Positions 1 through 12,387 of a stretch of DNA of 12,387 nucleotides are shown piece after piece; within the stretch, counting starts at the first letter, position 1, and each line of letters opens with the position of its first letter. A program made the translations under genes and the position numbers. The stretch lies in the IMG/VR virus record IMGVR_UViG_3300015182_000009; one strand, written 5' to 3'. Source of the DNA: a virus (Duplodnaviria > Heunggongvirae > Uroviricota > Caudoviricetes). The notes beneath the pieces were generated by a model. That model had not been told where the DNA came from. It made no database searches and was given only the letters and a program-made list of their open reading frames with translations.

Positions 1-55
1 GATACGGCGACCACCGAGATCTACACTCTTTCCCTACACGACGCTCTTCCGATCT
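1..55. other. Illumina TruSeq universal (P5) adapter sequence; sequencing/assembly artefact, not genomic
   Basis: Positions 1-55 read GATACGGCGACCACCGAGATCTACACTCTTTCCCTACACGACGCTCTTCCGATCT, which is the TruSeq universal adapter minus its first three bases (AAT). Genomic sequence starts at 56. Confidence 0.9.
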
Positions 56-84
56 ATGAAAATGCGTCTTAGGAAGGTTAAATA

Positions 85-475
85 ATGCACGAAAAGAACA
101 TCGCCCTGCTTTGTGATGAAGCCGACCGACTTTTGCAACTGAACATTAATCTGCTCCGGCAAATGGTTGAGGAGCCAGATGTGTTATCTGACAGTAAGAA
201 CGAAAACAGACTGCTTTTTGATAAACAGAAAGCACTGAAAAGAATTGAGGAGCTGGAGGGCGAACAAATCAAAACCGCCCGCAGGGAGATGGTGCTGGCT
301 GTTGTCGGCACGATGAAAGCAGGCAAATCAACCACCATCAACGCCATTGTGGGGCAGGAAATTCTGCCTAACCGTAACCGCCCCATGACCTCTGTACCGA
401 CGCTCATCCGCCACGTTCCCGGAAAAACTGAGCCGGTTCTCCATCTGGAACATATTCAGCCTGTCCGCAATTTAT
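85..475 (+). pseudogene. Dynamin-like GTPase (CrfC/YjdA-like), N-terminal ~130 codons, truncated by the IS66 insertion
   Basis: ATG at 85 preceded by AGGAAGG. Translation contains a P-loop GTMKAGKST followed by TINAIVGQEILPNRNRPMTSVPTLIRH, as I recall for E. coli CrfC/YjdA. The track ORF 85..519 continues into the IS terminal repeat from 476, so its last 14 codons are IS-derived. Confidence 0.6.
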
Positions 476-501
476 GTAAGCGTCAACGGAGCACCGTATT
501 G
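476..501. repeat. IS66 terminal inverted repeat (IRR in element orientation)
   Basis: GTAAGCGTCAACGGAGCACCGTATTG matches about 19 of 24 positions with the reverse complement of the other end. Confidence 0.6.
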
Positions 502-505
502 ACGC

Positions 506-2119
506 TTATTTATTGGTGAGTACTACGTTCCATGGCAGGAGTTCATCAACTCGGTTGGAAGGCCATTCCGGCAGTACGCTCAGGATATGGCGCAGATACG
601 CTTCCGGATCGATACCGTTCAGACGGCAGGTGCCGATCAGCCCGTACAACAGTGCTCCACGCTCGCCGCCGTGATCGCTGCCAAAGAACATAAAGTTTTT
701 CTTTCCGAGACAGACTGCACGAAGCGCTCTTTCCGCAGCATTATTATCCGCCTCCGCCAGACCGTCATCACTGTAATAACAGAGGGCATCCCACTGATTC
801 AGTACATAGCTGAACGCTTCGCCCAGTCTGGATTTTTTCGACAGCGTACCATTCTTCTCCACCATCCATTCATGCAGCGACGTCAGTAACACTTTGCTTC
901 GCTGCTGCCTGACGGCAAGACGCTCTGACTCCGGTAATCCCCGTATTTCATCCTCGATGGCGTACAGTTCACTGATTCGCTTCAGTGCTTCTTCTGCCGT
1001 CGCACTTTTGCTGCTGATGTATACATCGTGGATTTTTCGCCGGGCATGGGCCCAGCACGCAACTTCTGTCAGTGCACCACCTTCACGTTCTGCACTGAAC
1101 AACCTGTCGTAACCTGTGAACGCATCCGCCTGCAGGATACCCCGGAAGGGGCGGAGGTGTTGCTCCGGGTGTTTCCCCTGCCGGTTCGGCGAGTACGCGA
1201 ACCAGACCGCTGGAGGAGATGACGAACCCACATTGCGATCATCCCGGACATACGTCCAGATACGCCCTGTTTTCGCCTTTTTCTGACCCGGTGCCAGTAC
1301 CTTTACCGGTGTGTCATCAGTGTGAATCTTGCGGGTGTTCATTACATAACGGTACAGGGCATCATTCACCGGTGTCATTAACTGGCAGCACGCGTCAACC
1401 CAGTTGGAGAGTAAGGCCCGGCTCAGTTCGACACCCTGGCGGGCAAAGATTTCACTCTGACGATACAGTGGCAGATGTTCGCAGTATTTTCCCGTTAACA
1501 CGCGGGCAAGTAATCCGGGGCCCGCGATACCACGCTCTATCGGGCGGGACGGCGCCGGTGCTTCAACAATACAGTCACATTTTGTACAGGCTTTTTTTAC
1601 CCGTTCTGTGCGGATCACTTTCAGGGCACTGCTCACCAGTTCCAGCTGTTCAGCGCTGACTTCCCCCAGATAATCCAGCTTACCGCCACACTCCGGGCAA
1701 CAGCTTTCTTCTGGCTCCAGGCGGTGTATTTCACGGGGAAGGTGTGCCGGTAACGGACGACGATGGCGCGACTGTCGCAACTGGCGGGGAACCTGAGGAT
1801 CGTCTTCCCGCCCACTGTAACGATCGCTGTCCTGTTCACGTTGTTTCAGCAGAGCCTCAGCCAGTTCAACTTCACGACGCAGTTTTTCAGAACGGGTACC
1901 GAACAGCATCCGGCGCAGTTTTTCTATCTGAGCCCGCAGATGTTCTATTTCCCGTTCATCTTCTTCGATCTTTTCTTCGGCACGTGTCAGTGCAGAGCGC
2001 AGGAAGGCTTCCGTCTCTTCAACCAGACTCAGTTGCTGGTCTTTCTGACGGAGGGCTTCAGCCTGCTCAGAGAGCAACCTTTCCAGCTCTGCGATGCGAA
2101 TGAGGTATTTCTGACTCAT
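506..2119 (-). CDS. tnpC: IS66-family transposase TnpC (orf3)
   Basis: 537-aa ORF with a coiled/leucine-rich N-terminus and Cys motifs CPECGGK...CTKCDC, recognised as the large IS66 transposase. It lies 30 nt downstream of orf2. Confidence 0.88.
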   Translation of the reverse strand: MSQKYLIRIAELERLLSEQAEALRQKDQQLSLVEETEAFLRSALTRAEEKIEEDEREIEHLRAQIEKLRRMLFGTRSEKLRREVELAEALLKQREQDSDRYSGREDDPQVPRQLRQSRHRRPLPAHLPREIHRLEPEESCCPECGGKLDYLGEVSAEQLELVSSALKVIRTERVKKACTKCDCIVEAPAPSRPIERGIAGPGLLARVLTGKYCEHLPLYRQSEIFARQGVELSRALLSNWVDACCQLMTPVNDALYRYVMNTRKIHTDDTPVKVLAPGQKKAKTGRIWTYVRDDRNVGSSSPPAVWFAYSPNRQGKHPEQHLRPFRGILQADAFTGYDRLFSAEREGGALTEVACWAHARRKIHDVYISSKSATAEEALKRISELYAIEDEIRGLPESERLAVRQQRSKVLLTSLHEWMVEKNGTLSKKSRLGEAFSYVLNQWDALCYYSDDGLAEADNNAAERALRAVCLGKKNFMFFGSDHGGERGALLYGLIGTCRLNGIDPEAYLRHILSVLPEWPSNRVDELLPWNVVLTNK

Positions 2120-2149
2120 GACCGTTTTTATAATGCGGTCAGGAGTTTT

Positions 2150-2500
2150 TTACAACATTGTCAGTGAGTTACGGCTGGATGTTTTTGGCTGACGCCAGTC
2201 CAGCTTATCGAGGAGCATTGCCAGTTGCGAGCGGGTAATGGATACCTTGCCGTCACGTACCGCAGGCCAGATAAACTGGCCTTCCTCCAGGCGTTTGGTG
2301 AACAGGCACAGACCATCAGCATCAGCCCAAAGAATTTTGACGGTGTCACCCCGTCGGCCACGGAAGATAAACAGGTGACCGGAGAAGGGATTATCATTCA
2401 GCACATGTTGTACCTGTTCTCCCAGTCCGTTGAAGGATTTACGCATATCGGTAACGCCGGCAACGAGCCAGATACGGGTACCTGATGGGAGTGAGATCAT
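2150..2500 (-). CDS. tnpB: IS66-family accessory protein TnpB (orf2)
   Basis: 116-aa ORF (MISLPSGTRIWLVAGVTDMRKSFNGL...) typical of IS66 orf2. Its start overlaps the orf1 stop by 4 nt (2497-2500), consistent with translational coupling. Confidence 0.85.
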   Translation of the reverse strand: MISLPSGTRIWLVAGVTDMRKSFNGLGEQVQHVLNDNPFSGHLFIFRGRRGDTVKILWADADGLCLFTKRLEEGQFIWPAVRDGKVSITRSQLAMLLDKLDWRQPKTSSRNSLTML

Positions 2501-2922
2501 CTTCCCCTCCCGGTCAGTTCACGGATCAACACTGTGAGCAGCTCTGGCGATGGATTTTCCAGCGTCATGTTACCGTGACGGAATTCCACCTTGCAGGAAC
2601 TGGCACTGACTCTGGTCTGAGTGGAAGTGGATAAAGACGGCGCAATGGCCGCCACAGGTTCTTTCTGCTCATCCGGCGTTATTTCTACAGGTAATAATTC
2701 AACGCCAGTGTCAGAAGAGGTCGTTACCGGAAGACGCCGCGAAACACGCCCTTCGTTCTGCCAGAGCCTGAGCCATTTGAAAATAACATTATCATTGACG
2801 CCATTTTCACGTGCAATCTGTGCAACACAAGCTCCAGGTTGTGATGCCAGTTCCACCATACGAAGTTTGAATTCATTCGAATAGTTTTTACGAGGTTCTT
2901 TTCGCCAGTCCTGTAATTCCAT
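2497..2922 (-). CDS. tnpA: IS66-family accessory protein TnpA (orf1), helix-turn-helix
   Basis: 141-aa ORF; the segment ELASQPGACVAQIARENGVNDNVIFKWLR looks like an HTH. It is the first gene inward from the element's left repeat. Confidence 0.8.
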   Translation of the reverse strand: MELQDWRKEPRKNYSNEFKLRMVELASQPGACVAQIARENGVNDNVIFKWLRLWQNEGRVSRRLPVTTSSDTGVELLPVEITPDEQKEPVAAIAPSLSTSTQTRVSASSCKVEFRHGNMTLENPSPELLTVLIRELTGRGR

Positions 2923-2935
2923 ACTTAGATGTCCG

Positions 2936-2965
2936 TCTATATCAGATGGGCGTCTAAGTTACCAA
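2936..2965 (-). promoter_or_regulatory. Possible sigma70-like promoter for the IS66 orf1-3 operon
   Basis: On the minus strand, TTGGTA, an 18-nt spacer, then TATAGA, located between the left repeat and the orf1 start. Sequence resemblance only. Confidence 0.2.
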
Positions 2966-2981
2966 TTCTCGTCTGATGGCT

Positions 2982-3007
2982 ACATACGGCGGTCAGTTTA
3001 CGCTTAC
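2982..3007. repeat. IS66 terminal inverted repeat (IRL in element orientation)
   Basis: ...CGGCGGTCAGTTTACGCTTAC; its reverse complement GTAAGCGTAAACTGACCGCCG pairs with 476-501. Confidence 0.6.
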
Positions 3008-3009
3008 GG

Positions 3010-3204
3010 GTCAGGGCCATTGGAGATGTGAATGGTGGCGGTGGATTTGTTTATTCTCCCGTGTATCACATCAGCATTCAGAATCAAGGGAGCAATGGCG
3101 AGATAGATGCGCGCTCAGCCAGGGGACTGGTGGATCTGATCGACAGCAGGGTTGTGTCAATTATGCAGTCATCGCGTCGGGATGGAGGATTGTACAGTGC
3201 CTGA
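3010..3204 (+). pseudogene. H: Tail tape-measure protein (lambda H-like), C-terminal 64 codons only; 5' part removed at the IS66 junction
   Basis: Frame 1 is open from the IS boundary: VRAIGDVNGGGGFVYSPVYHISIQNQGSNGEIDARSARGLVDLIDSRVVSIMQSSRRDGGLYSA*. The stop at 3202-3204 sits 5 nt after the M start, as at the lambda H/M junction. There is no start codon or upstream sequence. Confidence 0.55.
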
Positions 3205-3538
3205 GCCTGAAGTTTTTAACTGGATCCCCCGTGAGGGGATGGAGACGACACGAAAGCCATCAGTTATTACGGTAAAGTTTGGTGACGGATATGAACAGCG
3301 ACGGGCTGGTGGTCTGAATGCGGATCTGAAAACGTTTAAACCGGTATTTCGTGTCACAGATGAATATTCCCGTGCCGCGCTGGACAGTTTTTTATCCCGT
3401 CATGCCGGGATTCGTGCTTTTTTGTGGCGTCCGCCAAAACACAACAGGACTGTCCGGGTTGTCTGCAGGGAGTGGAGCATTTCGGATAATGCCATGTATA
3501 CCGATTTTAACTGTACCTTTGAAGAGGTCACTCACTGA
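3197..3538 (+). CDS. M: Minor tail protein M (lambda gpM-like)
   Basis: Translation ...FNWIPREGMETTRKPSVITVKFGDGYEQRRAGGLNADLKTF... aligns with lambda gpM (FRWKVKPGMDV...VRFGDGYSQRAPAGLNANLKTY). I chose the GTG at 3197 because GGAGGA sits 7 nt upstream and it gives 113 aa against lambda's 109. In-frame ATGs at 3182 and 3152 (the track start) are alternatives. The stop overlaps the L start (TGATG). Confidence 0.8.
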   Translation: MPEPEVFNWIPREGMETTRKPSVITVKFGDGYEQRRAGGLNADLKTFKPVFRVTDEYSRAALDSFLSRHAGIRAFLWRPPKHNRTVRVVCREWSISDNAMYTDFNCTFEEVTH

Positions 3539-4236
3539 TGCAGGATATACAGCAGGAAACACTCAATGAGTGCACTAAAACGGAGCAATCCGCGCTGGTC
3601 GTGCTCTGGGAAATTGATCTGACAGAGGTCGGCGGAGATCGTTATTTCTTCTGTAATGAGCAGAACGAAAAAGGTGAACCAGTCACCTGGCAGGGGCGGC
3701 AGTATCAGGCTTATCCCATTCAGGGAAGCGGATTTGAGATGAACGGCAAAGGAGCCAGTGCAAGGCCAACGCTTAAAGTCTCTAATCTGTACGGCATGGT
3801 CACCGGGATGGCGGAAGATATGCAGAGTCTGGTCGGCGGAACGGTGGTCCGGCGTAAGGTTTACGCCCGTTTTCTGGATGCGGTGAACTTCGTCAACGGA
3901 AACAGTTACGCCGATCCGGAGCAGGAGGTGATCAGCCGCTGGCGCATTGAGCAGTGCAGCGAACTGAGCGCGGTGAGTGCCTCCTTTGTACTGTCCACGC
4001 CGACGGAAACGGATGGCGCTGTTTTTCCGGGACGTATCATGCTGGCCAACACCTGCACCTGGACCTATCGCGGTGACGAGTGCGGTTATAGCGGTCCGGC
4101 TGTCGCGGATGAATATGACCAGCCAACGTCCGATATCACGAAGGATAAATGCAGCAAATGCCTGAGCGGTTGTAAGTTCCGCAATAACGTCGGCAACTTT
4201 GGCGGCTTCCTTTCCATTAACAAACTTTCGCAGTAA
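3538..4236 (+). CDS. L: Minor tail protein L (lambda gpL-like)
   Basis: 232 aa, the same length as lambda gpL, with a Cys-rich C-terminus (CSKCLSGCKF). It sits immediately after M with an overlapping start. Confidence 0.9.
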   Translation: MQDIQQETLNECTKTEQSALVVLWEIDLTEVGGDRYFFCNEQNEKGEPVTWQGRQYQAYPIQGSGFEMNGKGASARPTLKVSNLYGMVTGMAEDMQSLVGGTVVRRKVYARFLDAVNFVNGNSYADPEQEVISRWRIEQCSELSAVSASFVLSTPTETDGAVFPGRIMLANTCTWTYRGDECGYSGPAVADEYDQPTSDITKDKCSKCLSGCKFRNNVGNFGGFLSINKLSQ

Positions 4237-4241
4237 ATCCC

Positions 4242-4985
4242 ATGACACAGACAGAATCAGCGATTCTGGCGCACGCCCGGCGATGTGCGCCAGCGGAGTC
4301 GTGCGGCTTCGTGGTAAGCACGCCGGAGGGGGAAAGATATTTTCCCTGCGTGAATATCTCCGGTGAGCCGGAGGCGTATTTCCGTATGTCGCCGGAAGAC
4401 TGGCTGCAGGCAGAAATGCAGGGTGAGATTGTGGCGCTGGTCCACAGCCACCCCGGTGGTCTGCCCTGGCTGAGTGAGGCCGACCGGCGGCTGCAGGTGC
4501 AGAGTGATTTGCCGTGGTGGCTGGTCTGCCGGGGGGCGATTCACAAGTTCCGCTGTGTGCCGCATCTTACCGGGCGGCGCTTTGAGCACGGGGTGACGGA
4601 CTGTTACACGCTGCTCCGGGATGCTTACCATCTGGCGGGAATTGAGATGCCTGATTTTCATCGTGAGGATGACTGGTGGCGTAACGGCCAGAATCTCTAT
4701 CTGGATAATCTGGAGGCGACGGGGCTGTATCAGGTGCCGTTGTCAGCGGCACAGCCGGGCGATGTGCTGCTGTGCTGTTTTGGTTCATCGGTGCCGAATC
4801 ACGCCGCAATTTACTGCGGCGACGGCGAGCTGCTGCACCATATTCCTGAACAACTGAGCAAACGAGAGAGGTACACCGACAAATGGCAGCGACGCACACA
4901 CTCCCTCTGGCGTCACCGGGCATGGCACGTATCTGCCTTTACGGGGATTTGCAACGATTTGGCCGCCGCATCGACCTTCGTGTGA
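4242..4985 (+). CDS. K: Tail tip assembly protein K (lambda gpK-like), MPN/JAMM plus NlpC/P60-like domains
   Basis: JAMM-type motif HSHPGGLPWLSEADR and a C-terminal Cys/His region (DCYTLL...HAAIY). The long ORF starts 5 nt after the L stop. The classical 199-aa lambda K corresponds to the internal ATG at 4386 (MSPEDWLQ...). The 3' end overlaps gene I by 103 nt. Confidence 0.85.
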   Translation: MTQTESAILAHARRCAPAESCGFVVSTPEGERYFPCVNISGEPEAYFRMSPEDWLQAEMQGEIVALVHSHPGGLPWLSEADRRLQVQSDLPWWLVCRGAIHKFRCVPHLTGRRFEHGVTDCYTLLRDAYHLAGIEMPDFHREDDWWRNGQNLYLDNLEATGLYQVPLSAAQPGDVLLCCFGSSVPNHAAIYCGDGELLHHIPEQLSKRERYTDKWQRRTHSLWRHRAWHVSAFTGICNDLAAASTFV

Positions 4986-5530
4986 AAACGGGGGCCGAAG
5001 CCATCCGGGCGCTGGCCATGCAGATCCCGGCGTTTCGTCAGAAACTGAGCGATGGCTGGTATCAGGTGCGCATTGCCGGGCGTGATGCAGGCGAAAACGA
5101 ATTATCAGCCCGTCTTAATGAGCCGCTGAAAAATGGTGCCGTGATCCACATCGTTCCGCGTCTTGCGGGAGCAAAAAGTGGCGGTGTGTTTCAGGCGGTG
5201 CTGGGTGCGGCGCTGATTGCAGTGGCGTGGTGGAACCCTGTGGGCTGGCTGGGAGCTGCGGCTGTATCGGGCATGTATGCTGCGGGGGCCAGTATGATCC
5301 TTGGCGGTGTGGCGCAGATGCTGGCACCGAAAGCCAGAACTCCCCGTACACAGACAACGGATAACGGTAAGCAGAACACCTATTTCTCCTCACTGGATAA
5401 CATGGTTGCCCAGGGCAATGTTCTGCCCGTTCTGTACGGTGAAATGCGCGTGGGGTCGCGGGTGGCTTCTCAGGAGATCAGCACGGCAGACGAAGGGGAC
5501 GGTGGTCAGGTTGTGGTGATTGGTCGCTGA
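4883..5530 (+). CDS. I: Tail tip assembly protein I (lambda gpI-like)
   Basis: Begins MAATHTLPLASPGMARICLYGDLQRFGRRIDLRVKTGAEAIRALA and ends ...QEISTADEGDGGQVVVIGR, as I recall for lambda gpI. 215 aa, with the start overlapping K in a different frame. Confidence 0.9.
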   Translation: MAATHTLPLASPGMARICLYGDLQRFGRRIDLRVKTGAEAIRALAMQIPAFRQKLSDGWYQVRIAGRDAGENELSARLNEPLKNGAVIHIVPRLAGAKSGGVFQAVLGAALIAVAWWNPVGWLGAAAVSGMYAAGASMILGGVAQMLAPKARTPRTQTTDNGKQNTYFSSLDNMVAQGNVLPVLYGEMRVGSRVASQEISTADEGDGGQVVVIGR

Positions 5531-5548
5531 TGCAAAACGTTTTATGTG

Positions 5549-5575
5549 AAACCGCCTCAGGGCGGTTTTGTCGTT
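5549..5575 (+). terminator. Stem-loop plus U-run between I and J (possible attenuator or RNA processing site)
   Basis: AAACCGCC-TCAG-GGCGGTTT then TGTCGTTT. The J ribosome-binding site GAGGA follows at 5586-5590. Confidence 0.35.
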
Positions 5576-5590
5576 TCTGGAGCGTGAGGA

Positions 5591-8500
5591 ATGGGTAAAG
5601 GCAGCAGTAAGGGGCATACCCCGCGCGAAGCGAAGGACAACCTGAAATCATCCCAGATGCTGAGCGTGATAGACGCCATCAGTGAAGGGCCGGTTGAAGG
5701 TCCGGTGGATGGATTAAAAAGCGTGCTGCTGAACAGTACGCCGGTGCTGGACACTGAGGGGAATACCAACATCTCCGGTGTCACGGTGGTGTTCCGTGCC
5801 GGTGAGCAGGAGCAGACACCGCCGGAGGGGTTTGAATCCTCCGGCTCCGAGACGGTGCTGGGTACGGAAGTGAAATATGACACGCCGATCACCCGCACCA
5901 TCACGTCTGCAAACATCGACCGTCTGCGCTTTACCTTCGGTGTGCAGGCACTGGTGGAAACCACCTCAAAGGGGGACCGGAATCCGTCGGAAGTTCGCCT
6001 GCTGGTTCAGATACAGCGTAATGGTGGCTGGGTGACGGAAAAAGACATCACCATTAAGGGCAAAACCACCTCGCAGTATCTGGCCTCGGTGGTGGTGGAT
6101 AACCTGCCGCCGCGCCCGTTTAATATCCGGATGCGCAGGATGACGCCGGACAGCACCACAGACCAGCTGCAGAACAAAACGCTCTGGTCGTCATACACCG
6201 AAATCATCGATGTGAAACAGTGCTACCCGAACACGGCACTGGTCGGCGTACAGGTGGATTCGGAGCAGTTCGGCAGCCAGCAGGTGAGCCGTAATTATCA
6301 TCTGCGCGGGCGCATTCTGCAGGTGCCGTCGAACTATAACCCGCAGACGCGGCAATACAGCGGTATCTGGGACGGAACGTTTAAACCGGCATACAGCAAC
6401 AACATGGCCTGGTGTCTGTGGGATATGCTGACCCATCCGCGCTACGGCATGGGGAAACGTCTTGGTGCGGCGGATGTGGATAAATGGGCGCTGTATGTCA
6501 TCGGCCAGTACTGCGACCAGTCGGTGCCGGACGGCTTTGGCGGCACGGAGCCGCGCATCACCTGTAATGCGTACCTGACCACACAGCGCAAGGCGTGGGA
6601 TGTGCTCAGTGATTTCTGCTCGGCGATGCGCTGTATGCCGGTATGGAACGGGCAGACGCTGACGTTCGTGCAGGACCGACCATCAGATAAGGTGTGGACC
6701 TATAACCGCAGTAATGTGGTGATGCCGGATGATGGCGCGCCGTTCCGCTACAGCTTCAGCGCCCTGAAAGACCGCCATAATGCCGTTGAGGTGAACTGGA
6801 TTGACCCGGACAACGGCTGGGAGACGGCGACAGAGCTTGTTGAAGATACGCAGGCCATTGCCCGTTACGGTCGTAACGTCACGAAGATGGATGCCTTTGG
6901 CTGTACCAGCCGGGGGCAGGCGCACCGCGCCGGGCTGTGGCTGATTAAAACGGAACTGCTGGAAACGCAGACCGTGGACTTCAGCGTGGGTGCGGAAGGG
7001 CTTCGCCATGTACCGGGGGATGTCATTGAAATCTGCGATGATGACTATGCGGGTATCAGCACCGGCGGGCGCGTGCTGGCGGTGAACAGCCAGACCCGGA
7101 CGCTGACGCTCGACCGTGAAATCACGCTGCCATCCTCCGGTACCACGCTGATAAGCCTGGTTGACGGTCAGGGTAATCCGGTCAGCGTGGAGGTCCAGTC
7201 CGTCACCGACGGCGTGAAGGTGAAAGTGAGCCGGGTTCCTGATGGTGTTGCAGAATACAGCGTGTGGGGGCTGAAGTTGCCGACGCTGCGCCAGCGCCTG
7301 TTCCGCTGTGTGAGTATCCGTGAGAACGATGACGGCACGTATGCCATCACCGCCGTGCAGCATGTACCGGAAAAAGAAGCCATCGTGGATAACGGGGCGC
7401 ACTTTGACGGCGACCAGAGCGGCACGGTGAATGGTGTCACGCCGCCAGCGGTGCAGCACCTGACTGCCGAAGTCACCGCAGACAGCGGGGAATATCAGGT
7501 GCTGGCGCGCTGGGACACGCCGAAGGTGGTGAAGGGCGTGAGCTTCCTGCTCCGTCTGACCGTAACAGCGGATGACGGCAGTGAGTGGCTGGTCAGCACG
7601 GCCCGGACGACGGAAACCACTTACCGCTTCACACAACTGGCGCTGGGGAACTACAGGCTGACAGTCCGGGCAGTAAATGCGTGGGGGCAGCAGGGCGATC
7701 CGGCGTCGGTATCGTTCCGGATTGCCGCACCGGCAGCGCCGTCGCGGATTGAGCTGACGCCGGGCTATTTTCAGATAACCGCCACGCCGCATCTTGCGGT
7801 TTATGATCCGACGGTACAGTTTGAGTTCTGGTTCTCGGAAAAGCGGATTACCGATATCAGGCAGGTTGAAACCACAGCACGCTATCTTGGCACGGCGCTG
7901 TACTGGATAGCCGCCAGTATCAATATCAAACCGGGCCATGATTATTACTTTTATATCCGCAGTGTGAACACCGTTGGCAAATCGGCATTCGTGGAGGCTG
8001 TTGGTCAGCCGAGTGATGATGCATCCGGTTATCTGGATTTTTTCAAAGGCGAGATAGGGAAAACCCATCTGGCTCAGGAGCTGTGGACGCAGATTGATAA
8101 CGGTCAGCTTGCGCCTGACCTGGCTGAAATCAGGACGTCCATTACGGATGTCAGCAATGAAATCACGCAGACCGTCAATAAGAAACTGGAAGACCAGAGT
8201 GCGGCAATTCAGCAGATACAGAAGGTTCAGGTTGATACAAATAATAACCTGAACAGCATGTGGGCTGTGAAGCTGCAGCAGATGCAGGACGGACGCCTTT
8301 ATATCGCGGGTATTGGTGCCGGTATTGAGAACACCCCTGACGGCATGCAGAGTCAGGTGCTGCTGGCGGCAGACAGGATTGCGATGATTAATCCTGCGAA
8401 TGGCAACACAAAGCCGATGTTTGTTGGGCAGGGCGATCAGATATTCATGAACGAAGTGTTCCTGAAACGCCTGACGGCTCCCACCATTACCAGCGGCGGT

Positions 8501-9070
8501 AATCCTCCGGTATTTTCCCTGACACCGGACGGGCGGCTGACGGCGAAAAATGCCGATATCAGCGGTAACGTGAATGCGAACGCCGGGACGCTCAACAACG
8601 TCACGATTAACGAGAACTGTCGGGTTCTGGGAAAACTGTCCGCCAACCAGATTGAAGGCGATCTCGTTAAAACAGTGGGCAAAGCTTTCCCCCGGGACTC
8701 CCGTGCACCGGAACGGTGGCCATCAGGGACCATCACCGTCAGGGTTTATGACGATCAGCCGTTTGACCGGCAGATTGTTATTCCGGCGGTGGCATTCAGC
8801 GGCGCTAAACATGAGCGGGAGAATAACGATATTTATTCGTCATGCCGCCTGATAGTACGGAAAAACGGTGCTGAAATTTATAACCGTACCGCGCTGGATA
8901 ATACGCTGATTTACAGTGGTGTTATTGATATGCCTGCCGGTCACGGTCACATGACACTGGAGTTTTCGGTGTCAGCATGGCTGGTAAATAACTGGTATCC
9001 CACAGCCAGTATCAGCGATTTGCTGGTTGTGGTGATGAAGAAAGCCACTGCAGGCATCACGATTAGCTGA
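5591..9070 (+). CDS. J: Central tail fibre / host specificity protein J (lambda gpJ-like)
   Basis: 1159-aa ORF starting [20 protein letters not shown]..., as recalled for lambda gpJ (1132 aa). The long antisense ORF 6683..8068 is a by-product of this gene's composition. Confidence 0.92.
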
Positions 9071-9088
9071 ATTTTATAACCCAGATAC

Positions 9089-9113
9089 GGGCGCCAGAAA
9101 TGGCGCCTTTTTT
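9089..9113 (+). terminator. Rho-independent terminator downstream of J
   Basis: GGCGCC-AGAAAT-GGCGCC hairpin (9090-9107) followed by TTTTTT (9108-9113). Confidence 0.7.
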
Positions 9114-9137
9114 ATTGCAGAAAAGCGAGAGGTAATT

Positions 9138-9737
9138 ATGCGTAAAGTTTATGCAGCTATTTTGTCCGCAGCCATCTGTCTGGCCGTATCAGGTACGCCT
9201 GCATGGGCGTCTGAACACCAGTCCACACTGAGCGCAGGGTATCTTCATGCCCGTACGAACGTCCCCGGCAGCGATAATCTGAACGGGATTAACGTGAAAT
9301 ACCGTTATGAATTTACGGACACGCTGGGGCTGGTGACGTCATTCAGTTATGCCAATGCCAAAGATGAGCAAAAAACGCATTACAGCGATACCCGCTGGCA
9401 TGAAGATTCCGTGCGTAACCGCTGGTTCAGCGTGATGGCGGGGCCGTCTGTGCGCGTGAATGAATGGTTCAGCGCGTATGCGATGGCGGGTATGGCTTAC
9501 AGCCGTGTGTCGACTTTCTCCGGGGATTATCTCCGCGTAACTGACAACAAGGGGAAAACGCACGACGTGCTGACCGGAAGTGATGACGGTCGCCACAGCA
9601 ACACGTCTCTGGCGTGGGGGGCTGGCGTGCAGTTTAACCCGACCGAATCCGTGGCCGTTGATGTCGCTTATGAAGGTTCCGGCAGTGGCGACTGGCGCAC
9701 TGACGGTTTCATCGTGGGTGTCGGTTATAAATTCTGA
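9138..9737 (+). CDS. lom: Outer-membrane protein Lom (Ail/Lom/OmpX family beta-barrel), a lysogenic-conversion moron
   Basis: 199 aa with a signal peptide (MRKVYAAILSAAICLAVSGTPAWA) and a C-terminus ...YEGSGSGDWRTDGFIVGVGYKF matching the lambda Lom ending. The ribosome-binding site GAGAGG lies upstream. Its position between J and stf is as in lambda. Confidence 0.9.
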   Translation: MRKVYAAILSAAICLAVSGTPAWASEHQSTLSAGYLHARTNVPGSDNLNGINVKYRYEFTDTLGLVTSFSYANAKDEQKTHYSDTRWHEDSVRNRWFSVMAGPSVRVNEWFSAYAMAGMAYSRVSTFSGDYLRVTDNKGKTHDVLTGSDDGRHSNTSLAWGAGVQFNPTESVAVDVAYEGSGSGDWRTDGFIVGVGYKF

Positions 9738-9763
9738 TTAGCCAGGTAACACAGTGTTATGAC

Positions 9764-9790
9764 AGCCCGCCGGTTCAGGCGGGCTTTTTT
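9764..9790 (+). terminator. Rho-independent terminator downstream of lom
   Basis: AGCCCGCC-GGTTCA-GGCGGGCT hairpin followed by TTTTTT. Confidence 0.75.
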
Positions 9791-9801
9791 GTGGGGTGAA
9801 T

Positions 9802-12387
9802 ATGGCAGTAAAGATTTCAGGTGTACTGAAAGACGGCACAGGAAAACCGGTACAGAACTGCACAATCCAGCTGAAAGCAAAACGTAACAGTACCACGGTG
9901 GTGGTGAACACGCTGGCCTCAGAAAATCCGGATGAAGCCGGGCGTTACAGCATGGACGTTGAGTACGGTCAGTACAGCGTTATTCTGTTGGTGGAAGGAT
10001 TCCCGCCGTCACATGCCGGGACCATCACCGTGTATGAAGATTCCCGACCCGGTACGCTGAATGATTTTCTCGGTGCCATGACGGAGGATGATGCCCGTCC
10101 TGAGGCACTGCGCCGTTTTGAACTGATGGTGGAAGAGGTGGCGCGTAACGCGTCCGCGGTGGCACAGAACACGGCAGCCGCGAAGAAGTCAGCCAGCGAT
10201 GCCAGCACATCAGCCCGTGAGGCGGCAACCCGTGCGACTGATGCTGCAGGCTCAGCACGTGCAGCCAGCACGTCAGCCGGACAGGCCGCGTCGTCGGCTC
10301 AGTCAGCGTCTTCCAGCGCAGGAACGGCATCAACAAAGGCCACTGAAGCATCAAAAAGTGCTGCCGCCGCAGAGTCTTCAAAAAGCGCGGCAGCCACCAG
10401 TGCCGGTGCAGCGAAAACGTCGGAAATGAATGCCGCAGCATCACAAAAATCTGCGGCCACATCTGCATCCACCGCGACCACGAAAGCGTCAGAAGCTGCC
10501 ACCTCAGCCCGGGATGCGTCGGCTTCAAAAGTGGCGGCAAAATCATCAGAAACGAGCGCTGCCTCGAGCGCCGGCAGTGCAGCTTCCTCGGCAACGGCAG
10601 CAGGAAATTCCGCGAAGGCCGCAAAAACGTCTGAGACGAATGCGGATAACAGCGCACAGGCGGCAGCAGACTCACAAACTGCATCGGCAAACTCCGCGAC
10701 AGCAGCCAAAAAATCAGAAACCAACGCGAAAAATAGTGAGGCAGCAGCAAAGGTCAGCGAAACCAACGCTAAAGCGTCAGAGAACAAGGCGAAAGAATAT
10801 CTCGACAAGGTCGGGGGACTCGTCAGCCCGATGACGCAATACGATTGGCCCGTTGTTACTGGTAATGAGTCTTTTTACATAAAGATCGCGAAACTTTCCG
10901 ATCCCGGAAGCGGCAATTGCCATGTAACGCTAATGGTTACTAATGCCGGTAACTACGGCTCCCCTTACGGAAACATTGACTTTATCGAGATCTCGGCGCG
11001 CGGTCTGCCTTCTTTGCTTAGTGCGGATAATGTTTCTCGTCATCTGAGTATACGCCGCTTAGGGTCAACCGGGCTGACCGATAACAACCAGATGCGTTAC
11101 GGCCTGGTTAAAGGTGACGGCTTTATTGAGGTTTGGGCCTTCCAGCGCGCATTTATCAACGGCGCAAAGGTTGCGGTGCTGGCGCAGACGGCACGCCCGG
11201 AATTATACATTCCAGACGGATTTGTTAAGCAAACCGCCGCGCCTTCTGGATATGTTGAAAGCCCCGTTGTAAGGATTTACGACCAGTTAAACAAGCCGAC
11301 TAAAGCAGATTTGGGTCTTTCTAATGCTATGCTTACAGGCGCTTTCGGTCTTGGCGGTAGCGGGATATCAACAAACGGCAAGATGAGCGATGTAGAGATC
11401 TTAAAAGCTCTGCGTGACAAAGGTGGTCATTTCTGGCGCGGTGATAAGCCGACCGGAAGCACGGCGACCATTTATAGCCACGGTTCTGGTATATTCTCGC
11501 GGTGCGGCGATACGTGGTCAGCGATCAATATCGACTACTCAACCGCGAAGATTAAGATCTATGCCGGCAACGATGCCCGGCTTAACAACGGGACTTTTAG
11601 CATCAATGAGCTATACGGCTCGGCAAACAAGCCGTCGAAATCGGATGTTGGACTTGGCAACGTAACTAACGATGCGCAGGTGAAAAAATCCGGCGATGTT
11701 ATGTCTGGTGATCTTGATATATTGAAAGAAACGCCATCTATCAGGCTAAAATCAGCAAAAGGAACCGCTCATCTGTGGTTCATGAACAACGACGGAAGCG
11801 AGCGCGGCGTTGTTTGGTCGCCTGAAAACAACGAATCACTTGGCGAAATCCACATCAGGGCGAAAAACACAAAAGGTGAATCAAGTGGTGATTTTATTGT
11901 TCGCCACGACGGGAGGGTTGAGGCCCGCAATCTAAAAATAACTTACAAAATCAGCGCAGCCACCGCAGAATTTGCAAACACAAGCACCAGTTCCGATAAC
12001 ACTACGGTAAGCATCAAAGGATCTCAGCATACGCCTTTGGTTTTAACGAGCAACAACACAATTAAAAACTTGTCCATTGGGTTTAAGGTTGATGATGTTG
12101 ATCAAAAATACCTGGGTATAGCTGGTGACGGTGATTTGTATTTTGGTAGTTATTCTGACCACACAAAAAACAGCAAAGTAATCACACAAGCAAAACTCGA
12201 TAGCGGGGTGACGGTAGGCGGTAAAACAACCTTTTCTGACTTTGCCACATTTAACGCAGGTATGGCGGGATCTATCGAGCCGGAAACCATTGACAACAAG
12301 ACTATTGATTTAAACGACTTGATCATTGCTAATACAGTGGCTGGATCTGTTAAATACTATCAATGCAAAACTGTTGCAGGTGGTGCA
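9802..12387 (+). CDS. stf: Side tail fibre protein (lambda Stf-like N-terminus, divergent distal region); 3' end lies beyond the window
   Basis: ATG at 9802 opens a frame-1 reading frame with no stop to the window end (862 codons). It is missing from the ORF track, presumably because that track lists only ORFs with a stop inside the window. The N-terminus MAVKISGVLKDGTGKPVQNCTIQLKA...SMDVEYGQYSVIL...FPPSHAGTITVYEDS matches lambda Stf, followed by an Ala/Ser/Thr/Lys-rich shaft and then an unrelated AT-richer distal region. Confidence 0.85.
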   Translation, partial: MAVKISGVLKDGTGKPVQNCTIQLKAKRNSTTVVVNTLASENPDEAGRYSMDVEYGQYSVILLVEGFPPSHAGTITVYEDSRPGTLNDFLGAMTEDDARPEALRRFELMVEEVARNASAVAQNTAAAKKSASDASTSAREAATRATDAAGSARAASTSAGQAASSAQSASSSAGTASTKATEASKSAAAAESSKSAAATSAGAAKTSEMNAAASQKSAATSASTATTKASEAATSARDASASKVAAKSSETSAASSAGSAASSATAAGNSAKAAKTSETNADNSAQAAADSQTASANSATAAKKSETNAKNSEAAAKVSETNAKASENKAKEYLDKVGGLVSPMTQYDWPVVTGNESFYIKIAKLSDPGSGNCHVTLMVTNAGNYGSPYGNIDFIEISARGLPSLLSADNVSRHLSIRRLGSTGLTDNNQMRYGLVKGDGFIEVWAFQRAFINGAKVAVLAQTARPELYIPDGFVKQTAAPSGYVESPVVRIYDQLNKPTKADLGLSNAMLTGAFGLGGSGISTNGKMSDVEILKALRDKGGHFWRGDKPTGSTATIYSHGSGIFSRCGDTWSAINIDYSTAKIKIYAGNDARLNNGTFSINELYGSANKPSKSDVGLGNVTNDAQVKKSGDVMSGDLDILKETPSIRLKSAKGTAHLWFMNNDGSERGVVWSPENNESLGEIHIRAKNTKGESSGDFIVRHDGRVEARNLKITYKISAATAEFANTSTSSDNTTVSIKGSQHTPLVLTSNNTIKNLSIGFKVDDVDQKYLGIAGDGDLYFGSYSDHTKNSKVITQAKLDSGVTVGGKTTFSDFATFNAGMAGSIEPETIDNKTIDLNDLIIANTVAGSVKYYQCKTVAGGA

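What the first reader, a model, noticed from the sequence alone, without database searches (positions are those of the whole stretch)
1..55. Contig begins with an Illumina TruSeq/P5 adapter
The first 55 nt are the universal adapter (minus its leading AAT), ending exactly in ...GCTCTTCCGATCT before genomic sequence starts at 56. This is untrimmed adapter at a contig end. Anything inferred from the left edge, including what lies upstream of the GTPase gene, is unreliable, and it raises the possibility that other joins in this contig are assembly artefacts.
Basis: seen in the sequence. Interest (0 to 1): 0.5.

Follow-up and report, generated by a model that had tools for sequence, protein, structure and literature searches.

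The report
Untrimmed Illumina adapter at contig start
The first 55 bases of this E. coli contig are a synthetic Illumina TruSeq sequencing adapter left in by an untrimmed assembly, so this is an ordinary, well-known artefact and not a biological feature.

Summary
Confirmed. Window 1-55 matches bases 4-58 of the 58-nt Illumina TruSeq universal (P5/Read-1) adapter exactly, with no i5 index. No match is expected by chance. Homology to E. coli starts at base 56. Native genomes and an independent metagenome contig read ...GGTTGTC before that point, not adapter. None of 5,426 complete E. coli genomes holds the 55-mer. This is read-through of a short library insert that was never trimmed, sitting in the place and orientation already described for adapter-contaminated assemblies.

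The rest of the contig is E. coli in three blocks. Bases 56-475 are 29 bp of native upstream sequence plus the first 391 nt of a dynamin-family GTPase gene. Bases 476-3007 are a complete ISEc23 (IS66 family). Bases 3008-12387 are a lambdoid prophage tail module, 100% identical to many chromosomes.

The IS has no 8-bp target duplication. Its two flanks lie about 0.95 Mb apart, on the same strand, in the closest complete genomes. The dynamin|IS junction recurs in another assembly; the IS|prophage junction was found nowhere. The linkage across the IS is therefore probably a mis-join through a repeat, though a real IS-mediated rearrangement is not excluded. Biological interest is very low.

The parts
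1..55 (+). Illumina TruSeq universal adapter, bases 4-58 of 58 (leading AAT missing). Synthetic, not genomic.
   Evidence: Exact 55/55 identity. Not found in full in any of 5,426 complete E. coli genomes.
1..26 (+). P5 flow-cell binding part of the adapter (AAT)GATACGGCGACCACCGAGATCTACAC. It is followed directly by the Read-1 primer site with no i5 index, which marks the single-index TruSeq design.
   Evidence: 12-mer mapping of P5 to window 1-26. Absence of an index read directly from the sequence.
23..55 (+). Read-1 sequencing-primer site ACACTCTTTCCCTACACGACGCTCTTCCGATCT. The final T is the ligation overhang.
   Evidence: 12-mer mapping from window 23. The native base at this position is C, not T.
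56..84 (+). The 29 native E. coli bases upstream of the dynamin-family gene. This is the end of the library fragment that carried the adapter.
   Evidence: 100% identity to L001 9584 onward and to L004 405 onward.
85..475 (+). First 391 nt (130 codons plus 1 nt) of a 2,397-nt dynamin-family GTPase gene, cut off by the IS. The open frame runs on to 519 and gives a 144-aa fusion product.
   Evidence: Pfam Dynamin_N is recorded for the identical product.
476..3007 (-). Complete ISEc23 (IS66 family), 2,532 bp, with ends GTAAGCG...CGCTTAC. Genes on the - strand: tnpC 506-2119, tnpB 2150-2500, tnpA 2497-2922. Its flanks CAATTTAT and GGGTCAGG differ, so there is no 8-bp target duplication.
   Evidence: 99.96% identity to an annotated ISEc23. 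Ends and flanks. ORFs.
3008..12387 (+). Lambdoid prophage tail module. Last 197 nt of the tape-measure gene (to 3204), M-like 3182-3538, L 3538-4236, K-like C40 peptidase 4242-4985, I-like 4982-5530, J 5591-9070, lom 9138-9737, and the tail-fibre N-terminal gene from 9802, which runs off the end.
   Evidence: 100% identity in a single piece to many E. coli chromosomes. Annotation of L002 mapped with an offset of -1993.

Best explanation
Bases 1-55 are not genomic DNA. They are the TruSeq universal adapter that was ligated to an A-tailed E. coli fragment whose end lay at window base 56.

Inferred mechanism, from how TruSeq libraries work: the fragment was shorter than the read length, so read 2 ran through the insert into the reverse complement of the universal adapter. 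The reads were assembled without adapter trimming. That adapter-bearing read (or its duplicates) supplied the k-mers that extended the contig leftward from base 56 into adapter instead of into the true upstream sequence. The extension stops 3 nt short of the adapter's end, most simply because the read ended there (insert length plus 55 equals read length).

Everything from base 56 on is E. coli: a dynamin-family gene start, an ISEc23, and a lambdoid prophage tail module. The only other questionable linkage is the one across the 2.5-kb ISEc23. It most likely pairs the left flank of one IS copy with the right flank of another.
For: Shown:
- Exact 55/55 identity to the adapter, with 0 matches in 200 shuffles.
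- E. coli homology begins exactly at 56.
- Native genomes (L001) and an independent contig (L004, ENA ERZ27315463 k141_5504) continue upstream of that base with ...CCTCCGTGGTTGTC, not adapter.
- No complete E. coli genome carries the 55-mer.
- L004 is 100% identical to window 56-569 and itself ends in the other TruSeq adapter, AGATCGGAAGAGCACACGTCTGAACT. Assemblies made from untrimmed reads that carry this same locus therefore exist.
- PMC11536531 reports that reverse-complement adapters (CTCTTCCGATCT with the adjoining read-specific part) cluster at the beginnings of contigs in public microbial assemblies. That is the configuration seen here.

For the IS linkage:
- The flanks CAATTTAT and GGGTCAGG differ. 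A clean ISEc23 insertion in the same gene in strain GPEC673 has the 8-bp duplication GGAAATCT.
- In MRSN346595 the two flanks lie at 2.217 Mb and 1.269 Mb on the same strand.
Against: No reads are available, so soft-clipping or a coverage collapse at 55/56 could not be seen directly. The read-through mechanism and the reason for the missing AAT are inferred. I could not find the window's own source record, so it is assumed rather than shown that base 1 is a true contig end. For the IS linkage, a contig that runs straight through a 2.5-kb IS is what one expects when the IS is single-copy in the sample. That would argue the join is real.
Confidence: 0.98

Rival explanations
1. The 55 bases are natural genomic or mobile-element sequence that happens to resemble the adapter.
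For: None found. One complete genome (AREA_R485) holds a 28-nt piece of the same adapter inside fliI.
Against: An exact 55-nt match has a chance expectation of about 4^-55 per site, and 0 of 200 shuffles matched. The 55-mer is absent from 5,426 complete E. coli genomes. Native sequence upstream of base 56 is known and different. The AREA_R485 piece sits in a frameshifted pseudogene and looks like contamination too.
Confidence: 0.001
2. The adapter is internal to a longer record, with the window merely starting inside it. It would then mark a chimeric join of two unrelated fragments and not a contig end.
For: We are not told that base 1 is a contig end. The leading AAT is missing, as a window cut would produce. 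Internal adapter remnants do occur, for example in AREA_R485 fliI.
Against: The window length of 12,387 is not a round number, which suggests a whole contig. Adapters in assemblies are overwhelmingly at contig extremities, in this orientation (PMC11536531). The sister contig L004 also carries its adapter at its very end.
Confidence: 0.03
3. The linkage dynamin-5' | ISEc23 | tape-measure-3' is real: a single hybrid IS copy produced by recombination between two ISEc23 copies in the source strain. Given the geometry of the closest genomes, this would be the junction of a tandem duplication of about 0.95 Mb, or it would require a differently arranged chromosome.
For: The contig passes straight through a 2.5-kb IS, which short-read assemblers normally do only when the repeat is unbranched in the graph. 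Both joins fall exactly at the IS termini. Both flanks are 100% identical to one lineage (MRSN346595-like), so no mixing of strains is needed. The left junction is reproduced in another assembly.
Against: There is no target duplication. The right junction was found in no collection searched. In MRSN346595 both loci are on the + strand with the prophage 0.95 Mb upstream, so the join is neither a viable deletion nor an inversion. It could only be a duplication-type or excised-circle-type junction, and a duplication would itself leave several IS copies in the genome. The assembly pipeline was demonstrably careless, since the adapter was not trimmed.
Confidence: 0.3

Closest known systems
Illumina adapter contamination of public microbial assemblies (Moeller lab, BMC Genomics 2024, PMC11536531; the kind of sequence that NCBI VecScreen/UniVec-type adapter screens are built to flag, from my own knowledge)
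   Same: Reverse-complement TruSeq adapter (…ACACTCTTTCCCTACACGACG + CTCTTCCGATCT) sits at the very beginning of a contig, and the contig stops there.
   Different: Nothing of substance. Here almost the whole adapter is retained (55 of 58 nt, including the P5 flow-cell part), not only the 12-34 nt nearest the insert.
ENA metagenome contig ERZ27315463 k141_5504 (L004)
   Same: It covers the same locus, is 100% identical to window 56-569 and has the same dynamin|ISEc23 junction. It also ends in an untrimmed TruSeq adapter.
   Different: Its adapter is the index-side one (AGATCGGAAGAGCACACGTCTGAACT), at the other end, 94 nt into the IS. It keeps 404 nt of true upstream sequence, reaching an ISEc12 end, where the window has adapter.
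ISEc23 insertion in the same dynamin-family gene in E. coli GPEC673 and GCU-H1
   Same: Same IS, same orientation, same gene.
   Different: In GPEC673 the insertion is 146 bp further downstream and is a clean insertion, with the 8-bp duplication GGAAATCT and the rest of the gene on the other side. GCU-H1 was not read; its two matching pieces lie about 123 bp further apart than in the window. In the window the far side of the IS is prophage DNA and there is no duplication.

Membership tests
Illumina TruSeq universal (P5-side) adapter contamination | Near-exact identity to the 58-nt universal adapter over most of its length | tested here: met
   55/55 identical to adapter bases 4-58, with 0 matches in 200 shuffles.
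Illumina TruSeq universal (P5-side) adapter contamination | Adapter ends in ...GCTCTTCCGATCT directly against insert DNA, and organism homology starts at the next base | tested here: met
   E. coli alignments start at base 56. The native preceding base is C, not T.
Illumina TruSeq universal (P5-side) adapter contamination | Located at a contig extremity, in the orientation produced by read-through (reverse-complement form at the contig beginning) | tested here: met
   It occupies bases 1-55 on the + strand, which is the pattern described in PMC11536531. That base 1 is the true contig end is assumed.
Illumina TruSeq universal (P5-side) adapter contamination | Sequence absent from finished genomes of the organism, and native sequence at that site is different | tested here: met
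   No complete E. coli genome has the 55-mer. L001 and L004 show ...GGTTGTC upstream of base 56.
Illumina TruSeq universal (P5-side) adapter contamination | Read-level signature: soft-clipping or a coverage collapse at the adapter/insert boundary | not testable with these tools
   No reads are available and the source record was not found.
Simple ISEc23 (IS66-family) insertion | Terminal inverted repeats starting GTAAGCG, and three genes tnpA-tnpB-tnpC | tested here: met
   The ends at 476 and 3007 match at 22 of the first 30 positions. ORFs are at 2497-2922, 2150-2500 and 506-2119. The element is 99.96% identical to an annotated ISEc23.
Simple ISEc23 (IS66-family) insertion | 8-bp direct target-site duplication, with both flanks from one locus | tested here: not met
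   The left flank CAATTTAT is from the dynamin gene and the right flank GGGTCAGG is from the tape-measure gene. The two loci are 0.95 Mb apart in MRSN346595. The positive control GPEC673 has the duplication GGAAATCT.

The most novel reading that the evidence does not exclude
The join across ISEc23 is genuine. It would record an IS-mediated large rearrangement in an MRSN346595-like E. coli lineage: a tandem-duplication-type junction linking the dynamin/RdcB/patatin island to a lambdoid prophage about 0.95 Mb away. That would follow two new ISEc23 insertions not seen in 5,426 complete genomes.
Probability: 0.25. Interest if true: 0.15.

Novelty: not a real feature. Interest (0 to 1): 0.03.

Why it matters
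The finding matters only for data hygiene.

- Bases 1-55 should be masked.
- No promoter, operator or upstream-gene inference should be made to the left of base 56.
- The physical linkage between 56-475 and 3008-12387 should not be trusted without read support.
- Any apparent association between the dynamin-family GTPase and the prophage tail genes in this contig is likely spurious.
- The adapter flags that the source assembly was built from untrimmed reads, so its other contig ends deserve the same screen.

Tried and rejected
Searches for the window's own source record or further copies of its junctions:
- The exact adapter|genome pattern in viral contigs found nothing.
- The IS|prophage junction was absent from viral, JGI metagenome and GTDB genome contigs, from complete E. 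coli genomes and from phage records.
- The dynamin|IS junction was absent from JGI metagenome and GTDB genome contigs. In complete E. coli genomes no record holds it contiguously; the only two full-coverage hits were two-piece matches in which the IS sits further downstream.

Look-ups by exact protein:
- The 99-aa ORF spanning the right junction (2976-3275) is not on record.
- The 58-aa truncated tape-measure ORF (3028-3204) returned only a Logan contig that begins at the equivalent of window 3027, so it says nothing about the junction.
- The 144-aa dynamin/IS fusion did return one informative contig, L004.

Ideas rejected:
- Further adapter remnants inside the window: none.
- Hidden joins inside the three genomic blocks: each aligns as a single piece.
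- A chimera between different strains: both flanks are 100% identical to the same MRSN346595-like lineage.

Full report
**Observation**

The window opens with GATACGGCGACCACCGAGATCTACACTCTTTCCCTACACGACGCTCTTCCGATCT. A string comparison shows this is identical, 55 of 55, to bases 4-58 of the 58-nt Illumina TruSeq universal adapter. The adapter sequence is from my own knowledge. Its diagnostic parts, CTCTTCCGATCT and the reverse complement of CGTCGTGTAGGGAAAGAGTGT, are quoted in PMC11536531.

- A scan allowing 3 mismatches gives one match, at 1-55 on the + strand, and none in 200 dinucleotide-preserving shuffles.
- Window 1-26 is the P5 flow-cell part and 23-55 is the Read-1 primer site. There is no i5 index between them, which marks the single-index TruSeq design.
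- No other adapter 12-mers (TruSeq index side, P7, Nextera) occur elsewhere in the window. CTCTTCCGATCT occurs only at 44-55.

**Where the real DNA starts**

Megablast of window 1-3000 against 5,426 complete E. coli genomes gives alignments that begin at base 56. A local BLAST against strain ECCTRSRTH03 (L001) gives 56-475 at 100%.

In L001 the bases before that point read ...GACCTCCTCCGTGGTTGTC|ATGAAAATG. The window has the adapter there, and the adapter's final T replaces a native C.

The 144-aa product of the ORF at 85-519 is on record on exactly one other contig, ENA ERZ27315463 k141_5504 (L004, 944 bp). That contig is 100% identical to window 56-569 and carries 404 nt of genuine upstream sequence in place of the adapter.

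The 55-mer is absent from all complete E. coli genomes. The only hit is a 28-nt adapter piece in one strain, described under "In passing".

**How it got there (inferred)**

In a TruSeq library the universal adapter's T overhang is ligated to the A-tailed insert. If the insert is shorter than the read, read 2 runs into the reverse complement of this adapter. Its reverse complement then reads adapter followed by insert, as seen here.

Without trimming, such reads extend a contig from the fragment end (base 56) into adapter. The contig ends there because the molecule or the read ends. The 3 missing bases are most simply a read-length limit.

L004 shows the same fault in a public assembly of this very locus. 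It ends in AGATCGGAAGAGCACACGTCTGAACT, the index-side adapter. PMC11536531 documents that adapter contamination is common in microbial genome databases, that reverse-complement adapters cluster at contig beginnings, and that it breaks contigs.

**What the rest of the contig is**

| Window | Content | Evidence |
|---|---|---|
| 56-84 | Native upstream sequence | |
| 85-475 | First 391 nt of a 2,397-nt dynamin-family gene. In complete genomes it sits in a GTPase / dynamin / RdcB-family / patatin-like phospholipase cluster | |
| 476-3007 | Complete 2,532-bp ISEc23 (IS66 family), ends GTAAGCG...CGCTTAC, with tnpA, tnpB and tnpC on the - strand, 99.96% identical to annotated copies | |
| 3008-12387 | Lambdoid prophage tail module: last 197 nt of the tape-measure gene, then M, L, K, I, J, lom and the start of the tail-fibre gene. 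100% identical in one piece to many chromosomes | |

There are therefore no hidden joins inside the blocks. Besides 55/56, the only joins are the two IS ends.

**Are the IS joins trustworthy?**

- The flanks are CAATTTAT on the left and GGGTCAGG on the right, so the 8-bp target duplication expected for this IS is missing.
- As a control, strain GPEC673 has ISEc23 in the same gene, 146 bp further downstream, with a clean GGAAATCT duplication and the rest of the gene on the far side.
- Neither window junction exists contiguously in any of the 5,426 complete genomes.
- The left junction is reproduced in L004, so that insertion is very probably real.
- The right junction was found nowhere: not in phages, viral contigs, JGI metagenomes or GTDB genomes.

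The complete genomes that best match L004 over its full length, including its ISEc12 end, include the MRSN346595 group. That group also carries the prophage block at 100%. In MRSN346595 the prophage block lies at 1,268,668-1,278,047 and the dynamin start at 2,216,273-2,217,099, both on the + strand.

Joining dynamin-5' to tape-measure-3' across an IS would therefore be a tandem-duplication-type or excised-circle-type junction. It could not be a viable deletion or an inversion.

In a de Bruijn assembly both junction sequences must exist in reads. The doubtful element is thus only whether one IS copy carries both flanks. I judge a mis-join through the repeated IS the more likely reading (about 0.65-0.7) and a real rearrangement less likely (about 0.3). 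Only reads can settle it.

**Comparison with known things, and verdict**

This is textbook adapter contamination, identical in kind to what PMC11536531 surveys and to what adapter screens remove. It is not a biological feature. Interest is very low. The practical action is to mask 1-55 and to treat 56-475 and 3008-12387 as not proven to be linked.

**In passing**

- A RefSeq "complete" genome (AREA_R485) has 28 nt of the same adapter inside a frameshifted fliI.
- ISEc23 has hit the same dynamin-family gene at two or more different sites in different lineages.

Noticed in passing
L006 301-328 (NZ_CP123349.1 702311-702338, E. coli AREA_R485 chromosome): A RefSeq 'complete genome' carries 28 nt of the same TruSeq adapter (CTTTCCCTACACGACGCTCTTCCGATCT) inside fliI, which is annotated as a frameshifted pseudogene. 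The frameshift is probably an assembly or polishing artefact and not a real loss of flagellar export.
   Followed up: partly
L004 914-944 (ENA ERZ27315463 k141_5504): This public metagenome contig covers the same dynamin|ISEc23 junction and ends in the index-side TruSeq adapter AGATCGGAAGAGCACACGTCTGAACT, 94 nt into the IS. That assembly was also built from untrimmed reads and may come from a related sample.
   Followed up: partly
window 468-483; L003 6240-6256 and 8774-8790: ISEc23 has inserted into the same dynamin-family GTPase gene at two or more different sites in different lineages. One is after CAATTTAT (this window and L004). Another is 146 bp downstream with the duplication GGAAATCT (GPEC673). 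GCU-H1 also has the IS in this gene, about 123 bp downstream by match spacing, but was not read. In ECCTRSRTH03-type strains another ISEc23 copy lies just upstream of the neighbouring GTPase gene. This may be a preferred target region.
   Followed up: partly
window 85-475; L007 757-8799: The truncated gene belongs to a conserved four-gene cluster: GTPase-family protein, dynamin-family protein, RdcB-family protein and patatin-like phospholipase. The cluster lies on an island rich in IS elements (IS100, ISEc12, ISEc23). Its function was not examined here.
   Followed up: no
window 9802-12387: The right end of the window stops inside the prophage tail-fibre N-terminal gene, which runs about 740 nt further in strain 4/2-1, and has no adapter. 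This is probably a repeat boundary shared with other prophage tail-fibre genes.
   Followed up: no

What the first reader, a model, noticed from the sequence alone, without database searches (positions are those of the whole stretch)
56..475. Truncated dynamin-like GTPase with an upstream ORF remnant whose stop overlaps its start
The translated N-terminus carries a P-loop and downstream motif matching what I recall of E. coli CrfC/YjdA. Positions 56-85 encode the last codons of an upstream frame (…MKMRLRKVK*) whose TAA overlaps the GTPase ATG (TAATG), suggesting a translationally coupled pair. Bacterial dynamin-like proteins often occur as adjacent pairs, for example the ETEC leo locus. The IS cuts away most of the GTPase domain and all of the stalk, so the protein is probably non-functional.
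Basis: partly seen in the sequence, partly recalled or inferred. Interest (0 to 1): 0.45.

Follow-up and report, generated by a model that had tools for sequence, protein, structure and literature searches.

The report
IS-disrupted dynamin-like GTPase gene stump
This is the first 130 codons of a common, already annotated E. coli island gene for a dynamin-like GTPase, cut off by an insertion sequence. The supposed "upstream gene remnant" is the gene's own ribosome-binding leader sitting next to leftover Illumina adapter, so the finding is ordinary.

Summary
The GTPase call holds. Window 85-475 encodes residues 1-130 of a 798-aa "dynamin family protein" present in about 45% of complete E. coli genomes. 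It is an island-borne paralogue of RdcA/CrfC/YjdA: 33% identical overall and 74% identical across the retained P-loop and switch I.

An ISEc23 element (IS66 family, 476-3007) interrupts the gene after codon 130. The G3 and G4 motifs and the whole C-terminal half are therefore missing from this reading frame, which then runs 14 codons into the IS. The same junction occurs in a separate metagenome contig, so the insertion is real.

The "upstream ORF remnant / translationally coupled pair" idea fails.
- Bases 1-55 are the Illumina TruSeq universal adapter, a contig-end artefact.
- Bases 56-84 are annotated intergenic leader carrying the Shine-Dalgarno AGGAAGG.
- In intact loci that reading frame is only about 16 codons long.
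- It is absent from a 95%-identical allele.

The real coupled partners lie downstream: an RdcB/YjcZ-like gene and a patatin-like phospholipase gene, each with an ATGA overlap. Neither is in this window.

The IS flanks do not form a target-site duplication, and the far flank is a prophage tail module. The contig is either an IS-mediated rearrangement or a join made through a repeat during assembly.

Verdict: a known kind of gene, an ordinary pseudogene, low interest.

The parts
1..55 (.). Illumina TruSeq universal adapter (bases 4-58 of the 58-nt adapter). It is a contig-end artefact, not genomic DNA.
   Evidence: Exact string match. The adapter sequence is as printed in PMC3485326.
56..84 (+). 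Native 5' leader of the dynamin-family gene. It contains the Shine-Dalgarno AGGAAGG (71-77, 7 nt before the ATG) and the last 9 sense codons of a chance mini-ORF (stop TAA at 83-85) that totals about 16 codons in intact loci.
   Evidence: Annotated as intergenic in RefSeq records. The frame is closed by TAA 8 codons (L001, L004) or 12 codons (L002) upstream. The leader is entirely different in the 95% allele L006.
85..475 (+). 5' stump (130 codons plus 1 nt) of a 798-aa island-borne dynamin-family GTPase gene, a paralogue of RdcA/CrfC/YjdA.
   Evidence: 100% identical over 420 nt to 'dynamin family protein' genes, with the same start codon. Pfam Dynamin_N E 1.1e-11 and NCBIfam CrfC model E 1.4e-42. 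74% identical to K-12 RdcA over residues 63-130.
307..330 (+). G1 / P-loop GTMKAGKS (residues 75-82). K81 corresponds to RdcA K82. The G2 threonine T102 (nt 388-390) corresponds to RdcA T103.
   Evidence: Translation, alignment A1, and the RdcA motif assignments in PMC6510439.
476..519 (+). Read-through of the truncated frame into the IS. Codon 131 spans the junction (nt 475-477). Fourteen non-native residues (CKRQRSTVLTLIYW) are followed by a TGA stop.
476..3007 (-). ISEc23 (IS66 family), 2,532 bp, with imperfect terminal inverted repeats starting GTAAGCG. Genes are tnpC 506-2119, tnpB 2150-2500 and tnpA 2497-2922, all on the minus strand.
   Evidence: 100% identity to annotated ISEc23 copies. 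ORFs. Ends and the 8-bp duplication rule were defined from the simple insertion in GPEC673. IR comparison.
3008..3204 (+). Last 197 nt of a lambdoid prophage tape-measure gene, abutting the IS. The 8-bp flank GGGTCAGG does not match the left flank CAATTTAT, so this is not a simple insertion as assembled.

Best explanation
Window 56-475 is the native leader plus the first 130 codons of a horizontally acquired E. coli gene for a dynamin-like GTPase. The gene is a paralogue of RdcA/CrfC/YjdA. In intact strains it is the first gene of a three-gene operon (dynamin-like, RdcB/YjcZ-like, patatin-like phospholipase) on CP4-44-type islands.

An ISEc23 element (IS66 family) transposed into codon 131. 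Translation from the intact Shine-Dalgarno sequence and ATG would give a 144-aa stub. The stub keeps the P-loop (G1) and switch I (G2). It lacks G3, G4 and the whole C-terminal half, which in the K-12 paralogue RdcA is the effector-binding part. The gene is therefore a pseudogene.

The 'upstream ORF' is a chance mini-ORF inside the leader. It appeared open-ended only because the contig begins with untrimmed Illumina adapter.

Shown: the identity of the gene, its start, the breakpoint, the identity of the IS, the adapter, and the absence of an upstream gene. Inferred: loss of function, and expression of the stub.
For: Gene identity and frequency:
- 100% DNA identity of 56-475 to 'dynamin family protein' genes in complete E. 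coli genomes; 2,461 of 5,426 genomes hold at least 80% of the query.
- The annotated start coincides with window 85, and the downstream genes are RdcB-family and patatin-like with 4-nt overlaps.
- Family assignment of the three proteins comes from Pfam and NCBIfam.
- 33% identity to K-12 RdcA end to end, and 74% over the retained G1-G2 region.
- RdcB-like versus RdcB is 30% identical.

Motifs and domains:
- The G1 K82 and G2 T103 roles and the domain split of RdcA come from PMC6510439 and PMC13463826.
- G3 and G4 lie at residues 235-238 and 298-301, beyond the break.

The insertion:
- The IS is 100% identical to ISEc23.
- The breakpoint sits exactly at the IS terminus.
- The identical junction and identical 144-aa product occur in a separate ENA metagenome contig that continues 433 nt further upstream into normal genomic sequence.

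Adapter and leader:.
Against: - Nothing contradicts the gene or IS identification.
- The contig does not show where the 3' part of the gene is. The IS flanks differ (CAATTTAT versus GGGTCAGG) and the far flank is a prophage tail module. 'Cut away' could therefore mean a simple insertion misjoined by the assembler rather than a deletion.
- Neither IS junction is present in any of 5,426 complete genomes, nor in the genome or metagenome contig scans.
- Only two assemblies support the left junction, and both contain untrimmed adapter.
- Non-function of the stub is inferred, not tested.
Confidence: 0.9

Rival explanations
1. One reading: 56-85 is the 3' end of an upstream gene, translationally coupled (TAATG) to the GTPase. 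The two would form an adjacent pair of dynamin-like proteins as in the ETEC leoABC locus.
For: - The TAATG overlap is in the sequence.
- In one lineage the nearest upstream gene is a YeeP-like 'GTPase family protein' with a weak partial Dynamin_N hit (E 2.3e-8).
Against: - Bases 1-55 are adapter.
- The frame is at most about 16 codons long in intact loci.
- The region is annotated as intergenic.
- The upstream gene ends 218 nt away, or is cah ending 110 nt away.
- The mini-ORF is absent from the 95% allele.
- LeoA and LeoBC models are non-significant.
- The overlapping starts are with the downstream genes instead.
Confidence: 0.02
2. The truncated arrangement as assembled (dynamin 5' - ISEc23 - prophage tail genes) is a misjoin through a multi-copy IS in a short-read assembly. 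In the real chromosome the IS would be a simple insertion with the rest of the dynamin gene directly beyond it, and a second ISEc23 copy would sit in the prophage tape-measure gene.
For: - The flanks do not form the 8-bp duplication that ISEc23 makes in GPEC673.
- Neither junction is found in 5,426 complete genomes.
- In the closest complete genome (strain 4/2-1) the two flanks are 0.9 Mb apart in the same orientation. That geometry fits neither a deletion nor an inversion product (geometric inference).
- The contig carries untrimmed adapter.
- ISEc23 is present in up to 47 places per genome.
- Simple ISEc23 insertions in this gene exist in GPEC673 and GCU-H1.
Against: - Assemblers usually break at a 2.5-kb repeat rather than joining across it.
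- IS-associated truncation with loss of the rest of the island does occur in this gene, as in EC2001.
- Lambdoid tail modules occur in several prophages per genome (median 3 places), so the backbone geometry of the source strain is unknown.
- Either way the gene is disrupted at codon 131.
Confidence: 0.45
3. It is a different P-loop NTPase (Era/Der/YeeP-like small GTPase or AAA ATPase) rather than a dynamin-family protein.
For: Weak sub-threshold hits of the P-loop segment to MMR_HSR1, AIG1, AAA_22 and Der/Era models (E 1e-3 to 1e-2).
Against: - Only Dynamin_N exceeds its Pfam cutoff (45.4 against 27 bits).
- The full-length protein aligns end to end with the CrfC model (550.6 bits, residues 1-797 on model positions 1-736).
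- The best PDB relative is the Nostoc bacterial dynamin-like protein 2J68.
Confidence: 0.01

Closest known systems
RdcA (= CrfC = YjdA) of E. coli K-12, with its partner RdcB (= YjcZ)
   Same: - Same architecture: an N-terminal dynamin-like G domain plus a long C-terminal region.
- End-to-end alignment, with G1 and G2 residues conserved (K81/T102 against K82/T103).
- An overlapping downstream RdcB/YjcZ-family gene.
   Different: - Only 33% identical (RdcB-like 30%), and 550.6 bits against the 1146-bit equivalog cutoff. It is a paralogue, not RdcA itself.
- It lies on a mobile island rather than at the phn-proP core locus.
- Its operon has a third gene, a patatin-like phospholipase.
- No link to DgcE is known.
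- Here it is truncated to 130 residues.
[quoted passage not shown]
   Same: Same gene triad and the same type of genomic island. That paper reports about 30% identity to core RdcAB, up-regulation in Kapi1 lysogens, and proposes a phage-defence role. The intact form of the window's gene belongs to this set of island operons by annotation and gene order.
   Different: The window holds only the first 130 codons. The RdcB-like and phospholipase genes are absent. I did not compare sequences with MP1 directly.
LeoA / LeoBC (ETEC leo locus; 'Eleos' defence system) and Nostoc BDLP (PDB 2J68)
   Same: Dynamin-superfamily G domain. The P-loop-to-switch-I segment aligns with BDLP residues 67-117.
   Different: - PADLOC LeoA and LeoBC models score only E 0.0076 and 0.0094 for the fragment, and LeoBC 3.7e-5 (21 bits) for the full-length protein.
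- There is no tandem pair of dynamin-like genes.
- The partner genes are of a different kind.
IS66-family insertion pseudogenes (ISEc23)
   Same: - The element has the tnpA-tnpB-tnpC organisation, GTAAGCG termini and 100% identity to ISEc23.
- The breakpoint is exactly at the IS end.
- The same gene is hit independently in GPEC673, GCU-H1 and EC2001.
   Different: The two flanks in this contig are unrelated and there is no 8-bp duplication.

Membership tests
Dynamin superfamily (Pfam Dynamin_N, PF00350) | Score above the Pfam gathering threshold for Dynamin_N | tested here: met
   The fragment scores 45.4 bits against a cutoff of 27 (E 1.1e-11) but covers only profile positions 1-45 of 168. 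The intact homologue scores 66.9 bits over positions 1-167.
Dynamin superfamily (Pfam Dynamin_N, PF00350) | Complete G domain with G1 (GxxxxGKS/T), G2 (Thr), G3 (DxxG) and G4 (N/TKxD) | tested here: not met
   G1 (residues 75-82) and G2 (T102) are present. G3 (DTPG 235-238) and G4 (NKFD 298-301) of the intact protein lie beyond the breakpoint at residue 130. The window copy is a fragment of a member, not a functional member.
RdcA/CrfC equivalog (NCBIfam NF007368) | Whole-protein score at or above the curated equivalog cutoff (1146 bits) | tested here: not met
   The full-length island protein scores 550.6 bits and the fragment 145.9 bits. Identity to K-12 RdcA is 33%. It is a paralogue.
RdcA/RdcB-type two-gene module | Downstream overlapping YjcZ/RdcB-family gene (PF13990) | tested here: met
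   Met in intact loci: PF13990 E 2.8e-70, with a 4-nt overlap with the dynamin gene. Not present in this window, where the region after the IS is prophage.
RdcA/RdcB-type two-gene module | GTP-regulated activation of the diguanylate cyclase DgcE | not testable with these tools
   Known for K-12 RdcA only (PMC6510439, PMC13463826). There are no data for the island paralogue.
Leo / Eleos dynamin defence system (PADLOC LeoA, LeoBC) | Significant match to the LeoA or LeoBC models, and tandem dynamin-like genes | tested here: not met
   The fragment gives E 0.0076 and 0.0094. The full-length protein gives 21 bits against LeoBC. The neighbours are RdcB-like and patatin-like, not a second dynamin.
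Translationally coupled upstream gene | An upstream protein-coding ORF that ends at the GTPase start and is conserved across loci | tested here: not met
   The frame is at most about 16 codons, is unannotated, has variable upstream neighbours and is absent from the 95% allele. Window 1-55 is adapter.
IS66 family (ISEc23) | tnpA-tnpB-tnpC genes, inverted repeats starting GTAAGCG, and an 8-bp target-site duplication | tested here: inconclusive
   The genes and inverted repeats are present, and the element is 100% identical to ISEc23. An 8-bp duplication (GGAAATCT) is seen in GPEC673. In the window the flanks differ (CAATTTAT / GGGTCAGG), so this copy is not flanked by a duplication as assembled.

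The most novel reading that the evidence does not exclude
The stub itself is not novel. The most novel reading the evidence leaves open concerns the intact locus it derives from. The island-borne dynamin-like / RdcB-like / patatin-phospholipase operon could be a GTP-sensing switch that controls a membrane-degrading phospholipase, as an anti-phage or abortive-infection module built on the RdcA-RdcB-DgcE logic. Recurrent IS66-family inactivation (four independent events seen here) might then reflect a fitness cost. None of this can be tested on the 130-codon remnant in this window.
Probability: 0.15. Interest if true: 0.5.

Novelty: already known. Interest (0 to 1): 0.1.

Why it matters
It matters little biologically. 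It is one more IS-inactivated accessory gene in an E. coli island. RefSeq already annotates the intact gene, which is found in about 45% of complete genomes, and it has been discussed in the literature as a putative defence operon.

The practical value is as a caution.
- The contig starts with 55 nt of Illumina adapter, which created the illusion of an open upstream frame.
- The contig crosses a multi-copy IS between two unrelated loci, so gene-order conclusions from it are unsafe.

Tried and rejected
- I looked for either IS junction in 5,426 complete E. coli genomes and found none.
- I scanned genome contigs and metagenome contigs with a degenerate pattern covering both the window's right junction and the right junction expected for a simple insertion, and then with the left junction. 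All four scans returned zero matches.
- An exact-product look-up of the 99-aa ORF across the right junction found nothing on record.
- A look-up of the 58-aa tape-measure tail found only a contig that starts at that point, which is uninformative.
- I considered a conserved leader peptide or uORF and rejected it. The leader is replaced entirely in the 95% allele.
- I considered the Leo/Eleos family and rejected it on PADLOC scores.
- I considered another P-loop NTPase family and rejected it.
- I did not run structure prediction or the large protein searches. 100% DNA identity to annotated genes plus the HMM results already settle identity.

Full report
**What is in the sequence.**

The window opens with GATACGGCGACCACCGAGATCTACACTCTTTCCCTACACGACGCTCTTCCGATCT (1-55). 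This equals bases 4-58 of the 58-nt Illumina TruSeq universal adapter (string match; the adapter is printed in PMC3485326).

From 56 the sequence reads ATGAAAATGCGTCTTAGGAAGGTTAAATAATGCAC. The frame MKMRLRKVK* ends with TAA at 83-85, sharing one base with the ATG at 85-87. The ORF from 85 runs to 519 (144 aa).

**Identity of the gene.**

Bases 56-475 are 100% identical to a chromosomal gene annotated "dynamin family protein". Of 5,426 complete E. coli genomes, 2,461 hold at least 80% of the query. In ATCC 11775 and O157:H7 TR01 the annotated start is the same ATG, window position 85. The proteins are 798 aa and 794 aa respectively.

HMM results for the 130 native residues:
- Pfam Dynamin_N gives E 1.1e-11 (45.4 bits, cutoff 27), covering profile positions 1-45 of 168 only.
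- The NCBIfam CrfC model gives E 1.4e-42.

The full-length protein aligns end to end with the CrfC model. It scores 550.6 bits against an equivalog cutoff of 1146.

Against K-12 RdcA (= CrfC = YjdA, b4109) the full-length protein is 33% identical. The retained segment, residues 63-130, is 74% identical. The closest solved structure by sequence is the Nostoc bacterial dynamin-like protein 2J68.

The protein is a paralogue, not RdcA itself.

**What the fragment keeps and loses.**

G1 is GTMKAGKS, residues 75-82 (nt 307-330). K81 aligns with RdcA K82, and T102 aligns with the G2 threonine T103. Those assignments come from PMC6510439, and the alignment is A1.

G3 (DTPG, 235-238) and G4 (NKFD, 298-301) lie beyond residue 130, as does the whole C-terminal half. 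In RdcA the C-terminal domain binds and activates the effector, while the G domain regulates (PMC13463826 abstract).

The 144-aa product (130 native residues plus CKRQRSTVLTLIYW) is therefore very unlikely to bind or hydrolyse GTP or to signal. This is inference.

**The "upstream ORF remnant".**

In intact loci, bases corresponding to window 56-84 are annotated as intergenic.
- In ATCC 11775, and in the metagenome contig L004, a TAA closes the frame 8 codons upstream of window 56. The largest possible ORF is 16 codons (MTSSVVVMKMRLRKVK).
- In O157:H7 TR01 the frame closes 12 codons upstream.
- The upstream neighbour is a YeeP-like "GTPase family protein" ending 218 nt away in one lineage, and the autotransporter gene cah ending 110 nt away in another.
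- In a 95%-identical allele (O157:H7 ECP19-2498) homology begins only 4 nt before the ATG. The leader there is entirely different, with no MKMRLRKVK frame.
- AGGAAGG at 71-77 sits 7 nt before the ATG and is the obvious Shine-Dalgarno sequence (read directly from the sequence).
- TAATG occurs 15 times on the + strand of the window.

The overlap is thus a chance feature of an A/T-rich ribosome-binding region, and not a coupled gene pair.

Real coupling exists downstream in intact loci. The dynamin gene overlaps by 4 nt an RdcB/YjcZ-family gene (PF13990, E 2.8e-70; 30% identical to K-12 RdcB). That gene in turn overlaps by 4 nt a patatin-like phospholipase gene (PF01734, E 3.2e-24). These genes are not in the window.

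**The IS.**

Native sequence ends at 475 (…CCGCAATTTAT). The intact gene continues TAATCACACTGC.

From 476 the sequence is GTAAGCGTCAACGG…, and the element ends …CAGTTTACGCTTAC at 3007. It is 2,532 bp long, with imperfect inverted repeats. It carries tnpC (506-2119), tnpB (2150-2500) and tnpA (2497-2922) on the minus strand. It is 100% identical to annotated ISEc23 copies.

The IS ends and the 8-bp duplication rule were calibrated on strain GPEC673. There ISEc23 sits as a simple insertion in the same gene, at a different site, flanked by GGAAATCT on both sides.

**Is the junction real?**

An exact-product look-up of the 144-aa fusion protein found one other record, an ENA metagenome contig (ERZ27315463 k141_5504, 944 bp). 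It has the identical junction and extends 433 nt further upstream into the normal YeeP-like gene and leader. The breakpoint also lies exactly at the IS terminus. Together these points argue for a true transposition event.

**Is the gene "cut away"?**

The right flank of the IS (GGGTCAGG…) does not repeat the left flank (CAATTTAT). It is the last 197 nt of a lambdoid tape-measure gene. The tail genes M, L, K, I and J, then lom, and part of a tail-fibre gene follow it. This stretch is 100% identical to prophages in many strains.

No complete genome has either junction. Four scans of the genome and metagenome contig collections also found none.

In strain 4/2-1, which has both flanks at 100% identity, they lie 0.9 Mb apart in the same orientation. 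With two direct IS copies, a deletion would join tape-measure 5' to dynamin 3'. An inversion would join the two 5' parts. The window's join, dynamin 5' to tape-measure 3', fits neither of these. It fits only a duplication or excision junction, a different backbone arrangement, or a misjoin through the repeat (inference).

The untrimmed adapter also points to a poorly cleaned short-read assembly, so I regard a misjoin as about as likely as a real rearrangement.

Real IS-associated loss of the rest of this gene does exist in strain EC2001, and simple insertions exist in GPEC673 and GCU-H1. In every scenario the reading frame is broken at codon 131.

**Comparison with known systems.**

[quoted passage not shown] That paper reports about 30% identity to core RdcAB, up-regulation in lysogens, and a possible phage-defence role (PMC12922286).

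PADLOC v2 models do not recognise any of the three proteins as a known defence system. LeoA and LeoBC scores are insignificant, so the ETEC leo analogy is only superfamily-level.

**Verdict.**

The GTPase identification and the truncation are correct. The upstream-ORF and coupled-pair interpretation is wrong, and arose from adapter contamination plus a chance stop in the leader. The object is an ordinary IS-disrupted copy of an already annotated accessory gene, and its interest is low.

Noticed in passing
window 1-55: The contig begins with 55 nt of Illumina TruSeq universal adapter. The source assembly was made from untrimmed reads.
   Followed up: yes
window 468-475 and 3008-3015: The 8-bp flanks of ISEc23 differ (CAATTTAT versus GGGTCAGG). 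The element joins an island gene to a prophage tape-measure gene that lies 0.9 Mb away in the closest complete genome. This is either an IS-mediated rearrangement or a misjoin through the repeat during assembly.
   Followed up: partly
window 3008-12387: Lambdoid prophage tail module: tape-measure 3' end, then M, L, K (C40 peptidase), I, J (5591-9070), lom (9138-9737) and the N-terminal part of a tail-fibre gene. It is 100% identical to prophages in many E. coli. The contig ends inside the tail-fibre gene.
   Followed up: partly
L004 919-944 (ENA ERZ27315463 k141_5504): The independent metagenome contig carrying the same dynamin|ISEc23 junction also ends in adapter (AGATCGGAAGAGCACACGTCTGAACT). 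It diverges from the IS sequence at about window position 568.
   Followed up: no
L003 (GPEC673), L010 (GCU-H1), L011 (EC2001): Three further independent IS66-family events affect the first ~1 kb of the same dynamin-family gene. Two are simple ISEc23 insertions at other sites. One is a truncation in which the rest of the island is lost and core genes (yeeA, sbmC, dacD) follow.
   Followed up: partly
L001 8925-8975 (outside the window, upstream leader of the intact gene): Three closely spaced CGATCG-containing palindromic motifs (ATCGATCGTTA, ATCGATCGTTA, AACGATCGTTT) overlap a promoter-like site and a hairpin. They may form an operator. They are absent from the cah-linked version of the locus.
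   Followed up: no
L008 4276-6612 (strain MLI106K4): In some strains another IS66-family element (ISEc22) sits between the L and K tail genes of the same prophage module. IS66-type elements have hit this prophage repeatedly.
   Followed up: no
window 78-407, minus strand: A 109-aa ATG ORF lies antisense to the dynamin-family stump. It is not annotated in any matching RefSeq record and is presumably spurious.
   Followed up: no

What the first reader, a model, noticed from the sequence alone, without database searches (positions are those of the whole stretch)
468..3015. IS66-family element joins two unrelated sequences with no target-site duplication
IS66-family elements normally make 8-bp target duplications. 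Here the 8 bp outside the left end (CAATTTAT, 468-475) and outside the right end (GGGTCAGG, 3008-3015) are unrelated. The left flank is a dynamin-like GTPase gene cut at codon ~130, and the right flank is the last 64 codons of a phage tape-measure gene. This looks like an IS-mediated deletion, inversion or recombination between two IS copies rather than a simple insertion. Given the adapter at the contig start, a chimeric assembly across a repeated IS is an alternative.
Basis: partly seen in the sequence, partly recalled or inferred. Interest (0 to 1): 0.65.

Follow-up and report, generated by a model that had tools for sequence, protein, structure and literature searches.

The report
ISEc23 copy with mismatched flanks
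A well-known E. coli insertion sequence (ISEc23) lies between the start of a dynamin-like gene and the end of a prophage tape-measure gene that normally sit about 0.9 Mb apart, and the join is most likely a short-read metagenome assembler running through a repeated element, not a new genome rearrangement.

Summary
Window 476-3007 is a complete 2,532-bp ISEc23 (IS66 family), 100% identical to copies in many closed E. coli genomes. It has intact tnpA, tnpB and tnpC and 24-nt terminal inverted repeats. The outside 8-mers (CAATTTAT and GGGTCAGG) share nothing, whereas 12 of 14 other ISEc23 copies I checked carry a target duplication.

The left flank is codons 1-130 of a 798-aa dynamin-family gene in the CP4-44-type island. 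The right flank is the last 64 codons of a 1,075-aa lambdoid tape-measure gene. Both flanks are 100% identical to MRSN346595-like E. coli.

In two independent closed genomes the two loci lie on the same strand, 0.90-0.95 Mb apart, with the phage at the lower coordinate. The join (dynamin 5' part, IS, tape-measure 3' part) therefore has the polarity of a tandem-duplication join or an excised circle. It cannot be a simple deletion or inversion on that backbone.

The window is a whole 12,387-bp JGI/IMG metagenome contig that starts with 55 nt of Illumina adapter, and ISEc23 is multi-copy in relatives.

- **Best reading (about 0.6):** two ordinary insertions joined through the collapsed IS by the assembler.
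- **Real rearrangement:** about 0.3.
- **Verdict:** ordinary, low interest.

The parts
1..55 (.). Illumina TruSeq universal adapter (bases 4-58 of the adapter), not genomic
   Evidence: Sequence read. The reverse complement of AGATCGGAAGAGC lies at 43-55. Homology to E. coli begins at base 56.
56..475 (+). Native upstream 29 nt plus codons 1-130 (and the first base of codon 131) of a dynamin-family GTPase gene of the CP4-44-type island. The ATG is at 85.
   Evidence: 100% identical to MRSN346595 and strain 4/2-1, where the intact gene encodes 798 aa. Pfam Dynamin_N.
85..519 (+). Chimeric 144-aa ORF: 130 dynamin residues plus 14 residues read from the IS end. It marks the left junction.
   Evidence: The exact protein is on record only from this 12,387-bp JGI/IMG contig and one ENA contig.
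468..475 (.). 8 bp outside the tnpC-side IS end: CAATTTAT
   Evidence: The intact target reads CCGCAATTTAT|TAATCACACTG.
476..3007 (-). Complete ISEc23 (IS66 family), 2,532 bp, with its genes on the minus strand
   Evidence: 100% identity over the full length to annotated ISEc23 copies in many closed genomes. Same length and termini in 14 other copies.
476..499 (.). Terminal inverted repeat, tnpC-side (GTAAGCGTCAACGGAGCACCGTAT)
506..2119 (-). tnpC, IS66 DDE transposase, 537 aa
   Evidence: Pfam DDE_Tnp_IS66, zf-IS66, LZ_Tnp_IS66 and DDE_Tnp_IS66_C. RefSeq calls it 'IS66-like element ISEc23 family transposase'.
2150..2500 (-). tnpB, IS66 accessory protein, 116 aa
   Evidence: Pfam TnpB_IS66, E = 1e-36
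2497..2922 (-). tnpA, IS66 accessory helix-turn-helix protein, 141 aa
   Evidence: Pfam HTH_Tnp_1
2984..3007 (.). Terminal inverted repeat, tnpA-side
3008..3015 (.). 8 bp outside the tnpA-side IS end: GGGTCAGG
   Evidence: The intact target reads GGCTCTCTTG|GGGTCAGGGCC.
3008..3204 (+). 3' remnant of the lambdoid tape-measure gene (2 nt, 64 codons and the stop)
   Evidence: Window 3008 equals L004 20001 inside the intact 1,075-aa tape-measure gene at L004 16970-20197.
3182..12387 (+). Lambdoid tail module. Minor tail protein M 3182-3538, L 3538-4236, C40 peptidase K 4242-4985, I 4982-5530, J 5591-9070, Lom 9138-9737, and a tail-fibre gene from about 9802 that runs off the contig end.
   Evidence: 100% identical over 9,380 bp to strain 4/2-1, MRSN346595, Sanji and many others. 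Annotation, Pfam.

Best explanation
The contig is a path through a collapsed repeat. The sampled E. coli population resembles MRSN346595 and carries at least two ordinary ISEc23 insertions. One is in the dynamin-family gene of the CP4-44-type island, after the first base of codon 131, with expected duplication CAATTTAT. The other is in the tape-measure gene of the potB/icd-side lambdoid prophage, in codon 1011, with expected duplication GGGTCAGG. Both IS-to-flank junctions are real read-supported sequence. The 2.5-kb IS is identical between copies and longer than a short-read insert, so the metagenome assembler joined the left flank of one copy to the right flank of the other. Shown here: the identity of the IS, both junction sequences, the lack of a duplication, the 0.9-Mb separation and same-strand polarity of the flanks in relatives, the presence of the IS elsewhere in relatives, and the untrimmed-adapter, short-read, metagenomic origin of the contig. 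Inferred: that two separate copies exist in the sample and that the assembler linked them wrongly.
For: (1) The window is one complete 12,387-bp JGI/IMG metagenome contig. It starts with 55 nt of Illumina adapter, so it is a short-read assembly with incomplete read cleaning. (2) The IS copy is 100% identical to the commonest ISEc23 allele. Closed relatives that carry both flanks at 100% identity also carry a 100% identical ISEc23 elsewhere (MRSN346595 at 336,379-338,910). The IS is therefore expected to be a repeat in the source that short reads cannot resolve. (3) Each junction uses the exact canonical IS terminus. The left junction appears independently in ENA metagenome contig ERZ27315463 k141_5504, which is 100% identical over window 56-569 and does not traverse the IS. 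This is what is expected if each junction belongs to a normal insertion. (4) ISEc23 usually makes simple insertions: 12 of 14 copies have a duplication. It also repeatedly hits this dynamin gene and this type of tape-measure gene as plain insertions (GCU-H1, GPEC673, EC15, strain 190). (5) On the backbone of MRSN346595 and strain 4/2-1 the phage tail lies at 1.27 or 1.22 Mb (+) and the dynamin gene at 2.22 or 2.12 Mb (+). The observed join is therefore not a viable deletion or inversion product. A random misjoin between two same-orientation copies gives this polarity half of the time.
Against: No reads are available, so the misjoin is not demonstrated. The two predicted partner junctions (IS end + CAATTTAT + TAATCACACTGC, and GGCTCTCTTGGGGTCAGG + IS end) were not found in any collection searched. 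Neither insertion occurs in 5,426 complete genomes. Careful assemblers normally break at multi-copy IS elements rather than bridge them, so a contig that traverses the IS could mean the copy was unbranched in the graph. Real ISEc23 copies without a duplication do exist in closed genomes (2 of 14: FY10 and FORC_031).
Confidence: 0.6

Rival explanations
1. The join is real and marks an IS-mediated tandem duplication. Two same-orientation ISEc23 copies (in the dynamin gene and in the tape-measure gene) underwent unequal sister-chromosome recombination. This duplicated the 0.90-0.95 Mb interval between them, and dynamin 5' part, IS, tape-measure 3' part is the novel duplication join. The same join would be present on the excised non-replicating circle.
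For: The polarity of the join is exactly that of a duplication or circle join on the backbone of two closed relatives. Both flanks and the IS are 100% identical to one lineage.
Against: From general knowledge, a 0.9-Mb tandem duplication is unstable and normally rare in a population, so it is unlikely to dominate an assembly. The interval runs from the potB/icd region to the sbmC/his region, which from my own knowledge of the K-12 map spans the replication terminus. Both parental junctions would also be present, so the short-read assembler still could not have resolved the join legitimately. No closed genome shows it.
Confidence: 0.13
2. The join is real but arose on a different or multi-step structure. 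One route is a composite transposon (ISEc23, tail module, ISEc23) that moved the tail genes into the dynamin gene. Another is an IS-IS inversion in a strain whose dynamin island or prophage was already inverted relative to the reference backbone.
For: In closed genomes 2 of 14 ISEc23 copies lack a duplication, one of them (FY10) right next to this dynamin gene. Real ISEc23-associated rearrangements in this island therefore occur. A composite-transposon insertion would look exactly like the window on its left side. The contig ends inside the tail-fibre gene, so the right side is unseen.
Against: It needs extra events for which there is no evidence. No second IS copy is seen in the 9.4 kb to the right. 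The prophage and the island are in the standard positions and orientation in both closed relatives examined. No related genome has phage tail genes in the island.
Confidence: 0.15
3. A simple IS-mediated adjacent deletion, or a single inversion, on the normal E. coli backbone.
For: The lack of a target duplication and the unrelated flanks are the classical signature of such events.
Against: Both flanks are on the same strand, so an inversion is excluded. The dynamin 5' part (higher coordinate) is joined to the tape-measure 3' part (lower coordinate), so a deletion would have to remove about 3.85 Mb and leave only the 0.9-Mb interval. From my own knowledge of the K-12 map, that interval lacks oriC.
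Confidence: 0.03
4. An ordinary insertion whose duplication was missed because the IS boundaries were set wrongly.
For: None beyond the prior that most copies have a duplication.
Against: The boundaries are fixed by 14 other copies of identical length and termini. No shared k-mer of 5 nt or more lies within 30 nt on either side. The flanks map 0.9 Mb apart.
Confidence: 0.01

Closest known systems
ISEc23 (IS66 family; relatives IS679, ISEc8 and ISEc22)
   Same: Identical 2,532-bp sequence, the tnpA-tnpB-tnpC layout, terminal inverted repeats that start GTAAGCG, and exact canonical termini at both junctions.
   Different: This copy has no 8-bp target duplication, unlike 12 of the 14 copies surveyed.
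Simple ISEc23 insertions in the same two gene types in closed genomes (dynamin gene: GCU-H1, GPEC673, EC15; tape-measure gene: strain 190)
   Same: Same element in the same orientation relative to the gene, and the same genes hit.
   Different: Those insertions are at other positions. Each has both halves of the interrupted gene on either side and an 8-bp duplication. Here the two halves belong to different genes.
Misjoin across a collapsed multi-copy repeat in a short-read (metagenome) assembly
   Same: The repeat is longer than a short-read insert, the copies are identical, the contig comes from a metagenome and starts in adapter sequence, and the flanks are 0.9 Mb apart in closed relatives.
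   Different: Not demonstrated at read level. Many assemblers would have broken the contig at the IS ends.
IS-mediated tandem duplication joins and ISEc23 copies without a duplication in closed genomes (FY10, FORC_031)
   Same: A hybrid IS copy with flanks from two insertion sites, and the polarity of a duplication join.
   Different: The examples in closed genomes are local events within islands. Here the sites are 0.9 Mb apart.

Membership tests
IS66 family / ISEc23 | Three genes tnpA (helix-turn-helix), tnpB (IS66 Orf2-like) and tnpC (IS66 DDE transposase) in one direction | tested here: met
   Pfam HTH_Tnp_1, TnpB_IS66, and DDE_Tnp_IS66 with zf-IS66 and LZ_Tnp_IS66. ORFs at 2497-2922, 2150-2500 and 506-2119 on the minus strand.
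IS66 family / ISEc23 | Imperfect terminal inverted repeats that begin GTAAGCG | tested here: met
   24-nt arms, 83% complementary, at 476-499 and 2984-3007.
IS66 family / ISEc23 | Near-identity to the named element over its full length | tested here: met
   100% over 2,532 bp to RefSeq-annotated ISEc23 copies.
IS66 family / ISEc23 | 8-bp target-site duplication flanking the copy | tested here: not met
   CAATTTAT versus GGGTCAGG. The feature holds for 11 of 14 other copies, plus one with 9 bp. This is a property of the insertion event, not of element identity.
IS-mediated deletion between two direct copies | Lower-coordinate left flank joined to higher-coordinate right flank on the same strand | tested here: not met
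   The join runs from higher to lower coordinate in MRSN346595 (2.217 Mb to 1.269 Mb) and in 4/2-1 (2.12 Mb to 1.22 Mb).
IS-mediated inversion | One flank inverted relative to the other compared with the ancestral arrangement | tested here: not met
   Both flanks are on the + strand in both closed relatives.
IS-mediated tandem duplication join | Higher-coordinate flank joined through the IS to the lower-coordinate flank on the same strand | tested here: met
IS-mediated tandem duplication join | Roughly doubled read depth over the interval, and both parental junctions present | not testable with these tools
   No reads are available. The partner junctions are absent from the searchable collections.
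Assembly misjoin across a collapsed repeat | The bridged element is multi-copy and identical in the source genome, and longer than the insert size | tested here: inconclusive
   It is multi-copy and 100% identical in the closest closed relatives, and 2.5 kb long. The copy number in the source sample itself cannot be measured.
Assembly misjoin across a collapsed repeat | No read or read pair physically links the two flanks | not testable with these tools
   Needs the sample's reads or long reads.

The most novel reading that the evidence does not exclude
The join is physically real. Either an MRSN346595-like gut E. coli carries an ISEc23-bounded tandem duplication of about 0.9 Mb, or an ISEc23 composite transposon has moved a lambdoid tail module (M, L, K, I, J, Lom, tail fibre) into a dynamin-like gene of the CP4-44-type island.
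Probability: 0.28. Interest if true: 0.3.

Novelty: already known. Interest (0 to 1): 0.1.

Why it matters
Biologically it matters little. ISEc23 is a described, abundant E. coli insertion sequence, and hybrid IS copies and repeat-bridging misassemblies are both textbook phenomena. The practical value is as a caution. This metagenome contig should not be used as evidence that a dynamin-like gene and phage tail genes are linked, or that IS66-family elements insert without a duplication. If the join were real, it would be one more example of IS-driven large-scale chromosome plasticity in a clinically common E. coli lineage.

Tried and rejected
- **Junctions in complete genomes.** I searched for either junction as a colinear match in 5,426 complete E. 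coli genomes and found none. The apparent 88-100% hits were non-colinear joins of nearby pieces, resolved with my own BLAST.
- **Exact junction scans.** Exact-pattern scans gave 0 hits in every collection. The right junction was scanned in IMG/VR, JGI metagenomes and GTDB genomes; the left junction in GTDB genomes; the tape-measure partner junction in IMG/VR; and the dynamin partner junction in JGI metagenomes. The window's own contig is evidently not in the searchable JGI set.
- **Look-ups by ORF.** The 58-aa tape-measure remnant found only a Logan contig that starts there. The 99-aa junction-spanning ORF is not on record. Minor tail protein M returned only loci with intact tape-measure genes.
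- **Possible shared flank.** A 6-nt flank match between the window's left junction and an IS66-like end remnant in the island turned out to be an alignment artefact.
- **Right end of the contig.** I tested whether it is a repeat boundary, which would show how the assembler treats repeats. The next 600 bp are single-copy in the closest relatives, so the test was uninformative.
- **Composite transposon using an EC15-type upstream copy** (IS, 420 bp, IS). Rejected weakly, because base 56 is the native A rather than the IS-terminal C, and L003 shows native upstream sequence.
- **SNP mosaic within the IS.** Impossible to test, because the copy is identical to the common allele.
- **Literature searches** added nothing beyond showing that ISEc23 is a named, commonly reported element.
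Full report
**What is in the sequence**

Window 1-55 is the Illumina TruSeq universal adapter. The reverse complement of AGATCGGAAGAGC lies at 43-55. E. coli sequence starts at base 56.

Bases 476-3007 form a 2,532-bp element bounded by 24-nt imperfect inverted repeats. On the minus strand it carries three ORFs:
- 141 aa, Pfam HTH_Tnp_1 (tnpA);
- 116 aa, Pfam TnpB_IS66 (tnpB);
- 537 aa, Pfam DDE_Tnp_IS66 with the IS66 zinc-finger and leucine-zipper domains (tnpC).

The element is 100% identical over its full length to copies that RefSeq annotates as ISEc23, an IS66-family element, in dozens of closed E. coli chromosomes and plasmids. Its identity is not in doubt.

**The observation**

The 8 bp outside the two ends are CAATTTAT and GGGTCAGG. 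No 5-mer is shared between the 30 nt on either side, so moving the boundaries cannot rescue a direct repeat.

To see whether this is unusual for the element, I extracted 14 other full-length ISEc23 copies from closed genomes. All are exactly 2,532 bp with the same termini. Eleven have a perfect 8-bp duplication, one (EC958) has a 9-bp duplication, and two (FY10, FORC_031) have none. A missing duplication is therefore a minority state, but it is not rare.

**The flanks**

- **Left flank (56-475).** It is 100% identical to the upstream 29 nt plus the first 391 nt of a 798-aa 'dynamin family protein' gene. That gene lies in a CP4-44-type island next to yeeA, sbmC and dacD. The cut falls after the first base of codon 131. 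The intact target reads CCGCAATTTAT|TAATCACACTG.
- **Right flank (3008 onward).** It is 100% identical over 9,380 bp to the tail module of a lambdoid prophage that sits next to potB, potA and icd in many closed genomes. Window 3008 falls inside the intact 1,075-aa tape-measure gene, leaving 2 nt, 64 codons and the stop. The intact target reads GGCTCTCTTG|GGGTCAGGGCC.

**Are the junctions real, and do they belong together?**

Each junction uses the exact canonical IS terminus, so each is a genuine transposition junction and not a k-mer overlap artefact.

The left junction is independently present in ENA metagenome contig ERZ27315463 k141_5504 (L003). That contig is 100% identical to window 56-569. 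It continues upstream into native sequence and the end of an ISEc12 element, the arrangement found in MRSN346595. It does not cross the IS: after 94 nt of IS it runs into Illumina adapter.

Other searches were negative:
- Neither junction occurs colinearly in any of 5,426 complete E. coli genomes.
- No genome has the two flanks adjacent without the IS.
- Exact-pattern scans for the window's junctions and for the predicted partner junctions found nothing in IMG/VR, JGI metagenome contigs or GTDB genomes.

**Geometry**

Two independent closed genomes carry both flanks at 100% identity. Both loci lie on the + strand in each.

| Genome | Phage segment | Dynamin gene |
|---|---|---|
| MRSN346595 | 1,268,668-1,278,047 (+) | 2,216,706-2,219,102 (+) |
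| 4/2-1 | 1,222,238-1,231,617 (+) | 2,121,187-2,123,583 (+) |

The two loci are therefore 0.90-0.95 Mb apart on the same strand, with the phage at the lower coordinate. If each flank belongs to a normal insertion, the two IS copies would be direct repeats. The possible outcomes are then:
- **Deletion** between them gives tape-measure 5' part, IS, dynamin 3' part.
- **Inversion** would flip one flank.
- **The window's arrangement** (dynamin 5' part, IS, tape-measure 3' part) is the reciprocal product. It is the join of a tandem duplication of the interval, or of the excised circle.

A real structure needs a duplication of about 0.9 Mb, a composite-transposon move of the tail module, or a prior rearrangement.

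**Provenance and assembly**

The junction-specific 144-aa ORF (85-519) is on record from JGI/IMG on a single contig whose length is 12,387 bp. The window is therefore an entire metagenome contig.

It begins in untrimmed adapter, so it is a short-read assembly. ISEc23 at 2.5 kb exceeds short-read insert sizes. The copy here is identical to the common allele, and the closest closed relatives carry an identical copy elsewhere (MRSN346595 at 336,379-338,910, with duplication GATGTAAT). Whatever the true structure, the assembler crossed an element that is expected to be a repeat in the source, so the traversal itself carries little evidential weight.

A random misjoin between two same-orientation copies yields the observed polarity half of the time. 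Among real events between such distant copies this polarity is the least stable outcome.

**Verdict**

- **Most likely (about 0.6):** two ordinary, separately duplicated ISEc23 insertions in one MRSN346595-like E. coli population, linked by the assembler through the collapsed IS.
- **Real hybrid copy (about 0.3 in total):** a duplication join, a composite transposon, or an inversion on a rearranged backbone remains possible. ISEc23 copies without a duplication exist in closed genomes, including one next to this same dynamin gene (FY10).
- **Simple deletion or inversion, or mis-set boundaries:** effectively excluded.

Only reads or long reads from the sample can settle the question. Either way the element and the phenomenon are known, and the interest is low.

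Noticed in passing
window 1-55: The contig starts with 55 nt of Illumina TruSeq universal adapter. The window is the entire 12,387-bp JGI/IMG metagenome contig, so read cleaning was incomplete.
   Followed up: yes
window 56-64; L001 7993-8000 and 10533-10540: The genomic part of the contig begins at base 56. That is 1 bp from the site where strain EC15 has an independent ISEc23 insertion (duplication TGAAAATG, equal to window 57-64). Base 56 is the native A, not the IS-terminal C, so this looks like coincidence, but it is an odd one.
   Followed up: partly
L003 919-944 (ENA ERZ27315463 k141_5504): The only other public contig with the left junction also ends in Illumina adapter (AGATCGGAAGAGCACACGTCTGAACT), after just 94 nt of IS. 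This suggests very low read support for that junction in that sample, and possibly a related study or library type.
   Followed up: partly
window 85-475 and its counterparts in L001, L005, L018, L019, L020, L028: The dynamin-family gene and its immediate upstream region carry independent ISEc23 insertions at at least six different positions in different lineages (EC15, JNQH497, GCU-H1, GPEC673, FY10, and EC958 in a paralogue). Most are in the same orientation. This could be a local hot spot or local hopping from a resident island copy.
   Followed up: partly
L020 4001-6532 (FY10); L027 1501-4032 (FORC_031): Two full-length ISEc23 copies in closed genomes lack any target duplication, so real ISEc23-associated rearrangements exist. 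EC958 (L028) has a 9-bp rather than an 8-bp duplication (TGATATTGA).
   Followed up: partly
TSDs listed: With all copies oriented as in the window, the 8-bp duplications are mostly A-rich in the centre (TGAAAATG, CAAAAATG, TGAAAACA, GGAAAAAG and others). This hints at an oriented target preference for ISEc23.
   Followed up: no
L006 22170-22334; L030 35651-35815: The CP4-44-type island carries a 159-165-nt remnant of an IS66-family end that is about 95% identical to window 476-634. Further upstream lies a second, more divergent IS66-family element with a truncated tnpC.
   Followed up: no
window 12387 (contig end), equal to L004 29380: The contig stops inside the tail-fibre gene at a point where the following 600 bp are single-copy in the closest closed genomes but two-copy in some others. 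The cause may be strain variation in the sample.
   Followed up: partly
one search hits H81-H83 (MLI106K4, MLI106K2, Iso00041): In three closed genomes the same prophage tail module is interrupted by a different IS66-family element (ISEc22), so this tail region has been hit by IS66-family elements more than once.
   Followed up: no
cluster of P0001: The 90% cluster of the chimeric ORF has 783 members, many of them partial N-terminal dynamin fragments from draft E. coli genomes. One example is P0006, 128 aa, found on 15 contigs and ending about 7 nt before this junction.
   Followed up: no

What the first reader, a model, noticed from the sequence alone, without database searches (positions are those of the whole stretch)
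3008..3204. Prophage is defective: tape-measure gene reduced to a 64-codon stub, with no head or tail-shaft genes upstream
The tail-tip genes M, L, K, I, J and the lom and stf genes are intact and in lambda order, but the tape-measure gene is cut at the IS boundary and everything upstream is absent within this window. Such a remnant cannot build tails by itself. The preserved tip and fibre genes could still be used by recombination with infecting lambdoid phages, or be maintained for the lom moron.
Basis: inference. Interest (0 to 1): 0.5.

Follow-up and report, generated by a model that had tools for sequence, protein, structure and literature searches.

The report
IS-split tape-measure gene on chimeric contig
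The 64-codon tape-measure stub is real, but it comes from an ordinary insertion sequence (ISEc23) jumping into an otherwise complete E. coli prophage; the apparent loss of the head and tail-shaft genes most likely arises because the short-read contig was joined through a repeated IS copy to an unrelated gene.

Summary
Window 3010-3204 is the last 64 codons of a 1075-aa HK97/lambda-type tape-measure gene. It starts exactly at the right end of a complete 2532-bp ISEc23 (476-3007).

The interpretation, a remnant that has lost its head and tail-shaft genes, is not supported.
- The IS has no matching 8-bp target duplication in the window: CAATTTAT on the left, GGGTCAGG on the right.
- Its left flank is the 5' end of a dynamin-family gene that lies about 0.9 Mb away in a close complete relative. 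A deletion could not give this order.
- Position 1-55 is untrimmed Illumina adapter.
- I predicted the reciprocal junctions and found them exactly in public data.
  - One 9.8-kb contig runs from portal through capsid, tail tube, G and T to tape-measure codons 1-1013, then GGGTCAGG and the ISEc23 left end.
  - Another contig from the same assembly carries the ISEc23 right end, CAATTTAT and the dynamin 3' part.

So there are two simple ISEc23 insertions, and the window joins one flank of each through the shared repeat.

The prophage is still probably tail-defective. The IS separates the C-terminal helix, the part of lambda gpH that sits in the tail tip, from the rest of the protein. This is ordinary biology plus an assembly artefact.

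The parts
1..55 (.). Untrimmed Illumina TruSeq universal (P5) adapter. It marks the window as the raw end of a short-read contig.
   Evidence: Read directly. Positions 1-55 equal adapter bases 4-58. Identity to the chromosomal sequence in L007 starts at window 56.
56..475 (+). Upstream region and first 130 codons (85-474) of a chromosomal dynamin-family GTPase gene, cut by the IS left end. The ORF 85-519 reads 14 codons into the IS.
   Evidence: 99.8% identical to the start of a 798-aa 'dynamin family protein' gene in many complete genomes. Pfam Dynamin_N, E = 1e-11. The identical junction is present in ENA contig L007.
468..475 (.). CAATTTAT: left copy of the 8-bp target duplication of the ISEc23 insertion in the dynamin gene. 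Its partner is not in the window.
   Evidence: L014 (ERZ27315463:k141_17093) reads ...ACGCTTAC|CAATTTAT|TAATCAC.... The intact gene reads CAATTTATTAATCAC.
476..3007 (-). Complete ISEc23 (IS66 family), 2532 bp. tnpC is at 506-2119, tnpB at 2150-2500 and tnpA at 2497-2922, all on the minus strand. The terminal inverted repeats are 476-499 and 2984-3007.
   Evidence: 100% identical over its full length to annotated ISEc23 copies. ORFs, inverted repeats.
3008..3015 (.). GGGTCAGG: right copy of the 8-bp target duplication of the ISEc23 insertion in the tape-measure gene. Its partner is not in the window.
   Evidence: L011 and L012 read ...CTCTTGGGGTCAGG|GTAAGCGTCAACGG.... The intact gene reads CTCTTGGGGTCAGGGCCATTGG.
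3010..3204 (+). 3' stub of the tape-measure gene: residues 1012-1075 plus the stop codon. Positions 3103-3177 encode the counterpart of the lambda gpH C-terminal helix (gpH 818-842) that sits in the tail-tip lumen.
   Evidence: The location of the gpH helix is taken from PMC10721106.
3182..3538 (+). M-like distal tail protein gene. It overlaps the end of the stub, as in intact relatives.
   Evidence: Pfam Phage_min_tail, E = 1e-31. Identical to the annotated CDS in L001.
3538..4236 (+). L-like minor tail protein gene.
   Evidence: Pfam Phage_tail_L, E = 8e-101.
4242..4985 (+). K-like gene (JAB plus NlpC/P60 peptidase domains).
4883..5530 (+). I-like tail assembly gene. The ORF overlaps K by about 100 nt, as in lambda. 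RefSeq annotates the start at 4982.
   Evidence: Pfam Lambda_tail_I, E = 4e-24.
5591..9070 (+). J-like central tail fibre / tip attachment gene, 1159 aa.
   Evidence: Six gpJ-specific Pfam domains.
9138..9737 (+). lom (Ail/Lom outer-membrane protein), bracketed by terminator-like hairpins at 9089-9108 and 9764-9785.
   Evidence: Pfam Ail_Lom, E = 3.5e-125; hairpins.
9802..12387 (+). First 862 codons of the side tail fibre gene stf, still open at the window end.
   Evidence: Pfam phage_tail_N, E = 1e-71. In the identical relatives the annotated CDS is 1107 codons and abuts an IS3-family element.

Best explanation
A lambdoid, HK97-headed prophage of about 46 kb, which in close relatives sits between potC and potB, received a simple cut-or-copy-and-paste insertion of ISEc23 (IS66 family) into its tape-measure gene after codon 1013, with an 8-bp target duplication GGGTCAGG.

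The same strain, or the same sample, also has an ISEc23 insertion in the same orientation in a dynamin-family gene about 0.9 Mb away, with target duplication CAATTTAT.

The two 2.5-kb IS copies are identical and longer than short-read inserts. The assembler therefore walked from the dynamin 5' flank through the IS and out into the tape-measure 3' flank, producing this 12,387-bp contig. The head and tail-shaft genes are not lost. They lie immediately upstream of the same IS on another contig.

Biologically, the insertion leaves a 1021-aa product (1013 tape-measure residues plus VSVNGAPY). This product lacks the C-terminal segment, including the helix that in lambda docks as a trimeric coiled coil on the gpI plug inside the tip. 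The insertion also places 2.5 kb of antisense IS between the late promoter and M-L-K-I-J. Tail initiation and expression of the tip genes are therefore probably both compromised.

Shown: the two insertions, their target duplications, and the presence of the upstream morphogenesis genes. Inferred: that the join is an assembler mis-join rather than a real recombinant, and that the phage is functionally tail-less.
For: 1. The flanks of the IS in the window do not match (CAATTTAT versus GGGTCAGG), whereas a bona fide ISEc23 insertion in GPEC673 has an 8-bp duplication, GGAAATCT.

2. From the window alone I predicted the product of the reciprocal tape-measure junction, H(1-1013)+VSVNGAPY. It exists exactly in the 15-billion-protein collection. 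The opposite-orientation prediction does not.

3. That product is encoded on L011 (ENA ERZ27315463:k141_6347, 9792 bp). L011 carries portal, protease, capsid, connector, head closure, gp10-like, gp17, the Ig-domain major tail gene, G, T and the tape-measure 5' part, and then 141 nt of the ISEc23 left end. The 141 nt equal the k-mer size implied by the contig name, as expected at a repeat branch. The product is also on L012 (Logan SRR6795035), which stops 30 nt into the IS.

4. The predicted fusion of the IS right end to the dynamin 3' part (681 aa) also exists exactly. Its listed sources are JGI/IMG and ENA, the same two sources as the window's own 144-aa dynamin-5'::IS ORF. For that ORF the longest contig on record is 12,387 bp, the length of this window. 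The fusion lies on L014, from the same ENA assembly, with the duplication CAATTTAT.

5. In strain 4/2-1, which is 100% identical across window 3008-12387, the tape-measure gene is at 1.222 Mb and the dynamin gene at 2.121 Mb, on the same strand. The order dynamin-5' -> IS -> tape-measure-3' is therefore not a deletion junction.

6. ISEc23 is widespread and multi-copy. 2488 of 5426 complete genomes hold a near-full copy, and relatives with the identical prophage tail region carry identical copies.

7. Adapter sequence at window 1-55, and at the end of L007, shows untrimmed, low-stringency assembly.

8. The stub aligns to gpH 806-850. gpH 818-842 is the coiled coil held by gpI in the tip lumen (PMC10721106).
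Against: No reads or long reads were available, so the physical linkage across the 2.5-kb IS was not tested.

I could not prove that the JGI/IMG contig (the window), ENA ERZ27315463 and SRR6795035 come from the same sample. The link rests on sharing junctions that are absent from 5426 complete E. coli genomes and otherwise not on record.

The 1021-aa tape-measure-5'::IS product is listed for ENA and Logan but not for JGI/IMG.

The same-strand, 0.9-Mb arrangement was verified in one genome holding both loci. For other genomes it is only inferred, from consistent coordinates in different genomes.

The functional consequence of the truncation is inferred from lambda, at 33% identity over 45 residues.
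Confidence: 0.82

Rival explanations
1. The join is real. Homologous recombination between the two directly repeated ISEc23 copies produced a junction dynamin-5'-IS-tape-measure-3'. This would be, for example, the novel joint of an approximately 0.9-Mb tandem duplication, or another IS-mediated rearrangement in a chromosome arranged differently from strain 4/2-1. The head genes would still be present elsewhere in the genome.
For: Two same-orientation identical IS copies are exactly the substrate for such events. The contig as deposited does traverse the IS. Short contigs cannot tell parental from recombinant linkage. All four junction types are compatible with a duplication.
Against: From general knowledge, large tandem duplications are unstable minority states and would not normally win an assembly path. 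In the independent MEGAHIT assembly the tape-measure 5' contig (L011) stops exactly 141 nt into the IS and the other two junction contigs stop 79-95 nt in, so the IS is unresolved there. The window contig has adapter at its end.
Confidence: 0.1
2. One reading: an IS-associated deletion removed everything upstream of codon 1012 of the tape-measure gene. What remains is a true remnant with only tip, lom and fibre genes.
For: Within the window nothing phage-like lies upstream of the IS, and the IS flanks lack a shared target duplication. That pattern is also what an IS-mediated adjacent deletion leaves.
Against: The deleted material exists, joined to the same IS end with the matching target duplication, in two public datasets. 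One of them shares the window's rare left junction. The IS-right-end::dynamin-3' junction is also on record in JGI/IMG and ENA, so the IS has at least two right-hand contexts. With the gene order of strain 4/2-1, a deletion would give tape-measure-5'-IS-dynamin-3', not the observed order. The observed order would require deleting about 3.8 Mb, which by general knowledge of the E. coli map would include oriC.
Confidence: 0.04
3. The contig mixes two E. coli strains in a metagenome. One strain carries the tape-measure::ISEc23 insertion, the other the dynamin::ISEc23 insertion, and they were merged through the shared IS.
For: The listed sources are JGI/IMG and an ENA metagenome-type assembly with MEGAHIT-style contig names. 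Assemblers do merge strains through shared repeats.
Against: Nothing distinguishes this from the single-strain mis-join. Both flanks are 99.8-100% identical to the same clonal group, for example strain 4/2-1. The consequence for the finding is the same: the upstream genes are not lost.
Confidence: 0.04

Closest known systems
ISEc23 (IS66 family) simple transposition into a chromosomal or prophage gene
   Same: A complete 2532-bp element with tnpA, tnpB and tnpC and GTAAGCG... terminal repeats. It is 100% identical to annotated ISEc23 copies. The 8-bp target duplications are recovered once the reciprocal junctions are paired. Other genomes carry ISEc23 in the capsid or tape-measure genes of related prophages (EC554, S1-INA-02-B).
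   Different: This exact insertion site (after codon 1013 of the tape-measure gene) is not present in any of 5426 complete E. coli genomes. It is a private, recent event.
Lambda gpH / HK97-type tail tape-measure protein
   Same: The intact relative has the TMP_3, Phage_HK97_TLTM and Tape_meas_lam_C domains. Its C-terminal third is colinear with gpH, followed by M-L-K-I-J-lom-stf in lambda order. The stub aligns with the gpH C-terminal tip helix.
   Different: It is 1075 aa against 853 aa, with only 26-33% identity to gpH. The head module is HK97-like (portal, S78 protease, HK97 capsid), not lambda-like.
IS-inactivated lambdoid prophages of E. coli, such as IS629-hit prophages of O157 Sakai and the K-12 cryptic prophages (from my own knowledge, e.g. 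Asadulghani et al. 2009; not re-read here)
   Same: A largely complete prophage is made defective by IS insertion in a morphogenesis gene. The remaining modules are available for recombination with other lambdoid phages.
   Different: In this case the defect is a single recent IS hit, plus older IS damage at stf/tfa in the lineage.
Repeat-mediated chimeric contigs in short-read assemblies
   Same: A repeat longer than the insert size, two copies in the same orientation, non-matching target duplications across the repeat, reciprocal junctions on separate contigs (one ending exactly k bases into the repeat), and adapter sequence at the contig end.
   Different: Read-level proof such as paired-end or long-read linkage is not available here.

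Membership tests
Tail tape-measure protein, C-terminal end (lambda gpH / HK97 TMP type) | Colinear identity with the 3' end of a full-length tape-measure gene. | tested here: met
   100% nucleotide identity to the last 197 nt of the 3228-nt gene in L001. The stub equals residues 1012-1075.
Tail tape-measure protein, C-terminal end (lambda gpH / HK97 TMP type) | Homology to the gpH C-terminus, the helix located in the tail-tip lumen. | tested here: met
   Ungapped alignment of stub residues 20-64 to gpH 806-850, 33% identity, E = 1e-7. gpH 818-842 forms the coiled coil in the tip (PMC10721106).
Tail tape-measure protein, C-terminal end (lambda gpH / HK97 TMP type) | A Pfam tape-measure domain within the fragment itself. 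| tested here: not met
   The stub alone hits no Pfam family. The TMP_3, HK97_TLTM and Tape_meas_lam_C domains lie at residues 83-932 of the intact protein, upstream of the break. This is expected for the extreme C-terminus and does not argue against identity.
Tail tape-measure protein, C-terminal end (lambda gpH / HK97 TMP type) | Position immediately upstream of, and overlapping, the M-L-K-I-J tip genes. | tested here: met
   The stop at 3202-3204 overlaps the M start at 3182. The gene order matches lambda.
ISEc23 / IS66 family insertion sequence | Three ORFs (tnpA, tnpB, tnpC) and terminal inverted repeats beginning GTAAGCG. | tested here: met
   ORFs at 2497-2922, 2150-2500 and 506-2119 on the minus strand. 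Inverted repeats at 476-499 and 2984-3007. 100% identity to annotated ISEc23.
ISEc23 / IS66 family insertion sequence | An 8-bp direct target duplication flanking the element. | tested here: not met
   Within the window the flanks are CAATTTAT and GGGTCAGG. The feature is met for each insertion only when the window's junctions are paired with the external contigs L011/L012 (GGGTCAGG) and L014 (CAATTTAT). That is the evidence that the window fuses two different insertions.
   Portal through tape-measure-5' is contiguous with the same IS junction on L011 and L012. Caveat: sample identity with the window is inferred from shared rare junctions.
   In strain 4/2-1 the tape-measure gene is at 1.222 Mb and the dynamin gene at 2.121 Mb, on the same strand. 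A deletion would join tape-measure-5' to dynamin-3', the opposite of what is seen.
Repeat-collapse chimeric contig | A multi-copy repeat longer than the library insert, with both parental junction sets present in the data. | tested here: met
   A 2532-bp multi-copy IS. Three of the junctions are on separate contigs of ERZ27315463 and the fourth is in the window.
Repeat-collapse chimeric contig | Read-pair or long-read evidence that contradicts the contig's linkage. | not testable with these tools
   No reads are accessible. A search for the run and analysis accessions in the literature found nothing.

The most novel reading that the evidence does not exclude
The dynamin-5'-ISEc23-tape-measure-3' joint is physically real. 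It would mark an IS-mediated tandem duplication of about 0.9 Mb, or another large rearrangement spanning the terminus region, in a gut or environmental E. coli population at high enough frequency to be assembled.
Probability: 0.08. Interest if true: 0.3.

Novelty: already known. Interest (0 to 1): 0.08.

Why it matters
The main value is as a caution. A contig edge, or a repeat traversal in a short-read or metagenome assembly, should not be read as a biological deletion. A mismatch between the 8-bp target duplications on the two sides of an IS is a quick test from sequence alone that flags such joins.

Biologically it documents one more recent ISEc23 hit that inactivates a prophage morphogenesis gene in a lineage whose prophage was already eroding at stf/tfa. 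It also documents a second hit in a dynamin/RdcB/patatin island gene. Neither changes current understanding of prophage decay.

Tried and rejected
1. I searched for the exact right junction and the predicted reciprocal tape-measure junction as DNA patterns in viral contigs, genome contigs and metagenome contigs. There were no hits in six scans, so the source contig is not in those DNA collections.

2. Junction BLAST against 5426 complete E. coli genomes found no genome with the right junction. Three genomes had ISEc23 in the dynamin gene, but not at this junction; in the one inspected, GPEC673, the IS sits 147 bp further into the gene.

3. Hits H1-H3 looked like full-length matches. They are unrelated ISEc23 insertions in the capsid gene or elsewhere in related prophages.

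4. Look-up of the 58-aa GTG-started stub ORF returned only a Logan contig that happens to start there (L008), which is uninformative. The 99-aa ORF reading out of the IS across the stub is not on record.

5. The predicted opposite-orientation product (1017 aa), the edge-truncated dynamin products (680 and 140 aa) and the 58-aa stub ORF are not in the collection as exact sequences. P0017, the representative of the dynamin cluster, is an unrelated truncation.

6. An inversion model was rejected. Inversion between inverted IS copies would join dynamin-5' to the reverse complement of tape-measure-5', not to tape-measure-3' on the same strand.

7. A PADLOC scan of the dynamin island proteins gave only weak LeoBC and phospholipase-effector hits (E about 1e-4). 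I make no defence-system claim.

8. A literature search for the run and analysis accessions found nothing.

Full report
**What is in the window.** The window starts with 55 nt of Illumina TruSeq universal adapter. Chromosomal sequence begins at 56.

- Positions 56-475 are the upstream region and first 130 codons of a 'dynamin family protein' gene. They are 99.8% identical to many complete E. coli chromosomes, and Pfam gives Dynamin_N.
- Positions 476-3007 are a complete 2532-bp ISEc23 (IS66 family). tnpC, tnpB and tnpA are on the minus strand and the 24-nt terminal inverted repeats start GTAAGCG. The element is 100% identical to annotated ISEc23 copies.
- From 3008 to the end, the window is 100.0% identical in one piece to more than 20 complete chromosomes. 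There it corresponds to the last 197 nt of a tape-measure gene followed by M, L, K, I, J, lom and stf.

The frame 3010-3204 encodes 64 residues plus a stop. These equal residues 1012-1075 of the intact 1075-aa tape-measure protein, which carries the TMP_3, Phage_HK97_TLTM and Tape_meas_lam_C domains. The stub aligns without gaps to lambda gpH 806-850. Homology ends precisely at the IS terminus. M to lom are full length. stf is open at the window's end, so it cannot be called intact. In the identical relatives it is already interrupted by IS3/IS629 elements and a group II intron.

**Why the 'remnant' reading is doubtful from the window alone.** IS66-family elements make 8-bp target duplications. 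The ISEc23 copy in strain GPEC673 has GGAAATCT on both sides. In the window the flanks are CAATTTAT and GGGTCAGG, so the two sides of the IS come from different insertion events.

In strain 4/2-1, which holds both loci, the tape-measure gene is at 1.222 Mb and the dynamin gene at 2.121 Mb, on the same strand. A deletion between them would join tape-measure-5' to dynamin-3'. The window shows dynamin-5' joined to tape-measure-3'. That order is the joint expected from a tandem duplication, an excised circle, or a mis-join. An inversion would put the two flanks on opposite strands.

ISEc23 is common and multi-copy: a near-full copy is present in 2488 of 5426 complete genomes, with a median of three matching places per genome, counting partial and related IS66-family matches. 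It is therefore a standard assembly-breaking repeat. The adapter at the contig end shows the reads were not cleaned.

**Test by prediction.** If the tape-measure gene suffered a simple insertion in the orientation seen, the other junction must read ...GGGTCAGG|GTAAGCG... and encode H(1-1013)+VSVNGAPY, 1021 aa. If the dynamin gene suffered a simple insertion, the other junction must read ...CGCTTAC|CAATTTAT|TAATC.... Because an ATG lies 32 nt inside the IS right end and is in frame, it must encode a 681-aa fusion.

Exact-sequence look-ups found both predicted proteins. The opposite-orientation alternative was not found.

- The 1021-aa product lies on ENA contig ERZ27315463:k141_6347 (L011). That contig carries portal, S78 protease, HK97 capsid, connector, head-closure, gp10-like, gp17, the Ig-domain major tail gene, the G/T chaperones and the tape-measure 5' part, and ends exactly 141 nt into the ISEc23 left end.
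- The same product lies on Logan contig SRR6795035_5167 (L012), which ends 30 nt into the IS.
- L011 is 99.97% identical to the 4/2-1 prophage up to the duplication, and its IS part is 100% identical to window 476-616 in the same orientation.
- The 681-aa product lies on ERZ27315463:k141_17093 (L014), with the predicted CAATTTAT duplication.
- The window's own 144-aa dynamin-5'::IS ORF is on record only from JGI/IMG and from the same ENA assembly. The longest contig recorded for it is 12,387 bp, the length of this window, and the ENA contig is L007.
- The 681-aa product has the same two sources.

Neither the right junction nor the window's left junction occurs in 5426 complete genomes.

**Conclusion on structure.** There are two ordinary ISEc23 insertions, one in the tape-measure gene and one in the dynamin-family gene, in the same orientation. 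The window combines the left junction of one with the right junction of the other through the shared 2.5-kb repeat.

The most economical reading is an assembler mis-join, at about 0.8. A genuine IS-IS recombinant, for example a duplication joint, cannot be excluded without reads, at about 0.1. The deletion model is essentially refuted, at 0.05 or less. In every surviving model the head and tail-shaft genes are present.

In complete relatives the prophage is a lambdoid element of about 46 kb with int, xis, exo, repressor and cro, replication genes, Q, lysis genes, terminase, and head and tail genes. It lies between potC and potB.

**Conclusion on function (inferred).** The IS separates the last 62 residues from the tape-measure body; codons 1012-1013 are duplicated in the target repeat. 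Those 62 residues include the counterpart of gpH 818-842. In the lambda virion that segment forms the trimeric coiled coil sitting on the gpI plug inside the tip (PMC10721106; alignment).

From established lambda tail assembly, which I recall from my own knowledge, the tape-measure protein joins the J/I/L/K initiator before M and tube polymerisation. Loss of that segment should therefore block tail initiation. The 2.5-kb antisense IS is also likely to be polar on M-J.

**Comparison and novelty.** IS hits in prophage morphogenesis genes, and repeat-mediated chimeric contigs, are both well known. Related prophages in other genomes carry ISEc23 in the capsid gene or elsewhere. Only the exact insertion site is new. 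Interest is low.

Noticed in passing
window 1-55; L007 919-944: There is untrimmed Illumina adapter at the start of the contig (TruSeq universal adapter). The ENA contig that shares the left junction has the read-1 adapter AGATCGGAAGAGCACACGTCTGAACT at its end. Both assemblies were made from uncleaned reads.
   Followed up: yes
window 2976-3007; L014 48-2093: The ISEc23 right end carries an outward-reading ATG 32 nt from its tip. In the dynamin insertion it is in frame and creates a 681-aa IS::dynamin-3' fusion ORF that was called as a gene in public assemblies. In the tape-measure insertion it is out of frame (99-aa ORF 2976-3275).
   Followed up: partly
window 85-475; L005 6029-10394: The interrupted dynamin-family gene heads a trio of dynamin, RdcB/YjcZ-family and patatin-phospholipase genes in an IS-rich island. 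ISEc23 has hit this island at different sites in several genomes (GPEC673, MIN12, B19374, ET151). PADLOC gives only weak LeoBC and phospholipase-effector matches (E about 1e-4), so any defence role is untested.
   Followed up: partly
L010 6952-10074 and L001 24597-26580 (strain 4/2-1): In complete relatives the prophage sits inside the potABCD operon. The integrase is next to potC and the tail-fibre end is next to potB, so potAB and potCD are separated by about 46 kb of phage DNA.
   Followed up: no
window 9089-9108 and 9764-9785: Strong terminator-like hairpins with T-runs lie immediately before and after lom, the classic moron arrangement.
   Followed up: partly
beyond the window 3' end; L001 19121-24364, L002 21584-28140: In the identical relatives the stf/tfa end of the prophage is already degraded. 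There is an IS3-family element directly after stf codon 1107, an IS629 fragment, a group II intron (ltrA), and several tfa and tail-fibre fragments.
   Followed up: partly
L007 1-119 versus L005 3110-3228: Upstream of the dynamin gene, the ENA contig runs into the end of an ISEc12 (IS21 family) element. It matches the opposite ISEc12 end, in reverse orientation, from the one adjacent in strain 4/2-1. The unique segment between ISEc12 and ISEc23 is only about 750 bp, which may explain why the window contig breaks down there.
   Followed up: no
window 10140-10800 and 6683-8068 (minus strand): stf encodes a long Ala/Ser/Thr-rich low-complexity stretch. A 461-aa antisense ORF lies inside J and is probably spurious.
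   Followed up: no
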